Part shown: piece by piece, positions 1 through 64,000 of the stretch | How the letters are laid out: each line of letters opens with the position of its first letter | How positions within the stretch are numbered: position 1 is the stretch's first letter | Notes under the pieces: model-generated | Told to the model about the DNA's origin: nothing | The model's input: only the letters and a program-made list of their open reading frames with translations | Database searches by the model: none | Translations under genes and position numbers: made by a program | Virus record (IMG/VR): IMGVR_UViG_3300025896_000021 | Length of the DNA: 64,000 bases | Reading direction: 5' to 3' (one strand) | Source of the DNA: a virus | Taxonomy: Duplodnaviria; Heunggongvirae; Uroviricota; Caudoviricetes

Positions 1-9
1 CAGATCAAA

Positions 10-3000
10 TTGTTTGTTGATACTAAGTTGACTATTCCTGTATTGTCTGCGGATTATACTTTCACTAATACAGTGACTGACTTTGCATTCATACCGGAAC
101 CATTGTCATCAGGCGGCGGATATAAGTACACCGTAACTGCTATTGTCTCTTATGACAATAGAGTATGGCGTTGCTTGATTAGTAACAGTGATGATTATTT
201 TGACTTTGCTAAGTGGGAAGTAATTCCTAGTGATAGCAGATTACTAAACGCACTAGATAGAACTATGGGTTACTATAAACCTACAGTAGATATGCCGGCC
301 AAAGATGTACGTCAATTGTTTACTGGTACTACATTCCCTAATGCAGTTTACTATGGTAACAGCTTTGCTCCCGGAGATGAATTACCTCTAGATGTTGTAT
401 TGAAGGATCAAATCTTCTATCCTAGAGACACTGATATTAAAGCAATTATATTTGATGGTACTTCATACGTAGCTGTAGGAGAAACTGCCACTCACTCTGT
501 TGCATTAATCAGTGATGACGGAACTAACTGGCGCGTCATTAAATTATCAGATCAAAACTTGGGAGTTACTGACATTGTATACTCTGGAATTTACTATGTA
601 ATTTCAACTACGACAATTGCGACACCGGTATTATTAAGTGATGATAAAGTTAATTGGTCAACATTAGGTTCAAACGTAGCATATGACTTTACGCCGTATG
701 GTTATACTGGATTCGACTCACTCGCATTAACCGTGCCTAGTGAAGAAATGTATTCATTGACATATGCGAACGATAAGTTTTTTGCTATTGGTAAAGACAT
801 TGTTTCAAGTGACGACGGTATTACTTGGAACATAGTGTTCAGTTTTGGTAGCGAATTAGACAACCAAATTAAAAACTTGCGCTATGTAAATTCTACCAAC
901 TTTGTTGGTTATATTGCTGTAGGTGGTGGCTATCAAGTCGTAGAAGGCGCCGGCACATCTTCTCCGGTGGTAGAATATAGAGCAAGAATCATCACTGAAG
1001 TCGATTCAGTTTGGAATACTTTCAATCCATCATTCACTGGTAATCAAATGAACACTGTTATCGCATCTAGTGATATCATTGTAGTCGCTGGCGCAAACGG
1101 AGAAATTTGGAATAGCATTAATACTCGTAACTGGATCATGTCAAGTGTCTCCGGTGGAACAGTAACCGCTACATTACGTGACAGTTCATACGGTAACAAT
1201 ATATTTGTTATCGTCGGTGATGCTGGAACAATTCTAAAATCAGTTGATGGCATTTCATGGGGAGTAATTGCAAGCCCGATCTCATTCGACTTGACGGGTA
1301 TTACTTTTGATGGTACGTACTTCTATGCGGTTGGTAATAACGGTGTTATTATTCGTAGTACGAACGGAAGTGCTTGGCAAGATATTTCCTTCATCACAAC
1401 TGATAAAGCATTATATGATATCAAGGGTAGCGAGTACTTGTCAGGGTATGGTCCTGAAGAACTAGTGCCAGGCATCATCAGTGACACGTTATCAATGAAG
1501 GTTACGACTCGTCCTGGATCATATTGGGATAACGATACGTTCACTCAATCATTCTTGTATGGAAATACTGGATTCAATATTGTTTCTGAAATAGTTACAC
1601 CAACTGGAACTACTGCTAGCTTTGATAATTTAGTAGAAAATCCTGCACAACTTTCAGTGTTCATTGTGGACAGTATTACTAAGTTAGGTAATCGTATCTA
1701 TGAAAATTACGGGTATGCTCTTAACTGGATCACTAAGACGATTACATTGTCTACTGCTCTAGTTGCTGGTAAGTCATTATTAGTTGAAGTATACGAAGTT
1801 GGTAATGGTCGTCAGTTAGTAAGAAGCAATTCTCAACTAATGCCGGTGACCATTGATACTACTACCGGGCACTCACAAATAATATTGAATGAAAAAGCAC
1901 AGAACTTAAGTGCTTCAATCATATATCGCAACGGAACAAAATTGGTAAACAACACTGATTATCAAATTGTTACGGTAGCTAACTACATGAAAGTTCTGTT
2001 TAGTACTACATATGACTTATCAGTAGACTATCTATCATTTGCAATTTTAGGTACTGCATTGTCTGAATACAACGCAAATGAATATAGTTATAGCATTCCA
2101 GAGACACAGGTGTTTGTATATACTAGCAGTAATGTGTTCACCTTAACTAATTCGTTAGGTGGCAATAACAATGTTAATGCTATTGTAGAATTGAATGGTC
2201 TACGTCTATTGAGTTCTCAGTATTCTATTAATACTTCTGCCAAGACGTTGACTGTTACTGCGGCATTGGTTGCAACTAATATAGTTGCAACTAATATAGT
2301 TGCTATCACTACGTTTAATGATACACAGCGCCAGTACTTAACTACTGATTCATCAACTAATATGGAGGTAACTGCAATCAATACAATTGACACTACTCAA
2401 GCAGGCGCGGTTCTAGTACTGACTACTAATCTTGGGTTAGTTGATGCAGATACCGTGCAAGTTAATGGTATTATTGGGGCTGATCAACTGAACGGTCGTG
2501 CATATTATGTACAAGTTGGATCCCCTTATGTGATAGACGCAATTACATACTACCAATATGTTCTGTTCAATGATGCTGCATTAACTGATCCTATCTTGAG
2601 TAATAACGTCAACATGTACATCAGCGGTGGATTTGTTTGTAAGACAAGCTCATTGATTGCGCTAACTCCAACTATCATTACTATTGCACTGGATAACTCA
2701 AGTTACACATTTACACCAACAGATTCTAATAGAATTTGGGTGACTGTTAATGGAAAAAGACTTGACTCACATCAAGTTAGTATCGTAGATGATAATGGTA
2801 CATCACGTCTAAACGTGCTAGCACCAGTAGCTACTGGGGATATAGTTATTGCAACTTCTATGGTTTCCGGCGGTACTCCAAACGCAACAGCTTACGGTAT
2901 AACCATCAGCAAGCAAGGTTTTGGAACTATCAGCAACATGAGTGTTAAAAATAGAACTTGGTTAACTGAAGCACTGTATATGTCACAAGATATAATACAT

Positions 3001-3309
3001 TTCAATGATGTATCAAAAATAGTAGATTCTACTACCAAGATGCTGAACTTACACGGTGAGCGAATCAGATTTACTACTGTGGATTATGTAGCAAATACGG
3101 TGTCAGGATTGACACGCGGGGTAGAAGGTACTGGTATTATATCTGTCCACTTGGCCTACAGCTATGTATATGGAATATCTGCTGCGAAGACGCTAGATTC
3201 TTCATATTTCTTCAAGAGTTGGAATACTAAGAACTATACTAGCAGAGGTGATCCTATCCAGTTGAGTAATTCGTATCCTGTAGAATTCTTAGAATTAGGT
3301 ATAAATTAA
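10..3309 (+). CDS. Large virion structural protein (baseplate/tail-associated), probably 5'-truncated; BNR/beta-propeller-like repeats
   Basis: Open from window start; repeated S-x-D-G-x-x-W motifs (SDDGTNW, SDDGITW, SVDGISW, STNGSAW); ends with GERI...L-x-RG-x-x-GT as in large myophage baseplate proteins. Confidence 0.7.
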   Translation: MFVDTKLTIPVLSADYTFTNTVTDFAFIPEPLSSGGGYKYTVTAIVSYDNRVWRCLISNSDDYFDFAKWEVIPSDSRLLNALDRTMGYYKPTVDMPAKDVRQLFTGTTFPNAVYYGNSFAPGDELPLDVVLKDQIFYPRDTDIKAIIFDGTSYVAVGETATHSVALISDDGTNWRVIKLSDQNLGVTDIVYSGIYYVISTTTIATPVLLSDDKVNWSTLGSNVAYDFTPYGYTGFDSLALTVPSEEMYSLTYANDKFFAIGKDIVSSDDGITWNIVFSFGSELDNQIKNLRYVNSTNFVGYIAVGGGYQVVEGAGTSSPVVEYRARIITEVDSVWNTFNPSFTGNQMNTVIASSDIIVVAGANGEIWNSINTRNWIMSSVSGGTVTATLRDSSYGNNIFVIVGDAGTILKSVDGISWGVIASPISFDLTGITFDGTYFYAVGNNGVIIRSTNGSAWQDISFITTDKALYDIKGSEYLSGYGPEELVPGIISDTLSMKVTTRPGSYWDNDTFTQSFLYGNTGFNIVSEIVTPTGTTASFDNLVENPAQLSVFIVDSITKLGNRIYENYGYALNWITKTITLSTALVAGKSLLVEVYEVGNGRQLVRSNSQLMPVTIDTTTGHSQIILNEKAQNLSASIIYRNGTKLVNNTDYQIVTVANYMKVLFSTTYDLSVDYLSFAILGTALSEYNANEYSYSIPETQVFVYTSSNVFTLTNSLGGNNNVNAIVELNGLRLLSSQYSINTSAKTLTVTAALVATNIVATNIVAITTFNDTQRQYLTTDSSTNMEVTAINTIDTTQAGAVLVLTTNLGLVDADTVQVNGIIGADQLNGRAYYVQVGSPYVIDAITYYQYVLFNDAALTDPILSNNVNMYISGGFVCKTSSLIALTPTIITIALDNSSYTFTPTDSNRIWVTVNGKRLDSHQVSIVDDNGTSRLNVLAPVATGDIVIATSMVSGGTPNATAYGITISKQGFGTISNMSVKNRTWLTEALYMSQDIIHFNDVSKIVDSTTKMLNLHGERIRFTTVDYVANTVSGLTRGVEGTGIISVHLAYSYVYGISAAKTLDSSYFFKSWNTKNYTSRGDPIQLSNSYPVEFLELGIN
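2269..2303 (+). repeat. 15-bp in-frame tandem duplication (GTTGCAACTAATATA x2, VATNI x2)
   Basis: Directly visible exact duplication. Confidence 0.9.
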
Positions 3310-3311
3310 AA

Positions 3312-3319
3312 GATAAATA
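3312..3319 (+). promoter_or_regulatory. T4-like late promoter (GATAAATA)
   Basis: Variant of T4 gp55 late consensus TATAAATA. Similar motifs precede genes near 4100, 6354, 22909, 26505, 26991, 30452, 40561, 42157, 44154, 46251 and 48197. Confidence 0.65.
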
Positions 3320-3323
3320 AATT

Positions 3324-3479
3324 ATGAACGATAAACCCATTGATGTAGACGAAAACACTATAGACACTACCCCTGGTCCGACTCCAGACGAGCAGGGAGG
3401 GTTTATTTTTAGCTCAGTTCTGAAAATAACTGATCCTAATACAAAAGAGATTATATTACACATGCGAGGCGACGATTAA
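3324..3479 (+). CDS. Small hypothetical protein (51 aa, MNDKPIDV...KITDPNTKEIILHMRGDD)
   Basis: Not in ORF track; follows late promoter; TAATG overlap with next gene; C-terminus resembles the next gene's N-terminus (LKVYDPNSGEV). Confidence 0.7.
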   Translation: MNDKPIDVDENTIDTTPGPTPDEQGGFIFSSVLKITDPNTKEIILHMRGDD

Positions 3480-4099
3480 TGTCAAAAGTAACGATTCCAA
3501 TTCAAATTGAGGGTTTTCTGAAAGTATACGACCCTAATAGCGGGGAAGTGTTCTATGATGGACATAACGCCATCCACTATGAAAACATCAGTGTAGCTAT
3601 TGCAGATACATTGAGCAGTCGAGGATACGGAAGTATCATCAAAATGGCTTTTGGTAACGGCGGCGCAAGCGTTGACGAAACCGGAGTTATCACATATTTA
3701 CCTACTAATACTATCGGTCAAAATGCTAGCTTGTATAACCAAACTTATACAAAGATTGTTGACGATACCAGCGTTTTAAACACTGATCCTACCCGCAATA
3801 AAATGCTAGTAAGTCACACTACTGGCAAGGTTTATACTGATATTGTTATCGAGGCATTACTAGATTACGGCGAGCCTCCAGGCCAGTTAGCGTTCGACAA
3901 TGGAACTCAGCTAGAATCCGCATTTGTTTTTGACGAAATTGGATTATTAGCAGACTATGGAAGTGATGAGGCAGGCAATGAACTGACCAAATTACTAACT
4001 CATGTCATTTTTCACCCGGTTCAAAAGAGTTTGAACAGACAAATCCAGATAGATTATACCGTTAGAATACAAAGTCTAACCAACTTAATCACAGTTTAA
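3479..4099 (+). CDS. Putative virion structural protein
   Basis: Structural module context; FDEIGL...LLTHVIFHPVQKSLNR motif. Confidence 0.6.
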   Translation: MSKVTIPIQIEGFLKVYDPNSGEVFYDGHNAIHYENISVAIADTLSSRGYGSIIKMAFGNGGASVDETGVITYLPTNTIGQNASLYNQTYTKIVDDTSVLNTDPTRNKMLVSHTTGKVYTDIVIEALLDYGEPPGQLAFDNGTQLESAFVFDEIGLLADYGSDEAGNELTKLLTHVIFHPVQKSLNRQIQIDYTVRIQSLTNLITV

Positions 4100-4131
4100 G
4101 ATAAATATTACATAAAGCGGAGCAACATAGA

Positions 4132-5349
4132 ATGGCTTATACAATTATTAGAAGTAATGGAACGACACTGACTACAATTCAGGATGGAACCATTAACACC
4201 ACTAGCACTTCACTAGGATTACCTGGTAGAAATTACGCAGGGTACGGACAAACTTTAAACACTAACTTTGTCAGATTGACAGAGAATTTTGCGTATGATA
4301 CTCCACCAGCAAACCCCTTAAAAGGTCAGTTGTGGTATAACACTACCGCAGGGACATTAAACGTCTGCCCCACAGACGGCCTTACTACTATTTCAAGCTG
4401 GCTAACACTAGCTAGCACGAATTCAGGTGGTAATACTACTCTAGGAAACGTAGTCGTTACTGGTAACGTATCTGCAACTAATTTTATTGCATCTGACGCA
4501 ATTGTCGGAGACACTATTACAGTTCGTTTAGCGACAGTATCAGATACACTATCCGCTGCGATAGCAACTATCACTAGCGCATCTATTCCAAGTTTAAACA
4601 CTCAAACAATCACTACCGGTAGTCAAACTACTTCAGGTGCATTGACTGGTAGTTGGACTGTATTGGGTAATAATGCTACTGGTGGTAATTCATTCAGTGT
4701 TACAGCAGGTAACATTGCATTCCCTTCAGCTAGCACACACGGTATTAAGTGTGACAAGTATATGTACGCAAACGGTGCAAACTTTAACCCATCAGGTACA
4801 TTCAATAGCTCAAATGTAAGTGACTATTTGACTGGAGCAAATAGCGTAGCTCAGTTTACTGGTAACATTGCCCCTGCTGGTATCACTACTAGTAGCATTT
4901 CAGGCGGCGGCGCAATCAATGGTATCTGGACATTAGGTGTCGGTGCTCGTTTGCAAGCAACTTATGCTGACTTGGCCGAACGCTTCGCAGCCGATGCCGA
5001 ATACGAGCCGGGAACAGTAGTTGAACTAGGTGGTGAAAAAGAAGTCACTGCGGTAGTAGCTGATCTATCTGACACAGTATTTGGTGTAGTAAGTAACACT
5101 GCTGCTCTTATGATGAACAGTGTTGCAGGGGATGACAAAACTCATCCACCAATCGCTATGAGTGGGCGTGTTAATGTTAAAGTAACTGGCCCAGTTAAAA
5201 AAGGTGAACGACTTGTAAGCGCAGGCAATGGAATGGCACGTGCTGCACAGCCCGGCGAAATTACTGCTTTCAATACAATCGGACGAGCACTTGCAAACAA
5301 ACTAGATGATGGTGTAGGCAAAGTAGAAGCTGTCGTAACTATTATCTAA
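4132..5349 (+). CDS. Tail fiber-like protein with C-terminal YADLAE (intramolecular chaperone/peptidase G2-like) domain
   Basis: N-terminal G-x-NY-x-GYG...ENFA...P-x-x-GQLWY; C-terminal YADLAE...GTVV...GRV-x-VKV. Confidence 0.65.
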   Translation: MAYTIIRSNGTTLTTIQDGTINTTSTSLGLPGRNYAGYGQTLNTNFVRLTENFAYDTPPANPLKGQLWYNTTAGTLNVCPTDGLTTISSWLTLASTNSGGNTTLGNVVVTGNVSATNFIASDAIVGDTITVRLATVSDTLSAAIATITSASIPSLNTQTITTGSQTTSGALTGSWTVLGNNATGGNSFSVTAGNIAFPSASTHGIKCDKYMYANGANFNPSGTFNSSNVSDYLTGANSVAQFTGNIAPAGITTSSISGGGAINGIWTLGVGARLQATYADLAERFAADAEYEPGTVVELGGEKEVTAVVADLSDTVFGVVSNTAALMMNSVAGDDKTHPPIAMSGRVNVKVTGPVKKGERLVSAGNGMARAAQPGEITAFNTIGRALANKLDDGVGKVEAVVTII

Positions 5350-5358
5350 GGATTCGTA

Positions 5359-6330
5359 ATGGCATATTCAAAATATGGTAAAATAGAAGCCAAAGACTTC
5401 AATGATGATATTAAAGGTAGTACAACTAGTACTGCATCAACTAATATCAATTCAGTGTGGTCTGTTGGCAATAGTAAGGGTGGGTACGGTCAAACGGCAG
5501 TACCGAGTATCACTGTTACTGGAAAAGTTACTGCTACTGAATGGGCTGCTATAATTTCTACAGTTGCTAACACTGCAAGTCATCAGGGCACCCCTATCAC
5601 TGCTATCACTGCACCTACGACAGGTAGTCCTGTAGTATATTATGCTGCGTTACCGGTTAACATTACTAACGTGTATGCTGGTAAAAATAATGCAGCGGCA
5701 CAAGGTTCTTCGATAACAGGTACTGTTACCAATGCTACCACTTGGTACAATGCTATAACATTTACGCAAACTGTTACTTTTGCGTCGGGGGATGCGGCAC
5801 GATATTTCTTTAATGCCGGCGGTCAGATTGCGCTAACCTTTGCTCATCCTACTGGAAGCGGCATTAATGGATTATTCAACGCATTGGGTACTTCATGTGG
5901 TACTATAGTTGTTAGTAGTCCTAATACAGGCACTGCTACGATTGCTGCTACTAATTATAATGGTATAACCAAAGTCGGCGGAGCTGGAACAGTAACTACT
6001 TTATTACCAAACGTTGGCTACTGGGGTCTAACTACTACTAACCAAGAAGTGTTCAAGCAGTTTGGCGGCTCATTTACTAATCCTATCCCAGGTGGCGGCA
6101 CATACAGTCAGAACTTTTTGTCAGTAAACGTTAAAACAAATGGCGCTCAAGGAAGTAACGGTGATAATGGATCAATTATTACAATCACTACTACTTGGGA
6201 TGAAGTACCTAATGGATTGGTAGCATCTGCTGGTACTGCGGTAACAGCAACCGTCAAGCCACCGTCAACTACTTACATCACAAACACTTGGGGAACTCCG
6301 GCAATTGCTGGATCAGTCACTGGCCAGTAA
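5359..6330 (+). CDS. Virion structural protein (Thr/Gly-rich)
   Basis: ARYFFNAGG motif; composition and position. Confidence 0.55.
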   Translation: MAYSKYGKIEAKDFNDDIKGSTTSTASTNINSVWSVGNSKGGYGQTAVPSITVTGKVTATEWAAIISTVANTASHQGTPITAITAPTTGSPVVYYAALPVNITNVYAGKNNAAAQGSSITGTVTNATTWYNAITFTQTVTFASGDAARYFFNAGGQIALTFAHPTGSGINGLFNALGTSCGTIVVSSPNTGTATIAATNYNGITKVGGAGTVTTLLPNVGYWGLTTTNQEVFKQFGGSFTNPIPGGGTYSQNFLSVNVKTNGAQGSNGDNGSIITITTTWDEVPNGLVASAGTAVTATVKPPSTTYITNTWGTPAIAGSVTGQ

Positions 6331-6376
6331 AATAAAGCATGTGTTAGTATCCATCTAAATACTCGTAGGAGTGTTC

Positions 6377-6682
6377 ATGGATACTAAACAACTTATCACC
6401 GAAGCAAAAGCTCGCTTCAATCACAACTCAGCAAAAGCATATCTAAAAGACAAATACGAAAGTAAGTTGTCCGTCGCCGATCAGGGTGGTTTATGGGTAG
6501 CTACAGTAGAACTAATCTCGTTCTTAACCATCAGCACCATGGATCATGTAGTCTTGTTAGATACATATTCTAATCCTGTCAAAGTAAATAGGGCAGCGTT
6601 ACTCACCAAACTAGACAAAACTTATACCTATGTTATGGATCAATGGCATACTGAATGGGCAGCACTAGAGAAGAAGCGATGA
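6377..6682 (+). CDS. Hypothetical protein
   Basis: AGGA RBS; late promoter-like CTAAATA upstream. Confidence 0.7.
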   Translation: MDTKQLITEAKARFNHNSAKAYLKDKYESKLSVADQGGLWVATVELISFLTISTMDHVVLLDTYSNPVKVNRAALLTKLDKTYTYVMDQWHTEWAALEKKR

Positions 6683-7470
6683 GCAAAGGTGTATTATTAT
6701 TCGCATTTAACAATGACAAAGTAGATTATTATGCAATGGCAATTGCTACTGCTAAACGTGCGAATCAGTTTTTAAATTTACCGGTAACTGTTATAACCGA
6801 TGCGTCTACTGACATGTCAAAGTATGATTACGAGTTTGACAATGTTGTCATAGTTGAAGCTGACAGAACTAATCTCAATGCACAGAATGAAGTATGGATA
6901 AACAAAGGTAGATACCAAGCGTACAATCTAAGTCCATATGACGAAACATTACTACTAGATACAGATTATCTAATCAACAGCAATACATTGTTGAAACCAT
7001 TCGAATTATACGATGACTTCATGTGTCACAATCGGACTAGCTTTCTAATGATTCCAAATCACTATCAAGAGATGATAAGTGATCAGTCTTACCCTACGTT
7101 ATGGGCTACCGTGATCTATTTTAAAAAGACTGCAAAGACTAAGCAGATTTTTGAATGCATGGAAATGATTCAAAAGAACTATCGTCATTACACAACATTG
7201 TACCACATGACCGTGGGCAACTTTAGAAATGACTTTGCACTAACCATTGCACTACGAATCGTGTGTGGACAGACTGACGATAGTAGTCATTACATCCCGT
7301 GGAACTTAGTACACGTTGGAAAGAACACCCATGTGTACCGAGACTCAGATACAATGTATACTGTCATATATGATAACTGGCAACGAGGTAAGATAAAAAA
7401 AGAGTATAGCATTGTAACTGATACTGACTTTCACCTGTTGAACAAAGAAAACTTTATGGAGTTGATATGA
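6679..7470 (+). CDS. GT-A fold glycosyltransferase-like protein
   Basis: SPYDETLLLDTD (DxD motif); ATGA overlap. Confidence 0.6.
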   Translation: MSKGVLLFAFNNDKVDYYAMAIATAKRANQFLNLPVTVITDASTDMSKYDYEFDNVVIVEADRTNLNAQNEVWINKGRYQAYNLSPYDETLLLDTDYLINSNTLLKPFELYDDFMCHNRTSFLMIPNHYQEMISDQSYPTLWATVIYFKKTAKTKQIFECMEMIQKNYRHYTTLYHMTVGNFRNDFALTIALRIVCGQTDDSSHYIPWNLVHVGKNTHVYRDSDTMYTVIYDNWQRGKIKKEYSIVTDTDFHLLNKENFMELI

Positions 7471-8192
7471 GAGGGTTCGTGATAATGGCTCAGAATACTG
7501 AGACAACTGATTACGTAAAGTGCGCAGAAGCATTATCTAAAAGTATCAAGCAAGCGATGCCTGACGCCAATGTGACTATCATTACTGAGTTACCATTAAA
7601 ACTTGACGGCTTTGCTAACGATTGGCAGGTATACAATGCTAGCCCCTACGAGTATACAATCAAACTAGAAGCTGATATGTTTATCCCTACTGACATAAGC
7701 TACTGGTGGGATGTGTTGCAGGATAGAGACTTGGTGTTGTGTACGACTATACGAAACTTCAAAGGAGAAGTATCAGACGTGATGGCTTATCGTCAATTCA
7801 TCACTGACAATGAATTGCCCAACATCTACAATGCTATCACTTACTTTAAGAAATCAAGTATTGCTCAACAATTCTTTAACTTAGTCAATGACATCTTCAC
7901 AAACTGGGAAGACTACAAGAAAATCTTAAAGTGCGATATTAATGAACCAGCGTCTACTGATTGGGTATACGCCATTGCTTCACACTTGATGGGCGTAGAA
8001 CAGACAACGCTCCCCACGTTCACTCAAATGAGCATGGTGCATATGAAGCAACACATTAATGGATTGATAACAGAAGATTGGACTAAAGAACTAGTAACTG
8101 AGTTCCATGCTGACGTGCTGAAAGTCAACACAATCGTACAAAGATACCCCTTTCATTATTATGTCAAAGAATTTGTTGAGGTAATAGTATGA
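7467..8192 (+). CDS. Glycosyltransferase-like paralog
   Basis: SPYEYTIKLEAD parallels the upstream gene, with ExD in place of DxD; shared YFKK motif. Confidence 0.55.
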   Translation: MRGFVIMAQNTETTDYVKCAEALSKSIKQAMPDANVTIITELPLKLDGFANDWQVYNASPYEYTIKLEADMFIPTDISYWWDVLQDRDLVLCTTIRNFKGEVSDVMAYRQFITDNELPNIYNAITYFKKSSIAQQFFNLVNDIFTNWEDYKKILKCDINEPASTDWVYAIASHLMGVEQTTLPTFTQMSMVHMKQHINGLITEDWTKELVTEFHADVLKVNTIVQRYPFHYYVKEFVEVIV

Positions 8193-8536
8193 CCGATGAC
8201 ACATCACAACTCTTTTGGGAAGTTAAAGCACCCGAATCAGTAGAGTTTAGGTTGTATTATGATGACAAAGGTAGTATAATAACTTATACCTGTGAGAAGC
8301 TACCGGGTAACTATCTTGTAATTGATGCCCAAGTGTTTGCTGAATGCAGACCTGATCTTACTGTAGTGAACGGCATGCTAGTCAAACTTGTACCTGAAGT
8401 GTTTCTTTCATTACTAGCTAAGTCTGATTCAGGAACTAAGTGTGCAAGCGATGATGTTTCGATAATAGTATCGGATGACTACGAAGGTAATATCACACAT
8501 TGGGACCTAAAAAGATATGAGTACAAATATAGTTGA
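8189..8536 (+). CDS. Hypothetical protein
   Basis: Coupled ORF in operon. Confidence 0.65.
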   Translation: MTDDTSQLFWEVKAPESVEFRLYYDDKGSIITYTCEKLPGNYLVIDAQVFAECRPDLTVVNGMLVKLVPEVFLSLLAKSDSGTKCASDDVSIIVSDDYEGNITHWDLKRYEYKYS

Positions 8537-9464
8537 TGTAGCAGATTTAGATTGCATCTACCTAAGCTATGATGAACCGCAGAAGGAAGAATTCTGGGTT
8601 AAGATTAAGAACATGGTGCCTTGGGCACAACGAGTAGATGGTGTCAAGGGTAGTGATGCAGCACACAAAGCCGCTGCAGAGGCAAGCGACACTGAACGAT
8701 TTATCTTAATCGACGGGGACAACATGCCCAATGAGTCTTTCTTCAATATGCAGTTAGACTTCACTGACAAAGACAAGAACTATGAACTAGCGCAGTATCG
8801 TTGGAAAGCTATCAACAGCGTTAACGGATTACGTTATGGCAACGGTGGCATGAGTTCATGGACAAAATCTTATGTAATGAACATGAAGACCCATGAAGCT
8901 AGCGACGGCAATGACAACAACACAGTAGACTTTTGTTTAGACAGTAGCGACAACTTGTATTGGTCAATGCATGATTGCTACTCTACTACCTATCCCAACA
9001 TGACAAGTTTTCAAGCATGGCGTGCAGGGTTTCGTGAAGGTGTCAAGATGTGTCTAGTCAACGGAGCAAAGCCTTCAGTTGAACAGTTTAAAGATAGTGT
9101 TGCGAATAGGAACATGAACAACTTGACGATCTGGCACAACGTGGGCATGGATGCAGAGAATGGTGACTGGGCAATGTATGGTGCTAGACTAGGAACATAC
9201 ATGACTATGCTTACTGATTGGAATCCACAAGAAGTTCAATGGTTTGACAACTTTGCAAAACTATGGGACGAATACAAAGATAGAGATCCAAGATTCTCTA
9301 GTGAATTCTTTGGTGGAGCATTGGGTGACAAATTAGGATTGCCTATCTGTACACTAAATGCAGAACAAAGTAAATTCTTTAAACGTCACTATAACACTGA
9401 CAAACACAACATGGGTCCTCTCGTTAGAGAGATGGACGTAATTAGAAACATAGAGGGCTGGTAA
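8517..9464 (+). CDS. GT2-like nucleotide-sugar transferase
   Basis: ILIDGDN DxD motif; AWRAGFREGVKM; related to the C-terminal domain of 19380..22874. Confidence 0.55.
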   Translation: MSTNIVDVADLDCIYLSYDEPQKEEFWVKIKNMVPWAQRVDGVKGSDAAHKAAAEASDTERFILIDGDNMPNESFFNMQLDFTDKDKNYELAQYRWKAINSVNGLRYGNGGMSSWTKSYVMNMKTHEASDGNDNNTVDFCLDSSDNLYWSMHDCYSTTYPNMTSFQAWRAGFREGVKMCLVNGAKPSVEQFKDSVANRNMNNLTIWHNVGMDAENGDWAMYGARLGTYMTMLTDWNPQEVQWFDNFAKLWDEYKDRDPRFSSEFFGGALGDKLGLPICTLNAEQSKFFKRHYNTDKHNMGPLVREMDVIRNIEGW

Positions 9465-10882
9465 TGTCAGACTTAGACGGTAATTATAAAAAGCATCTTT
9501 TAGATGTTAAACAAAAAGTTGATGCAGTCAGTGATAGCTTCTGTGCAGCTAAATGGAAGCAAGTAACGATTCACTTGCAGAATGGTCATACTCATAGTTG
9601 CCATCACCCAAAGACTCACGTAGTCCCGTTGGATGAGATTGCAATTAATCCGTCAGCATTGCACAACACTAACTTTAAAAAAGAACAACGCAAGATGATG
9701 CTTGAAGGTAGTCGTCCAAGTGAATGTGACTACTGCTGGAGAGTAGAAGATAGCAACAAGGACAACGATGTATTCAGTGACAGATACACTAAGAGCGCAG
9801 ACCCTTGGGCAGCACCCTTCATTGAAGAAATTGCTAGCAAGAAATGGGATGACAACGTTGATCCTAGTTATGTAGAGGTAGCATTTAGTAGCACGTGTAA
9901 TTTCAAGTGCAGCTATTGCAGCCCTGACGTTAGCAGCAAGTGGATGGAAGAAATTGAACGCTATGGAGCATATCCTACGAGCACTAACTTCAATAACTTA
10001 GACAACATTAGTCAAGCTAAGAAGATTCCTATCAGAAACAAAGACTACAACCCGTATGTTGAATCATTCTGGAAGTGGTGGCCACAACTGTATACTAGTC
10101 TAAAGACATTTAGAATCACAGGTGGAGAGCCATTACTAGCTAAAGATACGTTTCAAGTGCTTGACTATATCATTGAGCATCCTAACCCAGAACTTGAACT
10201 GAATATCAACAGTAACTTGTGCGTACCTGACGAGTTATTAAAGAAGTTTGTAGAGAAGATGAAACGTATTCAGGGTGAAGGACTTATCAAAGAGTTTAAG
10301 CTATATACCTCTGCTGAGGCACATGGTAAAAAAGCCGAGTACATCCGTAACGGACTAGACTACAACAAATGGTTAGACAACTGCAACTATGTATTGCGTG
10401 ATATTCCACAGAGTAAGTTAACTGTGATGGCTACTTACAATGCATTGAGTGTGACAAGTTTCACTCCATTCATGCAAGATATTCTAGACTTACGCAACAC
10501 ATACAACACAGGTGCTGACAGACGCAACCCGGTATCACTTGATACACCTTACTTGCGTTGGCCTTGGCATCAAAGTATGTTCATTCTTACTCCTGACTAT
10601 CTTCCTCAGATTCAAGATCAGGTTACGTTTATGTATCGCAACAAAGAACACATGATGTGGCCACCTACATGTGGTTATGGATTCTACGAACACGAGATTA
10701 ATAGAATGGAACGACTGTACTATGTCGCCAGGGATGAAAAGATCCCTGAGTTAGAACTGATTCGTAATCGCAAAGACTTTGTATCATTTGTAGATGAACA
10801 TGACAAGCGCAGGGGTACAGACTTCTTAGGTACTTTCCCTGAGATGGAAGAATTTTATAGAATGGCTAAAGAATTAAAATGA
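9464..10882 (+). CDS. Radical SAM protein with N-terminal twitch/SPASM-like domain
   Basis: CNFKCSYC (CxxxCxxC), TGGEP, N-terminal FC...SCH...ECDYCW. Confidence 0.9.
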   Translation: MSDLDGNYKKHLLDVKQKVDAVSDSFCAAKWKQVTIHLQNGHTHSCHHPKTHVVPLDEIAINPSALHNTNFKKEQRKMMLEGSRPSECDYCWRVEDSNKDNDVFSDRYTKSADPWAAPFIEEIASKKWDDNVDPSYVEVAFSSTCNFKCSYCSPDVSSKWMEEIERYGAYPTSTNFNNLDNISQAKKIPIRNKDYNPYVESFWKWWPQLYTSLKTFRITGGEPLLAKDTFQVLDYIIEHPNPELELNINSNLCVPDELLKKFVEKMKRIQGEGLIKEFKLYTSAEAHGKKAEYIRNGLDYNKWLDNCNYVLRDIPQSKLTVMATYNALSVTSFTPFMQDILDLRNTYNTGADRRNPVSLDTPYLRWPWHQSMFILTPDYLPQIQDQVTFMYRNKEHMMWPPTCGYGFYEHEINRMERLYYVARDEKIPELELIRNRKDFVSFVDEHDKRRGTDFLGTFPEMEEFYRMAKELK

Positions 10883-12285
10883 GTAAAGAACTATTTCAGT
10901 GGCGTCAACGAGTATTAGACAGTGTTAGTCCCAGCTTCTGTGCTGCGAAGTGGCTCAACGCTACAATACATCTAGGTCACGGCTATACCCATAGCTGTCA
11001 CTTGCCTATCCCTCATCCTATTAACGTAGAGGAATTGAAGGATAACCCATCGGCTATTCATAATACTGCTCATAAGAAAGAGCAACGCACTAAAATGCTA
11101 GCAGGTGAGCGTCCAAGCGAGTGTGAATACTGCTGGAAGATCGAAGATATAGGACGTGAGAACATCAGTGATAGAGTGTATAAGAGTAAGCCCTACAAAG
11201 AAGCTGATATCATTCGCATAGCCAAAGCTGACCCACAGGATAATGTCAACTTAAAGACACTAGAGATTAGTTTCGACCGCACGTGTAACTTTGGATGTAG
11301 TTATTGCAATGCAGGGTACAGTACAACATGGGCTAAGGACATTAAAGACAATGGAATCTATCAAGGCCTCAAGAGTGATGGTGCAGGTGCTTATCAAAAT
11401 GATGGATCATGGACAGAACCCTACGGCAAGTTCAACGAAGGTAACCCCTATACTGAGGCATTCTTTAAATGGTGGCCTGAACTGAGTAAAGACTTAGAGG
11501 AACTACGAGTTACTGGTGGTGAGCCTACAATGAGCCATCATTTTTGGAAATTATGTGAGGAGATCAAGACGCAAGACTTGAAACACTTACGCTTTGCTAC
11601 GAATAGTAACCTAGGTATGAAGCGTTCATTACTAGAAGACTTGGTTATGTTCACTAAGGAAGCGAATATCAAAGAGTTCGACCTCTATACTAGTAATGAA
11701 GCGTACGGTGAGCAAGCTGAATACATCCGTGACGGTATGGACTATCAAGTATGGCGTGATAATTTGATATATTTCATGGAGAATGCTAAGTTTCGTAGTG
11801 TAACTATTATGATGACCATTACTAGCGTATGCTTATTCAGTATTACTGACTTTTTAGATGATATGATATTGCTAAAGAAACAGTATGGACATAATAGACC
11901 AATGGTTGATTTAAATATCCTGCGCTGGCCTAGTTTCATGAGCCCTATAGCATTGCCGGATCATATTAAAGAATATTGCAGAACGAATCTATTAAATTGG
12001 TTCACTGTCAATAGAGTACATTTAACTGAGGGCGAGAATGCGCAGATTCAACGACTGATTGATTATATTGAAGTAGTTGAAACTCCACACCGCCGTGCTG
12101 TAACTGATAAATCATATTTACATAATGATTTAAAGAGTTTCTACCAACAATATGATTTACGTAGGAATAAAGATATCAATGTATTTCCTGATATCTTTAC
12201 TGATTGGTTAAAAACTATTGAGATAGATAAAACAATTCCAATTAGACTGATCGGGAACGGAGCAATTACTAACTATGACAAGTAA
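10879..12285 (+). CDS. Radical SAM protein, tandem paralog
   Basis: CNFGCSYC, TGGEP, same twitch Cys pattern. Confidence 0.9.
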   Translation: MSKELFQWRQRVLDSVSPSFCAAKWLNATIHLGHGYTHSCHLPIPHPINVEELKDNPSAIHNTAHKKEQRTKMLAGERPSECEYCWKIEDIGRENISDRVYKSKPYKEADIIRIAKADPQDNVNLKTLEISFDRTCNFGCSYCNAGYSTTWAKDIKDNGIYQGLKSDGAGAYQNDGSWTEPYGKFNEGNPYTEAFFKWWPELSKDLEELRVTGGEPTMSHHFWKLCEEIKTQDLKHLRFATNSNLGMKRSLLEDLVMFTKEANIKEFDLYTSNEAYGEQAEYIRDGMDYQVWRDNLIYFMENAKFRSVTIMMTITSVCLFSITDFLDDMILLKKQYGHNRPMVDLNILRWPSFMSPIALPDHIKEYCRTNLLNWFTVNRVHLTEGENAQIQRLIDYIEVVETPHRRAVTDKSYLHNDLKSFYQQYDLRRNKDINVFPDIFTDWLKTIEIDKTIPIRLIGNGAITNYDK

Positions 12286-13564
12286 AATTATATGCACGTC
12301 TGATAGTGATGTAGCCACTACGATATCTGCGTACAATACCCGAGGGGATAGATTTCACTTGGGTAGCGACTGGATTAAGTTTCGTATTAAAGATCCTATA
12401 TCTATGCCGCTATCAACTGCATTGGATAAGAATATTGAAGGGTTCATATTCCATCAGATAGGAACTAGGCAAAGTCCTGATTGGTGGACTGGGTTCAAAC
12501 CCGATAGTTATTTGCCTGGCAAGAATCATGCCACCGTAATTGACAAGTTACCCGAAGCCCTACGAGAAAAATTACGCAATCGCACAGCACTAGTTCATTT
12601 CGATCAATCTATGGAAGCTAATCCATTAATTGACAAATGGTTTAATTACTATGAGGCATTTCATAAAGCATTTATGGAACACGATCTACTAGCAGAACAG
12701 TTTGTAATTACAACCTGCAATTTAAGTGAGAGCCGGTTATATGATAAATGGTGCAGTGATAATAATATTACTTCTAAAATGATTATAGTTGAGGCTAACT
12801 TCTTTGCATCAGCTTGCGCTCAGGATCATTTCTTTTTACCAGGCCCGATCACTATACCCTTCATTAAGCATATAGAACATAAAAGAGATAATGAGGTGCA
12901 ATTATTCAATTGCTTGAATAGAGTAGTTAGAGAGCACAGAGTTGCATTTGTAGCCATGCTTAATTACTATGGATTAGTAGACGATAACAAAGTGAGCCAT
13001 GATTTCTATCCCAATCATTTTAAAAATGATATAGTTATCAATGAATTTGCCCCTCATCCTGCATTCGAGCATGCCAATGTTATTAAGACTAATCAGAAAT
13101 TGCCATTGATCCTTGACACCATTCAGTTTCAGGTCAATAAAGCACAGAATCTATACGTAGATGTATATCTAAATACATGGGTTAGCGTCATCACTGAAAC
13201 CTTCTATTATGAATACCCTGATCAGGCAATATTCTTTAGTGAGAAGATATATAAACCCATGAGAGCATTGCATCCTTTTATTATAGTAGGAGCAAAAGGT
13301 AGTCTCCGTGAATTGAAAGCACAGGGGTTTAAGACATTTAGTAATTGGTGGGACGAAAGCTACGATGACATAGAAGAACCTACTGCTAGATTAGAAGCTA
13401 TTTGCAAACTCTTATTGCAGTTGAGCATTAAACCAAAGGCTGAGTGGGAACATCTCTATCCTCATATGGAATCGGTACTGCAACATAACTATCAGCATTT
13501 ACTGAACACCGATTGGTTAAAAGATTTGAAACCTAAAATAATTGACAGGATACAACATGATTGA
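12275..13564 (+). CDS. Putative glycosyltransferase-like protein (SEK-x-x-KP family)
   Basis: VITET...FFSEKIYKP...PFIIVG...GFKTF...DESYD. Confidence 0.5.
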   Translation: MTSKIICTSDSDVATTISAYNTRGDRFHLGSDWIKFRIKDPISMPLSTALDKNIEGFIFHQIGTRQSPDWWTGFKPDSYLPGKNHATVIDKLPEALREKLRNRTALVHFDQSMEANPLIDKWFNYYEAFHKAFMEHDLLAEQFVITTCNLSESRLYDKWCSDNNITSKMIIVEANFFASACAQDHFFLPGPITIPFIKHIEHKRDNEVQLFNCLNRVVREHRVAFVAMLNYYGLVDDNKVSHDFYPNHFKNDIVINEFAPHPAFEHANVIKTNQKLPLILDTIQFQVNKAQNLYVDVYLNTWVSVITETFYYEYPDQAIFFSEKIYKPMRALHPFIIVGAKGSLRELKAQGFKTFSNWWDESYDDIEEPTARLEAICKLLLQLSIKPKAEWEHLYPHMESVLQHNYQHLLNTDWLKDLKPKIIDRIQHD

Positions 13565-14324
13565 TTTTACAAAATACAAAAGATTCTTTGCATTTGGATG
13601 CAGTATGACTCGCTATCAATGGCCTACTTGGGCTGATATGATAGGACAAGAGATCCCTACGTATATTAACTGTGCTCAAAGCGGCGCAGGAAATATCTTT
13701 ATTAGCAATCAAATAGCTGAATCTAATATGCGGTATAAGTTTAACGAAGATGATCTAGTTATGGTTATGTGGAGTACTATCACTAGAGAGGATCGTTACG
13801 TAGAAAACCAATGGCATTGTCATGGGAATATCTATTATCAAAATTTCTATGACAAAGACTTTCTGATGAAGTATGTAGACAACCGTGGACAATTAATTAG
13901 AGACTTGGCATTGATTTCAATGTCAGACTGTTTACTACAAACTACTAAAGCAACATATCATATGTTGTCAATGCAACCATTAGAAGCAGTGATACGTGAC
14001 ACCACTAATAAATTAGAAGGCGAGTACCAAGATGTCCTTGATCTATACAAGCCTGTCATTGACTTGTTAAAGAATGATCTACTTACGATCGGGTGCGATA
14101 GTAAATGGGGGTCACTCCCAATCAGACATAATATTCCGGGCGGTCAAACTCACGACTATCATCCGGCACCTAAGGCGCATTTTAACTTTGTTAATAAAGT
14201 ATTCCCGAACCTTACCTGGTCTCAGAAAACGATTGATTTTATGGAATTTCATGACGATGTGGTAATGAAGGCCAAGTCTCAGGATGACTTAGTTTATCAA
14301 GCGCCCTGGCCACCTAGACTGTAA
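13557..14324 (+). CDS. SGNH/GDSL-like hydrolase or acyltransferase
   Basis: FGCSMT, GAGN and DYHP blocks. Confidence 0.55.
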   Translation: MIDFTKYKRFFAFGCSMTRYQWPTWADMIGQEIPTYINCAQSGAGNIFISNQIAESNMRYKFNEDDLVMVMWSTITREDRYVENQWHCHGNIYYQNFYDKDFLMKYVDNRGQLIRDLALISMSDCLLQTTKATYHMLSMQPLEAVIRDTTNKLEGEYQDVLDLYKPVIDLLKNDLLTIGCDSKWGSLPIRHNIPGGQTHDYHPAPKAHFNFVNKVFPNLTWSQKTIDFMEFHDDVVMKAKSQDDLVYQAPWPPRL

Positions 14325-14375
14325 ATTAAATTCGGGGGAGAGTAATCCTTTTAAATACAGTAAGAGGAAATATTT

Positions 14376-15599
14376 ATGAACATCGGATTTATTGGAATAG
14401 GAAAACTAGGCCTGGCCTGCGCAGAAGTTATGGCAAAGCAACATGTCGTAGACGGATATGATGTACAACCGGTGATCAGTGACAATGTGAATGTCGTTTT
14501 TAGTATAGAATTAGCAGTAAAAGACAAAGACATTGTATTCATTGCAGTACCTACCCCGCACAGTAAAGAGTATGATGGTTCTACACCTAGTGCCCACTTA
14601 GCTACAAAGGACTTTAACTATGACATTGTAAAAGAATGCTTAGTAGAAGCAAACAAGTATATGAACAAGAATCAATTGTTGGTTCTTATCTCTACCGTAC
14701 TACCTGGCACTACTCGCAATCAATTTGTTAATTTGATTCCTAATACTCGCTTTATCTACAATCCATACTTAATTGCAATGGGCAGTGTAGCATGGGACTT
14801 TGTAAACCCCGAGATGGTTATGATCGGTACAGAAGATGGTAGTGAAACGGGTGATGCACAACTACTAATCAACTTCTATAAGACTATGATGCAGAACGAA
14901 CCTCGCTATGTAGTAGGTACATGGGACGAGTGTGAATGTATCAAAGTGTTCTACAATACTTTCATCAGTGCTAAGATTGGATTGGTCAACATGATCCAAG
15001 ACGTTGCAGTGAAGCAAGGTAATATCAACGTAGACGTAGTAACCAAAGCATTAGCAGACAGTACAATGCGTATCATGGGACCTAAGTACATGACAGCAGG
15101 CATGGGCGATGCAGGAGCTTGTCATCCACGTGATAACATTGCACTACGTTACATGGCAGAACAATTAGACTTGGGTTATGACTTGTTCGGCTCTATCATG
15201 CAAGCACGTGAGATACAAGCTAAGAATCTTGCACAATGCTTAGTTGACGAGGCAAATAGTACCGGAATGCATATCTTCATACATGGTAAAGCATACAAGC
15301 CTAATGTCTCTTACACGGATGGAAGCTACAGTACACTAGTGGGACATTATGTAGAAGAAATGGGGCATGGGGTATTTTATGTTGATCCATTGACTGAAGA
15401 AACTGTCACTACCCATATCAAAGGAGTGGTATTGCTAGCACACTGCGCAGAATTAACGTATGATTATGCTGATGTTGAAAAAGCACAGAAGCTATATTGT
15501 GAAATTGTTTCTGGAAGCACCGTAGTCGATCCATGGCGTAGATACACAACTGACAACAACCAAATCAAAGTAATTCATTATGGTAACACTAGACCTTGA
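14376..15599 (+). CDS. ugd: UDP-glucose/GDP-mannose 6-dehydrogenase
   Basis: GIGKLG Rossmann motif, AVPTP, K-x-x-x-N, GAC(H)PRD catalytic Cys, AYKPN. Confidence 0.88.
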   Translation: MNIGFIGIGKLGLACAEVMAKQHVVDGYDVQPVISDNVNVVFSIELAVKDKDIVFIAVPTPHSKEYDGSTPSAHLATKDFNYDIVKECLVEANKYMNKNQLLVLISTVLPGTTRNQFVNLIPNTRFIYNPYLIAMGSVAWDFVNPEMVMIGTEDGSETGDAQLLINFYKTMMQNEPRYVVGTWDECECIKVFYNTFISAKIGLVNMIQDVAVKQGNINVDVVTKALADSTMRIMGPKYMTAGMGDAGACHPRDNIALRYMAEQLDLGYDLFGSIMQAREIQAKNLAQCLVDEANSTGMHIFIHGKAYKPNVSYTDGSYSTLVGHYVEEMGHGVFYVDPLTEETVTTHIKGVVLLAHCAELTYDYADVEKAQKLYCEIVSGSTVVDPWRRYTTDNNQIKVIHYGNTRP

Positions 15600-16713
15600 C
15601 AAGCGTGGTTATTATTTAGTAGGTTGGAAGAAATTCTACAATAAGACCGAAGCCGTAACTTACGCCACTAAGAATAGCTTTGAAGTTAGATGGGTGTTCA
15701 ACGATAGTGTATATTCTACTATCGACTGGACTATCCCAATCGAGGTGCCCCTGCCGCAATTATATAGAATGAGAGCGCAACAATTACGGGACAAGTATGA
15801 CTATATCGTGTTGCACTTTAGTGGAGGACAAGATAGCATGAACGTCCTTCATAGTTTCTTAGATAACGATATAAAATTAGATCATATTGTAATTCAAGTA
15901 CCAGAACCAGAACGTAAGCGCACTAAAGAAAATGATACTGATTGGAGTAATTACTGGGCCGAGATTGATTATCAAACGATACCATACCTAAAGAGTTTGG
16001 GCAGCAAGATAGATGGAATCAAAATCACAATTCAAGATATGTCAACTTCAACTACTGAATTATTTGCTAAGGACAATTGGACTGAGAAACTACTACCTAA
16101 CGCTAGTAGTAACTTAGGAGTAATTGCTAGAGCAATGGCTCAATATAAGACAAACGAAATATTAGAAGTAGCAGAGAAAGGCAAGATTAGCTGTCAATTA
16201 TTAGGAATAGATAAACCATTAGTATACTTTGATGGCATAGATTATTATTCGTTCTTCTTAGATCAATCCGCTTATCATATGCATCCTATGGATAGCACAA
16301 TGAGTGACTTGTTTATTAACTCAGCTACTGAATTCTTTTACTGGACTCCTGATTTACCCGAGATCGTAGTTAAGCAAGCACAAGAGATTAAGAAAGCCTG
16401 TATTGCTAATGATTTGTACAGAAGTGTATTCACAAAGACGCACGAGCATGAAGTGGGTATATTTAGGGCATTGATGCAGCATATAATTTATGATCCTAAG
16501 TATGCTCCTAAGTTTCAAACTAATAAACCACCGGTACCAACAGCAGGCCCGATTCTAAACAAATGGTTCTTTAGCGAGACTGACGAAAATCTAGTTAAGA
16601 ACTATGAATACGCATTACAGTATATCAGCAGCCATATTGATACTAAGTTCTATAACAAAGATACTAGAGGACATGGCTATAAATCACTGTCGAGTAAATT
16701 TTACAAACTATGA
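15580..16713 (+). CDS. PP-loop (adenine nucleotide alpha hydrolase) protein
   Basis: FSGGQDS PP-loop motif. Confidence 0.65.
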   Translation: MVTLDLDKRGYYLVGWKKFYNKTEAVTYATKNSFEVRWVFNDSVYSTIDWTIPIEVPLPQLYRMRAQQLRDKYDYIVLHFSGGQDSMNVLHSFLDNDIKLDHIVIQVPEPERKRTKENDTDWSNYWAEIDYQTIPYLKSLGSKIDGIKITIQDMSTSTTELFAKDNWTEKLLPNASSNLGVIARAMAQYKTNEILEVAEKGKISCQLLGIDKPLVYFDGIDYYSFFLDQSAYHMHPMDSTMSDLFINSATEFFYWTPDLPEIVVKQAQEIKKACIANDLYRSVFTKTHEHEVGIFRALMQHIIYDPKYAPKFQTNKPPVPTAGPILNKWFFSETDENLVKNYEYALQYISSHIDTKFYNKDTRGHGYKSLSSKFYKL

Positions 16714-17618
16714 AAATTCTAATACTAATCTTAGCTATACTGTCATTTAACTGCAACGCAGATCAATATACCAAAAACATAAATGTCATCGTGTCATTGG
16801 GCGCCGGCTCAATAGTAGATACTACTTGCAGAAAGATATTTGAAATATATGATCAACTGAATAACACAAATACAGTGATTACTAATATGGCAGGTGCCGA
16901 CCATATGGTTGCGCATAAGCATTTCATTACGTTAACTGAGCCTAGCATTCTATGTGCTGGTACTAGTGTGGGTGGATTGAATCAATTTAAAAATCCTACT
17001 ATCAGCCCTGCTACTGACACCCTTAAACCTGTAATCAATTTGTTCTCTAGTACGTTCTTGATTCTAGCTCCTGTTACAGGCGCTGGCTCGGTCGAAGAAT
17101 TAATAAGCAATAGCAAAAGAACGGGTAAGAGTATACTAGTCGGAGCCCCCACAACCAACACCGCTGCTGCATTTACTTATATTCTAGATAAAACTAACAG
17201 CAACTACGAAGTTGTGGTCTTTCGAAAACCATCAGATGCGGTTGCGGCACTGAGAGAAGGTGCGATTGATGTGTATGTAGATGGTGGATCACTGAATCAG
17301 TTAATTGATACTGCTAAGGCTAAAGAAATAGCACATATTATGGCTGGAGCTTCTAGAAATGAGTCGGTAAATTTACGCAATAAATATACTGAAATCGACC
17401 CACTAATGACTAAAATCATGTTGCACGTTAAGAGTGATGTTCCTGATAGTGAAATCGCTATATTGAACGCACGGGTTAACTCTGCTATGAATTCAACTCA
17501 ATTTAAATCTTATGCTAAGGATCGAATGAGCATACATACTATTACTAATGGGACTGTTAAGCAAGCTGAACAGACTCTACTCAATCTAAGGAATTATCTA
17601 AAAAATGTTCGTAATTAA
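16710..17618 (+). CDS. Bug/TctC tripartite tricarboxylate transporter substrate-binding protein
   Basis: Signal peptide; VIVSLGAGSIVD, NMAGA and LREGAIDV match the Bug pattern. Confidence 0.7.
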   Translation: MKILILILAILSFNCNADQYTKNINVIVSLGAGSIVDTTCRKIFEIYDQLNNTNTVITNMAGADHMVAHKHFITLTEPSILCAGTSVGGLNQFKNPTISPATDTLKPVINLFSSTFLILAPVTGAGSVEELISNSKRTGKSILVGAPTTNTAAAFTYILDKTNSNYEVVVFRKPSDAVAALREGAIDVYVDGGSLNQLIDTAKAKEIAHIMAGASRNESVNLRNKYTEIDPLMTKIMLHVKSDVPDSEIAILNARVNSAMNSTQFKSYAKDRMSIHTITNGTVKQAEQTLLNLRNYLKNVRN

Positions 17619-17703
17619 CTTCTTCAAGAATCTCATGCGTGAGTACAAGTATCGAAAACGCCTAAAAGAAATGCGTAAAAAAGATCCATTCATCTACAAA
17701 TGA
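17605..17703 (+). CDS. Small basic protein (32 aa, ...YRKRLKEMRKKDPFIYK)
   Basis: Not in ORF track; ATGA overlap with carbamoyltransferase. Confidence 0.65.
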   Translation: MFVINFFKNLMREYKYRKRLKEMRKKDPFIYK

Positions 17704-19193
17704 ATTACATAGGGATTAGCTCTGGGTTCCATGATGCTGCCATCAGTGTCGTGAATAGTTACGGGGAAATTATATTTGCAGGGCATAGTGAACGGTACAG
17801 TAACTTTAAACATGACTCGCACTTATGTTTGCCTCTAATCACTGATGCAAAATCATATATGGATAGTGATGACTATGAAGTTCATTACTATGAAAGACCT
17901 TGGCTCAAGTACTTACGTCAACTACGTGCAGGAGAACCCACTTGCATTGCAAACATATCAGTCAAAAATGTTATCGGTAGAAGTACTATTAAATATCAGT
18001 TAGGTAACAAGACTGTTCATACTCATAATCATCATTTAAGTCATGCTGCTGCTGGCTTTCAAACCAGTCCCTTTGATGACGCTACTGTTGTTATCATTGA
18101 TGCCATTGGAGAGTTTGACACTATCAGTATATGGGATGCTTCATATGATGAGGACACCGGACGTGCTGAATATAAAAAGGTATGGGGACAAACTTATCCT
18201 GACAGTATAGGACTATTCTATAGTGCAATGACTGCTAGAGTGGGACTACGCCCACTAGATGAAGAATATATTTTAATGGGTATGGCAGCATATGGCCAGT
18301 CACGTCACTCGGGTGAAATCTATGACACTCTTGTTGCATCAGCAAGAGAGTTACGATTCGATAAAAACTTGCACATAGGAGTACCCGACAACTTCTTAGA
18401 GGGTGCAAACAACATGGATATTGCTACTAGTACACAAATTGTTACAGAGCATTTGATCCAGCATGTCATTAGTAAGGCCCGTATGTTAGGCAAGAGTAAG
18501 AATCTTGTATATGGTGGCGGTGTAGCACTAAACTGTTTAGCTAATAGATTACTAGGAAATTACTATGATAACATTTGGATCATGCCAAATCCGGGCGATG
18601 CAGGCTCTAGTCTCGGTGCAGCATGTCTTGGGTACAAGTATAAAGTTAATTGGAATGATGCTTATCTTGGGCATGACATTGTTGGGAACTATCCTGTTAA
18701 TAGTTTACTTGATGTGTTACTTACTGACCGCATCGTTGGTGTCGCATCAGGTCGCGCAGAGTTCGGCCCGAGAGCATTGGGAAACAGAAGTCTCCTTGCA
18801 GACCCTAGAGGTAGTGAAATTAAGGATAAAGTAAATGAAATCAAACGTAGACAAAAATTCAGACCATTTGCGCCGGTCATTCTGGAAGAGTATGCTGATA
18901 ATTATTTCAGCATGCCTGATGGCTGGGATAATAGTAGGTATATGCAAGTCATCAGTACTTGTAGGCATCCTGACTTATTTCCTGCTATCGTGCATCATGA
19001 TGGGACTAGTCGTGTCCAAACTGTCCCAAAAGATGGAAGCGGAATTAGAGAACTCCTTGAAAAGTGGTTCGTCTTGACAGGATGCCCTATGCTGCTTAAC
19101 ACTAGCTTGAATGTTAGGGGTGAACCAATGGTTAATGATCGGGCAGATGCAGACAGATTTGAACAATTGTATGGGGTCAAGGTTTTATCGTGA
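17700..19193 (+). CDS. NodU/CmcH/TobZ-family carbamoyltransferase
   Basis: HDAA, HHLSHAA, GGVALNC, EFGPRALGNRS, RPFAP, LLNTSLN. Confidence 0.93.
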   Translation: MNYIGISSGFHDAAISVVNSYGEIIFAGHSERYSNFKHDSHLCLPLITDAKSYMDSDDYEVHYYERPWLKYLRQLRAGEPTCIANISVKNVIGRSTIKYQLGNKTVHTHNHHLSHAAAGFQTSPFDDATVVIIDAIGEFDTISIWDASYDEDTGRAEYKKVWGQTYPDSIGLFYSAMTARVGLRPLDEEYILMGMAAYGQSRHSGEIYDTLVASARELRFDKNLHIGVPDNFLEGANNMDIATSTQIVTEHLIQHVISKARMLGKSKNLVYGGGVALNCLANRLLGNYYDNIWIMPNPGDAGSSLGAACLGYKYKVNWNDAYLGHDIVGNYPVNSLLDVLLTDRIVGVASGRAEFGPRALGNRSLLADPRGSEIKDKVNEIKRRQKFRPFAPVILEEYADNYFSMPDGWDNSRYMQVISTCRHPDLFPAIVHHDGTSRVQTVPKDGSGIRELLEKWFVLTGCPMLLNTSLNVRGEPMVNDRADADRFEQLYGVKVLS

Positions 19194-19366
19194 CTGAAAT
19201 TCATGCACGTACTATTGCTAGGACAATTTCATATAGAATAGTTGCATTACTAATCACTGCACTATGGACAGGGTTAGGTGAAGCGGTAGCAATTCACATT
19301 GTATTAGCGATAGTTCAATATCTCATTGAGAGGTTATGGCTAAAGATTCAATGGGGCAAATACTGA
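19190..19366 (+). CDS. Small membrane protein, DUF2061-like (58 aa)
   Basis: GTGA overlap; RTIARTISYR...ERLWLKIQWG. Confidence 0.65.
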   Translation: MTEIHARTIARTISYRIVALLITALWTGLGEAVAIHIVLAIVQYLIERLWLKIQWGKY

Positions 19367-19379
19367 CATAAGTATATGC

Positions 19380-22300
19380 ATGTTAAGAGATGTATTTTAC
19401 TTCGGCAACAAGCCACACGCACACCCGAGAGAGCAACATGCAACTGACTTAGCACACGCTAGGTCATTATCCACTACAGAGCATTTCTGGGTAATTACTG
19501 AATGCAGTGATTATCAAAATTTTGATTGGGATTGGGATTTTGAGTTCTTGCCCGACGAAGATGCATGGACAAGTGATTTCAACAATGTGTGGCCTAGTGA
19601 GTTTGACAAAGATAGTGGAACTTGGCTTTGCACTGAACTAGACGTAGATACATTTATCTATCGTACTGACGTTTCCCCAATCAAACTAAAGAATCAATCT
19701 TGGAAGTTCTTATCACCGATTGATATGTCAAGCATTGATGTATTGTGGAGACCTGACCCTAATGAGTCGCCCTACATCTACACTTGGGGTAATAAGCATG
19801 TACCGGCTGAGGTTGAACCGACGCTAGAGTATCATGTTAAAACCGCAACCGATAGAAAGTACATGGGCAATGTACAAGTTTTTCCTCAATGGGATAGATG
19901 GACTGAATCAATTAAAGTAGACAAAGCTACGTTTGATTTTACTTGGAGACCTGATCCAACTAGTCCTCCTTATATCTATGTATGGGGTAACAAATACGAT
20001 GCAGCAGAAATTAAACCAACAGTAGAATATAAAGTCCCCGGCGCTACTGAAAAGAAGTATATGGGCATCGTAGACTTAGAGCCTGAATGGGATAGATGGA
20101 ACGAGTTTATCAAAGTAGACAAAACTACGTTTGATATGAGTTGGAGACCTGATCCTAACTTACATGAGCCACCTTACGTTTACGTATGGGGCAACATATA
20201 TGACCCGGCAGAAGTCAAGCCTACTATACAGTACCTAGTTCCTGGAGCTACAGAAGTAAAGTACATGGGTACAGTAGACTTAGCACCTGAATGGGATAGA
20301 TGGACTGAACATCTACTAGTAGATAGAACAACTTTTGACTTTAGCTGGAGACCTGATCCTAACTTACATGAGCCTCCGTATATTTACGTATGGGGTAACA
20401 AGTTTCATTCAGCAGAACAGAAAACAACAATTGAGTATATCGTCCCAGGAGCAACTGAAAAGAAGTACATGGGCATTGCTGACTTAGCACCTGAATGGGA
20501 TAGATGGAATGAGTTAATAGCAGTAGACAAGAATAGTTTTGACTTTAGATGGAGACCCGATCCTAATTTACATGAGCCACCTCTTGTGTATGTGTTTGGT
20601 AACAAATGGAATGATAGTAAGACAGAACCTACCCTTGAGTATGTTGTACCGGGGGCTACTATCAAAAAGTACATGGATTATCCTGTTGCTCTACCTAAGA
20701 TTGATATGTCATTGTGGACAGTGAACAACAGTGAAGACTTACAGACATTTGATTTCAGTTGGAGACCCAATCCACATAGTCAACCTCAAATTTATCAATG
20801 GGTGAACAACGGCCCTAGATATACTCAACCAGCTGCGACTGAAGTAGTGTTGATGGAGTATGAAGATAGTAATCGTGAGGGAATTGTCAATCGTTACTCT
20901 ATTAAAACGACACTAGAAGAACTGATTAATGAACACCCAGATGAAGTCTTCTGGGTATTGAACCCCGACTTGACTTATGATAAGTTTGATTTTAGTTGGA
21001 GACCCACTAACGAGAACTTCCGCCATATCAACACGTTTGGTAATGAGTTCAGTAAGAATACACAGACATACTATATCAACGGACCTATGTACAAACTAGG
21101 TCACCGTGAAATAAACTATGTAGTAGATCAAACAGTGGCTATTGAAACTAATTTAAGCATGTTCTACATTGATCGGGGTAACGGCGGTGATAGATATGAC
21201 GCACTGAAAATACGTTATCCTCAACTACAAAAGACTCGCTATTTAAATAGCTGGGTAGAAACTATCCAACGTTGTTGCAACAAGAGTGAGTCTAAACTAT
21301 TCTGGGTAGTAAACAGTGAACTTGAATACGGTGGGTTTATGTTTGACTTCTATCCTAGCCCGTGGCAGATGGATATGGTTCATGTGTTTGGAACTCAATG
21401 GAGTCATTGGGGAAATACTTACCTAGTGAACAAGGACACGTTTGAAGAATCTACAAAGTATGTGAAGGTCATTGAACATTTGAACATATTGAACTTTGTT
21501 AAGACTAAGAGAGCACAAGCAGTTGAAGTGTTATACGATATCGTCTACATCGACCATAGTAATCTGTCTGACACAGACCTCAGTGATATCACCCATGAGG
21601 GAAGATTGATTGTTAAGTACGATACTAGCTATTTGGACACGCTGAAAACAATAGTAAAGTCATTACCAGTTAAGAAGGAACATTATGTTTGGGTTGTCAG
21701 TACCATCTGTGAATACTTTCAGTTTGACTTTACTTATATGTGTGACCCTTACGCTAAGGATCAATTGCACGTGTTCCCTAGCGATAAGCAAAAGTTCGGG
21801 GACACATTCTTAATTGACGTGAACAAATTGCGAACATTGATTGATGGTATGGTTGTGCTTGAAGACTATGTGAAAATTAATTACAACCAGCATCAACGGG
21901 CAAAACGATTGCCCGCACCTATTTTTATAAATGAAAAGGATACTCATGTCTCTATTACTGATTTTGATTTTAATTGGCCTTATGCTACGATTCTCTCGGC
22001 AGACAACAAAGAAATAAGAGTAACAAACGATGAACCCATGAGTTTGTGGACTCCTGAAACTAAGAACATAACTGTTCATAGTACCGGCGGAACATATATT
22101 ACTGTACCAAAAGAAGCTAAAAACTACGTGAAGAAAGAACTTTATGATTACCCGTATATCAAGCGTGTAGACAAGCTAGTTTATAGTAACCCACTTGACA
22201 TTGTATTCTTTAGTAACGGCGAAGCTAATGCTGATGAAAACTACGAGCACCTTTTGTTTATGACAGGTGATTTAGCGAATAGAGTTATCAGAGTAGATGG

Positions 22301-22874
22301 TATAAACGGTCGCGTGGCAAGTCAACATGCAGCAGCTAACGCGAGCAATACGCCTTGGTACTTCTTGGTCAATGCTAAACTTAAGGTTAATGCTAAGTTT
22401 GATTTTGATTGGCAACCAGACAGACTACAGATTCCCAAGCACTATATATTTACTGCAACTAACCCGGTTAACCACTTAGAGTACGGACATCAAGCTATAG
22501 TTGCTAATAATAAGAACATTACGCTTAACACTATAGCTAAAGGTTTAGACTTTACTATGGATGGGGAACATGAAGTTATCAAGCTAAACAGTGGTATAGG
22601 TATGTATAATACTAGTGCGTGGGACACATGGCGTACTAGTTTCCGTGAAACTTTGAAACTAAAGGCATATACTGAAAAGAACGATGACTTAGAAGCTAAG
22701 TTCAGATTAAGTTCATGGTTAAACTTAGGTGACGGTGATTTTGGAAATGTTAGTATGGATGCAGCACTAGATGCTTGTCGCTACTATGAATCTGTTAACG
22801 GCGAATTAGAAAAGCTACGACTTAGTTATGACTGGGCATGGCTGCGCTGCCACTACGATAAACTATATCCATAA
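19380..22874 (+). CDS. Large multi-repeat protein with C-terminal GT2-like domain
   Basis: FDFxWRPDP repeats; C-terminal VDGING...WRTSFRETLKL resembles 8517..9464. Confidence 0.7.
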   Translation: MLRDVFYFGNKPHAHPREQHATDLAHARSLSTTEHFWVITECSDYQNFDWDWDFEFLPDEDAWTSDFNNVWPSEFDKDSGTWLCTELDVDTFIYRTDVSPIKLKNQSWKFLSPIDMSSIDVLWRPDPNESPYIYTWGNKHVPAEVEPTLEYHVKTATDRKYMGNVQVFPQWDRWTESIKVDKATFDFTWRPDPTSPPYIYVWGNKYDAAEIKPTVEYKVPGATEKKYMGIVDLEPEWDRWNEFIKVDKTTFDMSWRPDPNLHEPPYVYVWGNIYDPAEVKPTIQYLVPGATEVKYMGTVDLAPEWDRWTEHLLVDRTTFDFSWRPDPNLHEPPYIYVWGNKFHSAEQKTTIEYIVPGATEKKYMGIADLAPEWDRWNELIAVDKNSFDFRWRPDPNLHEPPLVYVFGNKWNDSKTEPTLEYVVPGATIKKYMDYPVALPKIDMSLWTVNNSEDLQTFDFSWRPNPHSQPQIYQWVNNGPRYTQPAATEVVLMEYEDSNREGIVNRYSIKTTLEELINEHPDEVFWVLNPDLTYDKFDFSWRPTNENFRHINTFGNEFSKNTQTYYINGPMYKLGHREINYVVDQTVAIETNLSMFYIDRGNGGDRYDALKIRYPQLQKTRYLNSWVETIQRCCNKSESKLFWVVNSELEYGGFMFDFYPSPWQMDMVHVFGTQWSHWGNTYLVNKDTFEESTKYVKVIEHLNILNFVKTKRAQAVEVLYDIVYIDHSNLSDTDLSDITHEGRLIVKYDTSYLDTLKTIVKSLPVKKEHYVWVVSTICEYFQFDFTYMCDPYAKDQLHVFPSDKQKFGDTFLIDVNKLRTLIDGMVVLEDYVKINYNQHQRAKRLPAPIFINEKDTHVSITDFDFNWPYATILSADNKEIRVTNDEPMSLWTPETKNITVHSTGGTYITVPKEAKNYVKKELYDYPYIKRVDKLVYSNPLDIVFFSNGEANADENYEHLLFMTGDLANRVIRVDGINGRVASQHAAANASNTPWYFLVNAKLKVNAKFDFDWQPDRLQIPKHYIFTATNPVNHLEYGHQAIVANNKNITLNTIAKGLDFTMDGEHEVIKLNSGIGMYNTSAWDTWRTSFRETLKLKAYTEKNDDLEAKFRLSSWLNLGDGDFGNVSMDAALDACRYYESVNGELEKLRLSYDWAWLRCHYDKLYP
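19700..20780 (+). repeat. About five tandem 66-68 aa repeats (198-204 bp)
   Basis: TGGGATAGATGG recurs at 19890, 20088, 20292 and 20496; boundaries approximate. Confidence 0.85.
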
Positions 22875-22931
22875 TATTATCATCATCTGATAAATTTGTA
22901 GTACTATAGATAAATAGTAGTACAACAGAGG

Positions 22932-24071
22932 ATGATAATAAAAATGAAAAGAATTCTCATTGTCAGCGCCGTCATGGCTATGGCAATAACCACCCAAGCT
23001 CAGACAACATACGATTCAAAAACCCTAGTTGATACTAATAGCACTAGTACCAGCACGGTTAACACCAACAACGTTAACTCGGGTACAGTGACCAACATCA
23101 ATCAAACGACAGTTGGTAGCACTAGTACTAATACTAACAACAATAATAACGTTAGTACAGGTTCAATGACTAACAACAATAACAACGTTAATAGCGGTAG
23201 TATGACGTACAACAATAACAATGTTAACACTGGCACAACTACTAGTAATAACAACAACGTTAATACCAATGTTAATAGCGGTAGTATGACGTACAACAAT
23301 AACAACGTTAACACTGGCACAACTACTAGTAATAGCAACAACGTTAATGCTAGTACCAATGTCAACACAAACAACAACGTTAACAGCGGGTCAATGACAT
23401 ACACTAACAATAATGTTAATAGTGGATCAATGACTAATAACAATGTTAATTCGTCAACGGCTACTACTTCAAATACTAACAACAATATTAACAGCGGTAC
23501 AATGACTAATAACAATAACAATGTTACGGCCACTACTGCTGCAACGACCAACGCAAATACGAATAATAACGTGAACACTGGTAACATGACAAATAACAAT
23601 GTCAACAGTGGCGACATGACCAACCGTAATATTAACGAGTCTACTATTACACAAAAAATCATTCAGCCACCGCCAACAGCAGTTGCGCCTGCAATGATGA
23701 GTGGTGGCAATGCTGACCTATGCACCACAGGCACAAGTGGAAGTGTACAAACACAAATCTTTGGTGTTTCAACTGGTGGTACAGTGCGTGATATGAATTG
23801 CGAACGACTAAAATTATCTAAGACCTTATACGACATGGGCATGAAGGTAGCAGCAGTTGCTACTATGTGTCAAGACCGTAGAGTATTTGACGCTATGCTA
23901 GCGGCTGGTACCCCTTGCCCGTACGAAGGCAAAATTGGTGAAGCAGCTAAAACACAATGGGAAGCTAACCCAGAAAAGTTACCTAAAATAGATGAGGCAA
24001 AAGATGATGACACTGCTAAGAAAATCGGCTTGGGCGCTTTGCTTGGCGCTGCTGTTTTCAAATTATTCTAA
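22932..24071 (+). CDS. Secreted Asn/Thr-rich repeat protein with Cys-containing C-terminal domain
   Basis: Signal peptide; NNNNVNSGSMT repeats; PPPTAVAP...CERLKLSK...MCQD. Confidence 0.75.
   Translation: MIIKMKRILIVSAVMAMAITTQAQTTYDSKTLVDTNSTSTSTVNTNNVNSGTVTNINQTTVGSTSTNTNNNNNVSTGSMTNNNNNVNSGSMTYNNNNVNTGTTTSNNNNVNTNVNSGSMTYNNNNVNTGTTTSNSNNVNASTNVNTNNNVNSGSMTYTNNNVNSGSMTNNNVNSSTATTSNTNNNINSGTMTNNNNNVTATTAATTNANTNNNVNTGNMTNNNVNSGDMTNRNINESTITQKIIQPPPTAVAPAMMSGGNADLCTTGTSGSVQTQIFGVSTGGTVRDMNCERLKLSKTLYDMGMKVAAVATMCQDRRVFDAMLAAGTPCPYEGKIGEAAKTQWEANPEKLPKIDEAKDDDTAKKIGLGALLGAAVFKLF
23030..23640 (+). repeat. Low-complexity Asn-rich repeats (NNNVNSGSMT)
   Basis: Near-exact duplication starting at 23187 and 23271. 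Confidence 0.85.
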
Positions 24072-25767
24072 AGCAGATGTAGTCACCGTTCCAATTGGGA
24101 ACGGTTTATCTGTCAACGTCACCACCGGAGCTAGTACACCGGCATTGCAATATCTTAATAATAATGCTTCTGCTACACAGGTTAACTTAGGTGATGATGG
24201 AACTACCACTGTTCCACTACAATTTCAATTTTCTTATTTTGGTAAGACATTCGGTACATCTTGGATGCACAGTAACGGAGTTGTTAGTTTCCAAGATCCG
24301 GGGACTACAGGAAATTTCTGTTGCTCAGGCGAAGTGTTAAACAATAATACTAGCAGTCGTTATAACTATGCAGTCATGCCGTTATGGACTGATTTGATTG
24401 GGCAAACAGGTAGAAATACATTTTACCTTAGTTCTGCTGATTCTATTACATACGGGTGGTACGGAACTAGCCAGTATGGTAATGGCAATAACAAAAGCAG
24501 TTTTGAGGTGAAACTAGATAGTGCGGGCGCAGTTGATATGCGATGGGGTGCGTCTGTGATAAGTAATGCAACAGTTACTATGGGCTTTACTGGCGATCTA
24601 AGTAAAGGTCAATTCTATCAATATTACAATGGAAATAATGTAGCTGTCGGTAACCTTGGTGTGTCTTTTAATGGAGTCAAGATAGCTGATCCGATTGTAC
24701 CGGTTGTTAAAGCACCTGCTGCTGCGGTCGTGTATACTATTGCATCAGGAACTACGATTGCAACGGTTGATTCAAGTTCAGCTCCTACTACCGCAGTTAG
24801 TGTAGGTGGAGTACAGTTATCAACAACTGGTGAAATTGCTGCGCCCGATAATATACCGCAAGCACTACGAGATGTAGTTGCATCAGTTGCTGCATCTTCT
24901 ACACCAACTGCGTCTGTCACTGCAACTACAACTGATCCAGTAAAATCAGAATCAAACAAAGCTGGACCTAGCGTTACCGTTATGAATGCTGTAAAACAAA
25001 TTCAAGCTGCCGATAAAGCCGTGCAAACTAAAGCAGTTCAAAATGCTAATCAGCAAATAGCAATAAGTTCTAGCAAAGCACAAGAGCAAGCTATGGCAAC
25101 AGTAGACACACTAAATGCAATGAGTGCGTCTAGTGTGCAGACTAGTGGTTCAGCTAACTCTCAATCTAGTTCGCAATTAGGCGGATTGATAGCACCACAA
25201 GCATCTTCACAGCAATCAAAACAACTTAATTCTCAGAGCAACACTCAGCAGTTATCAATGTTTCAATCTTATCAACCAGTGACGCAATCGTTACTGCAGG
25301 TGTACATTCCGCCCGTTGTACAAGAAACACAACCAGTTGTTAATTTAGGATTGCCTATGATATTGCCAAAGAGTCCTACCCTGTTTAATAACAATCAGTC
25401 AAGTTCTGCACAGAATGAAATTCCAGTTGTAGCGTCTGCTAGTATATCTACTAGAGGCAATGTAGTGAATGAAGTAAATGAATTCAAGCCAACAATTGAA
25501 TCATTCCAAAGTGAAATGAAAACTGATGCAGTGAACAAAAGTGTGCAGCAAAATGATCTAGCAGGTGGAGTTAGTATTGCAGCAATGGCAGTACAACCAA
25601 AAGGATATGAACTGTATTCATTTGTAATTAAGGATGCAGGATTTTATGCACCAAAAGACATATATAGCAATCAAACTACTGTAGACAATGCCCGCGCATT
25701 ACGACAGTTAGGTAGCGATAGATTACACCGAGCGATGGTGGATCAACAATTTAAGATAGGAGAATAA
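24004..25767 (+). CDS. Secreted protein with NIDO-like N-terminal domain and Ser/Gln-rich C-terminus
   Basis: Signal peptide; DD...F-x-YFG...SNGVVSF...PLWTDL. Confidence 0.6.
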   Translation: MMTLLRKSAWALCLALLFSNYSKADVVTVPIGNGLSVNVTTGASTPALQYLNNNASATQVNLGDDGTTTVPLQFQFSYFGKTFGTSWMHSNGVVSFQDPGTTGNFCCSGEVLNNNTSSRYNYAVMPLWTDLIGQTGRNTFYLSSADSITYGWYGTSQYGNGNNKSSFEVKLDSAGAVDMRWGASVISNATVTMGFTGDLSKGQFYQYYNGNNVAVGNLGVSFNGVKIADPIVPVVKAPAAAVVYTIASGTTIATVDSSSAPTTAVSVGGVQLSTTGEIAAPDNIPQALRDVVASVAASSTPTASVTATTTDPVKSESNKAGPSVTVMNAVKQIQAADKAVQTKAVQNANQQIAISSSKAQEQAMATVDTLNAMSASSVQTSGSANSQSSSQLGGLIAPQASSQQSKQLNSQSNTQQLSMFQSYQPVTQSLLQVYIPPVVQETQPVVNLGLPMILPKSPTLFNNNQSSSAQNEIPVVASASISTRGNVVNEVNEFKPTIESFQSEMKTDAVNKSVQQNDLAGGVSIAAMAVQPKGYELYSFVIKDAGFYAPKDIYSNQTTVDNARALRQLGSDRLHRAMVDQQFKIGE

Positions 25768-25768
25768 A

Positions 25769-25909
25769 ATGGGAGCATCGGCATTTGCGTTAGGATTCTT
25801 TATTGCCCTGGGAGGCTGGACTGCCAGCAAGGTCACTAAACAAGTGGATACTATAATAGATCCGCCAAAAATAGAAAAAATAGAAAAAATAGAAAAAAAG
25901 GAAGAATAA
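25769..25909 (+). CDS. Small membrane protein (46 aa) with KIE x3 tail
   Basis: AGGAG RBS; hydrophobic N-terminus; AAAATAGAA x3 at 25868-25894. Confidence 0.65.
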   Translation: MGASAFALGFFIALGGWTASKVTKQVDTIIDPPKIEKIEKIEKKEE

Positions 25910-25910
25910 A

Positions 25911-26498
25911 ATGACAGAAGAAATTAAAGACGTTAATGCTAAGATTGACGATATGGAAGCAGCAGCAAAAAAATATGCCAGTAAGGATACAGTCATTAGT
26001 ATTGGAGGATATGAATTTACTCCTGCTAAACTAATGGTTGCGTTCACACTAGTATCATCCTTGTTGGGTGGACTGTATGGTGCATTTGAAGTTTACAAAG
26101 ACTATCAAGGTATGAAGAAGAAGATATCTGAATACTCGGCACCAGACTTATCAGGATTTGATAAGCGTCTAGCAGTGATTGAAGAAACATCTGGTAAGAC
26201 TGCTGATTACACTCGTGATATTAAGAATGATCTTAAGACTGATATCCGTCGTAACGAAACAGTTACTGAACAAGTTGAACGCAGTGTTAAAACAGCCCAA
26301 CGTGAATCAGAAGGTGAGATGCGTGATATGCGTAAGGGTGTTAGAGAAGACCTAGACAAAGCTCGTGCAGAAGCAGCAGCAGTGCGTACTGAAATGGCAC
26401 AGGCACGTAGAGAGATTGGCAAGGAAGTGGAACAATTGAAGAAAGAGATTGACCAAAAGATACAGAAAGCTATTGACAATCCTTTAGCAAACAAGTAA
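25911..26498 (+). CDS. Membrane-anchored coiled-coil protein
   Basis: One TM segment followed by a heptad-rich region. Confidence 0.7.
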   Translation: MTEEIKDVNAKIDDMEAAAKKYASKDTVISIGGYEFTPAKLMVAFTLVSSLLGGLYGAFEVYKDYQGMKKKISEYSAPDLSGFDKRLAVIEETSGKTADYTRDIKNDLKTDIRRNETVTEQVERSVKTAQRESEGEMRDMRKGVREDLDKARAEAAAVRTEMAQARREIGKEVEQLKKEIDQKIQKAIDNPLANK

Positions 26499-26511
26499 AC
26501 TATACTAAATA

Positions 26512-26581
26512 AGAGTTATTGTTGTATGAAGTAGATTGAAAAGGATTCAAGACGCGGGTTCGAATCCCGCCAGGTCCACCA
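26512..26581 (+). ncRNA. ssrA: Two-piece (permuted) tmRNA, acceptor piece
   Basis: T-arm GCGGG-TTCGAAT-CCCGC (26554-26570), acceptor 3' strand CAGGTCC, discriminator A, CCA (26579-26581); 5' boundary inferred. Confidence 0.88.
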
Positions 26582-26592
26582 TAAGGAAGTTT

Positions 26593-26742
26593 ATGAAAAG
26601 CATATATCATGGCACAGCAGGTGCCAACGCAAAACTTAAAGGTAAAAAATTTAAACTTTTGTCATGTGGTTGTTGTGTATTGTTCAACCTAAAATGGGAA
26701 GAACGTATGAAAGAAGCAAAGAAAGAAATAAAATCTTTATGA
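26593..26742 (+). CDS. 49-aa basic SCGCC protein inside the tmRNA intervening segment
   Basis: AAGGA RBS just after CCA; TGA ends 1 nt before tmRNA G1. Confidence 0.7.
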   Translation: MKSIYHGTAGANAKLKGKKFKLLSCGCCVLFNLKWEERMKEAKKEIKSL

Positions 26743-26743
26743 T

Positions 26744-26962
26744 GGGCCTGCTCCGGTAATCGATTGGGTCAAGAGTAGAGAAATGGACAACTCGGCAATG
26801 TAGAAGCCGTAGGATTAGGGTAACTTTAGTCGCTATGCCCATAGCATAGAAAGACGGAGCCTGGTCGTAGACACAAAAAACCATAAATGCAAACGATTCA
26901 GTTTACGCATTGGCTGCTTAAATGACGCCTAGGGTAGTTATACCTCGTAACAGAAAATAACA
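26744..26962 (+). ncRNA. ssrA: Two-piece (permuted) tmRNA, coding piece; tag (A)NDSVYALAA
   Basis: 5' GGGCCTG pairs with CAGGTCC including G3.U70; tag frame 26889-26921; TTGGGTC pairs with GATTCAA; 3' boundary inferred. Confidence 0.9.
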
Positions 26963-26964
26963 AA

Positions 26965-26986
26965 GAAAGGCTCTTCGGAGCCTTTC
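26965..26986 (+). terminator. Stem-loop after tmRNA
   Basis: GAAAGGCTC-TTCG-GAGCCTTTC. Confidence 0.75.
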
Positions 26987-27003
26987 CCCATATAAATACA
27001 GAT

Positions 27004-27672
27004 ATGATATACTTCAAAGAAACAGATTTAAAGTTTGCAGACGACATACAAGCAGAAGTCTTGGACATCTGTCACAATCGTCCTGAAGAATTAGTCATGC
27101 GCAATCCAGAGTGGCGCCGAATACTCAATGACACTCCCTACCGTGAAATAGAATCTTACATTGGCGTTAAAGCCGCACGTGAGATTAAGTTTCGACGCAT
27201 TGCTATGCTTAAGAAATTTAATGCACTAACGCAAATTAGTTTCTTACAGTACAGTTTACCGGATCGATTGAATGAGGCATTTAAAGATGCATGTCCTTCG
27301 TTCCTACCTAAGGATGAACTGATTCCGATTGTACAAATAAGTACAGGTGGAAGCATGTTGTATCCACATAAAGGTCATTTTAGAAAAGCAAGTTTATTCT
27401 GCTTGCTTGAAGGTGGAGATGAGATTACTAAATGGTGGAAAGAAACTACCCCGTTTGATCTAATTCCTGAGTATAGAATCCCGGATATAACCAAGTGCGA
27501 AGAAGCTGTTTCTACCGTGCTTAAAAAGAATGTGTGGACTTTGTTCAATCACTATGAATGGCATTCGGTGCATTCTTATAAAGAGAACATTGAGTTTCGT
27601 GTCAACTTGGGTGTTGATTTTAAAACACTATCTGCGGATCAAGTTTACGAGAAAATACAAAATCATGTTTAA
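27004..27672 (+). CDS. Putative cupin/2OG-Fe(II) oxygenase-like protein
   Basis: PHKGH...WHSVH...RVNLG; TATAAATA directly upstream. Confidence 0.45.
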   Translation: MIYFKETDLKFADDIQAEVLDICHNRPEELVMRNPEWRRILNDTPYREIESYIGVKAAREIKFRRIAMLKKFNALTQISFLQYSLPDRLNEAFKDACPSFLPKDELIPIVQISTGGSMLYPHKGHFRKASLFCLLEGGDEITKWWKETTPFDLIPEYRIPDITKCEEAVSTVLKKNVWTLFNHYEWHSVHSYKENIEFRVNLGVDFKTLSADQVYEKIQNHV

Positions 27673-28408
27673 AAATACAGTCCCCATTGACACTTCAATA
27701 TTTTATGTATGCTTTGCTGCATTACTATTCGGCTTTACTTTGCCAGTAACTGGTTGGTGGTGGATTTTAGCTATTGCTACCCACGTAGTAGTGATAACTA
27801 TCTTCAGTGCAGTTATTCATCGTTATTATTGCCATGATGCATACGAAGCAAATGGTAATGTTATGTTTTGGCTATCAGTCATAACTACAACTTACTTTTA
27901 TTCCAATCCTATTCAATGGCGGGTGTTGCACTCACGTCATCATGCATATAGTGATAAACCTAATGACCCTCATTTAAGGGGACTATCTGGTTTCTTTGGA
28001 CACGGCTATGCTACTACAAATCCAGAGACTAAGTTTATCAAAACTTCTATGAAACTAATTCGTGATAAGAGACTAGTATGGATAAACAATAATGCATTAC
28101 TAATGGGTGCTGCATGGGGATTATTTTTACTAGCATGCGGGTTCAACTGGTTCTTGTTTGCATTTGCTATACCAATCTTCACTAACCATCTATGTAATCG
28201 GTTACATAAACAATTTGCTCATGGTGGAATGGTTAATGCTGACGGGACAATCGGTGCAAAGAATCGTTGGTGGCTAGAGTACATCTTTCCTATGGGAGGT
28301 GAATGGATTCACCAACAACACCATGAAGTAAGCAATGAGCCCTATTATAAGACTAAGTGGTATCAACTAGACACCGGTGGCATGTTAGTTAAATTATTAA
28401 GGAGCTAA
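27665..28408 (+). CDS. Membrane fatty acid desaturase (delta-9-like)
   Basis: His boxes HRYYCH, HSRHH and GEWIHQQHH; TM segments. Confidence 0.85.
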   Translation: MFKNTVPIDTSIFYVCFAALLFGFTLPVTGWWWILAIATHVVVITIFSAVIHRYYCHDAYEANGNVMFWLSVITTTYFYSNPIQWRVLHSRHHAYSDKPNDPHLRGLSGFFGHGYATTNPETKFIKTSMKLIRDKRLVWINNNALLMGAAWGLFLLACGFNWFLFAFAIPIFTNHLCNRLHKQFAHGGMVNADGTIGAKNRWWLEYIFPMGGEWIHQQHHEVSNEPYYKTKWYQLDTGGMLVKLLRS

Positions 28409-28409
28409 C

Positions 28410-29096
28410 ATGCTTTCTGAGGCGAAGAGATTAGGGTTGGATGACCGACCTGCAGTCATGCAGCTAGTGAACAGCATATACGAGCATCTCAGTGTAGAAG
28501 AATTAGCTGATAAGGGGTATCCGGACTTGCGAGTAACACCTAACTCACCTAACGAAGTGAATACCTTCGACTACCGAAAAAAGAACTACCCGTTACAACA
28601 AGACTCTAATGCAGATTTTGTTGCACGATCTATATATTTTTCACGATACTTATCTGAGCCTACCCCCGGCATTCCTAAAAAAGTAACATATGGTATAATG
28701 AATGCCGACGGAGAGCTAACATCTGTTATGGGAGTATCGATATCAGATTACTGGCCAACATGGGTAGTTAACTGGGTGCTAAATTCACCAAAACATGAAA
28801 TTTCAGTTGCAGATAGTGTAAAAATCTTTTATAGTATAATTGAGTTGTACAAATCGCATGGCATACACGAGGCTACATGGGTTATGCCCAAGCATAGACT
28901 CCGTGCATGGATGAGAATAAAGCAAACAATGGAGAACCTAGTCACAGAATTAGGTATGCCGCTAAACGAATATGAACATATGACTGAGTACGTTGTGCCA
29001 GCTAACACTATTCCTCAATACTCTTTTATGTCAAGTTTAGTAGGAAACAGGACACACACTTACGACCTGTACATACGGCGTATAAAGTTCAAGTGA
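28410..29096 (+). CDS. Hypothetical protein (possible GNAT-like fold)
   Basis: AGGAG RBS; weak fold impression only. Confidence 0.55.
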   Translation: MLSEAKRLGLDDRPAVMQLVNSIYEHLSVEELADKGYPDLRVTPNSPNEVNTFDYRKKNYPLQQDSNADFVARSIYFSRYLSEPTPGIPKKVTYGIMNADGELTSVMGVSISDYWPTWVVNWVLNSPKHEISVADSVKIFYSIIELYKSHGIHEATWVMPKHRLRAWMRIKQTMENLVTELGMPLNEYEHMTEYVVPANTIPQYSFMSSLVGNRTHTYDLYIRRIKFK

Positions 29097-29196
29097 TTAA
29101 AATTTCTGGGCAAGCAAAACTTGCTTAAATATTATTCTGTATGTATAATGCAGAGAGATTCTGTAACGGGATCGCTTAACTAAAGGAAATTTAAAT

Positions 29197-30072
29197 ATGA
29201 AGAAAATCTTAATCGCCGGCGCAATGCTAGCAGCTATGGGAATCGCGCAAGCGCAAGTTACTGTTTATGGTAAAGTTCGCATGTACGAAGAAAGCACTAC
29301 AGTTGGAACTGCATCGGCAGTCACATCATTGACCAATGATTCAAGTCGTTTGGGCTTCAAAGGTACAGAGGCGCTAGGCAACGGTCTATCTGCAAACTTT
29401 CTCATTGAGACTACTGTTGCAGTTGACGCACCCTCAGCAACTACATTGGGCGACCGTGCAGCAACTTTTGGGTTGAGCAATTCGCTTGGATCAATTGCAG
29501 CAGGTCGTGACAAACACGCAGTTGCCAAGACTCTTGACAACTATGATGCTATGGGCAATGTGTTTGGTTCTAGCACCGCTGTTATTCACGCCGCACAAGG
29601 TACCCGCATTCAAAATGCAGTGTTCGTTTCGGCTACTCCAGTCAACGGATTGACTGTTAATTATCAAAATGCAAATAGTGAAGTAGCAGGTACTACTAAT
29701 AGTCAAGGCGCAAGCGTTGAATATGTAACTGGTCCAGTTTCGGCTACTATTGCTCGTTTTGATAACGGTACTACAAGTGCATCTAACATCTACGGTGCTA
29801 AGTTTAAATATTCAAACACTACGTTGTTTAGTATGTACTCCGATGATACAATTGCTGGTGTAAATTCTACTGGTAAGAGTATTGGTATCAATCAAGCTAT
29901 GGGTGCGGTTACTGCACTTGCAAGCTATGGTGAAAAAGAAGGTACTAAGGCTTATAACCTAGGTGCTACTTACGCTCTAAGCAAGAACACTAAGCTACAT
30001 GCTCGTTATGTTAAAGAAGTCGCCGCAGTTGACACTCAGAAAATTGGTGTCGGTATGGAACTGAATTTCTAA
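29197..30072 (+). CDS. Gram-negative trimeric porin (betaproteobacterial type)
   Basis: Signal peptide AQA-QVTVYG; SRLGFKGTEALGNGL; YALSKNT; terminal Phe. Confidence 0.92.
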   Translation: MKKILIAGAMLAAMGIAQAQVTVYGKVRMYEESTTVGTASAVTSLTNDSSRLGFKGTEALGNGLSANFLIETTVAVDAPSATTLGDRAATFGLSNSLGSIAAGRDKHAVAKTLDNYDAMGNVFGSSTAVIHAAQGTRIQNAVFVSATPVNGLTVNYQNANSEVAGTTNSQGASVEYVTGPVSATIARFDNGTTSASNIYGAKFKYSNTTLFSMYSDDTIAGVNSTGKSIGINQAMGAVTALASYGEKEGTKAYNLGATYALSKNTKLHARYVKEVAAVDTQKIGVGMELNF

Positions 30073-30086
30073 TCAATTAGAAATCT

Positions 30087-30113
30087 AAAAAGGGCAACTA
30101 GTTGCCCTTTTTT
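30087..30113 (+). terminator. Intrinsic terminator
   Basis: AAAAAGGGCAAC-TA-GTTGCCCTTTTTT. Confidence 0.8.
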
Positions 30114-30148
30114 GTTGGCTTTTACTCAGAAAAGATATATACTTAATT

Positions 30149-30436
30149 ATGAGCACTGAACAAGACAAAATCAAACATAGTAGGCGCATGTTGAAAGACG
30201 ATGCCGCAGTTAAGAAGCAAGTTGATATTGCTAAAGCACATGGCTTCCCTACAGGACCCGAACATAGATTAGCAAAAGTTCACGCAACAACCTGCGGTAA
30301 CCCTAACTGCGTAATGTGTGGTAACCCTCGCAAGTTTTGGGGTGAGAAGACTATACAAGAACAAAGATTGTTCCAAGATGTAGATCAGACTCCTGATAGA
30401 CATAGCAATGGTTTACCAAAAGATATTGACGAATAA
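30149..30436 (+). CDS. Hypothetical protein with CGNPNCVMCGNPR motif
   Basis: Cys motif; ORF. Confidence 0.7.
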   Translation: MSTEQDKIKHSRRMLKDDAAVKKQVDIAKAHGFPTGPEHRLAKVHATTCGNPNCVMCGNPRKFWGEKTIQEQRLFQDVDQTPDRHSNGLPKDIDE

Positions 30437-30531
30437 TAGTATTGTGTTATACTAAATACTATTGCTACACGGTGTAGCATTCAACTGTCTTTAAAAATAT
30501 GGTCTTAGACAGTGACCAGTAAAAGAAAAAT

Positions 30532-31365
30532 ATGATGTACTCAAACAAGCTCGTGGCGAGCCTAAAAGCCAATGGTAAAATTCTCCGCGAATTTAAAGAC
30601 ACCGTCTATATCCCATTCGGGAGCGAATATAGCTTCTTGCTAAAAAATCTTCACACATCCAGAGCAGTAGTTAACATCTTTATCGATGGTGACAATATTG
30701 TTGAGGGTGGACTTGTCCTTGATCCAGGACGTGAAGTAGACTTAGAGCGTTACATTAAGAACGGCAATCTTACAGAAGGCAATCGTTTCAAGTTCATCGA
30801 ACGTACTGCTGTAATTGAAGATGGTCCGCGTGGCGTCAAGTTGGAAGATGGACTGATTCGTATTGAGTTTCAATTTGAAAAGCCATATGTTCCGCCTCAG
30901 TGGAATAACAAGAGTTCTTGGATTAGTGCATCCGGATCAACTACACTTGCCAGCTACAATGTCAACGGTGCAATGCGCGGTGTGGACTTTAGTAAGAATG
31001 GTGCAATTATGGCACAGGCTGCAAGTGCCTCAGTAGACAAGTATTGTGCCGATAACGGTATCATGAATACTAGCGAAGTACATGATGGTGCAGCTACTAT
31101 GGATTGGATGCCTGCTAACGATGTTGGCATCACTGTGCCAGGTAGCAAGAGTACGCAAAAGTTCCAGAGTGTTACAATGGGCACAATGGAGATTGAAAAG
31201 CACAGCATGGTTATCAAGTTGTTGGGCGAAACTCCTGACAACAAGCCTGTGCTAAAGCCAGTCACAGTTGAGCGCAAGCCTGAATGCGTAACTTGTGGTA
31301 AGAAGAATAAAGTACATTCTAAATTCTGCACAGAATGCGGAACTGCACTAGAAATCTTTGCATAA
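30532..31365 (+). CDS. Hypothetical protein with C-terminal zinc ribbon
   Basis: CVTCG...FCTECG. Confidence 0.75.
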   Translation: MMYSNKLVASLKANGKILREFKDTVYIPFGSEYSFLLKNLHTSRAVVNIFIDGDNIVEGGLVLDPGREVDLERYIKNGNLTEGNRFKFIERTAVIEDGPRGVKLEDGLIRIEFQFEKPYVPPQWNNKSSWISASGSTTLASYNVNGAMRGVDFSKNGAIMAQAASASVDKYCADNGIMNTSEVHDGAATMDWMPANDVGITVPGSKSTQKFQSVTMGTMEIEKHSMVIKLLGETPDNKPVLKPVTVERKPECVTCGKKNKVHSKFCTECGTALEIFA

Positions 31366-31366
31366 C

Positions 31367-31388
31367 AAAGCCCCGAAAGGGGCTTTTT
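31367..31388 (+). terminator. Intrinsic terminator
   Basis: AAAGCCCC-GAAA-GGGGCTTTTT. Confidence 0.85.
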
Positions 31389-31389
31389 C

Positions 31390-31418
31390 TTGACTTCAAA
31401 TCCATAGTGTGCTATAGT
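31390..31418 (+). promoter_or_regulatory. Sigma70-type promoter
   Basis: TTGACT-N17-TATAGT with TG extension. Confidence 0.65.
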
Positions 31419-31426
31419 GTAGATAT

Positions 31427-32272
31427 ATGATAACTAGATTACTGTTCGTCGGCCCTTATAAATTAGTAGACTCCGCTATAAGTCTTCAATTTGATGCCAA
31501 TCTAATCCCAAAACCGGATAGAACAATTGTGCATGTTAGATTGCTTGACCCAAGTGTTGATGTATTAGCATTATACAACAGTTATGGAATCGACACCTCT
31601 ACCTTTACTGTAATGGAGGACTTGGAATTCCTACGAAATATTAACATTGATGATAAAGCACTTCATCAATATGGTGGGTGGATTGCACAGCAATTGCTAA
31701 AATTCTTAGCGTTAGATAATACCGATAGTGATCATTTCTTAATACAAGATTCGGACACCTTTGCCATTAAGCCATATCGATATATAATGAATCATATTCC
31801 TAATTGGTTTATATTGTCTCAACGAACTTTGGACCAACGATATGATCAGTATGTGTATAAACTCACCGGTGTCACTAGGCAAACTACTGATAGTTTTATT
31901 ACAGACTTTGCACCACTGTCAAAAAAAGATTGGGTAATGATTAAACAGTGTATTGAAACTAGATCGAATACCAATTGGTTGGATACCTTGATGGCAGAAT
32001 TTAAAAATGATAGAGCACCGATCGGGTTCAGTGAATATGAACTGATGGGTAATTGGATGTCAGTACATTCTCAAATACTTGTTCAAGTTCAAGAGCAAAT
32101 TCACATCACTGATATTGATATTCCTAATATCAAAAACAAAACATATGTATTACCGAATCGCTCTAATATTGATGTAGTGGGATTCAAGAATTTCATCCGA
32201 TTAGACTTCACTGATGTGGATTACCTTACTAACTTAATTAAGGGAAAAAATGGAAATACAAAACTCACTTGA
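31427..32272 (+). CDS. Glycosyltransferase-like protein (DUF6492-like)
   Basis: GWIAQQLLK, QDSD, FSEYELMG. Confidence 0.55.
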   Translation: MITRLLFVGPYKLVDSAISLQFDANLIPKPDRTIVHVRLLDPSVDVLALYNSYGIDTSTFTVMEDLEFLRNINIDDKALHQYGGWIAQQLLKFLALDNTDSDHFLIQDSDTFAIKPYRYIMNHIPNWFILSQRTLDQRYDQYVYKLTGVTRQTTDSFITDFAPLSKKDWVMIKQCIETRSNTNWLDTLMAEFKNDRAPIGFSEYELMGNWMSVHSQILVQVQEQIHITDIDIPNIKNKTYVLPNRSNIDVVGFKNFIRLDFTDVDYLTNLIKGKNGNTKLT

Positions 32273-32504
32273 TTGGCAAAAAGTTCACGCTGACTTATCT
32301 AGCCAGTTGTCTAGTTCTGGATACAATCCAGACTTGTACAAAATGCTCACGAATATCAACCTGATGGTAACAGAGTTGAGCAAAGTAGAAGTAGATGCAA
32401 GACGGTCCAAATCTACCCGAGTGACAGAGGAAAAAGCGGCTGAAATTAACAAAGCTATCAACCATCTAGAAAAGCTAATGCTAATGGCTATGCTAATGAG
32501 GTAG
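32250..32504 (+). CDS. Hypothetical protein
   Basis: ORF with RBS. Confidence 0.65.
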   Translation: MEIQNSLDWQKVHADLSSQLSSSGYNPDLYKMLTNINLMVTELSKVEVDARRSKSTRVTEEKAAEINKAINHLEKLMLMAMLMR

Positions 32505-32511
32505 TCAAAGG

Positions 32512-32540
32512 TTGACAATAAATCCGTTCTGTGTTATACT
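32512..32540 (+). promoter_or_regulatory. Sigma70-type early promoter
   Basis: TTGACA-N17-TATACT. Confidence 0.8.
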
Positions 32541-32600
32541 TACAGTCTGGAAATCGAAAAAGCACTCAAAAACGAGTTGCCCAGAAGTATCAATCAAAAT

Positions 32601-32629
32601 TTGACATTAAATGGTTTTGATGTTATACT
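32601..32629 (+). promoter_or_regulatory. Sigma70-type early promoter (TTGACATTAAATGG class)
   Basis: TTGACA-N17-TATACT with TG extension. Confidence 0.85.
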
Positions 32630-32675
32630 GTGTTCTCAGTTAGTTAATTATTCTTTTCATCTTTAAGGAAACAAA

Positions 32676-33773
32676 ATGGCATCAGCTATCAGCGACAATC
32701 ACACAATCACTAGCGTTCAAACCCGCAAGTCTATTCTCAAAGCGTTCAAAACAAAACGTCCCGTTTTTCTCTGGGGTCCTCCCGGCATCGGCAAATCAGA
32801 AGTTGTCGCTGAGATTGCAGAAGAACTAGGTGGTGCAGTCGTAGACTTGCGTATGGCTCAGATGGAACCTACTGACATTCGCGGTATCCCATACTTTAAT
32901 AAAGACAATGGTAAAATGGATTGGGCTCCCCCAATCGACTTGCCCGATGCAGAATTTGCAAGCAAGTTCCCGATCGTTGTGTTGTTTCTTGATGAAATGA
33001 ACTCGGCACCCCCAGCAGTACAGGCTGCAGGTTATCAACTGATTCTCAACCGTCGTGTTGGTAAGTACTTCTTGCCTGATAACGTTGTGATTGTTGCAGC
33101 AGGCAATCGTGACTCTGACAAAGGTGTTACATATCGTATGCCGATGCCCCTCGCTAATCGTTTCATTCACTTGGAAATGCGTCCTGACTTCACTAGCTGG
33201 CAATCATGGGCTGTGAACAAAGGCATTCACAAAGACGTTGTGGGTTACTTGTCGTTCGCAAAACAAGATATCTATGACTTTGATTCTAAGTCTAGTTCAC
33301 GTGCGTTTGCTACCCCACGTAGCTGGTGTTTTGTGTCTGACTTGCTTGCCGATGACGACACCGATATTGATACACAATTCAACTTGATTGCAGGCGCTGT
33401 CGGCGAAGGTCTTGCTGTTAAGTTTATGGCTCACCGCAAGATTGCTGGTCGTATGCCCGAGCCAATTGAGATTCTCACAGGTAAAGTTAAAGACTTGTCT
33501 GTGAAAGAAATTTCTGCAATGTATGCATTGACAATTGGCATGTGCTATGAGTTGAAAGATGCAGTGCAAAAGAAAACACCTAGCAAAGAGTTCCACGCAA
33601 TGGCTCAAAACTTCTTTGACTACATGATGAACAACTTTGAAACTGAGTTGGTCGTGATGGGTGCTAAGATTGCATTGAAGACTTATGAGTTGCCAATTGA
33701 GCCAACTCAGTTGAAGAACTTTGACGAGTTTCACAAAAAGTACGGCAAGTACATTGTAGACGCAGGTAACTGA
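32676..33773 (+). CDS. MoxR-like AAA+ ATPase
   Basis: GPPGIGKS, LFLDE, AAGNR, ANRF, TPRSW. Confidence 0.9.
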   Translation: MASAISDNHTITSVQTRKSILKAFKTKRPVFLWGPPGIGKSEVVAEIAEELGGAVVDLRMAQMEPTDIRGIPYFNKDNGKMDWAPPIDLPDAEFASKFPIVVLFLDEMNSAPPAVQAAGYQLILNRRVGKYFLPDNVVIVAAGNRDSDKGVTYRMPMPLANRFIHLEMRPDFTSWQSWAVNKGIHKDVVGYLSFAKQDIYDFDSKSSSRAFATPRSWCFVSDLLADDDTDIDTQFNLIAGAVGEGLAVKFMAHRKIAGRMPEPIEILTGKVKDLSVKEISAMYALTIGMCYELKDAVQKKTPSKEFHAMAQNFFDYMMNNFETELVVMGAKIALKTYELPIEPTQLKNFDEFHKKYGKYIVDAGN

Positions 33774-33782
33774 TAGCTTTAT

Positions 33783-33811
33783 GGGGTGAGCATTTATGCT
33801 CATCTCTTTTT
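33783..33811 (+). terminator. Intrinsic terminator
   Basis: GGGGTGAGCAT-TT-ATGCTCATCTC followed by T-run. Confidence 0.65.
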
Positions 33812-33827
33812 ATTACAAGGAAACAAA

Positions 33828-33989
33828 ATGAAACAAACACGAAACTCTGGTAAAAAGTATTTTTATGCAATTGGACAAAGTGCCCGCGCCCGCGGGGTGT
33901 CCAAGTCTTACGCCGAAGCATACTACATGCTTGATTCAGCCGCACCATATGCTCGAATTGCATTTGACGCAGGATACCGCGGACTATGA
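33828..33989 (+). CDS. Small hypothetical protein
   Basis: AAGGA RBS before ATG at 33828. Confidence 0.6.
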   Translation: MKQTRNSGKKYFYAIGQSARARGVSKSYAEAYYMLDSAAPYARIAFDAGYRGL

Positions 33990-34213
33990 GTGAAGAACCC
34001 AAAGAGCTAAAGTTAGTCTTTGCTCCTGGGTGCTTTGACTCGTTTGAGGGCACCCAGGAAGAATTGGATGAACTGATGGCAGAGATCCAAGCATCATTTG
34101 ATAGCGGTGAAATGCTAGAAAAAGGTACTGCCGTGGACCTTGACGACCTATCCGACGAGGATTTTGAAGCCATCATGAATGCAGTGGATGACACACCACG
34201 ACAACTTCAATAA
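33986..34213 (+). CDS. Small acidic hypothetical protein
   Basis: ATGA overlap; FAPGCFDSFEGTQEELDEL. Confidence 0.7.
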   Translation: MSEEPKELKLVFAPGCFDSFEGTQEELDELMAEIQASFDSGEMLEKGTAVDLDDLSDEDFEAIMNAVDDTPRQLQ

Positions 34214-34214
34214 G

Positions 34215-34243
34215 TTGACATTAAATGGATTTGATGCTATAAT
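34215..34243 (+). promoter_or_regulatory. Sigma70-type early promoter
   Basis: TTGACA-N17-TATAAT (full consensus). Confidence 0.88.
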
Positions 34244-34269
34244 GTAGCATACATTAAGAAAGACCTGAA

Positions 34270-35565
34270 ATGAGTAAAAAGAATACACATAGCAAAAAGT
34301 ACGAAAATCTGATCGGCCCAACTGATTCGAAAGTTGATAATCTAGCACGTGAGCGTCTAGTTACAGCCCGTATTGGTTTGCTGTTGCGTCATTCATTTTT
34401 TGGTAATCTTGCAACACGCATGAAATTGATTAATGCTGATGAATGGTGCGGCACTGCTGCCACTGATGGTCAGAAATTCTATTACAATAGTCGCTTCATT
34501 ATGATGTTGAAGCCTAAAGAAGTCGAATTCTTAGTTGGGCATGAAGTCTTGCACGTTGTATATGATCACATGGGTCGTAGAAACAATCGTGACCCGCAAA
34601 TCTGGAACATTGCCGATGACTATGCAGTTAACGCTGACTTGAAACGTCACAAAGTTGGTCAATTCATTACTACTGTAGGTTGCTTATACGAACAAAAGTA
34701 TGATGGTCTACCAGCAGAACAAATCTATGATGACTTGATGAAAAACGTCAAGAAAATCTCTATTGAGGACCTCATTGATCAAATGCTTGATGATCACATG
34801 GACGGCGAAGACGGCGAAGATGGTGACGGCGATGGCGATGGTGACAAAGAAGGTAATGGTAAAGATGGTAAGAAGCCTGGTCGGGGCAAGCGCCCTCAAT
34901 TGTCGCAAGAAGAAAAGGACCGCATTCGTCAGGAAGTGAAGCAAGCAATTATCAGTGCCGCGCAAAGTGCAGAAGCAGGTACATTGCCTAAAGGTGTTGA
35001 ACGATTGATTCGTGACACTACTAACCCAGTCATGCCTTGGCGCGAACTGATTCAAACAAACTTGACTAGTTGCATTCGTACAGACTATAGCTGGGCACGT
35101 CCGTCACGTAGAAGCTGGCACATGGATGCTATCATGCCCGGTATGACCCCCGGTGAAGAAATTGATGTTGTAGTAACACTTGACATGTCAGGTTCTATCA
35201 GCAACAAACAAGCGCAAGCATTCTTGGGCGAAGTTGGTGGCATGATGCAATCATTCGATGGTTACAAGGTCCATATCTTTTGCTTTGATACTAAGACTTA
35301 CAACCCACAAGACTTCTCTAGCGAGAACATGGACCTGATTGAAAATTATGAGCCAATGGGCGGCGGTGGCACTGACTTTGATTGTATCTTTGAATACTTG
35401 AAAGAAAATGCAATTGACCCCAAGCGACTGATTGTGTTCACTGACGGGTATCCCTGTGGTAGTTGGGGTGACAAAGATTACTGTGATACGACTTGGATCA
35501 TTCATGGTGACCCTGATCCGCATCCCCCGTTCGGTACGTTCGCATTGTATGATGAAACAAAATAA
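34270..35565 (+). CDS. DUF2201-like HExxH metallopeptidase plus VWA domain (MoxR partner)
   Basis: TAATDG, HEVLH, DMSGS MIDAS, GGGGTDF, FTDG. Confidence 0.88.
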   Translation: MSKKNTHSKKYENLIGPTDSKVDNLARERLVTARIGLLLRHSFFGNLATRMKLINADEWCGTAATDGQKFYYNSRFIMMLKPKEVEFLVGHEVLHVVYDHMGRRNNRDPQIWNIADDYAVNADLKRHKVGQFITTVGCLYEQKYDGLPAEQIYDDLMKNVKKISIEDLIDQMLDDHMDGEDGEDGDGDGDGDKEGNGKDGKKPGRGKRPQLSQEEKDRIRQEVKQAIISAAQSAEAGTLPKGVERLIRDTTNPVMPWRELIQTNLTSCIRTDYSWARPSRRSWHMDAIMPGMTPGEEIDVVVTLDMSGSISNKQAQAFLGEVGGMMQSFDGYKVHIFCFDTKTYNPQDFSSENMDLIENYEPMGGGGTDFDCIFEYLKENAIDPKRLIVFTDGYPCGSWGDKDYCDTTWIIHGDPDPHPPFGTFALYDETK

Positions 35566-35573
35566 GGATTGAT

Positions 35574-35705
35574 ATGGAACAGGTCTATATGTTGCTGAGT
35601 GGCTTAGGCTATCTTTTTATCTTTGCAGTATTGCTTGGAATCGGCTATCTCTTTGTAAAATTGTTGGCAACTGGATTGGAATCGTTATCGGAGCACGATG
35701 ACTGA
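35574..35705 (+). CDS. Small membrane protein (43 aa)
   Basis: AAGGA RBS; hydrophobic; not in ORF track. Confidence 0.55.
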   Translation: MEQVYMLLSGLGYLFIFAVLLGIGYLFVKLLATGLESLSEHDD

Positions 35706-35934
35706 CATTTATGAATCCCCCGATAAAGGGGAAACGGTGTATGTTCGCAAAGCAGGTGAGAGCGAACGTACTCTACACAGTGAGAGTACCCGTCATTCTG
35801 ACCTCTATATCCAGATGAAAGAAAGTCAACTATGGGGAAACATTCACCGTGCAGCGAAAACAAATGTATCATTAGCTGATGCGTTAGATAAAGTGAAAAT
35901 GATTTATGCGCTCATCAAAAAAGAAACTAACTAG
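35698..35934 (+). CDS. Hypothetical protein
   Basis: IYESPDKGETVYVR motif; GGAG RBS. Confidence 0.7.
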   Translation: MTDIYESPDKGETVYVRKAGESERTLHSESTRHSDLYIQMKESQLWGNIHRAAKTNVSLADALDKVKMIYALIKKETN

Positions 35935-36277
35935 GTATTTGGCAATGTGGGACATGACTGGACTTGAATGTCTAGTCAATGTATCTACTGTGCTAGATGA
36001 ACATGAACAATGGGGTAAGGAAAATATCTGGAGTATCCTGAAAGAGGAAAAACGGTCCCCGGCACCTAGAGGTGTTCCGTTGGATAGTATGATACTTAGA
36101 GCAAGATACAATAGTCAACGCCACTATGAAATCTACACCTTTGATTCAGAGTTGACAGAAGAAGATATTAAAGAAACATTTGCTAGTGACCCACAAGTAA
36201 TGGTAGATGCTATTCGCAATGTGGGTCATGAATTGTATAGTGATAGAGTATTAAAGAAAACACAGGTGATTACATGA
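35906..36277 (+). CDS. Hypothetical protein
   Basis: ORF in operon; start uncertain. Confidence 0.65.
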   Translation: MRSSKKKLTRYLAMWDMTGLECLVNVSTVLDEHEQWGKENIWSILKEEKRSPAPRGVPLDSMILRARYNSQRHYEIYTFDSELTEEDIKETFASDPQVMVDAIRNVGHELYSDRVLKKTQVIT

Positions 36278-36684
36278 TGTATATTGGAACAAGTTTGGGT
36301 AGATGTTTGCGTAGCATTCTTATAGGTGAAGTGTCCGAGGAAGATGTATTATTGATCATCACTCGTACTATGACATTCGATACAGAGCGTTTTATCGGTG
36401 TAGTAAAAATGTATTACCAAGAAGGTAACTACACTTCACGTAATTCAACTGACTATGATCTTTCAGTCAAGCCATGGGAAGAAGTGGAAGCACTTGCTAA
36501 CCGATTGTATACTACTGGCAAGATTCATCAGCCTAGGAACTTTGTAAATTTGGGTAATCAATTTATACATCCTGAATTGAGCAATGATGTTTGGGTTGAA
36601 GTAGCACCTAAAAGTCGTAATTCTACACCTGCGGTTGTTCAGGCATACGATCAATATAAAATGCTTGATGCGTTGACAAAATGA
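36274..36684 (+). CDS. Hypothetical protein
   Basis: ATGA overlap. Confidence 0.7.
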   Translation: MMYIGTSLGRCLRSILIGEVSEEDVLLIITRTMTFDTERFIGVVKMYYQEGNYTSRNSTDYDLSVKPWEEVEALANRLYTTGKIHQPRNFVNLGNQFIHPELSNDVWVEVAPKSRNSTPAVVQAYDQYKMLDALTK

Positions 36685-36929
36685 ATGTAAATGTACTGGC
36701 TTGGTATGCTACCCGCAAGCTAGCATCCTCTCCACCTCACTTTGTAAAGTGCAATACTCCCTTGTCGGATAAATCACTACTTTGGGTAATGGCTAAATTA
36801 CAAGGTAGATATTCATTATCGGACAGAGACGAAGACGATGATTTTGTGTTTTTAACCACACATGATATTTCCTTTGAAGATCCAGCAGAAGCAATGCTGT
36901 ATGAGTTACGCTGGTCGGGTACAAAATAA
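36681..36929 (+). CDS. Isolated member of the LRW small-protein family
   Basis: Ends FEDPAEAMLYELRWSGTK. Confidence 0.65.
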   Translation: MNVNVLAWYATRKLASSPPHFVKCNTPLSDKSLLWVMAKLQGRYSLSDRDEDDDFVFLTTHDISFEDPAEAMLYELRWSGTK

Positions 36930-36981
36930 ATTTTGTGCCGGTCAAAAAACATTAAATATTTAAAACTAAGGAGATATAGTT

Positions 36982-37689
36982 ATGAGTTTTTTACGACATG
37001 TAGGGAAAATCGGTGATCGGAAAGTAGCAATTGTTTTCCGTGAGGTACCAAATGAAACACATATGTGTTTAGTATGCTATACGGATACATTGAATCGTCA
37101 CATTCACGATCCAATGATGAAATGTATTGAGAGTGATATTGGTCAAAGTAGCCAAAACTTAGCAGATGCATTGAATCGTACCCATACACAAGATGGTAAG
37201 TACATTTTACAAGTACTACATGCACAGGGCATGTTGAAAAAAGTACAAACAGAATCAGTGGTGGTAACACCTAATTCTAATACTAGGATTAAACTTAGTG
37301 ACTTGAATAAGATTCTAGATGAAATGGAACAAGGTGAAGCAGCAGTTAAACGTTTAGCTGAAATTGATAGCAGCCGTGGCATTCAAGATGCTAACCAAGT
37401 TGCCCAAAGAGCACGTGACCGCGCTGCCGAAGCAAGTCTTCCACCAGTCACTACGGCAGAAGATGGGTTGTTGTCCGATACACTAATTGCTAAAAATCTA
37501 CGTAATCAAGCTAGGAAGATGGAAGATGAAGCTAGAGGTCTATTGGCTGAAAGTGCTAGATTGCAAACAGAGGCATCTTCACTCGATGGGGTAGCATCAA
37601 TGTATGCCTCACCTAACGCAAGCAATGTGCTAGCTGCACCTGTAGCCAAGAAACGTGGTCGCCCTGCTAAAGTTAAAGTACTAGTGTAA
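36982..37689 (+). CDS. Hypothetical protein with coiled coil and KKRGRP tail
   Basis: AAGGAG RBS; AT-hook-like C-terminus. Confidence 0.75.
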   Translation: MSFLRHVGKIGDRKVAIVFREVPNETHMCLVCYTDTLNRHIHDPMMKCIESDIGQSSQNLADALNRTHTQDGKYILQVLHAQGMLKKVQTESVVVTPNSNTRIKLSDLNKILDEMEQGEAAVKRLAEIDSSRGIQDANQVAQRARDRAAEASLPPVTTAEDGLLSDTLIAKNLRNQARKMEDEARGLLAESARLQTEASSLDGVASMYASPNASNVLAAPVAKKRGRPAKVKVLV

Positions 37690-37696
37690 ATAACGA

Positions 37697-37993
37697 ATGA
37701 CTCCCGAGTACATCAAAAAATGGGAACACATTCTTGAGGATATTGATAAAGTTAATGTACCTGTTCAATTCATTCGTAAAATCGTAGTGAAGATGACAGG
37801 GAAGAAACAACATACTATTAATATTCAGGCTTTGATGAAGCAAGGATTGGACCCGGAAGAGGTGGAGGAAGTTATTTCACGTAAGTTAAATGAACTCGAT
37901 CCACTAATCACTAGTTTTGAATTTGTCCTCAACGTTGAGAACATTGCAGAAACAGTGCAACCCGAAACAGATAAACTATTAGGTAAACTATGA
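37697..37993 (+). CDS. Hypothetical protein
   Basis: ORF in operon. Confidence 0.7.
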   Translation: MTPEYIKKWEHILEDIDKVNVPVQFIRKIVVKMTGKKQHTINIQALMKQGLDPEEVEEVISRKLNELDPLITSFEFVLNVENIAETVQPETDKLLGKL

Positions 37994-38442
37994 AGTTAAT
38001 CGTAGCGTGTGATCCTAATGGAGGAATAGGCTATAAAAACAAATTGCCCTGGAGTAACATTCAGGGCGATTTGCCAAGATTCAAAAAACTAACTACAGAT
38101 AAAATTGTTGTTATGGGCAGAAATACTTGGGACAGCTTAGAGAAAAAACCTCTACCGAATAGAGTTAATATAGTCGTAACTACTCGTGAGTTAGAAAATG
38201 TTACTACTATTAATAGTATCTCACATCAGTTTTATGGCGAATACCCTGATGCATGGCTCATAGGCGGTGCGCAACTTATCAACAGTAGTTGGCATCTTAT
38301 TGATGAAGTACATTTAACAATAACTTTCGCCGAATACACTTGCGATACGTTCATTGATCTGTTAAAATTGTCTAAAGAATTCACTTGCAATGAACTGGAA
38401 GAGTTTCCAGATCATACATATCAAATTTGGAAAAGACGATGA
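37990..38442 (+). CDS. folA: Dihydrofolate reductase
   Basis: IG-x-x-NKLPW, VMGRNTWDS, LPNR, IGG, CDTF. Confidence 0.95.
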   Translation: MKLIVACDPNGGIGYKNKLPWSNIQGDLPRFKKLTTDKIVVMGRNTWDSLEKKPLPNRVNIVVTTRELENVTTINSISHQFYGEYPDAWLIGGAQLINSSWHLIDEVHLTITFAEYTCDTFIDLLKLSKEFTCNELEEFPDHTYQIWKRR

Positions 38443-39314
38443 AACAATACTTAGATTTACTTAAAGACATTTTAGAAAACGGAGAAACAAAAGATGATAG
38501 AACTGGCACTGGCACTATTAGTGTGTTTGGACGTCACCTTCGCTTTGATTTGCGTCGGGGCTTTCCAGCCGTCACAACGAAAAAGTTAGCATGGAAAGCA
38601 TGTGTAGGTGAACTAATTTGGTTCATTGAAGGATCAAGTGATGAGCGTAGACTAGCAGAGATTACGCATGGTACTCGTGAAGGTGGAGTAACTATCTGGA
38701 CACCAAATGCATTAGCTCCTTATTGGAAGCCTAAAGCGAAGTTTGAAGGTGATCTTGGACGAGTATATGGGGTACAATGGCGACAATGGAATCCACACAC
38801 TATCAAGTGGACAAGCTCTAGTGAGTCGGAACCAGTGTACATTGATCAATTGAAGAATCTCATAGAAGGATTGAAACAAGATCCTAATGGGCGCAGGCAC
38901 ATTCTAAGTTCCTGGAACGTGGGCGAGTTAGACCAAATGGCTTTGCCACCTTGTCATGTTATGAGTCAATTTTATGTCAACAAAAATAAAGAACTCTCTT
39001 GCCATATGTACCAGCGTAGTGTGGATGTTTTCCTTGGGCTACCTTTTAACATTGCTAGCTATGCGCTACTCACTCATTTGATTGCACATCACTGTGGATT
39101 GAAAGTTGGTGAACTTGTTATCAGTACAGGTGATACTCATATCTACCAAGACCACGTTGAGCAAGTCAACGAACAATTGCAACGTGAACCGTTTGCAACG
39201 CCCACTCTTACACTGAATACATTGAAGACTAATATCTTTGAAATGACAATGCAAGATATAGCATTAACTGGATACGAAAGCCATGGCTCTATCAAAGCAA
39301 ACATGGCTGTATGA
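38439..39314 (+). CDS. thyA: Thymidylate synthase
   Basis: DRTGTGT, YGVQWR, MALPPCH, YQRS-x-D-x-x-LG-x-PFN. Confidence 0.97.
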   Translation: MKQYLDLLKDILENGETKDDRTGTGTISVFGRHLRFDLRRGFPAVTTKKLAWKACVGELIWFIEGSSDERRLAEITHGTREGGVTIWTPNALAPYWKPKAKFEGDLGRVYGVQWRQWNPHTIKWTSSSESEPVYIDQLKNLIEGLKQDPNGRRHILSSWNVGELDQMALPPCHVMSQFYVNKNKELSCHMYQRSVDVFLGLPFNIASYALLTHLIAHHCGLKVGELVISTGDTHIYQDHVEQVNEQLQREPFATPTLTLNTLKTNIFEMTMQDIALTGYESHGSIKANMAV

Positions 39315-39609
39315 AGATATGTTGCCTTCAAGGCAACTAAGAATATCTGATACAGGTGAACACATTGTCACGGTTACTCGTGTCGTACACACGTTTAAAA
39401 TGAATGACTGTGATGACCCTGATTTGTTAGCAGCAGAACCCATATATAACTGGCAGCAAACAGAAGCAGGCAAGTGGATAATGGAAAACTCTGCACCAAC
39501 AGCTAGCTGGCATCGTAACACAGATCATAATACATACGGATACATATATCAAATCAGAGCGTATCTTACTCCACAGCAAATAACATATTTTGAATTGAAA
39601 TTTAAATGA
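39283..39609 (+). CDS. Hypothetical protein (C-terminus TYFELKF, LRW-like)
   Basis: ORF between thyA and epimerase; start uncertain. Confidence 0.6.
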   Translation: MALSKQTWLYEDMLPSRQLRISDTGEHIVTVTRVVHTFKMNDCDDPDLLAAEPIYNWQQTEAGKWIMENSAPTASWHRNTDHNTYGYIYQIRAYLTPQQITYFELKFK

Positions 39610-40565
39610 ATATTTTAGTAACAGGCGGACTCGGTCTCATAGGACACAATGTTGTCCAGCGTTTAGAAAAGTTAGGACATGAAGTTGTCATTGTTGACAC
39701 TAGGACTAACTATGGAATAATTCCTCCTAGCGAAATCATGTACTTAATGAGTGAGAGGCAAAAGAAAATTACTACTACTCATATCTACAGTGCAGACATT
39801 GTATCAGACACTATGGATTATTTGTTTGAAAAGTACCAGTTTGAACTAGTGATTCACATGGCTAGTTTTCCTAGACAGAAGGTTGTAAACAATAACCCTA
39901 TGCTAGGTGCAAAGACAATGGTAGAAGGATTACTTAACCTATGTGAGTTAAGCAAGCAACACAGTGTACAGAAGTTTTTGTATATTAGCTCTAGTATGGT
40001 CTATGGCGACTTTACTGATGATGTAACTGAGGATGCAATCTGTAAACCTCAAGGACAATATGGAATTATGAAACTAGCAGGAGAAGAACTTGTCAGAGAC
40101 TACAGCCGCCGTGGTTGCTTCAATCATACTATCATTCGCCCTAGTGCTGTATATGGCCCCTTGGATGTGGAAGATAGAGTCATCGCAAAATTTATGCTCA
40201 CCGCACTGCGTGGGGGTATTCTCAACGTTAATGGGGCAGGTGAAACACTAGACTTCACATATGTAGACGATGCAGCAGATGGTATTGTATCAGCAGCATT
40301 GAGTGAGAACACAATAAACAAGACATACAACATCACAAAGAGCCACAGTCGTACATTACTAGATGCAGCCGAACTAGCTGTTAAGATTGTGGGTAAAGGT
40401 ATCATTAATGTTCGTGACAAAGACGCAGATTTTCCTAGCAGAGGTGCATTAAACATTGATGCAGCTAGAAAAGACTTTGGATTTGATCCTAAAGTAGATG
40501 TAGATGAGGGATTTTATAACTATTACAAGTGGTTAGTGGACGATCCTTACTTTAACAATGTATAA
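39606..40565 (+). CDS. NAD-dependent nucleotide-sugar epimerase/dehydratase
   Basis: TGGLGLIG, SSSMVYG, YGIMK (YxxxK), DFTYVDD. Confidence 0.92.
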   Translation: MNILVTGGLGLIGHNVVQRLEKLGHEVVIVDTRTNYGIIPPSEIMYLMSERQKKITTTHIYSADIVSDTMDYLFEKYQFELVIHMASFPRQKVVNNNPMLGAKTMVEGLLNLCELSKQHSVQKFLYISSSMVYGDFTDDVTEDAICKPQGQYGIMKLAGEELVRDYSRRGCFNHTIIRPSAVYGPLDVEDRVIAKFMLTALRGGILNVNGAGETLDFTYVDDAADGIVSAALSENTINKTYNITKSHSRTLLDAAELAVKIVGKGIINVRDKDADFPSRGALNIDAARKDFGFDPKVDVDEGFYNYYKWLVDDPYFNNV

Positions 40566-40573
40566 ATAATACT

Positions 40574-41017
40574 ATGTTCATACTATCAATACTTCCCGAC
40601 TTTGTGCTACACTTAATTCTAATAGCAGGCATCTTAGGCACTATTGCAGGATTTGTGTTAGGGTTTATCCCCCTCATTAGAATGTATAAGCTACCCATTC
40701 AAATTTGTAGTTTGTTGATTCTGTCACTCGGGGTGTATTTAGAGGGAGGTCTTGCTAATGAACAAGAATGGCGACTTAAGGTGGCAGAAGTTGAAGCTAA
40801 GTTGGCAAAAGCAGAAGCGCAGTCTGCGGTTGAAAATGTAAAGATAGTAACTAAAGTCGTCAAACAGTTAGAGTTAGTTAGAACTCGCGGAAATGATATC
40901 GTGCAGTATGTTGACCGTGAGGTTACTAAGTATGACACATCTTGCCCTATACCTTCTGTAGTGATAAAAGCTCACAATGATGCTGTGTCTGACCCAAGAA
41001 CAAAGGATATCAAATGA
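40574..41017 (+). CDS. Rz-like i-spanin
   Basis: N-terminal TM, coiled coil, C-terminal Cys; adjacent lipoprotein. Confidence 0.65.
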   Translation: MFILSILPDFVLHLILIAGILGTIAGFVLGFIPLIRMYKLPIQICSLLILSLGVYLEGGLANEQEWRLKVAEVEAKLAKAEAQSAVENVKIVTKVVKQLELVRTRGNDIVQYVDREVTKYDTSCPIPSVVIKAHNDAVSDPRTKDIK

Positions 41018-41283
41018 AACATATATTGATCATTCTCTCCCTAATGCTAAGTGCATGTAGCACACCAGTGCCCATTTCTGCTAAATTTCCTGATGTTCCC
41101 CCACAGATAATGGAAAAATGCCCCCAACTGAAATCAATTGAGGGCGAAACGACTACTCTAAGTACTATCACCAAGACCGTTGTCGTTAACTATACTACAT
41201 ATTATGACTGTGCAGTTAAGATGGACGGTTGGATTGAGTGGTACAACGTTCAAAAAATCATATTTGAGAACGCCGGTAAGTAG
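41014..41283 (+). CDS. Rz1-like o-spanin lipoprotein
   Basis: Lipobox LSAC; Pro-rich; Cys residues. Confidence 0.7.
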   Translation: MKHILIILSLMLSACSTPVPISAKFPDVPPQIMEKCPQLKSIEGETTTLSTITKTVVVNYTTYYDCAVKMDGWIEWYNVQKIIFENAGK

Positions 41284-42096
41284 TTAATCAGCTTTACCGC
41301 ATTTAGCACGTTTAGCTTTAGTAAGCGCACCGAAGTCTACTTTCCACTCAGCACCTGGCTGTAACTCTGTTACACCTACAGGATAAGCGTAATTCACGTT
41401 GGCAGATTTTTCAATTTGTGCAATTGATACACGAAACTTAGTTAAGTCATTGCCCAAGTTAACATAGGGCTTGGTGTGCGGGAATCCCCATCCTGCAACT
41501 TCTTTGGTAGAGTTGTTTATTACAATCTTGTAGTATCCATGGGGCACAATAACACCCTTACCAATTGTTTCATCTCCGGCACCATACAATGCTCCAACAT
41601 AGATAGTGAACGGTTGATTCAATTGAACCGCCCATCCACGAACACTAGTCTCAAGTAGTTTCCAGATGCCACGATTCAATGAGCCATGTTGTGGGTACAT
41701 ATTAGTCATTAAAAACGATTCGTATTCGACTTGCTGAGTGTATGATAGATCACCGTCCGGCGCAGCGTGTCCTTTGTCGTAACCAGTGCCAGCATAATCA
41801 TCAGGTACTGCACCACCTTGAATTGATTTATCAGCTACAAAAGCATTAGTGCGGGGAAAGCAACCCAATGCATTAGCGGGTTGCAGTGTGTATGCTACAT
41901 AAACTGGAATCTTCACTGGTGCATCATATGCAACTAGATATGCTTCACGGCAGATTGGCATTGCTGTACGCTGAGTTTGCGCAAAGCCATATGGACTGTG
42001 AACAGCACATGCTTGTACTGGATTAGGGGCACGTTGGTCCCATGCGTGTGCGGATGCTGAAATGATTAACAACAATCCTAATAGAAATTTGTGCAT
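41284..42096 (-). CDS. Secreted DNA/RNA non-specific endonuclease (NucA/EndA-like)
   Basis: Signal peptide; GYDKGH, SF-x-x-TN-x-x-PQ, LNRGIW-x-x-LE. Confidence 0.9.
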   Translation of the reverse strand: MHKFLLGLLLIISASAHAWDQRAPNPVQACAVHSPYGFAQTQRTAMPICREAYLVAYDAPVKIPVYVAYTLQPANALGCFPRTNAFVADKSIQGGAVPDDYAGTGYDKGHAAPDGDLSYTQQVEYESFLMTNMYPQHGSLNRGIWKLLETSVRGWAVQLNQPFTIYVGALYGAGDETIGKGVIVPHGYYKIVINNSTKEVAGWGFPHTKPYVNLGNDLTKFRVSIAQIEKSANVNYAYPVGVTELQPGAEWKVDFGALTKAKRAKCGKAD

Positions 42097-42185
42097 AAAT
42101 GCTCCTTATATATGTATATATTTAGTCTGTAGCAAAATCAAAACGGTGTTGCCAACGATAAATATAGTATAATCGGAATACTTAC

Positions 42186-43028
42186 ATGGCGACAACCCTA
42201 CATATACTAGAAGTTATTGATATTGGTCTATTACCCAATGATGGCACCGGAGATCCATTGCGTGTTGCATTTGACAAGATCAATAACAACTTTGCTAGTA
42301 TCCCGCTACTAAATCAAGGTGGACCTAACGGCGCATTACAGTTCAATAATGCAGGATTAAGCGGAGGTATTGCTAACTTAACCATAGATGTAGAGCTTAA
42401 CCAAGTTAATATTGATACGAATATCATCCCTATCACTACTAACGTAGTTGAAATCGGGAGTGATGAAAAGCGTGTCGCTAATGTATGGCTGAGTAAACTT
42501 GATTCATTGCACATAGGTAATGTAGGTGTTAGTGAAAACTTTAATGTATTAAGTTTCTATCAAAACTCTAATAGATTTGTAGCAACCGACTTACAAGTAG
42601 GTAACATTTACGCTACCGGTGACTTATTTGCAATCGGTAATGTTACTAGTACTGGTAGTATGGAAGTCAATGGTGGTATCGGACTTAATGGTGGTATTAC
42701 AATTAACTCATCAAATGTAACAACACAGACTAACACTGCTAATCAAGTGATATACGAATTGCCCCAAGGTACTTTTAGCACTATTCGCTTTCAAATATCA
42801 TCCTCTGCGATTGACACGAATGATAGTCAAACAGCTACAATCACAGTAACCAAACGCAATGACGGAATCAGGGCCCAGCACAATGTATTCGGTACAGTGT
42901 TTATAGGCAATGCAGTAACTCGTTATAATATTGACATTGCGTATGGTAATCTCAGACTAATGGTGTCTCCGATCCCTAATATTCCAATGATACATTTATT
43001 TTCTTATCAATCGGACAAAGAAGTATGA
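42186..43028 (+). CDS. Virion protein with gp9/gp10-like N-terminus
   Basis: NDGTGDPLRVAFDKINNNF. Confidence 0.65.
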   Translation: MATTLHILEVIDIGLLPNDGTGDPLRVAFDKINNNFASIPLLNQGGPNGALQFNNAGLSGGIANLTIDVELNQVNIDTNIIPITTNVVEIGSDEKRVANVWLSKLDSLHIGNVGVSENFNVLSFYQNSNRFVATDLQVGNIYATGDLFAIGNVTSTGSMEVNGGIGLNGGITINSSNVTTQTNTANQVIYELPQGTFSTIRFQISSSAIDTNDSQTATITVTKRNDGIRAQHNVFGTVFIGNAVTRYNIDIAYGNLRLMVSPIPNIPMIHLFSYQSDKEV

Positions 43029-43411
43029 GAGCAAACGAATTCATCACTGAAGTAAAAGCCGGCCCTGTTGGGAAACGTAGACAAAATGCTACCAAGGGTC
43101 TGAACACATACGGCGACGGTGAACATATAAGCGGAGACTACACTTCATACCGCTTGGGCATGGCTGTTGCTGGCGCAGATGGTAAAACTCCACCGGACAT
43201 TGATGCAAAAAGTTGGATAGGTAAATCTAAATCAACTCATCCTTATACTAAGGAAGAACAAGATATGCTTAAACATGCATACGCAGCAGTTGGTGCAAAA
43301 TATCAAGATTTAAACAACGGTGATATGCGTAGTATGGAACCCGAAGATACTCACAAAACTAGCCCAATGATGGGGTTCAGTGGGTACGAAAAGAAATCTA
43401 AGAAAAAATAA
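43025..43411 (+). CDS. Putative internal head protein
   Basis: N-terminus MRANEFITE resembles the T4 capsid-targeting sequence MKTYQEFIAE. Confidence 0.55.
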   Translation: MRANEFITEVKAGPVGKRRQNATKGLNTYGDGEHISGDYTSYRLGMAVAGADGKTPPDIDAKSWIGKSKSTHPYTKEEQDMLKHAYAAVGAKYQDLNNGDMRSMEPEDTHKTSPMMGFSGYEKKSKKK

Positions 43412-43441
43412 ATCACCGTAGTTTTGCTGATAAGTAAAACT

Positions 43442-44149
43442 ATGATCGACATTAACCATACCCTAGATTTACTCAAGCTAAAGTTTTACAACGAATGGCT
43501 TTACACTGCACACCTTTATGACGAGGGTGATGCAGCATTTCACAAGCAACTAACTATTCAAATGGTCAATACATATATTGATCCGTTAAATCTACCAAAA
43601 GACGCATTGATATTAGATATGGGTTGCGGCCCTGGCTACTTTTTAGATGAAATGAAAGAACGTGGTTACACTAATTGTGTCGGAGTTACACTAAGTCCAG
43701 TTGATACTAAGATTTGTACTGATAAAGGGCACACTGTGAAGAACTATGATATGTCCTTCATTCCTCAAGTTGACGGGTACTATGACGAAAGTGTAGACTT
43801 TATCTGGGCTAGACATTCATTAGAACACAGTCCGTACCCTATCATCACGTTAGCTGAATACAACCGATTATTAAAATTGAAGGGTAAAATGTATGTTGAA
43901 GTTCCTGCTCCGGATACTGAACGTAAGCACGAATACAATCTAAATCACTATAGTGTGTTAGGAATCCAGCAATGGGATGCACTATTAAAACGCACCGGGT
44001 TTACGGTTGAAGTATGCAATACAATTGATTTTGACGTACAGATGCCCGCAGATCCAGCTAAATCAGGACCTGATGATGAAAGAATTACAATGAAAGAAAA
44101 ATTCTTTGTTATGATGACACATAAGCAATGTCCACTTGATATCAAGTAA
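43442..44149 (+). CDS. Class I SAM-dependent methyltransferase
   Basis: LDMGCGPG; RHSLEH. Confidence 0.85.
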   Translation: MIDINHTLDLLKLKFYNEWLYTAHLYDEGDAAFHKQLTIQMVNTYIDPLNLPKDALILDMGCGPGYFLDEMKERGYTNCVGVTLSPVDTKICTDKGHTVKNYDMSFIPQVDGYYDESVDFIWARHSLEHSPYPIITLAEYNRLLKLKGKMYVEVPAPDTERKHEYNLNHYSVLGIQQWDALLKRTGFTVEVCNTIDFDVQMPADPAKSGPDDERITMKEKFFVMMTHKQCPLDIK

Positions 44150-44166
44150 TTCAGATAAATACATAC

Positions 44167-44448
44167 ATGACGTTTGATGTATGGAAACAAGCTAAAATAC
44201 AGAACGGTCTTGCAAAACTCAAGACCGTTCCTACACGTCAGGAAAACACTGACACTACCCTAGAAGATTTAAAGAAATTAAGTGGAATAACTCAGCAAGT
44301 TATAGGGGAAGAAAGTAATATCAGCATTACCGGAAATGAAAAAGCTCGGTTAATGAAAGAGCACAATATCAAGCCCGGAACTGATGAATGGTTTCAACTA
44401 TGGTTTTCAAGACCATATCTAACCGGCGAAAAGCCAGTAGGAAAATAA
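44167..44448 (+). CDS. Hypothetical protein
   Basis: NIKPGTDEWFQLWF; late promoter upstream. Confidence 0.7.
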   Translation: MTFDVWKQAKIQNGLAKLKTVPTRQENTDTTLEDLKKLSGITQQVIGEESNISITGNEKARLMKEHNIKPGTDEWFQLWFSRPYLTGEKPVGK

Positions 44449-44449
44449 T

Positions 44450-44641
44450 ATGGCAGCTAACGGAATATCAACAGAAGTAGGCGCTAACGCAGCAGCTACT
44501 AAACTAAAGCGTAAGAATGACAAACTTGCGTTAGCTAAAACTAAACGCCAAGCAGTAGGTACACCCGGATATCGCCAATATAACAAATATACTAGTCCTG
44601 GCACAGTCGCCCCCGCTACCGGCCGACCCTGGACAAAGTAA
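44450..44641 (+). CDS. Small basic hypothetical protein
   Basis: AGGA RBS; MAANGIST...GRPW. Confidence 0.65.
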   Translation: MAANGISTEVGANAAATKLKRKNDKLALAKTKRQAVGTPGYRQYNKYTSPGTVAPATGRPWTK

Positions 44642-44671
44642 TCGGGGTCAGTAGATCCAAATAAATACGTT

Positions 44672-46240
44672 ATGGCAAAACCCCCTACACCTATTAGTAA
44701 CGCCCCGACGTTGGTCAAGAACCCGTACATTAAGACGCAATTCAGAAACGAAACAGAATTAAACGACTTCATTAAATGTTGTGATCCTGAAACGGGTTAT
44801 CTATATTTTATGGATAACTTCTTTATGATTCAGCACCCGACTAAGGGTAGCATGGTCTATCACCCTTGGGATTATCAAAGACGATTGATAGAAACATATC
44901 ACAAGTATCGTTATTCAATCTCATTGATGCCACGACAGTCAGGTAAGTCAACGTCAGCAGCAGGATACTTGCTTTGGTACGCTATGTTCGTACCCGACTC
45001 AACGATATTAATTGCAGCACACAAGTACACAGGTGCTCAAGAAATTATGCAGCGTATTCGTTATGCATACGAGAACTGTCCTGATCACATTAAAGCAGGG
45101 GTAACTACATACAACAAAGGCTCATTAGACTTTGAAAATGGATCACGTATTGTTTCAGCAACTACTACTGAAAATACAGGTCGTGGTATGTCTATCACAC
45201 TTCTATACTTAGATGAGTTCGCATTCGTGCGTCCCTCAATTGCAAAAGAGTTCTGGACTGCTATCACTCCTACATTGTCAACCGGTGGTAAAGCTATTAT
45301 CACTAGCACACCTAACTCAGACGAAGATCAATTTGCGTTCATTTGGAAGGGTGCTAATAAGTGTGAAGACGAATACGGCAATCCTACTGAATTGGGCGTT
45401 AACGGATTCAAGTCATATAGAGCATATTGGCCAGAGCAACCCGGCCGGGATGAACAGTGGGCCAAAGAAATGCAAGCTCAATTGGGAGAAGATCGTTTTA
45501 GGCGAGAAATTGGATGTGAGTTCATTATTGCTGATGAAACACTTATCAATCCAAGTACTCTTATTGATTTAGCAGGCATTGAGCCTATTCACCGTATTGG
45601 ACAGATTCGCTGGTATAAGCGGCCTACTAAAGGCAGTGTATACGCCGTCAGTCTTGATCCATCATTGGGTACAGGTAGTGATCCTGCTGCAATTCAGATA
45701 TTCGAAGCAAACACTACTACGCAAGTTGGTGAGTGGAAGCACAATAAGACAGATATTCCTAGTCAGATCAAGTTACTAGCACAAATTACTAAGTACATTT
45801 CAGATTGTACCGGTGAACCAAACAGCATCTACTATTCAATAGAGAACAACAGCATTGGTGAAGCTGCATTAGTGTCATTGAATGAGTATGGTGAAAGCAA
45901 TATTCAGGGAATTTTCATTAGTGAGCCCGGAAAAAAGCGCAAAGGGTTCACTACAACTAATAAGAGCAAACTTGCAGCTTGTGCTAAATTTAAAACATTA
46001 GTTGAAAACAAGAAACTGACAATTCATAGTCATAGTTTGATTACTGAGTTAAAGTCATTCATTGCTAATGCGGGTAGCTACGCTGCTAAGATAGGAGAAA
46101 CTGACGATTTAGTTATGGCCTCTTTACTTGCAATCAGGGTTATCCAACAATTGAGTGAATATCATAGCGGATTGGACAGTCATATGCGTGACCATGAAGA
46201 ATTCATAGCTCCATTACCCTTCTTTGCGGTACTGGGTTAA
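44672..46240 (+). CDS. Terminase large subunit (gp17-like)
   Basis: PRQSGKS Walker A, YLDEFAF, TSTPN, E-x-N-x-x-G, DDLVMA. Confidence 0.95.
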   Translation: MAKPPTPISNAPTLVKNPYIKTQFRNETELNDFIKCCDPETGYLYFMDNFFMIQHPTKGSMVYHPWDYQRRLIETYHKYRYSISLMPRQSGKSTSAAGYLLWYAMFVPDSTILIAAHKYTGAQEIMQRIRYAYENCPDHIKAGVTTYNKGSLDFENGSRIVSATTTENTGRGMSITLLYLDEFAFVRPSIAKEFWTAITPTLSTGGKAIITSTPNSDEDQFAFIWKGANKCEDEYGNPTELGVNGFKSYRAYWPEQPGRDEQWAKEMQAQLGEDRFRREIGCEFIIADETLINPSTLIDLAGIEPIHRIGQIRWYKRPTKGSVYAVSLDPSLGTGSDPAAIQIFEANTTTQVGEWKHNKTDIPSQIKLLAQITKYISDCTGEPNSIYYSIENNSIGEAALVSLNEYGESNIQGIFISEPGKKRKGFTTTNKSKLAACAKFKTLVENKKLTIHSHSLITELKSFIANAGSYAAKIGETDDLVMASLLAIRVIQQLSEYHSGLDSHMRDHEEFIAPLPFFAVLG

Positions 46241-46262
46241 TATAATTTAAGATAAATACACT

Positions 46263-48152
46263 ATGTCAAAAAAACAAGAAAGCCTAAGGGCAGAATTAAG
46301 AAACATTCTTAGCAGGGGCGGCCGCTCTGTTATCAGCAAATCCAGTGATGGTAAAGCAGTTCCTGTACCTGAAGAAGCAGAAGTATTTGAAATTGACTTT
46401 GTTAAAGACGGTGAAAGTTACGGTAAAGTCTATGTATCAATTGACGGATTACATCAACTTATTGTTTATTTTGACGACAAAGTAGCAAATAGTCCCAAGA
46501 ACGGTTCAGCCGACAGCGAATCATGGGAACAATTAGTTAGAACACTAAAGAGATTCGCTATGATGAAACAACTTAGTTTCAAACTAGAAGATTTAGATAA
46601 TTTGGAAAACGATATGGCAAAAAGAGAACACACAAAGAAGCAAGAAACAATGTACGAAGGTTATCATGCTCAGGGCAAGAAGGCCAGCTATAGCGACACT
46701 GTCCCTACAACTAAGATGATTATCAAGCATAAGCGTAACATGGAAGAAGGTGAACAGCGATTCCGTCAAATTGACAAAATCTTTATTGAAAACTCAATTG
46801 GTGAAAGAGCACTAGCACCAACTGACAAGCCTGGATTGGCACGTGTGTTCGCAAGACACATTGCAGAAGGTGGAAAAGCTAACGATGACCGTTGGAATCA
46901 TATCTCTGGTTTATGTGAAGAATACGGTAAGATGGCAGGATTTGTTCGTGCTACTCGTAATAATCAATTCAATGAATCAGCACAAAAATTAGTAACTGAA
47001 GGCATCAATCACTATCAGAAACTACGTGAATGTTTAGGCAAGATGTCAGGTAAGCGTGGCTACAACAATTACTTTGAAAGCTATACTCCATCATTGATGG
47101 AAGATGAAGACAGTGTTGACTTAAGCGAAATGTTCATGTCTAGCAGTTTAGACCCTCGCATTGAAAGTGTAATGCCAATATTAAGTAAGTTAAGCAAGCA
47201 CATCAGTGAAACAAGTGAAATGGCTGAGACTATTGCATTAGAAGAATGGGCAGACGATATCATCGGAGACTCACCAAAAGCAGCAACTAAAAGTAACAAG
47301 CCATCTGACAAAGAAGTTGCAAAGCGTATGCATGCCATTCTTAGTAAGGGCAAAGAAGAAGTAGAAGAAATGGACTCACAAGGTTATACTGGTAGCCGTG
47401 ATGGTGGTGACCCTGATGCTGGCAAGAAAGAACATTACGGCAAAATGGCTAAGCCAGGTGATGTTGTCAAGCAAGGTGTAAGTAGTCTAAACAAAGCTAT
47501 GAGTTCTGCAAGACCATCTGATAAAGAAGTTGCCAAAAAGATGCATAGCATTTTAAGCAAAGGCAAAAAGGATGTAGCGGAAGAACAAGTTAATGAACTA
47601 AGCAAAGGTACACTGAAGTCTTACTCAAAATCAGCGGGCCAAGATGTACACGCTGACCAACGTGACGCAGGTGGCGCAAGAGACCAAGCTGCCCATAGCA
47701 AGAAGCACGGTGATGTCAAGCAAAGTGCAGCATGGAAAGATGAAGCTGAATGGTTAGACAAACGTGCTGAAAAACGTGCCGGCGGTGTTGCCAGGGCAAC
47801 TACTAAGATTGCGCAAAAAGGTGTGGCAGAAGACACCGAAGAAGAATTATCTGACTTGTCTAAAATCAAAACTGCAAAGCTACAACAATTACATGCGCTA
47901 CATAGTCATTATGGACAAACTGATCCACGTAGTAAATCAGCAGCACAGCGAGGTGCAGCAGAACTAAAAAGACGCGGGATAATTGTCCCCGGTGATAAGG
48001 AAGGTGTAGCAGAGGACCTAGATTCAGGGCAAAAAAGAGCAGGACAGTTCAGCCCGAAAGATGCTTATGCTAAGCCAGGTAGCTTAGTTGGTACAAACGA
48101 AAGCAGTGACCCATTAGATCGTATAAAACAGATAATGAATCATCGCAGATAA
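46263..48152 (+). CDS. Putative prohead core or internal protein with repeated cleavage-like sites
   Basis: Repeated GVAE/DVAEE/VEE; duplicated PSDKEVAK-x-MH-x-ILSKGK. Confidence 0.5.
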   Translation: MSKKQESLRAELRNILSRGGRSVISKSSDGKAVPVPEEAEVFEIDFVKDGESYGKVYVSIDGLHQLIVYFDDKVANSPKNGSADSESWEQLVRTLKRFAMMKQLSFKLEDLDNLENDMAKREHTKKQETMYEGYHAQGKKASYSDTVPTTKMIIKHKRNMEEGEQRFRQIDKIFIENSIGERALAPTDKPGLARVFARHIAEGGKANDDRWNHISGLCEEYGKMAGFVRATRNNQFNESAQKLVTEGINHYQKLRECLGKMSGKRGYNNYFESYTPSLMEDEDSVDLSEMFMSSSLDPRIESVMPILSKLSKHISETSEMAETIALEEWADDIIGDSPKAATKSNKPSDKEVAKRMHAILSKGKEEVEEMDSQGYTGSRDGGDPDAGKKEHYGKMAKPGDVVKQGVSSLNKAMSSARPSDKEVAKKMHSILSKGKKDVAEEQVNELSKGTLKSYSKSAGQDVHADQRDAGGARDQAAHSKKHGDVKQSAAWKDEAEWLDKRAEKRAGGVARATTKIAQKGVAEDTEEELSDLSKIKTAKLQQLHALHSHYGQTDPRSKSAAQRGAAELKRRGIIVPGDKEGVAEDLDSGQKRAGQFSPKDAYAKPGSLVGTNESSDPLDRIKQIMNHRR

Positions 48153-48159
48153 AGGGTTA

Positions 48160-48186
48160 AAAAACCGCATTTAATTATGCGGTTTC
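48160..48186 (+). terminator. Stem-loop/terminator
   Basis: AAACCGCAT...ATGCGGTTT. Confidence 0.6.
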
Positions 48187-48207
48187 CCACATCCGTGATA
48201 AATACTC

Positions 48208-48235
48208 TTGACATTAGAGAAAAGTATGTTATACT
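48208..48235 (+). promoter_or_regulatory. Sigma70 promoter for gp32, preceded by late motif GATAAATA
   Basis: TTGACA-N16-TATACT. Confidence 0.65.
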
Positions 48236-48314
48236 ATCTCATATGTTAGTTGCTTCATGGTGAAGCAGCGAATATTAAAACAGACTCCAAGTCAATGAAA
48301 TAAGGAAATTTATT

Positions 48315-49331
48315 ATGGCATCTTTAGCAGAAATCCGCGCTCGTATTGCAGCGCAAGAAAACAAATCAAATTCTGGTTCTTCTCAACAATCAGACAACTC
48401 AGTTTACCCCCACTGGAATATGGATGAAGGCACTACAGCTAGTCTACGTATCCTACCTGATGGTAATGCAAGCAACACCTTCTTCTGGGTTGAAAAACAA
48501 ATCATCAAACTCCCATTCAACGGAGTAAAAGGTGAATCAGGTATGAAGCAAGTTATCGTTCAGGTTCCTTGTGTTGAAATGTACAACGATGGTTCAGTAT
48601 GTCCTATCTTGGCAGAAGTTCGCCCTTGGTACAAGGATGAGACACTGAAAGAAATGGCTAACAAGTATTGGAAGAAGCGTTCTTACTTGTTTCAAGGTTT
48701 TGTTCGTCAGAACCCAATCGGTGATGACAAGCAACCAGCGAACCCAATTCGTCGTTTTGTTATCTCTCCTCAAATCTTCACTGTTATCAAGTCTAGCTTG
48801 ATGGACCCAGAGATGGAAGAATTGCCAACTGACTACATGCGTGGTCTTGACTTTAACGTTAAGAAGACTACTAAAGGTGGTTATGCTGACTACTCAACTT
48901 CAACATGGGCTCGTAAAGAATCCGCATTGACTGACGCAGAAGCAGCAGCAATTGAAAGTTTCGGCTTGCACAATCTAAATGACTTCTTGCCTAAGAAGCC
49001 GGGTGAAGCTGAACTGCGTGTGATGAAAGAAATGTTTGAAGCAAGTGTTGATGGTCAACCGTTTGACAATCAACGTTGGGGCAACTACTATCGTCCATAT
49101 GGGCTAGAAGCGCCCGGTGGCTCTGCACCTTCAGCAGCAGCTCCAGCAGCACCGTCTGCACCAGCAGCAGCATCAGCACCTGTAGCAGAATCTGCTCCTT
49201 GGGAAGATGATGTAGCAGCAGCAGAAAAGTCTTTCAGTAACCCAATTGAAATTCCAAAATCAGCTCCAAGCAGCGATAAAGCACAAGACATTCTTGCAAT
49301 GATTCGTGCTCGTCAAAACAAGCCTGCGTAA
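48315..49331 (+). CDS. Single-stranded DNA-binding protein (gp32-like)
   Basis: R-x-LP, C...CP, KKRSY, YADYSTS; Ala/Pro-rich tail; next to uvsX. Confidence 0.85.
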   Translation: MASLAEIRARIAAQENKSNSGSSQQSDNSVYPHWNMDEGTTASLRILPDGNASNTFFWVEKQIIKLPFNGVKGESGMKQVIVQVPCVEMYNDGSVCPILAEVRPWYKDETLKEMANKYWKKRSYLFQGFVRQNPIGDDKQPANPIRRFVISPQIFTVIKSSLMDPEMEELPTDYMRGLDFNVKKTTKGGYADYSTSTWARKESALTDAEAAAIESFGLHNLNDFLPKKPGEAELRVMKEMFEASVDGQPFDNQRWGNYYRPYGLEAPGGSAPSAAAPAAPSAPAAASAPVAESAPWEDDVAAAEKSFSNPIEIPKSAPSSDKAQDILAMIRARQNKPA

Positions 49332-49338
49332 TTATAGT

Positions 49339-49364
49339 AGAGAACGGGAAACCGTTCTCTCTTT
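49339..49364 (+). terminator. Intrinsic terminator
   Basis: AGAGAACGG-GAAA-CCGTTCTCT. Confidence 0.75.
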
Positions 49365-49376
49365 AAGGAGAACAGT

Positions 49377-49613
49377 ATGACAATGCCAGACGAAAGATAC
49401 CGTGCTATCAAGCAAGGTAAAAAGTTATTGGAAGAACTATGTGATCCTGGTAAAACACCTAGAGTCCCTAGTATAGTTCGTGACCGAGCAAGGGGTGCAT
49501 TACGTCACTATCCTAACGATTGGGAGTTAGATGCAATGGCAGAAAAATGTCCCGATCTGCTTGATAAGCAGCCGTTTAGTATATACAATACACGGAACAC
49601 ATCAATTAAATGA
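49377..49613 (+). CDS. Small hypothetical protein (BPSL0761-like)
   Basis: MTMPDER...TPRVP...LRHYP. Confidence 0.65.
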   Translation: MTMPDERYRAIKQGKKLLEELCDPGKTPRVPSIVRDRARGALRHYPNDWELDAMAEKCPDLLDKQPFSIYNTRNTSIK

Positions 49614-49626
49614 AAGAGAGAATGTA

Positions 49627-50703
49627 ATGGCAAAACCTTTTGACGTTTCAAAATTTAGAAAAGAAATTACTAAGTCTATTGAAGGACTTAGTATCGGATA
49701 TAACGACCCAACTGATTGGGTCAGTACAGGGAATTATGGACTTAATTATCTTATCAGTGGTGATTTTAACAAAGGCGTGCCTCTTGGCAAAGTCACTGTA
49801 TTCGCTGGAGAATCTGGTTCGGGCAAGTCTTTCATTTGCTCAGGCAACTTGGTCCGACATGCGCAACAGCAAGGTATTTACGTTGTTTTAATTGACAGTG
49901 AAAATGCACTTGATGAAAAATGGTTGCATGACTTGGGTGTAGACACAAGTGAAACCAAATTGCTTAAGTTGAACATGGCTATGATTGACGATGTAGCAAA
50001 GACTATCAGTGAGTTTATGAAGTCATACAAAGTCTTGCCAGAAACAGACAAGCCTAAAGTATTGTTCATCATTGACAGCCTTGGAATGCTATTGACTCCA
50101 ACTGATGTGAATCAGTTTGAAGATGGTAACATGAAAGGTGACATGGGTCGTAAGCCTAAAGCACTGACAAGTCTTGTTCGTAATTGCGTGAACATGTTTG
50201 GTAGCCACAATGTTGGTCTAGTCGCAACTAATCACACATATGCATCACAAGATATGTTTGATCCAGATGACAAAATCTCTGGTGGTCAAGGCTTTGTGTA
50301 CGCAAGTTCTATCGTAGTCGCTATGAAGAAGTTGAAACTGAAAGAAGATGAAGACGGTAACAAAGTTGCAGAAGTAAACGGCATTCGTGCTGCTTGCAAG
50401 ATTATGAAAACTCGTTACGCTAAGCCTTTTGAAAGTATTCAAGTTAAGATTCCATACGAAACAGGTATGAGCCCCTACAGTGGTCTAACTGATATGCTTG
50501 AGAAATCAGGCGCATTGAAAAAAGAAGGCAATAGCTTAGTGTATGTAACCGAACACGGTGAGATTCTCAAAGCATTCCGTAAGGGTTGGGAAGCTAACAA
50601 AGACGGTTGCTTGGATAAAGTTATGCTAGAGTATACTGGTGCTACTAAGAGTAAAGTGAGTGCTGCAACTGCTGAGGCAGATGTAGAAGAGGTAGCAGAA
50701 TGA
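49627..50703 (+). CDS. uvsX: UvsX/RecA-like recombinase
   Basis: GESGSGKS, IDSE, IIDSLG, TNHTY, SGG. Confidence 0.93.
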   Translation: MAKPFDVSKFRKEITKSIEGLSIGYNDPTDWVSTGNYGLNYLISGDFNKGVPLGKVTVFAGESGSGKSFICSGNLVRHAQQQGIYVVLIDSENALDEKWLHDLGVDTSETKLLKLNMAMIDDVAKTISEFMKSYKVLPETDKPKVLFIIDSLGMLLTPTDVNQFEDGNMKGDMGRKPKALTSLVRNCVNMFGSHNVGLVATNHTYASQDMFDPDDKISGGQGFVYASSIVVAMKKLKLKEDEDGNKVAEVNGIRAACKIMKTRYAKPFESIQVKIPYETGMSPYSGLTDMLEKSGALKKEGNSLVYVTEHGEILKAFRKGWEANKDGCLDKVMLEYTGATKSKVSAATAEADVEEVAE

Positions 50704-50948
50704 AGTTAGATTTGATTACAGAAGTATGGGAAGTACTACGTGAACATATTGACCTGAATGATCGGGCTGATGCTGCTGATACTCTAGTCAATTTCTTGAT
50801 GGACAACAACTATGAGGTTGACGAAATCAAGGAATCATTCAAAGACAAAGATATCACTAAAGCTCTGAAGGGTTATGCTGAACAGCATTTCCAAGAAGAA
50901 GAATACGAAGAATACGACGAAGACTCCGACACAGACGAATGGAACTAA
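50700..50948 (+). CDS. Small acidic hypothetical protein
   Basis: ATGA overlap. Confidence 0.7.
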   Translation: MKLDLITEVWEVLREHIDLNDRADAADTLVNFLMDNNYEVDEIKESFKDKDITKALKGYAEQHFQEEEYEEYDEDSDTDEWN

Positions 50949-51413
50949 ATGTCAAGTAATTGGTACACCCGAGTAAGTCAAGACTTGTCAAAGATACCTG
51001 ACTTCTTGGCGTACTATGATGCAGAGTTAGCCTCTGCAAAAGCTGATGTTAAGATTCAAGGTAACGTAGAGAAAAACATTTCTGCGTTACCCGGTGTTAC
51101 TGAACACCGTTTCAATCAACTACAAGAGATTGAAGCGGTGCTTCAATTCTTGAATCTACAACTACGTAAGATTCGGCGTAAACACTTTCAAAAATACTTA
51201 GAAGCGTACAATCGGGCACTGAGTGACCGTACTGCTGAAAAGTATGTAGAGGGCGAAGACGAAGTTATTGACATGGAAACAATCATCAACGAAGTTGCAC
51301 TATTACGAAACAAATGGTTAGGAACCATGAAGGGTTTGGATTCAAAGAACTTCATGCTTGGTCACATTGTTCGTTTACGTGCTGCTGGTATGGAAGACAT
51401 ATCGGTTAGCTAA
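50949..51413 (+). CDS. uvsY: UvsY-like recombination mediator
   Basis: Helical; AEKYVEGE...LR-x-AG; position next to uvsX. Confidence 0.75.
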   Translation: MSSNWYTRVSQDLSKIPDFLAYYDAELASAKADVKIQGNVEKNISALPGVTEHRFNQLQEIEAVLQFLNLQLRKIRRKHFQKYLEAYNRALSDRTAEKYVEGEDEVIDMETIINEVALLRNKWLGTMKGLDSKNFMLGHIVRLRAAGMEDISVS

Positions 51414-51476
51414 GGGAAATCTCGACTTGCTTATATAGCAGGTCCGTGCTATAATTCATCAACAACTTTATTTCAT

Positions 51477-52247
51477 ATGCCTAATACCTTGTCTACCATC
51501 TTTAATTCATATCCTAGCTTAAACCTTAGCTCACTCAGCAACATCTCAATAGGTGGCGCATATGGTACTCATAGTTTTACACATCCTAATATGCACCCTG
51601 CTGTTAAGAAGTACGAAATCTATGAAACTCCATCTGATATTTTAGCATTAAGCGTAGCGTGGAAGCGAATGCGGGAAGTGGGAACATCTACTGGTAAAAT
51701 AGGTAGTCTTCTGGACAAAGACTTGCACCAAGAACTATCAAATGATGACCATCAACGTGCAAGTGAAATTCGTGACCACTATAGCAAAAGAGTGTTGATG
51801 TGGAAACTTAAGGGTGATAGAATGTCTGCATACCGTGAAGACTTAAATTCTTTTGTCCACAGTGATGGTTTAAAATTTCGTGAAAACATGTTAGGTCTCG
51901 CCTATCACTTGCCTTCATTTTATGAATACGACATTCAACTGGACGAGGTTCGACTACAAGTTGTTTCGAACAAAGTTCCCACTAAAGCACTACGGGATAG
52001 TAGAATACTAAAGCCACTAAAGAGAATCGTATTCAAGAACAAGCGAATGAGCAATGTCCAATATTGGATGCAAGATACCGAGACTGACACTGCCGCAATG
52101 ATTCAGATTGAGACTAAGAACCCATTAGAACACTTGTGGAATCGTATCTTTGAAAGTTCTACTACACTTGGTGTAGCTGGAAATTTCAATCTCAAGACTC
52201 GGGATAATTTTGAATACGCAAGTATCAACCAGTGGAAATTAGCCTAA
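51477..52247 (+). CDS. Hypothetical protein
   Basis: ORF after TGCTATAAT promoter element. Confidence 0.7.
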   Translation: MPNTLSTIFNSYPSLNLSSLSNISIGGAYGTHSFTHPNMHPAVKKYEIYETPSDILALSVAWKRMREVGTSTGKIGSLLDKDLHQELSNDDHQRASEIRDHYSKRVLMWKLKGDRMSAYREDLNSFVHSDGLKFRENMLGLAYHLPSFYEYDIQLDEVRLQVVSNKVPTKALRDSRILKPLKRIVFKNKRMSNVQYWMQDTETDTAAMIQIETKNPLEHLWNRIFESSTTLGVAGNFNLKTRDNFEYASINQWKLA

Positions 52248-52249
52248 AT

Positions 52250-52278
52250 TTGACATTAAATGGTGTTTGTGTTATACT
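52250..52278 (+). promoter_or_regulatory. Sigma70-type early promoter
   Basis: TTGACATTAAATGG...TGTTATACT, 17-nt spacer. Confidence 0.85.
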
Positions 52279-52284
52279 CTTAAC

Positions 52285-52380
52285 ATGAACTTCATTAAAG
52301 AACTACTTCAAGCTACCATCATAGCTCTCACTATGTTCGGTCCTTTCTTCTATTACTTCATCTTTATGATGAAGCCATAA
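52285..52380 (+). CDS. Leaderless 31-aa membrane peptide (MNFIKELLQATIIALTMFGPFFYYFIFMMKP)
   Basis: ATG at the expected +1; fills the gap between two promoters. Confidence 0.6.
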   Translation: MNFIKELLQATIIALTMFGPFFYYFIFMMKP

Positions 52381-52381
52381 T

Positions 52382-52410
52382 TTGACATTAAATGGGTATT
52401 GTGATACAAT
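52382..52410 (+). promoter_or_regulatory. Sigma70-type early promoter
   Basis: TTGACATTAAATGG...TGATACAAT, 17-nt spacer. Confidence 0.8.
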
Positions 52411-52443
52411 ACTTGTATTGACACTGAAACATAGGAACTAAAA

Positions 52444-53478
52444 ATGACAGCTACGATTCGTATTACAAAAGGTGAGTATCGCAACATGCCTGTGATCAAC
52501 AAGACTTTCACACTTGTCAAAGGTTATCAGACAGGTGCAAAAGGTGGTTTCGTAACAGTGAAAAACAATGGTCACTTCCCCAACGTTTCTATTGAGAACG
52601 TAAAAGTGAAAGTAGATGGCATTGACAAAATTAAATTTCTCGAAGGAGCACCTGAATTGGTAGATGCAATTAGCTTTAAAGCAGTAGAACCCGAAGTGTC
52701 TGAGACTGAATTGGAAGCAATGGACCGTATTGCAATGCGTTTCTCTGTACTTGATGAAATGTCAAAAGCATGTATTGCAGGCGACATTCGTGCAATGATT
52801 GTGTCAGGTCCTCCGGGAGTTGGCAAGTCGCATGGTGTTACAATGCAAATGGAAAAGGCATCTATGTTTGATAAAATCTCAGGCAAGCGTCCCCGCTTTG
52901 AGATTGTTAAAGGTGCAATGTCGGGTATTGGTCTGTTCGCTACACTGTACAAATATTCTGATTCTAAAAACGTGTTAGTGTTTGATGACTGTGATGTTTG
53001 GGAAGATCAAGACGCATTGAACGTGCTGAAAGGTGCTCTCGATTCTGGCAAGACTCGCCGTATCTCTTGGAACAAAGATAGTCGTTTGCTGAAAGACGAG
53101 GGAGTGCCCAATACTTTCAACTTCAACGGCTCAGTGATTTTTATCACTAACTTGAATTTTGCAGATCGCCGCAGCAACAAAATCAAAGCTCACTTGGAAG
53201 CATTGCAATCTCGTTGTCACTATCTGGACCTGACTATTGATACCGAGCGTGATAAAATGTTGCGTATCAAGCAAGTGCATCGTGATGCTGATGGTGGTCT
53301 GTTTGCTGACTACGATTTTGACGCTACTCAATCTCAAATGGTCCTTGACTTCATGTGGGACAATCAAGACAAACTGCGTGAAACTAGTTTGCGTATGGCA
53401 TTGAAAATTGCTGACTTGGTTAAGATCAGCCCGAACTGGCGCAATCTTGCTACTGCAACTTGCATGAAAAAAGTTTAA
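52444..53478 (+). CDS. AAA+-type P-loop ATPase
   Basis: GPPGVGKS, VFDDCD, IFITN, ALQSR. Confidence 0.85.
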   Translation: MTATIRITKGEYRNMPVINKTFTLVKGYQTGAKGGFVTVKNNGHFPNVSIENVKVKVDGIDKIKFLEGAPELVDAISFKAVEPEVSETELEAMDRIAMRFSVLDEMSKACIAGDIRAMIVSGPPGVGKSHGVTMQMEKASMFDKISGKRPRFEIVKGAMSGIGLFATLYKYSDSKNVLVFDDCDVWEDQDALNVLKGALDSGKTRRISWNKDSRLLKDEGVPNTFNFNGSVIFITNLNFADRRSNKIKAHLEALQSRCHYLDLTIDTERDKMLRIKQVHRDADGGLFADYDFDATQSQMVLDFMWDNQDKLRETSLRMALKIADLVKISPNWRNLATATCMKKV

Positions 53479-53479
53479 T

Positions 53480-53719
53480 ATGTTTAAACAAAAAGGTTTC
53501 ACTCTCATTGAAATGATGATTGTAGTGGTGATCGTTCTTATTCTAGGTATGATGGCAGTAGGTGCAGTCAATGGATCAACTAGTAATAACACCGTCAGTT
53601 GGGGCGTCAACGGCATGACCGAAATGCGGTGCATTGATAATTATAAATTTATCATTAGTCAACAGGGACATACTCGTCAGGTAATGGATGAGTTTGGCAA
53701 AGGCGTGAAGTGTCAATAA
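53480..53719 (+). CDS. Prepilin-type N-terminal cleavage/methylation protein (mini-pilin)
   Basis: KQKG/FTLIEMMIVV class III signal; two Cys. Confidence 0.85.
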   Translation: MFKQKGFTLIEMMIVVVIVLILGMMAVGAVNGSTSNNTVSWGVNGMTEMRCIDNYKFIISQQGHTRQVMDEFGKGVKCQ

Positions 53720-53779
53720 AAGGTTAACCCCCTGCAGTGTGCGTAACGGCAATATCAATAAGTCCGTTTCGATAATAGA

Positions 53780-53804
53780 AAAAGGGGACTTAGGTCCCCT
53801 TTTT
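53780..53804 (+). terminator. Intrinsic terminator
   Basis: AAAAGGGGAC-TTAG-GTCCCCTTTTT. Confidence 0.85.
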
Positions 53805-53847
53805 AGCCACTATCTATTGCATTATCTATCACAAGAGTATATAATGA

Positions 53848-54924
53848 ATGATGACAAAAAAGCCTAACACTAAAGAACAATTAGTTGATTACTTGCTAAA
53901 ATACATAAGTTTGGGCACTTACGATAAAAAGTTTGTTAGCAATATATTGCAACTTAACATTACTACTGGTAAATCTGTTACCACTAATCAAGCAGCCCTG
54001 TTAGATAAAATCATTCTGCGATATCATCGGCAACTAGCTAAAGCAGAAATAAATAGCATTGACATGGTTAACCTTTCGTGGTCACTGCCACCGATTGAAA
54101 GTTCACCTATCTATACTGAGGCACATGTGTCTGTTATGGATGATACCACGCTCATTATTCATAGTCCCTACAAAAAGGATTTTGTAAAGGAACTTAAGCA
54201 ATATGATTACATGAACTGGGACCGCGACAATAAATTATGGTCCACTATAGCATCGGAGCACACACTAAAGCAAGTGTTGGAAGTTGTTAATGCTCACTAT
54301 GATAAAGTAAATTACTGTCCTATAGTACAGCAAGTAGTAGACACTGTGACAGAATACGAAGGTATGCTATACTGGAATCCAACACTAACTCGAATAAAAG
54401 GTAATCTGTACGTAGTTGCTGCAAATGGTCCACTGATGGAAGCGATTACTAATATTCCTTTGGATACTGATTATCACACATTAGCTAGACTAAGCAGAAT
54501 GGGAATCAGAATTGAGCCGGCACTTATTAGTGCAGTACATGATGAGTTGGGCGGGTCTGACGAAGTGTTTAAGAAACTGATATTTGCAATTGACCATCAA
54601 CCCAAGATTGAAATGTCTAACCAATCTATGATCATAGAACATCTGTTAGATATCAAAGCAGATATCGTGATACTCAACCAGTGGTTTGGTACAAACAAAA
54701 CTTATGTTATGGAATTAGCTAATTTATTGAAAGCAAATAAAATCGAACATAAGATATTAAAAACTAAATCAGGTCTCGGTGAAGTAGTTGACACTGAGTT
54801 AAAGACATATGACATGCCCATAAAACTTAACATAGGAGTGTTCAATACGCACGGATCACTTAAACATATAGCCAAGAATGTACAATTGGTAAACAGCAAC
54901 GAAATCTATATAGAGTATAAATGA
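53848..54924 (+). CDS. Hypothetical protein
   Basis: ORF directly after TTGCAT-N17-TATAAT. Confidence 0.7.
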   Translation: MMTKKPNTKEQLVDYLLKYISLGTYDKKFVSNILQLNITTGKSVTTNQAALLDKIILRYHRQLAKAEINSIDMVNLSWSLPPIESSPIYTEAHVSVMDDTTLIIHSPYKKDFVKELKQYDYMNWDRDNKLWSTIASEHTLKQVLEVVNAHYDKVNYCPIVQQVVDTVTEYEGMLYWNPTLTRIKGNLYVVAANGPLMEAITNIPLDTDYHTLARLSRMGIRIEPALISAVHDELGGSDEVFKKLIFAIDHQPKIEMSNQSMIIEHLLDIKADIVILNQWFGTNKTYVMELANLLKANKIEHKILKTKSGLGEVVDTELKTYDMPIKLNIGVFNTHGSLKHIAKNVQLVNSNEIYIEYK

Positions 54925-56399
54925 AACAATGTAAAATAATCGTCAAAGACGAAGTAAACGTAAAGATAGAGGGCTTGGATCTACCTGATCGTAAGGCTCT
55001 AATGAAACTATTTGAGTTTGATGTACCCGGCGCACGGTATTTGCCAAGTGTCCGACTCGGTAGGTGGAACGGCAAGACTAGCTACTTTAGTCTAGGTGGG
55101 TCAAGTTATATCAACTTGCTTCCCGAGATTCTTCCTGTACTTGAACGTGTCGGTTACGACATTGAGTTAGAAGACACACGGGACTATACAACTACCTTTG
55201 CGTTTACTGAGGTTACTGAGGAAACATTCAAACATAAAGTATGGCCTAAGAATCATCCTATTGCGGGACAACCAATTGTACTGCGTGACTATCAGATTGA
55301 GATTATCAACAACTATCTTAAGAATCCGCAAGCACTGCAAGAAATTGCAACGGGTGCTGGCAAGACACTAATCACTGCTGCACTTAGTTCTGCTATTGAG
55401 CAGTATGGTCGTAGTATTGTTATCGTGCCTAACGTTAGTCTAGTAGGTCAAACCGAAGCTGATTATATTAACTTGGGGCTTGATGTTGGTGTGTACTACG
55501 GCGGCCGCAAAGAGTACAACAAGACGCATACTATTTGCACTTGGCAGTCACTAGGTAACATGCTTAAGAACACTAAAGCAGGAGAAGCAGAAGTTGACAT
55601 TGGCGACTTCTTAGAAGGCGTAGTTTGTGTTATCGTTGACGAGGTTCACCAAGCTAAAGCAGAAGTATTGAAGACATTGCTCACTGGGGCAATGAGTCAG
55701 ATTCCATTACGTTGGGGCTTGACTGGTACTATCCCTAAAGCTAGATTTGAATCAATGTCGTTGACTGTTAGTTTAGGCCCAGTGATTGGTAGTCTAACTG
55801 CTAGTACATTACAAGAGCAAGGTGTGTTGAGTAACTGCCATGTTAACATCCTACAACTACAAGATGGAGTTGAGTTCCCTAACTATCAAACTGAATTAAA
55901 GTACCTAGTTGAGAACAGTCAGCGTATGGATTGTATTGCTTCACGTATCTTTAAGATTAAGGATACAGGTAACACATTGGTCCTTGTTGATAGGATTGAA
56001 GCTGGTAAAATACTACATCTTAAGTTAGAAGAATTAGGTGTACCCGAAGCTGACGTAGTGTTCGTGTCGGGTGGCACTAAGTCTACTACTAGGACTGATC
56101 ATTACGATGACATTGCTACAGCAACTAACAAGATTATTATCGCAACATACGGTGTAGCCGCAGTTGGTATTAATATCCCGCGTATCTTCAACGTAGTGTT
56201 GATTGAACCGGGTAAGAGTTTCGTTCGAGTTATTCAAAGTATCGGACGAGGCATACGTAAAGCAGAAGACAAAGACTTTGTGAATATCTGGGATATCACT
56301 AGTAGTTGTAAGTTCGCTAAACGACATTTGACCCAACGGAAGACATTCTATCGTGATGCCAACTACCCGTTTGACGTTGAAAAAATTAAGTATAAGTGA
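54921..56399 (+). CDS. uvsW: UvsW-like SF2 helicase
   Basis: LRDYQ, ATGAGKT, DEVH, GLTGT, QSIGRGIR. Confidence 0.9.
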   Translation: MKQCKIIVKDEVNVKIEGLDLPDRKALMKLFEFDVPGARYLPSVRLGRWNGKTSYFSLGGSSYINLLPEILPVLERVGYDIELEDTRDYTTTFAFTEVTEETFKHKVWPKNHPIAGQPIVLRDYQIEIINNYLKNPQALQEIATGAGKTLITAALSSAIEQYGRSIVIVPNVSLVGQTEADYINLGLDVGVYYGGRKEYNKTHTICTWQSLGNMLKNTKAGEAEVDIGDFLEGVVCVIVDEVHQAKAEVLKTLLTGAMSQIPLRWGLTGTIPKARFESMSLTVSLGPVIGSLTASTLQEQGVLSNCHVNILQLQDGVEFPNYQTELKYLVENSQRMDCIASRIFKIKDTGNTLVLVDRIEAGKILHLKLEELGVPEADVVFVSGGTKSTTRTDHYDDIATATNKIIIATYGVAAVGINIPRIFNVVLIEPGKSFVRVIQSIGRGIRKAEDKDFVNIWDITSSCKFAKRHLTQRKTFYRDANYPFDVEKIKYK

Positions 56400-56411
56400 T
56401 ACAATAACAAC

Positions 56412-56912
56412 ATGCGTATATTAACCCTCGACAACACCTATTATAACTTAGAGACCCTACCCGATGAAGTAGATGATTTACGTTTTGCTATCTTAGATAA
56501 CAGCAACCCCCAAAATGTAGACTATCATTATATCCCACTAATCTTTTTAGAATCGTTTAACAGCCCGGCACTCGTATTGAAGATCGGTAACAAGACAGTA
56601 AAGATGCCAGTTGATTGGCAAATACTGATTGGTGAACCTGATATGGGTGACTTAGAAACACTTCCACTTACTAGTATTAATGACAGAGGTTTCAAAGCAT
56701 TCGAATTCAATCCACTGACAGCATTCAAACCTAGCTTTTTAGATATTGATATTGTTGATATCTATCACGATGTAACTTGGTATGCTCCTAGACTAAAGAA
56801 CGGACAGTTCTTATGTGTACCAATCGACGACGATATAAAACCCCGATGTGTCTACTTTGTTAAAGAGATTAGTCGTAACTGTGAAATTATTGATTACGCA
56901 CAAGCGTTTTAA
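56412..56912 (+). CDS. Hypothetical protein
   Basis: ORF; PLIFLESFNSP. Confidence 0.7.
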   Translation: MRILTLDNTYYNLETLPDEVDDLRFAILDNSNPQNVDYHYIPLIFLESFNSPALVLKIGNKTVKMPVDWQILIGEPDMGDLETLPLTSINDRGFKAFEFNPLTAFKPSFLDIDIVDIYHDVTWYAPRLKNGQFLCVPIDDDIKPRCVYFVKEISRNCEIIDYAQAF

Positions 56913-56914
56913 AA

Positions 56915-57511
56915 ATGGCAACTAGAAAAGCAGCAGCACCCGTTGATGAGAAATTTGAGAACATGGACTTTGACTTGTTCAATGCACTAACCGCACTGGA
57001 TAAGAAAGACTATGCTTACATTGACCGACTCACTGACGAACAGCAACGTAAGTTCGTTCCCTACATGATGACGCACTGGATGAGTGCCATCAAAGCTAGC
57101 GGTGATCTTCAAGGCTATTACTTGATGAGCACGAACTATCATGCAAACATTCACTTGTTCAATGAATATGTTAGCAAGCATCCTAAGCTACAATGGCAGA
57201 TGTTATGTGCAGCTAGTCCAGGCATTGGTAAACAATTTCATCAGTGGATACCGCATCTGTCTAGTAAAGTAACACAGCTTAAAGAAACTCCTAAAGAAAA
57301 AGATATTCGTGACTACTTTACTAAAATCTATCCTAAGGTAAGTGCTGATGATATCAAAGAAATCAGTGAAGCATTTGTAACTACACACAAGAAGAAAGTA
57401 TACTTGGCAAACAAGTATCCTAACTTAAAACAAACAGATATTGAAACATTATCGGAGCTAGTAACAGATGCTGAAATTAAACAATATGAAAAAGATAGTG
57501 GCAACAGTTGA
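56915..57511 (+). CDS. Possible clamp-loader small subunit (gp62-like)
   Basis: F-x-PY-x-x-x-x-WMS...HPKLQW...HQWI pattern. Confidence 0.45.
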   Translation: MATRKAAAPVDEKFENMDFDLFNALTALDKKDYAYIDRLTDEQQRKFVPYMMTHWMSAIKASGDLQGYYLMSTNYHANIHLFNEYVSKHPKLQWQMLCAASPGIGKQFHQWIPHLSSKVTQLKETPKEKDIRDYFTKIYPKVSADDIKEISEAFVTTHKKKVYLANKYPNLKQTDIETLSELVTDAEIKQYEKDSGNS

Positions 57512-58190
57512 GCCAAAGCATACCTGTGAGTTTTGTCATCGTGAATTTGTGCGAGAACGAACATTAATCAGTCATCTATGTGAACAGAAGCAAAGATGGC
57601 TGAACAAAGATATCAAAGGTAACCGACTAGGCTTTCAGTGTTGGTTGCAGTTCTATACCAAGAACAGCATGAACCGAACTAAGAATAAGACCTATGAAGA
57701 ATTTATTAAGTCTGCATACTACACTGCCTTTGTAAAGTTTGGTACTTATTGTGGTGAAGTCAATGTAGTCAATGTAAGCCGCTTTGTTGATTGGTTACTC
57801 AAAGAAAATATCAAGCTAGACAACTGGCATAGTGATTCAGTTTATACTACCTTCTTGCAGGATTACCTTCGCAAAGAGGATCCGTTTGATGCGATACATC
57901 GTGGCATTGAGCATTCTATAGTATTAGCCAAAGCAGCAAACATTCAGTCACACGACATATTACGATTTGGGAATGTGAACAAAATCTGCTATGCCATAAC
58001 AACGGGCAAGATAAGTCCATGGATGTTGTATCAGAGCAACAGTGGTACCCATTTTCTAGATACTTTAAATCCAGACCATGTTAAAATGATCATAGAGTAC
58101 ATAGACCCGGAACAGTGGGCAATCAAATTTAAACGAGATCCTGAAGTTGCTAAACAAATCAAAGAGTTATTGGGGGCGGGAGGATATTAA
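57486..58190 (+). CDS. Hypothetical protein with N-terminal zinc finger
   Basis: CEFC...HLC; start uncertain. Confidence 0.65.
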   Translation: MKKIVATVEPKHTCEFCHREFVRERTLISHLCEQKQRWLNKDIKGNRLGFQCWLQFYTKNSMNRTKNKTYEEFIKSAYYTAFVKFGTYCGEVNVVNVSRFVDWLLKENIKLDNWHSDSVYTTFLQDYLRKEDPFDAIHRGIEHSIVLAKAANIQSHDILRFGNVNKICYAITTGKISPWMLYQSNSGTHFLDTLNPDHVKMIIEYIDPEQWAIKFKRDPEVAKQIKELLGAGGY

Positions 58191-58365
58191 GCATATAGCA
58201 GAGATTCCTTATACTAGAGTGCAACAGCATGAGGTGTTTGAATGGTTGCTAGTCAATTTAGGATTGCCCGGACACGATTATTATGTCAGACATGATTCTA
58301 CTACGTTAGCAGTACATTTTACAACAGAACAAAATTACATTTGGTTTATATTGAGGTGGTCGTAA
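58147..58365 (+). CDS. LRW-family small protein 1
   Basis: Ends FTTEQNYIWFILRWS; start uncertain. Confidence 0.6.
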   Translation: MLNKSKSYWGREDIKHIAEIPYTRVQQHEVFEWLLVNLGLPGHDYYVRHDSTTLAVHFTTEQNYIWFILRWS

Positions 58366-58658
58366 TGAACGAAAAAATGATTCACGAATTTGTACAACGC
58401 TACGGAGCCAGGGTAGATTACCAACATGGTCGTAGCAGCTTTGAAACCTATAGCAGGTCAATGAATTATTACGATGACCGTAAAAGTGTAGTAGATATTG
58501 AACTATCCAGGCAAGAATTTGAGCATTTAGTTGAAGCAGATCACCATGCAGAAGTTGACTATCGTGTTAGAAGCGAAGAAGCACGCCTGCGCAGTAAATA
58601 CCCTGCGTTGGAAACAGCATATAGCAAATACAAAATGTTATTGGAGCTATACAAATGA
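58365..58658 (+). CDS. Small hypothetical protein (YPAL-x-x-AY-x-x-YKML type)
   Basis: TAATG overlap; GAGGTG RBS. Confidence 0.75.
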   Translation: MNEKMIHEFVQRYGARVDYQHGRSSFETYSRSMNYYDDRKSVVDIELSRQEFEHLVEADHHAEVDYRVRSEEARLRSKYPALETAYSKYKMLLELYK

Positions 58659-59014
58659 ACGATCTGCTACCTTATCAACACGCACTATATGATAAACTGC
58701 AAGCAGGTGGATTTAAGCAAGGAGAACTAGTTGTCTTTGCCGCTGGTCGTCAAACCGGCAAGAGTATGCTCTATAAGACTATGCTTAATGAAATGTATGG
58801 ATCAATGACGAAACAACCTATTTTCTCGGTAAATGGCAAAGCAGAAGTAGATGGTGCAACTTGGTATACTGTACACTGCAATAGAGATATCAGTACATGG
58901 TTGCGTAATCAACCTAAAGAGTGGCATTATGAAGCATTAGCACACGGATGGAGTGGTTGTCAATTTGACATTCACGAAAAACTTTACACAATGTTGATAT
59001 TGCGATGGAGCTAA
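58655..59014 (+). CDS. LRW-family protein with N-terminal Walker A fragment
   Basis: LLPYQ...GGFKQGELVVFAAGRQTGKS; ends MLILRWS. Confidence 0.75.
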   Translation: MNDLLPYQHALYDKLQAGGFKQGELVVFAAGRQTGKSMLYKTMLNEMYGSMTKQPIFSVNGKAEVDGATWYTVHCNRDISTWLRNQPKEWHYEALAHGWSGCQFDIHEKLYTMLILRWS

Positions 59015-59253
59015 AACTAAGTGAAGGCAGAGTCTCGGGGTCACGATACTATACAGTTGATCCTAACCCAAATTGGGATCCTTATTGGTACAATCAAGGT
59101 TGGTTTGATATGGAAATTTGGTGTCTGACGCAATTTGGTCCAACTCCGAATGATGGTGTGTGGACACCCGGTGCTCGTTGGTATATGAACAATAGAAAAT
59201 TTTGGTTCCATAATGAAGCAGACTTATCTTGGTTTATATTGAGGTGGTCATGA
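59005..59253 (+). CDS. LRW-family small protein
   Basis: WCLTQFGP...FHNEADLSWFILRWS. Confidence 0.8.
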   Translation: MELKLSEGRVSGSRYYTVDPNPNWDPYWYNQGWFDMEIWCLTQFGPTPNDGVWTPGARWYMNNRKFWFHNEADLSWFILRWS

Positions 59254-59483
59254 GTAATACAGCAAGCTGGACAACATTCGGCAAGGATCGTTATCATCTC
59301 AACGGTGAGATGGAACGCTGGTGCCTAGACAATGTTGGGAATGGTGGTTGGACTTATAGTACTCCCGAAACTTGGGAAGGTATGGGTGGCAAAGTTTGGA
59401 TTATGCACAGCATGTTTGGTAACACTACCTTTGTATTTAAAGAGTCCAAACACTTAGCTTGGTTTATGTTGAGGTGGGAATGA
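59250..59483 (+). CDS. LRW-family small protein
   Basis: WCLDNVG...FKESKHLAWFMLRWE. Confidence 0.8.
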   Translation: MSNTASWTTFGKDRYHLNGEMERWCLDNVGNGGWTYSTPETWEGMGGKVWIMHSMFGNTTFVFKESKHLAWFMLRWE

Positions 59484-59698
59484 GTTCACTTGTAAGAATA
59501 AAAAACAAGAATGCAATAGCAGCAATGGATATAGTAAGAGAGTTGCGTGAGAAGGGGTATGTACAGGGAATTGATTTTGATTTTAATTACTATCATCAAG
59601 AATCCGATGATCCACAGGACATCACCGAGCAGAGACATACCTTATTCACTTTTTACAAAGAGGGGCTGGCAACATGGTTCAGTTTAAAGTACCTATGA
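59480..59698 (+). CDS. LRW-family small protein (LKY variant)
   Basis: FYKEGLATWFSLKYL. Confidence 0.75.
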   Translation: MSSLVRIKNKNAIAAMDIVRELREKGYVQGIDFDFNYYHQESDDPQDITEQRHTLFTFYKEGLATWFSLKYL

Positions 59699-59952
59699 CA
59701 TTAGAAGATGAGTTGGCGGCGACGGCGGGTAAGATCATGGCAGATGAAATTGACTGGGAAATTTTAGCTAACCTATTAGTTCAATCAGGCTGGTTTATGG
59801 TAGACTTAGATCATTACAGAGACCGTTACCAAAGTATTGACATTGAAACATGGATTGATGAAAACTGCAAGGGCAAATACAAGAAACACAGTAGAACATT
59901 CGTGTTTGAGAAGAAAGAAGATGCAGCTTGGTTTAAGTTAAGGTGGCTATGA
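59695..59952 (+). CDS. LRW-family protein with N-terminal gp23-like helix
   Basis: EDELAATAGKIMADEIDWEIL; ends FEKKEDAAWFKLRWL. Confidence 0.75.
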   Translation: MTLEDELAATAGKIMADEIDWEILANLLVQSGWFMVDLDHYRDRYQSIDIETWIDENCKGKYKKHSRTFVFEKKEDAAWFKLRWL

Positions 59953-60158
59953 GAGTATTGAAGAAAGAACTGTGGCCTTGCAAGGTAGAACTGGATCTAG
60001 ATCAAAGTCAGACCAAGTTGATAGAAATAGAAACTTGGCTAGGCGAACATTATGGTCCTTTAAAGAATCGCTGGAATGTGGTTTATCAATGGGACCATAC
60101 TGTATTTTATTTTCGGCAAGGCACTGATGCTACCATGTTTTCATTGAGGTGGGTATGA
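59949..60158 (+). CDS. LRW-family small protein
   Basis: WLGEHYG...FRQGTDATMFSLRWV. Confidence 0.78.
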   Translation: MRVLKKELWPCKVELDLDQSQTKLIEIETWLGEHYGPLKNRWNVVYQWDHTVFYFRQGTDATMFSLRWV

Positions 60159-60547
60159 TAGAATATATTAAAGACAAGTATTTGACTTGGCGTACTGGTG
60201 TTGATAAACAAACACGTGATCATCGTAAGTGGTATGATGAAACTGTTGTTCAACGTGCTAGTACGATTGAAAATATGTTTATGAACTTCAAGTACATACT
60301 GCCAGTATCTACGAATATATTTGATTTTTCTGAGCCGTTTGGTTGGTACCCCAACAAAGAATTTAGACAGTATATGTGGCCTAACCGAAAGTTAGATGAC
60401 TGTTCCGTGTATTACTTTGCCCGTGGCTATAGAGATAAGTGGGATGGTAAATTTTATATGAATGACTTGCGGCACGACGAAGACCAAGTGTTTGTAGCAA
60501 CTAACAATGAGGTAGATGCTATGATGATAACATTGAAATATTCATGA
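60155..60547 (+). CDS. LRW-family protein (LKY variant)
   Basis: NNEVDAMMITLKYS. Confidence 0.72.
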   Translation: MIEYIKDKYLTWRTGVDKQTRDHRKWYDETVVQRASTIENMFMNFKYILPVSTNIFDFSEPFGWYPNKEFRQYMWPNRKLDDCSVYYFARGYRDKWDGKFYMNDLRHDEDQVFVATNNEVDAMMITLKYS

Positions 60548-60888
60548 CAATAAGCAATTCCACAATTAATATGATTCGTAAGCAATTGCCAATTCTACTG
60601 GCAAAAGCTATTACAGGCGTGCAACCTATGACAGGCCCGGTTGGGGGACTCTTTAGAATGAAATATACCTATACTCCACAATCAAAGTATAAATTTACCC
60701 GTGCCAACTGGTATGTGGCAGAGTTCAACATTAAAGATTATACTGATGTTGTACATTGGTGTAGGGAACAGTTTGGTCCACATCCTCGTAATCCCGATGC
60801 TTGGAGTCGTTGGGAACACAAGTATGAAGATAAGATTTACTTCCGTGATGAGAAAGATTATGCTTGGTTCATGTTGAGGTGGTCGTGA
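60544..60888 (+). CDS. LRW-family protein with N-terminal major-capsid (Gol-like) fragment
   Basis: MIRKQLPILLAKAITGVQPMTGPVG; ends FRDEKDYAWFMLRWS. Confidence 0.8.
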   Translation: MTISNSTINMIRKQLPILLAKAITGVQPMTGPVGGLFRMKYTYTPQSKYKFTRANWYVAEFNIKDYTDVVHWCREQFGPHPRNPDAWSRWEHKYEDKIYFRDEKDYAWFMLRWS

Positions 60889-61136
60889 GAAAATTAATTC
60901 CAAATAATATAACTGTAACTGAACAGTTTCGTATCCGTACTCAGTTTGTTGGTATGGTTGGAAAATGGAAACAAAGTATTCTTACTACCACCAGCAAGAA
61001 ATATCTAGAGTTAGAGTTACAGTGGTTGGAGCGGGACAGCGGTGTTCGCTGTCATTATACTAACAATGGTGAATTGGTAGGATTTAAGTTAGTTGATGAA
61101 AAAATGTATGCTTGGTTTGTGCTGAGGTGGGCATAA
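60885..61136 (+). CDS. LRW-family small protein
   Basis: GTGA overlap; DEKMYAWFVLRWA. Confidence 0.75.
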   Translation: MRKLIPNNITVTEQFRIRTQFVGMVGKWKQSILTTTSKKYLELELQWLERDSGVRCHYTNNGELVGFKLVDEKMYAWFVLRWA

Positions 61137-61141
61137 GTAAC

Positions 61142-61396
61142 ATGACTATTAAATTTACTAGTACAGAGTGGGTAGGTGCTGAACCAGAAAACACTGACAT
61201 TGTGTTAAGATCAGAAGCAGGGTTAACTGGGAAGTTTACGGATTTTTCTAATGAAGTTTTTCTATGGTGCTTTGATAATGGCATTGAAGCAGATATGGTT
61301 GGTAAAAAATATAATAGTGATGACAATAGTGATTATAGTCTATGGAGAATTGAAAATGAACAGCACAGAACTTGGTTTATATTGAGGTGGGCATGA
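61142..61396 (+). CDS. LRW-family small protein
   Basis: WCFDNG...ENEQHRTWFILRWA. Confidence 0.78.
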   Translation: MTIKFTSTEWVGAEPENTDIVLRSEAGLTGKFTDFSNEVFLWCFDNGIEADMVGKKYNSDDNSDYSLWRIENEQHRTWFILRWA

Positions 61397-61605
61397 TCAA
61401 AAGACAATATAACAGATGGCGCTACGGCGACAATAAATCTTACTTTGATAACTTTGTTGATGCACATGGACCAGATGAAGTCATTGAAGATAAATTATTA
61501 TTCTATAAAGCAACTATAGGTAAAAGTAAGAATAAAAATCACAAACTAAATGTCAAGTGGCATGATCCAAAAATGTATGTGGTGTTTGTATTGAGGTGGG
61601 CATGA
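61393..61605 (+). CDS. LRW-family small protein
   Basis: DPKMYVVFVLRWA. Confidence 0.75.
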   Translation: MIKRQYNRWRYGDNKSYFDNFVDAHGPDEVIEDKLLFYKATIGKSKNKNHKLNVKWHDPKMYVVFVLRWA

Positions 61606-61790
61606 AATTACTGGAAGACTACTCAGTATCATTGAGCGCAGACAGATGGATCAAAATAAAAGAACAATTAACAAAAGTTGAATCTAATTCATTGGTGTCT
61701 ATTACTTGGACAGGTCCGTTTGAAAGAACCAGAATATTACGATTTAAATCTGAGAATGATGCATTGATATTTGTATTGAGGTGGTCGTGA
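61602..61790 (+). CDS. LRW-family small protein
   Basis: FKSENDALIFVLRWS. Confidence 0.75.
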   Translation: MKLLEDYSVSLSADRWIKIKEQLTKVESNSLVSITWTGPFERTRILRFKSENDALIFVLRWS

Positions 61791-62071
61791 AGATAGTATG
61801 GGGCAGAAGCATAGGATTTAATATGAGCCTTAACGGTATGGAAAAATTTGGGTCAGGATTTAATCCAATGGAAATTACAATTATCAAAGACGGAGCAGGT
61901 TGCTATCCGTGGACAGAACATTTTGCATGGCTACCAGTTAAAACAATTACAGGTCTACGTGCTTGGGGTGTTAAAGTTTACAAGCGTAGAGTTTGGATGG
62001 TATGGGGTACAGGCTTTCATATGGAACCAGAAACTCAATACGCAACATTGTTTGAGATTCTGCAAGAGTGA
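61787..62071 (+). CDS. Small hypothetical protein (FAWLPV type)
   Basis: GTGA overlap; no LRW end. Confidence 0.7.
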   Translation: MKIVWGRSIGFNMSLNGMEKFGSGFNPMEITIIKDGAGCYPWTEHFAWLPVKTITGLRAWGVKVYKRRVWMVWGTGFHMEPETQYATLFEILQE

Positions 62072-62331
62072 AAAAGCCTAAACCAAAGAAGCCAAAAGCT
62101 AAGATACCCAAAGATGCACTAATAGTTGACTATGGATCGCATCGTGTGATCCTACCTTATAAACACCCATTAGACTTGTATAATAACAAAGAACTTGATA
62201 CAATAAGTGAATGGTGTAAGAAAACTCTCCCAATAGACTCCTGGCGTATCAACAGAGGCTCTTGGCCCGGTCACATCTACTTCTTAAAAGAAAGTTATGT
62301 CACACTGTTTTTATTGATGTGGGCAAAATAA
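62068..62331 (+). CDS. LRW-family small protein (LMW variant)
   Basis: WCKKT...FLKESYVTLFLLMWAK. Confidence 0.72.
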   Translation: MKKPKPKKPKAKIPKDALIVDYGSHRVILPYKHPLDLYNNKELDTISEWCKKTLPIDSWRINRGSWPGHIYFLKESYVTLFLLMWAK

Positions 62332-62609
62332 TGGCAATAAAAAATATATACCCAATGGGTACATTCTCTCAGAAAATTGACTACGAAGAAGTTATCGTAG
62401 ATGCCGCGCCTAGATCGTATGGTAAGAAAACTATATACGTATATCTTTGCAAAGACTTGAAAGAAGATCCTAGAACTATTGTAAAATGGTGCAGAAGAAA
62501 CTTCGGTGACAGAGGCAATGGCTGGGACTTTATGTTGACTTCCGGAAATATCACGATAGAGATATGGAATGACAAATTAAAATTTATGTATGAAATGTGG
62601 AAGACATGA
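62331..62609 (+). CDS. LRW-family small protein (divergent)
   Basis: WCRRNFGDRGNGWDF...FMYEMWKT. Confidence 0.7.
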   Translation: MAIKNIYPMGTFSQKIDYEEVIVDAAPRSYGKKTIYVYLCKDLKEDPRTIVKWCRRNFGDRGNGWDFMLTSGNITIEIWNDKLKFMYEMWKT

Positions 62610-62830
62610 TTCAGAACAAAAAACACGAAAAGTTAAACACTTGGCGCATATTAAAAGACTTAGAACCTGTACAATCACTAAAATGTAGATTGAATTGGCA
62701 TCTATGGACTAACTGGGAAGTATGGGATGGTGAATGGTCTAGAGGTAATGTTAGTCACGCTACCTGCTACTGCGCTAGATGTGGTATGCCTAGAACTGAA
62801 GCACCCTACAGTAAAAGTAAAAAAGGATAA
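62606..62830 (+). CDS. Small Cys/His zinc-binding-like protein
   Basis: CRLNWH...CARCG. Confidence 0.65.
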   Translation: MIQNKKHEKLNTWRILKDLEPVQSLKCRLNWHLWTNWEVWDGEWSRGNVSHATCYCARCGMPRTEAPYSKSKKG

Positions 62831-62832
62831 TT

Positions 62833-63390
62833 ATGGCAGATATAATGATAGACATTGAATCACTAGATACAACACCAGATTGCGTGATTCTTACAATTGG
62901 TGCAGTATTGTTTGACCCTCGTGGTCAGGGCATTATTGACAAGATTGAGATTAGACCTACGATTGAGGATCAAACAGAAATACATAACAGGAGTATTAAT
63001 GAAGACACACTACGATGGTGGAGTACACAAAGTCCAGCAGCACTTGAAGAAGCTATGGGAGACACCGGACGCGTATCATTTGCAGACTGTATGGAGACGC
63101 TATACAAGTTTTGTTGGAATCATAATAATGTTTGGAGCAACGGTGCTTCCTTTGACGTGGTCGTCATGGAACACGCTTGGAGACAAACATCAACTAGACC
63201 AAATCCAATACCCTGGCCCTTCTATAAAGTCAGAGACACTAGAACTTTGTATGAAGTGACTGGTGTAAGTTTGAAAGACGGTAACTATGCGACTACCCAC
63301 AAAGCTGTTGAAGATGCCGAACGACAAGCTATAATACTACAGAAGGGCTATTTGAAGTTAATTAAAGCAGGGCTAGTGCAACCTAAATGA
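62833..63390 (+). CDS. DEDDh 3'-5' exonuclease (DexA/Rv2179c-like)
   Basis: MIDIESL, WSNGASFD, RDTRT, HKAVEDA. Confidence 0.88.
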   Translation: MADIMIDIESLDTTPDCVILTIGAVLFDPRGQGIIDKIEIRPTIEDQTEIHNRSINEDTLRWWSTQSPAALEEAMGDTGRVSFADCMETLYKFCWNHNNVWSNGASFDVVVMEHAWRQTSTRPNPIPWPFYKVRDTRTLYEVTGVSLKDGNYATTHKAVEDAERQAIILQKGYLKLIKAGLVQPK

Positions 63391-63980
63391 AATTCAACAG
63401 TGACATTGACATTGACTTTGGCAACAGAGACAATATCCTACAACACATCAAGCACACACCAGCGGCAATGCGCAAGGTAAATCCTATTCGCAGGCACTCT
63501 ACTGGCATCTATGTGACCGATGTACCGTATGATGCTATCAATGACATGGCTAATCTTGATTACAGTGATGCAGAGAAGCGTAGTTATATCAAGTTAGACT
63601 TTTTGAATGTTCATGTATACGATAAGATACGGGATGAACAACATCTAGTCAATTTGATGCGTGAACCTAACTGGGTTAAATTGAATGATAGGGTGTTTGT
63701 TGAGAAGTTGATACATTTGAGCAATCATTATCAAAGTATGCAACGAATGCCTGAACCTATTGATAGTATTCCTAGACTAGCTATGTTTCTAGCTGTCATT
63801 CGTCCTGCAAAGAAGCATTTGACTGGATTACCCTGGAAAGAAGTAGCGAAAACTGTGTGGGAGAAGGGCGATGATGGATATACGTTTAAGAAATCACATA
63901 GTATTTCTTATGCTCATCTAGTAACAGTTCATATGAACCTACTTGAAGAACTAGCTGAGTCTCTTGACCAGGGTGATTGA
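63387..63980 (+). CDS. Miniature DNA polymerase III alpha (DnaE)-like protein
   Basis: DIDIDF, HSTGIYV, KLDFLNV, IRPA and YTFKKSHSISY in 197 aa. Confidence 0.78.
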   Translation: MKFNSDIDIDFGNRDNILQHIKHTPAAMRKVNPIRRHSTGIYVTDVPYDAINDMANLDYSDAEKRSYIKLDFLNVHVYDKIRDEQHLVNLMREPNWVKLNDRVFVEKLIHLSNHYQSMQRMPEPIDSIPRLAMFLAVIRPAKKHLTGLPWKEVAKTVWEKGDDGYTFKKSHSISYAHLVTVHMNLLEELAESLDQGD

Positions 63981-64000
63981 TTTGCGCTTGCTTTTGCGCT
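63951..64000 (-). CDS. Possible 3' end of a minus-strand gene (...RKSKRKSITLVKRLS*)
   Basis: Open to the window edge; convergent overlap with the DnaE-like ORF. Confidence 0.35.
   Translation of the reverse strand, partial: RKSKRKSITLVKRLS

Follow-up and report, generated by a model that had tools for sequence, protein, structure and literature searches.

The protein encoded at 58655-59014 of the window (the whole stretch of 64,000 nucleotides of phage DNA that was analysed) is, as judged from alignments and profile comparisons, built of two modules, i.e. an orphan start of an SF4-type helicase ATPase domain (residues ~3-48) and a divergent LRW domain (residues 57-119). The best explanation for the N-terminal module, hereafter the cassette, is that it is a putative phosphate- or nucleotide-binding arm on an accessory protein, a reading that draws on conservation and on analogy with designed polypeptides, and to which a probability of about 0.38 can be given. 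By its profile matches and domain content the protein is neither a terminase fragment nor a complete NTPase. A first-pass annotation, made from the DNA letters alone, had described an isolated Walker A segment, with the rest of the ATPase absent, fused to an LRW-type domain, and had proposed that it is a non-catalytic mimic of a sensed ATPase motif; the observation is confirmed by the ORF, its translation and the protein family, whereas the interpretation is supported in part only. The features of the gene are as follows.

58655..59014, plus strand: coding sequence, with its stop codon, of the 119-aa P-loop/LRW protein (ORF list, sequence, homologue clusters)
58661..58798, plus strand: N-terminal cassette, residues 3-48, assigned to the opening part of an SF4 helicase ATPase (HMM, hhalign, tblastn, purifying selection)
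58673..58678, plus strand: Y7-Q8, earlier read as a terminase 'YQ' motif; aligns with PYQ of a gp4-type primase-helicase
58742..58765, plus strand: Walker A loop A30-G-R-Q-T-G-K-S37, which fits [AG]x4GK[ST]
58769..58822, plus strand: variable linker, residues 39-56, pN/pS ~0.9 and near-neutral, with a breakpoint near 58804
58823..59011, plus strand: C-terminal LRW-type α/β domain, residues 57-119, of the VDGxTWY...W...Q...FDIHEKLY...LRWS subfamily (AlphaFold2 pLDDT 94-96)

The gene starts with an ATG at 58655 that shares bases with the TGA stop of the preceding ORF (ATGA), and GGAG is found 9 nt upstream of this ATG; the stop codon is at 59012-59014. Within the 119-aa protein LLPYQ occupies residues 4-8 and GGFKQGELVVFAAGRQTGKS residues 18-37, and the C terminus ends in LILRWS (MLILRWS). 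The ORF is a genuine gene, a chance reading being excluded by its relatives: homologues form 52 clusters at 90% identity and 395 metagenomic representative clusters (50% identity) at E<=1e-3, 180 of these at <=1e-10, with lengths of 65-143 aa, and in 96 diverse members, which are 27-76% identical to the window protein and in which conservation was counted, G35, K36 and S37 are invariant (96/96). One relative, P0001, is 99% identical. The 105-aa ORF directly upstream (58341-58658, plus strand), the C terminus of which reads LLELYK, is translationally coupled to the gene via the ATGA; it has no LRW motif and no Pfam or PHROG matches, and its position is occupied by a different gene in the syntenic contig L001.

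The P-loop/LRW family is real, conserved, abundant and previously undescribed. The window protein has no Pfam match above threshold and no PHROG match, and neither tblastn of the whole protein nor megablast of its LRW array gave any match in 50,697 phage genomes. Fused or longer forms were searched for among relatives of 210-2000 aa and none was found, and residues 1-48 used as the sole query returned the same family only, the cassette not being seen on other C-domains. The gene contexts in relatives are always LRW-gene arrays on T4-like contigs, cyanophage-like ones included. The genes of such arrays end in ..WF.LRW[SAE], and similar arrays are present in almost all of the related loci compared. 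In the window the array and the other genes relevant here are located as follows.

58147..61790, plus strand: tandem array of 13 LRW-type small genes, mostly overlapping, the 58655-59014 gene included (motif and HMM scans)
44672-46240: large terminase, PRQSGKS
49531-50703: RecA/UvsX-type protein
54921-56399: UvsW-type helicase

The cassette very probably derives from an SF4 helicase, as several kinds of sequence comparison indicate. A family HMM of residues 1-47, run against ~1,500 ORFs from six-frame translations of the window and of related loci, matched the gp41-like helicase of syntenic L001 (18032-19456) with E=2.2e-6, as against E=13 for the window terminase, with UvsX not listed; the outcome of a 128-sequence profile search was the same. 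In hhalign comparisons the gp41 alignment gave 95.6% (P 1.1e-8) and the gp41 single sequence 94.7% (P 5.8e-8), compared with 78% (P 1.8e-5) for the terminase alignment, 66% (P 5.6e-5) for the UvsX single sequence included as a control, 47.5% (P 1.9e-4) for the terminase single sequence, 24% and 8.5% (P 8.5e-4 and 4e-3) for AAA proteins, and 0.4% (P 0.13) for UvsW. This ranking was unchanged for a family subset without obvious GGF..GE, the terminase alignment standing at 75-78% across both runs. The HMM and gp41 values bear out the earlier suggestion that the GGF-x-x-GEL-x-x-FA stretch is helicase-like, and the cassette does match one of the two families to which it had been compared, namely the SF4 helicases.

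Pfam scans of 28 and of 96 members returned only sub-threshold matches, all within the RecA superfamily (KaiC, DnaB_C, AAA_25), with no terminase families among those listed, and the sub-threshold NCBIfam matches were to replicative helicase, FlaH and KaiC. The window protein itself scores 13.8 bits with Pfam DnaB_C, for which the cut-off is 27, at profile positions 13-57 of 255; sub-threshold DnaB_C matches were obtained for 8 of the 96 members. When residues 1-49 were compared with all phage genomes by permissive tblastn, 52 of the 60 weak matches lay in primase/helicase or DnaB genes, the helicase-gene matches spanning at least 12 phage lineages, and none lay in terminase genes. The top match, to the primase-helicase (gp13) of Pelagibacter phage HTVC041P, has 19/46 residues identical (41%) without large gaps, 'PYQ' included, and identity to the gp41 helicase of the phage's own clade is 48% over 27 aa. 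From the HMM, hhalign and tblastn results and the HTVC041P alignment, it follows that the whole ~45-residue segment is colinear with the SF4 ATPase start; by alignment to the SF4 domain it comprises helix α0, strand β1, Walker A and the start of α1, and SF4 motif H1 is present in its context, ..D..l.GG...GeL.i..g....GK[ST]. The N terminus has no match among the ORFs of the window, the helicase lying outside it; gp41-type helicases were found in syntenic L001 and in two other contigs. A role as DNA-level recombination bait for gp41 is ruled out by the extent of the likeness, which is only ~48% amino-acid identity over 27 codons.

Compared with the H1 region of SF4 enzymes (T4 gp41, T7 gp4 and DnaB; Pfam DnaB_C, in a clan with KaiC/RadA/FlaH), the cassette is thus alike in 33-46 colinear residues, '..D..l.GGf..GEL.i.a.G...GKS..', and in the order of its elements, i.e. 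helix, strand, P-loop, helix. It differs in that it corresponds to the first ~45 of ~250 ATPase residues, with no N-terminal or primase domain, and in that its P-loop has R-Q where the helicases have small residues. The SF4 motifs H1a, H2 (Walker B), H3 and H4 and the arginine finger are absent, the linker and the LRW-type domain following after residue ~48. A Walker B motif (hhhhD/E) was looked for in the 119-aa protein and none was found; the acidic residues D66, D105 and E108 are part of the C-domain and are conserved to an equal degree in 68 relatives without a P-loop.

By contrast, the likeness to large terminases of the T4 gp17 type (TerL) is, by these comparisons, limited to two motifs, [YW]Q and xRQxGK[ST]. 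The window terminase reads WDYQ...PRQSGKS, and in the family [YW]Q, which is present in 64/96 members, lies 20-25 residues before R-Q-x-G-K-S, a spacing as in the window's terminase, with a cis arginine in the P-loop in both cases. The first-pass annotation was therefore correct that YQ plus RQ[ST]GKS mirrors motifs of the window terminase, but the profile similarity is only at the level of the UvsX control (47-78% for terminase and 66% for UvsX, against 95-96% for gp41). Alignment of the cassette with the terminase by hhalign requires a 5-residue insertion, GGFKx, and neither the Walker B and C-motif of TerL nor its C-terminal nuclease domain is present in the 119-aa protein, residues 57-119 of which are of the LRW type. 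With no terminase family from Pfam and none of the 60 tblastn matches in terminase genes, the terminase half of the earlier comparison is not sustained.

AlphaFold2 models built with 96 sequences predict a confidently folded C-domain of β-β-α-β-β-α order (E57-65, E68-75, H77-84, E91-94, E102-107, H108-118). In the N-terminal region of the models helices 6-16 and 38-48 flank a loop, residues 21-50 have a pLDDT of 51-64, and neither β1 nor any sheet including the P-loop segment is formed, as was also the case in a run with a shallower alignment. Since the models give a confident fold to the C-domain and none to the P-loop segment, the protein does not amount to a complete small NTPase. Such an NTPase, or a match to neither family, was what the first-pass annotation had named as contrary to its reading, and neither outcome was observed. 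The idea of a split NTPase completed by a neighbouring gene was rejected; the neighbouring ORFs, of LRW or helical type, differ from phage to phage. Prediction of a homodimer in complex with ATP and Mg gave a score of 0.00, which is evidence in neither direction.

The C-domain shares several traits of the LRW family, including the C-terminal LRWS, the topology of a β-β-α-β-β core plus a helix, and location in the array, and its sequence is weakly similar to those of the remaining LRW paralogues (E=0.021 with a leave-one-out HMM; 60% and P 8.7e-5 with hhalign). Its conserved residues are D66, W70, W82, Q86, D105, H107 and E108, whether or not a P-loop is present; the polar ones among them (D66, Q86, D105, H107, E108) could form a metal or ligand site of the domain's own. 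Foldseek of the C-domain against the PDB gave nothing at E<=1e-3. With VIA-align the best match was a baseplate chain of phage Pa193 (Z 5.8, rmsd 5.5), followed by the T4 UvsW N-domain (Z 4.8) and an APSES/MBP1 domain (Z 4.0), all of which fall in a range that is common according to the tool, and ESM Atlas returned viral hypothetical clusters only. A GW/SH3 likeness, suggested by weak matches to residues 42-86, is at odds with the predicted α/β fold and was set aside.

The conservation of the cassette is centred on the phosphate-binding loop. Besides the invariant GKS, the residues kept among the 96 members are R32 (91), G19 (84), G23 (80), E24 (78), G31 (77) and Q8 (68), with Q33 as the majority residue at its position; Y7-Q8 is missing from variants of the MKAIYDIE type. 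In a codon analysis of residues 13-38, pS is 0.5-0.7, i.e. near saturation, and pN is 0.06-0.26 (for the cassette segment of the window compared with L003, pS 0.59 and pN 0.06). The segment is, by these codon values, under purifying selection. The H1 region of the clade's helicase is identical in three phages (GGSGSGKS), while the cassettes vary, with R-Q at the loop, and co-variation of cassette and cognate helicase was not seen in these three phages, in which identical H1 regions accompany differing cassettes. Since R32 is near-invariant, yet absent from the phage's own helicase, the cassette does not track its supposed original.

The cassette is nevertheless optional. About one third of the relatives compared (68/200) are without any P-loop, and they keep VDGxTWY, W82, Q86 and FDIHEKLY at the same frequency, from which it follows that the cassette is dispensable for whatever the C-domain does. 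Pairs of loci illustrate how it is exchanged. In two IMG/VR phages, the gene at 9986-10315 of L016 (with the P-loop) and that at 8439-8702 of L024 (without) have flanks of 90-93% identical DNA, between which a ~120-nt N-terminal coding stretch is replaced, such that L016 carries the helicase-like GGFRPGEVIVYAGGFGVGKS N terminus, and L024 an unrelated short N terminus, on the same C-domain. Between the window and L001 identical columns number 74/151 before 58804 and 195/211 after it, the two having different P-loop variants on nearly the same C-domain; a comparison of L003 with L005 shows the converse pattern. As judged from such pairs, the cassette is swapped or removed by recombination between near-identical flanks.

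Modular shuffling of this general type is known from the hyperplastic regions of T4-type phages, where ORFan cassettes are moved by a PeSL-mediated process (PMC2839356, PMC4122927). The similarities are that the genes concerned are small and early, that they occupy a variable block flanked by core genes, and that close relatives exchange them by recombination at short conserved junctions. The present case differs in that the cuts lie inside the gene, so that an N-terminal sub-gene module is swapped, and in that the repeated junction is coding (LRW codons), rather than a promoter-stem-loop.

In the preferred reading the cassette would be a minimal phosphate-binding arm, for an NTP, polyphosphate or a nucleic-acid backbone, and not a dead mimic. 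The invariance of GKS, together with the acquired cis arginine (R32), points to phospho-ligand binding. Binding by a lone α-β-(P-loop)-α element is plausible, because oligomers of designed 40-residue β-(P-loop)-α and N-α-β-α polypeptides are able to bind NTPs, polyphosphate and ssDNA (10.1101/2020.07.30.228619). The cassette resembles these prototypes (Vyas et al., 10.1101/2020.07.30.228619) in being an isolated α-β-(Walker A)-α element of ~40 residues with none of the rest of the NTPase fold, and the order of elements in the AlphaFold2 model (helix-loop-helix flanking) is the same. The designs of Vyas et al., however, are laboratory constructs, whereas the cassette of the 119-aa protein is natural, selected and fused to an unrelated folded domain, its ligand binding being only putative.

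Ligand binding would probably require oligomerisation of the protein or its docking to a partner, and the arm may allow the LRW-type domain to grip or switch in response to the ligand. A role in phage DNA replication/recombination, or in takeover of the host, would be the likely context. Several points tell against such an arm, including the lack of a Walker B motif or catalytic Glu, the pLDDT of 51-64 at residues 21-50 with no β1, and the dispensability of the cassette. The neutral pI of the protein (7.8; family median 6.9) gives no hint of nucleic-acid binding, and the turnover in presence and absence of the cassette would fit an arms-race role, as a decoy, equally well. Should the cassette bind a phospho-ligand, the single β-(P-loop)-α prototypes, so far known only as designs, would have an equivalent in nature, kept by selection in hundreds of phage lineages, and what a lone Walker A element can do by itself would become tractable to test.

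Second in rank is the proposal that, by resembling H1 of a RecA-type/SF4 helicase ATPase or the corresponding region of the terminase, the cassette titrates or blocks a host sensor or another factor that reads this region, with the LRW domain as a stable carrier; by analogy with known triggers this is conceivable, though unlikely. The first-pass annotation took it as established that Avs sensors recognise terminase ATPase features, which agrees with the literature: terminase ATPase domains are sensed by Avs1-3 and Upx and the RecA-type ATPase domains of phage primase-helicases by Avs20, and SeAvs3 reads active-site residues together with bound ATP (PMC13581612, PMC13601566). A decoy would also be in keeping with a gene in a fast-turnover accessory array, the cassette of which is gained, lost and swapped, with a segment that is unfolded alone in the models, as a partner-dependent element may be, and with the neighbouring LRW gene at 60544-60888, which carries the most conserved gp23 segment, the Lit/Gol trigger region in T4 (PMC3014915). 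However, what the published Avs sensors recognise is the shape of a whole folded domain, contacted over an extended interface (PMC13581612, PMC13601566), and a ~45-residue piece left unfolded by AlphaFold2 cannot present an interface of this kind. The near-invariant R32 (with Q33 in the majority) contrasts with the near-invariant GGSGSGKS of the phage's own helicase H1, strict invariance of GKS is more usual for ligand binding than for mimicry, and, given that most core phage proteins are now known triggers, descent from one of them is uninformative. The phosphate-binding arm is ranked above the decoy because the sensors read whole folded domains and because it is in the loop itself that cassette and helicase have diverged. 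Lower ranks go to a helicase poison and to a structural remnant.

The LRW gene at 60544-60888 (plus strand) encodes a 114-aa protein. Its residues 6-51 match T4-type major capsid proteins in the N-terminal part where these are most conserved: E is 1.5e-9 with Pfam Gp23, and genuine capsid genes of 750 phages are matched too, with 36-53% identity among the matches listed. No sequenced phage has an LRW domain. In T4, the Gol region is described in a review as the most conserved part of gp23 and as the trigger of Lit (PMC3014915). The two LRW proteins are alike in having, within the same array, a short conserved piece of a core protein N-terminal to the LRW domain. They differ in that the form with the gp23 piece occurs, among the related loci compared, only in the window and in L001 (11544-11894), whereas the P-loop form is widespread; the coincidence with the Gol residues is putative. 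No captured fragments were detected in the other array members, and a 'second gp23 segment' at 59695-59952, proposed in an earlier reading, has no Pfam or PHROG support. A generalisation, in which the LRW domain is a carrier displaying core-protein pieces (SF4 H1 in one case, Gol-type gp23 at 60544-60888 in the other) as decoys or competitors, with the cassettes swapped intragenically, seems rather improbable.

If the cassette is bait, it would represent a new counter-defence principle, i.e. the display of conserved fragments of core proteins. Whether arm or bait, an undescribed and abundant family is defined (395 clusters), and the swapping of sub-gene modules is documented for the accessory region that a large clade of jumbo T4-like phages, all uncultured, has in its genomes.

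It has also to be considered that the cassette may insert in, or cap, an SF4 ring, be it that of host DnaB, of a co-infecting gp41 or of the phage's own gp41 during loading, and so act as a dominant-negative element or an assembly factor. The best sequence match, which is to H1 of the clade's own gp41-type helicase, and the location of the gene among replication and recombination genes, with those for UvsX and UvsW upstream and, in syntenic L001, that for gp41 ~8 kb downstream, are compatible with such a role, which is nonetheless highly doubtful. In the RecA fold β1 and the P-loop belong to the buried core and are not an interface, so that once a helicase has folded there is no vacant place for them to enter; the cassette does not include the linker helix by which SF4 ring contacts are made, homology beginning at the TGF..LD-type position; and close relatives dispense with the cassette.

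Similarly improbable is the view that the captured fragment is structural only, e.g. as a linker or oligomerisation element, or a neutral remnant, with a Walker A sequence that has no ligand role. The segment is optional and has no fold in the models, and the T4-type hyperplastic regions do shuffle and create ORFan cassettes (PMC2839356, PMC4122927), all of which would suit a remnant. A decaying relic would, however, lose its motif, and a pure linker would behave as residues 39-56 do (pN/pS ~0.9), whereas in the segment pN is low beside a pS near saturation and GKS has been kept throughout 96 sequences as little as 27% identical to the window protein.

The least probable alternative, namely that the cassette is the Q-motif and Walker A of a large terminase, interfering with or mimicking packaging ATPases, has in its favour the shared motif spacing, R32 in 91/96 members, the 75-78% with the terminase alignment and an ESM Atlas feature search in which the nearest named clusters were short terminase N-terminal pieces (0.86-0.87, below the tool's own bar and rated by it as a lead only), but is opposed by the better match to gp41 (by ~3 orders of magnitude in P-value), by terminase scores like those of UvsX, by the lack of terminases from the Pfam scans and the 60 tblastn matches, and by the alignment of PYQ and the full 46-residue stretch to a primase-helicase without large gaps.

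Some further features of the array and of the clade may be mentioned. The sequence TTGAGGTGG, which includes the codons for L-R-W, has 8 exact copies at 58351-61784 (plus strand), all within the array and nowhere else in the 64 kb; it also reads as a GAGGTGG Shine-Dalgarno sequence before the next ATG. The 58655-59014 gene encodes LRW as TTG CGA TGG, implying that the LRW motif is kept at the protein level too. A promoter and terminator scan of the 56-64 kb region gave counts at chance level.

The clade is abundant, in that at least ~600 IMG/VR viral contigs have a gp41-type helicase or a terminase related to that of this phage; the best 80 of each (L030-L189) are 77-86% identical, on contigs of up to 525 kb. 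The nearest terminases from sequenced phages, those of Sinorhizobium phage Phosso and Pseudomonas phage PA5oct, are 48-51% identical. In the cyanophage-like contigs L005 (13961-15933) and L006 (14160-18750), LRW arrays that include the P-loop form adjoin genes for HSP20, ClpS, heme oxygenase and bilin reductase.

Follow-up and report, generated by a model that had tools for sequence, protein, structure and literature searches.

A mini-gene of an uncultured jumbo T4-superfamily phage with a helix very probably derived from the major capsid protein: a candidate self-mimic

Why would a jumbo phage keep, among its replication and recombination genes and distant from its head genes, a small gene whose product begins like one helix of the major capsid protein (MCP)? 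The question is raised by a stretch of 64,000 nucleotides from an uncultured virus of the Caudoviricetes (IMG/VR record IMGVR_UViG_3300025896_000021), which as a whole we call the window, and by a preliminary description of it, made from the letters alone, in which the open reading frame (ORF) at 59695-59952 (+) was taken to be a segment of the T4 capsid protein gp23 fused to what is here termed the LRW domain. This ORF runs from an ATG at 59695 to a TGA at 59950-59952, encodes 85 amino acids, and starts with exactly the peptide quoted in that description; the T4 gp23 stretch that had been set beside it was essentially right too, the homologous stretch of RB5 gp23, which begins at residue 285, showing one difference, at residue 292. 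The source phage is a jumbo myophage of the T4 superfamily, and its large terminase shares about 50% identity with its counterparts in Sinorhizobium phage Phosso, PA5oct, and Atu_ph07. The gene belongs to a tandem array of LRW mini-genes, the neighbors of which are SSB, UvsX, UvsY, a helicase, an exonuclease, and a piece of a polymerase. It is a real gene under selection in this uncultured phage. As a stand-in for whole-genome comparisons we used a related complete phage record of 364 kb (G001). The coordinates of the features discussed are collected in table 1.

Table 1. Features at and around the spine-helix gene in the window, with the evidence for each
Feature	Position	Strand	Evidence
Spine-helix LRW mini-gene, 85 aa	59695..59952 (stop included)	+	ORF listing; orthologues; 163 clusters
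Possible 7-codon N-terminal extension	59674..59694	+	Alternative ATG 59674; GAGGGG at 59660-59665
Segment very probably derived from the spine helix, residues 2-27	59698..59775	+	hhalign; long-form Pfam matches; AF2 helix
LRW alpha/beta domain, residues 31-85, ending W-F-x-L-R-W	59785..59949	+	AF2; LRW HMM
Sister gene, "Gol" N-arm / E-loop start on LRW domain	60544..60888	+	Pfam; PHROG; phmmer
Tandem array of LRW mini-genes with exchangeable N-termini	58147..62830	+	Regex and iterated HMM

The start of the gene can be read in two ways. The alternative ATG has its GAGGGG Shine-Dalgarno-like site eight bases 5' of it, and the seven extension codons share bases with the end of the upstream gene; the product would thus measure 85 or perhaps 92 amino acids, and among orthologues some starts are called from the extension ATG and others directly at the helix. 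The ATG at 59695, which overlaps the upstream gene as ATGA, lacks a good ribosome site because that gene ends in L-K-Y and not in L-R-W; at the other end, the downstream gene is overlapped at 59943-59952. Elsewhere in the array the L-R-W codons double as the Shine-Dalgarno sequence for the next gene. The W-F codons of the LRW tail also generate out-of-frame ATG and TTG triplets at the junctions (window 59660-59700; 58341-61790), so that ORF callers attach spurious leaders of the "MV.IEVV" type. Scans for promoters, terminators, and late motifs gave results at chance level.

Taken by itself, the resemblance of the window copy to a capsid protein is not distinguishable from chance at the level of sequence. 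Neither Pfam nor PHROGs gave a capsid match with the whole protein (for Pfam Gp23, PF07068, there was none at E<=1, and the family cut-off of 24.4 bits was not reached) or with its first 38 residues, even when matches up to E 10 were admitted; PADLOC and NCBIfam scans of the protein and of its first 38 residues returned nothing meaningful and no capsid. A capsid (MCP) HMM built from 12 sequences, that of G001 and those of eleven cultured T4-superfamily phages, scored the protein at -1.1 bits. The profile search of the N-terminus against gp23 models that the preliminary description had advised was, in short, negative for the window copy and positive only with the family profile and among the relatives introduced below. 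A profile (A2) was made from the first 38 residues of the window protein and of its counterparts at eight viral loci; run against the complete set of 3311 six-frame ORFs of G001, it placed the capsid protein third among the non-self matches (E 0.78); in the reverse search a capsid-helix HMM placed the window ORF first of the 567 window ORFs (E 1.6) and its orthologue second in G001 (E 1.8), the E-values between MCP and window ORF in such single-proteome searches being about 0.7-1.8 overall. These reciprocal best matches sit in the right register, yet about one match of such strength would be expected in each proteome, and the capsid hypothesis arose from the same resemblance as was then scored. 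By hhalign, A2 compared with each of 647 G001 ORFs had the MCP as its top non-self match (score 23.7, the next being 21.7), and A2 (9 sequences) aligned with the capsid alignment over 26 columns on MCP 191-216 with a score of 23.2 (P 1.6e-3), which was reached by 0 of 200 column shuffles (maximum 18.2). The pattern E-[LIV]-x10-E-I-[ND]-x-E-[VI] matches two of the 3878 six-frame ORFs of the window and G001, namely this ORF and the G001 MCP, and residue-shuffled ORFs give 0.01 matches per set; the relaxed spacing was defined post hoc, so that this is a descriptive count and no fair test. A weak match of residues 12-26 to phrog_26053 (49 positions, function unknown), seen in four of the nine members with a best E of 0.011, could represent this helix family, in fragmentary form, among cultured or reference phages.

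Could the likeness then be that of any acidic amphipathic helix, with no common descent? Such an explanation would fit the lack of a Pfam or PHROG match for the window sequence and its score against the MCP HMM, the E-values of 0.8-1.8 in single-proteome searches, and the nature of the shared motif, which is a simple pattern of four-residue period. The family as a whole gives another answer. Searched against 1.84 billion representatives, A2 recovered 163 clusters at E<=1e-3, all of small proteins (45-154 residues, with the module N-terminal, none of capsid length), and an LRW-like tail ends 132 of the best 150 members. The same fusion, for which a search in other phages had been recommended, is found in most of these best members and in eight related viral loci, in each of which (8/8) the spine-helix orthologue lies inside an LRW array. 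Orthologues of the window gene are 65-92% identical in metagenomes and 28-60% in the eight viral contigs; cultured phages yielded no match to the array by megablast or to the protein by tblastn.

Among the 150 representatives, about a fifth (27) have an N-terminal extension with an L-x-A-x-W-T strand motif, and six of these also have an H-G turn; in the capsid protein, strand motif and H-G turn lie directly upstream of the spine helix. Three relatives pass the Pfam Gp23 cut-off, P0178 (2e-11, 44.3 bits), P0195 (3.2e-10, 40.4 bits), and P0139 (9.8e-6, 25.6 bits), covering profile positions of about 136-223 only, and P0201 falls slightly under it. In the search with the N-terminal profile these three had E-values of 1.9e-7, 1.8e-6, and 2.7e-12, respectively; aligned along the whole 85 residues, P0139 shares 48% identity with the window protein (E 2e-34), and P0178 shares 35% over the full length (E 1e-16). 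The 12-sequence MCP HMM matches 32 of the 150 representatives at E<=1e-3 and 15 at E<=1e-5, the helix-only forms P0234 and P0267 being among the matching representatives. When the 150-sequence alignment was trimmed to the window columns, hhalign returned the same 26 capsid columns with a score of 30.2 (P 2.9e-5), and with a long form as master P was 8.3e-8 over 50 columns. A profile comparison of the family with MCP 160-234 gave 94.8% probability (E 5.5e-8), or 93.2% (E 3.1e-7) when the window protein headed the alignment, and the profile-profile matches always fall on MCP 160/191-216.

The capsid signal is therefore significant only via the family profile and the longer relatives, and it is on these that the homology to the gp23 helix, first claimed from a motif in one sequence, can be sustained; the motif was insufficient. 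The objection that the score might not differ from that of generic helices applies to the window copy alone, whereas the family profile does not behave like chance. A collinear strand and HG turn in about a fifth of the relatives, Pfam matches above the cut-off, a score that grows with alignment depth (23.2 to 30.2) and is not approached by shuffled columns, and the reciprocity of the best matches leave a chance likeness very improbable. We consider it very probable, from these sequence comparisons, that the source of residues 2-27 was the P-domain spine helix of a gp23-type MCP. The segment first captured was probably longer and ran, at about MCP 160-216, from the E-loop return strand through a short turn into the spine helix; the window copy would have been trimmed at its N-terminus, with loss of the strand. 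The strand that precedes the helix in the long forms is identified as the E-loop return strand from the MCP alignment, an identity for which we presume HK97-fold topology as well. On a tree, long and short N-termini show 24 changes for 25 long forms, as do shuffled labels, a protein of 85 residues giving a tree without resolution. The strand part seems to have been trimmed in many lineages, so that the full capsid surface is not required.

What has been copied, and what has been kept of it? The spine helix and the E-loop are inter-subunit contact elements in shells of the HK97 fold. Residues 2-27 are in register with G001 MCP 191-216 and with about 287-312 of T4 gp23, in which the P-domain spine helix lies at about 285-310. 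Residues 292, 306, and 307 of T4 gp23 lie within the spine helix, where three of the four cited gp31-bypass substitutions fall, G292S, V306I, and V307I (PMC9546572). In the family alignment (137 sequences; mean column identity 21%), E18, I19, and D20 are each at least 90% conserved, and 12 divergent capsid proteins keep Glu at the equivalent of E18 and Asp or Asn at that of D20. The strict retention of acidic residues suggests that this side of the helix is a binding face. The window protein has the N-terminal helix with the near-invariant E-I-D-W-E-I followed by the G-W strand, which places it in the spine-helix subfamily; the family-invariant W21, G32, and W33 are not capsid residues.

The remainder of the protein has another origin. 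The iterated LRW HMM scores the window protein at 48.5 bits (E 2e-13), as a member of the LRW family. In an AlphaFold2 model from 137 sequences (mean pLDDT 87.5; 66-70 in the first 20 residues and 91-97 for residues 21-85), a helix is predicted at 3-30, strands at 34-37, 62-65, and 68-71, and further helices at 46-57 and 74-84, so that after the long helix the domain follows the order strand, helix, strand, strand, helix. An 85-residue protein modeled as a long helix with a small alpha/beta domain does not have the complete HK97 fold, and the strand segment of P0178, a long form, is modeled as an unstructured tail. Searches with the window model gave a best E of 0.27 against the PDB (Foldseek) and, in a wide VIA fold search, Z no higher than 5.8, all matches there being of a generic split beta-alpha-beta kind; in BFVD the model matched only proteins of uncultured phages that are themselves uncharacterised and, weakly, proteins of Atu_ph07 and PA5oct. 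A capsid origin of the LRW domain was also considered and found unsupported, LRW profiles matching capsid alignments with P of 0.13-0.45 and the predicted secondary structures disagreeing. BLAST and HMMER capsid alignments of P0178 and of one L007 gene run past the helix (G-R-W ... L-F-x-I-E-x-D-A); the capsid segment concerned, which follows the spine helix, we take to be part of a helix, and at its place the LRW model has a beta-hairpin. We treat the LRW domain as apparently unrelated to the capsid protein, given these profiles and predicted structures.

The last third of the helix, toward its C-terminus, appears in the model to pack on the LRW domain, with a pLDDT of 92 at the meeting point. 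Given this docked end and the non-capsid W21, the helix may simply be part of the domain fold: a capsid-derived element exapted for structure, which by now does no more than cap or stabilise the LRW domain, the function residing in the latter. That W21, G32, and W33 are invariant in the family and foreign to the capsid would agree with such a role, and so would the strand part, lost repeatedly or scattered on the tree, and the sister genes, which function with unrelated N-termini. Retention of E18 and D20 to at least 90%, mirrored in capsid proteins, would nevertheless seem to exceed the needs of packing. The other contents of the arrays bear on the same point.

By regex and iterated HMM, the array in the window holds at least 10-12 LRW genes, and G001 has 23, of which 22 lie in two arrays. 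One sister of the window gene (60544-60888) carries the Gol-type region (gp23 about 93-122, G-V-Q-P-M), which the spine-helix protein does not contain: it matches Pfam Gp23 at 1.5e-9, above the cut-off, the PHROG major head protein at 3.5e-9, and, by phmmer, the G001 MCP at 7.7e-8, at MCP 60-102. One array does contain, as had been asserted, two non-overlapping pieces of gp23, MCP 60-102 in this sister and MCP 191-216 in the gene at 59695-59952. Their arrangement differs between genomes: a Gol-type LRW gene lies directly upstream of the spine-helix LRW gene in two loci (L003:9163-9510, L007:9631-9984, +), two other LRW genes separate them in the window, and in G001 they belong to different arrays, about 145 kb apart. 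A further LRW gene of G001, at 201472-201843 (L010:1955-2293, -), contains the conserved motif of the capsid C-terminus around Y-Y-A-P-Y-I-P, and its backbone is that of the window Gol-type gene. HMMER did not detect the motif in this gene; a regex for it matches, among 3878 ORFs, only the MCP and this gene. In 120 homologues of the gene the motif is kept in 21, G-V-Q-P-M occurs in 6, both occur in 3, and a helicase P-loop in many; an N-L-C-K-E-I motif is also common to many of them. Judged by its motif, this is probably a third capsid piece, and by HK97 topology all three pieces would lie in the P-domain. Mosaic N-termini are seen in P0355, P0358, P0363, and P0319, which join G-V-Q-P-M to Y-A-P-Y-I-P or a helicase P-loop to G-V-Q-P-M. 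Outside the main arrays, next to sugar-nucleotide enzyme genes, a gene at L011:1498-1845 (G001 13480-13851, +) carries a capsid N-arm piece (Pfam Gp23 2.6e-7) and has a tail ending L-K-W-G. Inside the window array, a 105-codon ORF (58341-58658, +) has neither an LRW tail nor a family match and may be an unrelated insert. The earlier suggestion of a repeated capture of conserved capsid epitopes is thus borne out as regards capture, with two pieces in the window and a probable third in relatives, but the function as epitopes is putative. Three capsid motifs and a helicase P-loop on one carrier, sometimes within one protein, are hard to attribute to structural convenience, and a helix that only caps the LRW domain is in our view an unlikely account of this family.

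We tentatively favor a mechanism of self-mimicry, or decoy, which we rate as somewhat less than evenly probable for the spine-helix protein. In its favor we count the retention of E18, I19, and D20, the repeated use of capsid pieces, and the location among replication and recombination genes; against it stand the docked helix end, the non-capsid W21, the trimmed strand part, and the absence of the family from cultured phages. The LRW domain would be a soluble carrier that displays the most conserved, acidic face (E-I-D) of the spine helix, and the helix copy would mimic newly made capsid protein for a factor that reads this region. Most likely this factor would be a sensor by which the host detects the capsid P-domain, and the mimic would occupy or blind it. 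CapRelSJ46 is predicted to contact precisely the P-domain sheet and the spine helix of its capsid trigger (PMC9712102). The sister genes would act likewise, with other pieces of the capsid P-domain and pieces of other core proteins. It is conceivable, if rather doubtful, that whole LRW arrays form a self-mimicry display, in which conserved peptides readable by immunity (three capsid pieces and the helicase P-loop) are set on one carrier, shuffled between tandem genes, and expressed before the real proteins, blinding bacterial sensors.

Two other roles would place the protein in the head pathway itself. The helix, together with the strand in long forms, might bind the capsid protein, the scaffold, or a chaperonin and thereby tune or poison the heads of its own or of a co-infecting phage, comparable to microProteins and to the redirection of capsid size by satellites. 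The contacts made by spine helix and E-loop between subunits count in favor of this idea, the free strand tail of the long-form model could pair with another sheet, and the gp31-bypass substitutions imply that the helix governs the chaperonin dependence of gp23 (PMC9546572). The genes are, however, distant from the head module and set among replication genes, their sisters bear helicase pieces that are foreign to assembly, and a poison made of so conserved a segment would strike the phage's own capsid; we hold a role in capsid folding or assembly to be improbable. Alternatively, the capsid piece might be a handle that co-assembles into the prohead, so that an LRW cargo would travel in the head and be injected into the next host. 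Jumbo phages do package many proteins; yet residues 1-30 have no [LI]-x-E prohead-protease site, the gene lies outside the late or structural region, and the siblings with helicase pieces are not accounted for, which makes a targeting function very improbable.

How does the self-mimic that we favor compare with known systems? With gp23 it shares the register of residues 2-27, to which the long forms add the E-loop return strand and the HG turn; it differs in retaining only 26-55 of about 400-520 capsid residues, without an HK97 fold, in replacing the conserved R/Q after E-I-[ND] by an invariant W, and in being fused to an apparently unrelated domain encoded outside the head module. The Gol peptide of T4 gp23, which activates the e14 Lit protease via EF-Tu, is likewise a short conserved capsid segment read outside the assembled capsid. 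The region homologous to it is in the sister gene at 60544-60888, whereas the spine-helix gene has a different, non-overlapping segment; moreover, Gol is part of the full capsid protein and not a separate gene. The trigger surface of CapRelSJ46 is the same structural region as is copied in the spine-helix family (PMC9712102). That case concerns another capsid family and another host, however; the contact is an AlphaFold prediction supported by escape mutants, and no mimic protein is described there (PMC9712102). The internal proteins of T4 are also small phage proteins with an N-terminal peptide tied to head biology, but the spine-helix protein lacks a protease site, its gene lies outside any late region, and its peptide was copied from the capsid protein itself and is not a scaffold-binding signal. 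MicroProteins (LITTLE ZIPPER, Id-type) are encoded by small genes derived from one interaction element and engage the partners of the parent protein. The likeness lies in a separate small gene made from a single element of a bigger protein. MicroProteins, however, regulate transcription factors in eukaryotes, whereas here the source is a virion protein, the carrier is constant, and many elements stand in a tandem array. As a concept, then, the proposed mimic resembles microProteins and viral mimics; we found no description of capsid-fragment mini-genes in the literature.

Few triggers of bacterial anti-phage immunity are commoner than capsid proteins (CapRel, Lit, PifA, Pycsar, CBASS escape maps). 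The present family, of at least 163 clusters, is a testable candidate for a counter-measure by which phages may shield such constrained proteins through self-mimicry. Even if the decoy idea should prove wrong, the family illustrates that fragments of virion proteins can be exapted, conserved, and shuffled as modules, and that such pieces, missed by single-sequence searches, are exposed only by family profiles and intermediate sequences.

Follow-up and report, generated by a model that had tools for sequence, protein, structure and literature searches.

The ORF that extends from 60544 to 60888 in the phage DNA analyzed here raises a simple question: what is a piece of a T4-type major capsid protein doing at the N-terminus of a protein of only 114 residues? 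The initial annotation of the window (the whole stretch of 64,000 nucleotides) had pointed to a Gol-like gp23 peptide at this N-terminus, had argued that the product is not itself a capsid protein, and had offered, by way of explanation, a decoy for capsid-sensing immunity, an EF-Tu-binding protein or a dominant-negative inhibitor of capsid assembly in related phages. The two descriptive statements stand, on evidence that is set out below. An explanation that is specific to the capsid or to EF-Tu is incomplete, because the carrier domain to which the capsid piece is attached also bears motifs of helicase, ribonucleotide reductase and DNA polymerase.

The capsid piece and its gene

The gp23 match on which the initial annotation had staked its reading is significant: residues 6-51 match the Pfam family Gp23 (PF07068) with a score of 38.2 bits, against a curated cut-off of 24.4 bits (E 1.5e-9), and the ORF also matches PHROG 138, the major head protein (E 3.5e-9). 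In a phmmer comparison with solved structures, residues 5-44 align with residues 93-132 of T4 gp23 (6uzc numbering) without a gap (E 0.004); the identical residues are the ones listed at the outset, namely M, R, P, L, A, I, GVQPM, P and G, and the alignment takes in homology to the 29-residue Gol core of gp23. When 50,697 phage records are searched by tblastn, capsid genes are the sole matches, and coverage of the 114-residue query stays below 80% in every record. Judged by its sequence, the N-terminus is truly homologous to the Gol/N-arm region of gp23.

In T4, Gol is the most conserved part of gp23; the 29-residue peptide binds EF-Tu and activates the Lit protease, EF-Tu being bound at domains II/III and cleaved at Gly59-Ile60 (PMC3014915). 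Residues 66-105 of T4 gp23 are disordered inside the unexpanded shell, where they probably lie on the scaffold, and later, as the N-arm/N-fist, they are engaged in contacts both inside a capsomer and from one capsomer to another (PMC9546572).

The capsid piece is short, although slightly longer than the approximately 35 residues first proposed. It amounts to about 40-46 residues in the 114-residue ORF and to about 60 residues in longer homologues, in which it reaches back to the N-terminus of mature gp23*. (In terms of the family profile, the match by which a Gp23-type capsid protein is recognized is present in the ORF at positions 7-51 of 376 only.) The full body of the HK97 fold (P domain, A domain and spine helix; about 400-520 residues) is absent, and since the P, A and insertion domains are missing the product cannot build a shell. 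It is best regarded as a protein that belongs to the Gp23 family by the sequence of its tail alone and that is not a capsid protein. The homologous stretch keeps GVQPM and the flanking P, L, A, I, P and G of T4 Gol. On the other hand, T4 Gol is internal to a capsid protein of 521 residues, whereas its counterpart here is the N-terminus of a non-structural protein of 114 residues, joined to an unrelated domain.

The gene overlaps its neighbors at both ends. At 60544-60547 (ATGA) its start codon shares bases with the stop of the upstream gene, and at the other end its TGA stop (60886-60888) does so with the GTG (60885) that begins the next gene, which codes for a protein with the same C-terminal domain, designated LRW. 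The start at 60544 is backed by the N-terminal sequence MT(T)I(S/T)N, which is kept in homologues P0002-P0006. The codons of the terminal L-R-W (TTGAGGTGG) serve also as the Shine-Dalgarno site of the following gene, and this overlap of coding sequence with Shine-Dalgarno site, together with the stop/start overlap, is common to junctions throughout the array (Table 1). Promoter- and terminator-like sites in the window show no excess over shuffled sequences, which fits a single long, translationally coupled transcript.

Table 1. Features of the ORF and of its array, and matches of the tails that are found on LRW domains (SW, Smith-Waterman score)
Feature	Position	Strand	Match or description
gp23-fragment/LRW gene	60544..60888	+	complete, 114 aa; ORF and peptide as initially annotated
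N-terminal module, residues 5-51	60556..60696	+	copy of gp23 N-arm/Gol, corresponding to T4 gp23 93-132 onward
C-terminal LRW carrier domain, residues ~48-114	60685..60885	+	beta-alpha-beta-beta-alpha; C-terminal WFMLRWS
Dual-use junction	60876..60888	+	R-W codons within GAGGTGG, a Shine-Dalgarno-like site; direct sequence reading
Tandem array of at least 11 LRW genes, 60544-60888 included	58105..61790	+	LRW profile E 1e-10 to 5e-22
Sister gene with helicase P-loop tail	58655-59014	+	SW 72 vs null maximum 47
Sister gene with tail from capsid residues ~188-228	59674-59952	+	profile E 4.7e-5 to 5e-3, four clade capsid proteins
Capsid N-arm tail			clade capsid proteins; SW 74-128 vs null maxima 44-56
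FY.PY.P tail			capsid C-terminus; SW 48-51 vs 42-43
P-loop tail			H1/Walker-A of DnaB-type helicases, same position in five; SW 58-72 vs about 47-57
TNLC.EI..P tail			ribonucleotide reductase active-site cysteine loop; SW up to 66, null maximum 70, 95th percentile 50
K.LLNS.YG tail			DNA polymerase B motif B; SW 54-59 vs 51

The LRW array lies among replication genes, outside any structural module. Elsewhere the window encodes the large subunit of terminase, SSB, a UvsX-like recombinase, helicases, and radical-SAM and sugar enzymes; tblastn finds no full capsid gene within its 64 kb, and blastn of the window against known phages yields no match. Its terminase is 43-51% identical to the terminases of Sinorhizobium phage Phosso (genome size 469 kb), Pseudomonas phage PA5oct (287 kb), Agrobacterium phage Atu_ph07 (490 kb) and Vibrio phage 2.275.O (349 kb). 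Iyer et al. (PMC7824862) assign Atu_ph07 to the jumbo phages of the gp23 type, "group 2", and within these to subgroup 2.2. Each of the four cultured relatives has one intact Gp23-family capsid gene, coding for about 390-414 residues. A split or intron-interrupted capsid gene is out as the origin of the fragment, since the intact capsid genes of the relatives lie far from the ORFs that bear fragments. Tandem, translationally coupled LRW arrays, with 11-17 paralogues each, are found in the window and at four related loci (L002, L003, L008 and L010); the phages that have such arrays are jumbo phages whose core genes are of the T4 type.

The LRW carrier and its tails

AlphaFold2, supplied with a 50-sequence alignment, models a confident domain from about residue 57 to residue 114, with pLDDT 83-92 for residues 61-114 and 77 for residues 51-60. 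Confidence is low for the tail, which is modeled as a helix at residues 6-22 (pLDDT 55-70) followed by residues 23-56 with no regular structure. The prediction, in other words, is of a flexible tail on a small folded alpha/beta domain. The LRW domain of the ORF has no match in Pfam or among the PHROGs, and the ten sister genes are likewise without a significant family. A Foldseek comparison of the LRW model with the PDB gives nothing at E < 1. The best VIA match is the N-terminal domain of E. coli Pol II (Z 5.4, rmsd 1.8 A over 50 residues), and KH domains are matched with Z 4.4-4.7, all of these values lying within the stated background of the tool. Searches of BFVD and the ESM Atlas with the LRW domain return uncharacterized proteins of uncultured phages only.

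As a sequence family the domain is abundant. A profile made from the 11 paralogues of the window retrieves 1166 cluster representatives at E <= 0.001 among 1.84 billion, nearly all of them 54-155 residues long and with the domain at the extreme C-terminus. The ORF has the C-terminal pattern of approximately 62 residues, W-C-x4-G ... F-x-F-x-[DE]-x2-D-x2-[WF]-F-x-L-R-W, that defines the domain (profile E 2.8e-20). By profile, LRW copies number at least 20 in Phosso and 2 in PA5oct, while Atu_ph07 and Vibrio phage 2.275.O have none. LRW is a small, stable, generic carrier domain.

What the carrier bears is variable. LRW domains that are 83-87% identical to that of 60544-60888 have quite different tails; that is, tails are swapped as cassettes between near-identical carriers. 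Alignment of these tails with the core proteins of the four cultured relatives (Smith-Waterman, with shuffled controls) leads to the assignments that are listed in Table 1, and the repertoire is narrow, coming from the most conserved motifs of core proteins. Profiles of the individual modules recover the right protein and the right place in a test set of 121 sequences, with E values of 4e-4 to 0.04 for reductases, 0.006-0.014 for polymerases and 2e-5 to 0.012 for the capsid C-terminus. The profile of the 59674-59952 tail (this ORF and its orthologues) matches the same position in all four clade capsid proteins. For the reductase tail, the main support for the assignment comes from the module profile and not from the Smith-Waterman score. 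The short ungapped P-loop profile is ambiguous on its own (terminase 0.037, helicase 0.11). Terminase is the less likely source of the P-loop tail: BLASTP against the terminase of the window finds RQ.GKS only, and contextual alignments favor a DnaB-type helicase.

At least one of the five motif types is present in 99 of the 111 close-family tails of 15 or more residues (89%), whereas shuffled sequences average 0.9 and never exceed 5. The capsid N-arm is by far the most frequent, with 71 occurrences among the 111 tails, followed by the reductase motif (25), the P-loop (20), the polymerase motif (9) and the capsid C-terminus (7). Three different capsid segments are found on LRW carriers: the N-arm, residues ~188-228 (the spine-helix region) and the C-terminus. 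Motifs are often concatenated within a tail, with joints at residues that are common to both parents, as is the case for NEI in NLCNEI/ANEIMGVQPM.

Among the cultured phages, Phosso encodes an LRW domain with a capsid C-terminal piece (XYS97328.1). A Phosso ORF at ~182236-182855 places the N-arm piece on another C-terminal part, and the start annotated for this ORF lies downstream of that piece. Two IMG/VR genomes, of 290 and 524 kb, contain a small open frame (176-177 residues) that matches the gp23 N-arm; in the 290-kb genome the N-arm copy is on a non-LRW C-terminal part. Several partial matches to Pol B and RNR, or shorter open frames, occur in Atu_ph07 and Phosso.

Conservation, selection and lineage

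A search of 5.8 billion proteins finds at least 330 homologues of the ORF, 62-200 residues long and on contigs of up to 364 kb; many of these are full-length, 50-80% identical and flagged as Gp23. The protein cluster of the 60544-60888 ORF sits on a contig of 359,393 bp, and similar arrays on contigs of 267 kb (ENA) and 347.5 kb (NCBI) contain syntenic copies. Across 50 aligned sequences, residues I23 and V26 of the tail are invariant, and G25, Q27, P28, M29, P16, A20 and F37 are conserved in at least 90%. In the LRW domain of the same sequences, W72, C73, F77, G78, W87, R89, W90, D105, F109, L111 and W113 are invariant. Pairwise dN/dS (Nei-Gojobori) is 0.13-0.21 for the LRW domain and, in more distant pairs, 0.20-0.56 for the N-terminal module, with dS saturated in most of the pairs compared; in the closest pair (the window and L010), it is 1.1 for the N-terminal module and 0.14 for LRW. 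The synonymous codons of GVQPM differ between orthologues, so that the motif is kept at the level of protein and not of DNA. Conservation of GVQPM as nucleotide sequence, for example as an endonuclease site or an RNA element, is ruled out by the same variation.

The carrier, then, is strongly constrained, a few residues of the tail are fixed, and the rest of the tail is fast-changing or exchanged. The initial annotation had entertained an unexpressed remnant, with dN/dS near 1 and absent from relatives. Relatives turn out to be plentiful, and a dN/dS of about 1 is confined to the non-motif positions of the tail in the closest pair. With hundreds of homologues, purifying selection on its carrier and invariant motif residues, the gene is no dead remnant.

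A further question is whether the capsid piece follows the capsid protein of its own kind. The reference for this comparison is a set of 200 clade capsid proteins and not the resident capsid protein; a search with the Phosso capsid protein gives 8000 matches, and none of the 120 listed is on the 359,393-bp contig, while a search for longer proteins with the ORF as query finds none. Clade capsid proteins are very highly conserved (80-99% identity), and GVQPM is followed in the 200, almost without exception, by TGPV(A/G)QIHTLRVRY. In 75 fragments of the LRW family, H at position 8 after GVQPM is replaced by F (68%), and L at position 10 mostly by M. F at position 8 is also found in T4 (QVFALR) and in cyanophage P-HM1 (LIFAMR); at position 10, P-HM1 has M and T4 has L. 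Fragments of Phosso score higher against cyanophage gp23 than against the Phosso capsid protein. The capsid piece appears neither to be homogenized with the capsid protein of its clade nor to track it. Over the 40-residue core, identities are 13-16 of 40 to clade capsid proteins and 19 of 40 to a cyanophage. Lineage of origin does not separate over the 40-residue Gol core.

What the displayed motifs might do

The explanation that ranks first, tentative and on balance doubtful as it is, holds that the tail is a decoy, acting by molecular mimicry on a host sensor that reads motifs. The displayed tail would compete with freshly synthesized gp23 for a partner that recognizes a linear motif, and the likeliest partner would be a host abortive-infection sensor of short capsid motifs, of the Lit/EF-Tu/Gol or CapRel type. 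The 60544-60888 protein would act as a non-activating decoy, and its sister genes might do likewise for motifs of helicase, ribonucleotide reductase and polymerase. Lit and CapRel have been described as sensing capsid protein by way of short sequence motifs (PMC13581612; PMC9712102); bacteria also have sensors for DNA polymerase and for helicase/RecA-type ATPases, and these targets overlap with the sources of the sister modules. A decoy is favored by the significant Gol/N-arm homology and the predicted flexible tail on a folded carrier, by the fixation of motif residues despite saturated dS and varying synonymous sites, by the presence of a core motif in 99 of 111 tails, and by the placement of the array among replication instead of structural genes. 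Fast change at the other positions of the tail (dN/dS 0.2-1.1) fits an arms race.

On the other hand, a Gol-like peptide is sufficient to activate Lit if peptide and protease are both overproduced (PMC9712102), so that a copy could harm the phage instead of protecting it. Moreover, most known sensors of capsid, polymerase and helicase (the Avs families) wrap around whole folds and do not read linear motifs (PMC13581612). In native reductase and polymerase the active-site motifs lie buried, where a sensor would hardly be expected to look for them. Finally, a decoy should follow the phage's own capsid protein, and the fragments have F after GVQPM where clade capsid proteins have H. This failure of the capsid piece to follow the clade capsid, together with the existence of three capsid pieces, favors a weapon directed against co-infecting T4-like phages: capsid pieces would insert into, or cap, assembling capsomers or contacts with the scaffold of a phage with a classical gp23, in a dominant-negative manner, and spare the resident capsid. 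The corresponding segment of gp23 (residues 66-105) contacts the scaffold and, later, capsomers (PMC9546572), and the fragments have F and M, and in this are T4- or cyanophage-like, where the clade capsid has invariant H and L. Such a weapon is nevertheless unlikely: pieces of P-loop, reductase active site and polymerase motif B are not assembly interfaces, which leaves the family as a whole unexplained, and, upstream of GVQPM, the Gol core resembles clade MCPs and a cyanophage gp23 to about the same degree. It is also unlikely that LRW alone is functional and that the tails are by-products of shuffling, generated by microhomology-mediated recombination with phage genes of high conservation and subject to nearly neutral drift. 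The high dN/dS that the closest pair gives for the N-terminal module (1.1, against 0.14 for LRW) can be read in this way, as can the quite different tails of LRW domains that are 83-87% identical, the joining of motifs on shared residues such as NEI, and the conserved junction repeat at each gene end, which could drive recombination. Neutral capture should, however, sample at random and be followed by decay, whereas 89% of tails are explained by no more than five motif types; across 50 sequences the motif residues are either invariant or conserved above 90%, with dS saturated in most pairs, and the gp23-LRW gene is kept in the syntenic arrays of distant relatives.

Other explanations are less probable than these. 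Binding of the tail to domains II/III of EF-Tu might tune or shield translation, for instance from defense proteases whose target is EF-Tu, with no need for capsid sensing. Gol binds EF-Tu and inhibits its GTPase, and it has been suggested that T4-related phages make this contact in general (PMC3014915); besides Lit, type IV Thoeris effectors cut EF-Tu, and the core residues of Gol are kept in the tail. Modulation of EF-Tu is all the same improbable, in that it leaves the sister modules of the carrier without an explanation. In phage metagenomes, inteins and split inteins are concentrated in helicases of the gp41 type, NrdA/NrdJ and polymerases, frequently at P-loops or active sites. The motifs of the tails (helicase P-loop, reductase active site, polymerase motifs and capsid core) would coincide with classic insertion sites of inteins and homing endonucleases, and the cassettes might be relics of such selfish elements, baits for them or defenses against them. 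Selfish elements accumulate in jumbo phages (PMC7824862), and the partial Pol B and RNR matches or shorter frames in Atu_ph07 and Phosso are consistent with their involvement. Conservation is seen, however, at the amino-acid and not at the nucleotide level, LRW proteins have no nuclease or intein motifs, and the fragments have no fixed cut point; a connection of this kind is accordingly still harder to credit than an effect on EF-Tu. Least probable of all is a capsid-targeting tag, by which the N-arm copy would bind the scaffold core and so bring the LRW protein into the prohead, to stay inside or to be ejected. The N-terminal region of gp23 does probably contact the scaffolding core of the unexpanded head (PMC9546572), but tails with enzyme motifs cannot target capsids, the gene lies outside the structural module, and the two LRW paralogues of PA5oct are without the virion mass-spectrometry flag that nearby structural genes carry.

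A broader proposal covers decoys as well as interfering peptides, and is to be given somewhat more credence, if less than an even chance: jumbo T4-like phages may keep arrays of interchangeable motif-display cassettes that are tuned to non-self, serving either as decoys against bacterial immunity that reads motifs or as sequence-specific interfering peptides against competitors. Several known systems are comparable in part. DSAD1 is a small phage protein, a competitive inhibitor of a defense (DSR2) that senses a structural protein, the tail tube (PMC11087589), and the LRW proteins would resemble it in concept. What would set the LRW proteins apart from inhibitors of the DSAD1 type is that the displayed peptide is a homologue of the trigger. 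We know of no inhibitor of such defenses that is derived from the sequence of the trigger itself, and to our knowledge neither trigger-derived decoys nor anti-competitor interfering peptides have been described for any virus of bacteria. The literature searched contains nothing relevant on capsid-derived decoys. The integrated decoys of plant NLRs resemble the LRW proteins in that a fragment of the target is grafted on an unrelated module in an expanded, fast-shuffling family, but those are host receptors with signaling domains, whereas these are phage proteins of 60-150 residues without a known effector domain. In the hyperplastic regions of T4-type genomes, small tandem genes shuffle by way of short repeated regulatory cassettes (PeSL). 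Tandem small genes, a conserved short repeat with expression signals and possible recombination are common to both arrangements; in the LRW arrays, in contrast, the repeat is inside coding sequence (the LRW codons being the Shine-Dalgarno site), and the units that are shuffled are tails with core motifs. A search of Pfam, PHROGs, PDB, BFVD and the literature found no description of the LRW domain or of core motifs grafted on a common carrier. The architecture appears to lie outside the known kinds, and mimicry is its proposed function.

The proteins that serve as sources of the tails are proteins that bacterial immunity is now known to sense. If mimicry is indeed what the tails are for, this would be the first phage to use pieces of the conserved proteins of its own kind as decoys or weapons; the tails would single out the linear epitopes, in capsid, helicase, polymerase and reductase, that count in conflicts of phage with host or of phage with phage, and a function would be assigned to a large "dark" block of small genes in jumbo phages (1166 clusters, 11-20 copies per genome). 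The idea is directly testable with the cultured carriers Phosso and PA5oct, and the LRW carrier may be a natural, ready-made scaffold for peptide display. Even if the tails should be neutral, the assembly of genes from motif-sized fragments of essential genes would be an unusual route of gene birth.

Tails of the sister genes and their junctions

The tail of one LRW gene of the array (that is, the segment joined to its small C-terminal LRW carrier domain) is a copy of residues ~188-228 of the clade's capsid proteins (..EIDWEIL..). A profile built from four orthologues of this tail matches all four clade capsid proteins at the same position (E 4.7e-5 to 5e-3), and matches nothing besides them. 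Another sister gene carries a copy of the H1/Walker-A region of a DnaB-type replicative helicase (GGFKQGELVVFAAGRQTGKS); aligned with the helicase of the related locus L010, this tail scores 72, against a null maximum of 47. Orthologues of the helicase-tail gene are present at L010 and at a second related locus with an LRW array, L008.

Stop and start codons of the LRW genes overlap (ATGA/GTGA). The conserved gene junction is likely to be a crossover point for cassette exchange.

Features of the window and of the Phosso loci
Feature	Location	Strand	Basis or detail
LRW gene with second capsid segment as tail	window 59674-59952	+	orthologue profile
LRW gene with helicase-derived tail	window 58655-59014	+	Smith-Waterman alignment
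LRW gene junctions	window 58105-61790	+	final codons TTG AGG TGG are the next gene's Shine-Dalgarno site
Two adjacent radical-SAM proteins, ~470 aa each	window 9464-12285	+	
Open frame with gp23 N-arm/Gol-like piece	L025:4236-4856 (Phosso PV764938.1 ~182236-182855)		Pfam Gp23, 37.5 bits
XYS97328.1 (Phosso), 126 aa	L026:2924-3304	-	capsid C-terminal segment on LRW domain

Capsid pieces in Phosso

The annotated start of the Phosso coding sequence XYS97433.1, at 182439, is probably placed too far downstream, because the open frame begins further upstream and there encodes a gp23 N-arm/Gol-like piece. The C-terminal part of this frame is not an LRW domain. (The Phosso fragment ORF is flanked by radical-SAM genes, as are found in the window; such genes might be connected with the small-protein arrays, perhaps through modification of peptides.) XYS97328.1 has an LRW domain (profile E 6e-5), and its tail is a C-terminal capsid segment (YKG..DAAVFYTPYVPL ... 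PRVRFSPRF); the protein scores higher with the gp23 of one cyanophage than with Phosso's own capsid protein.

Partial gene matches in relatives and metagenomic tail variants

In Atu_ph07 and Phosso (L016, L027, L033, L037-L042), searches for DNA polymerase B and for ribonucleotide reductase recover multiple incomplete matches or open frames of reduced length; polymerase B, for example, appears in Atu_ph07 as frames of 418 and 578 aa. Such genes may be split, an arrangement that is known for some T4-like phages.

Searching metagenomes with the LRW profile yields additional tail variants on LRW carriers (P0270, P0312 and P0293). One of these tails begins its motif series with an NPCGEI loop, as in class II reductases, and continues with the C-terminal motif of the capsid protein; in another, a different P-loop (RDSGKT) comes before a polymerase-like ..LNSAYG.. 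motif. The same profile matches 5-7 stretches of two long repeat proteins, P0260 (1966 aa) and P0323 (1176 aa), with repeats such as ..EIQSWCEQNFG..; these repeats may match by chance, or they may be a distant, repeated version of the domain's helix-loop portion.
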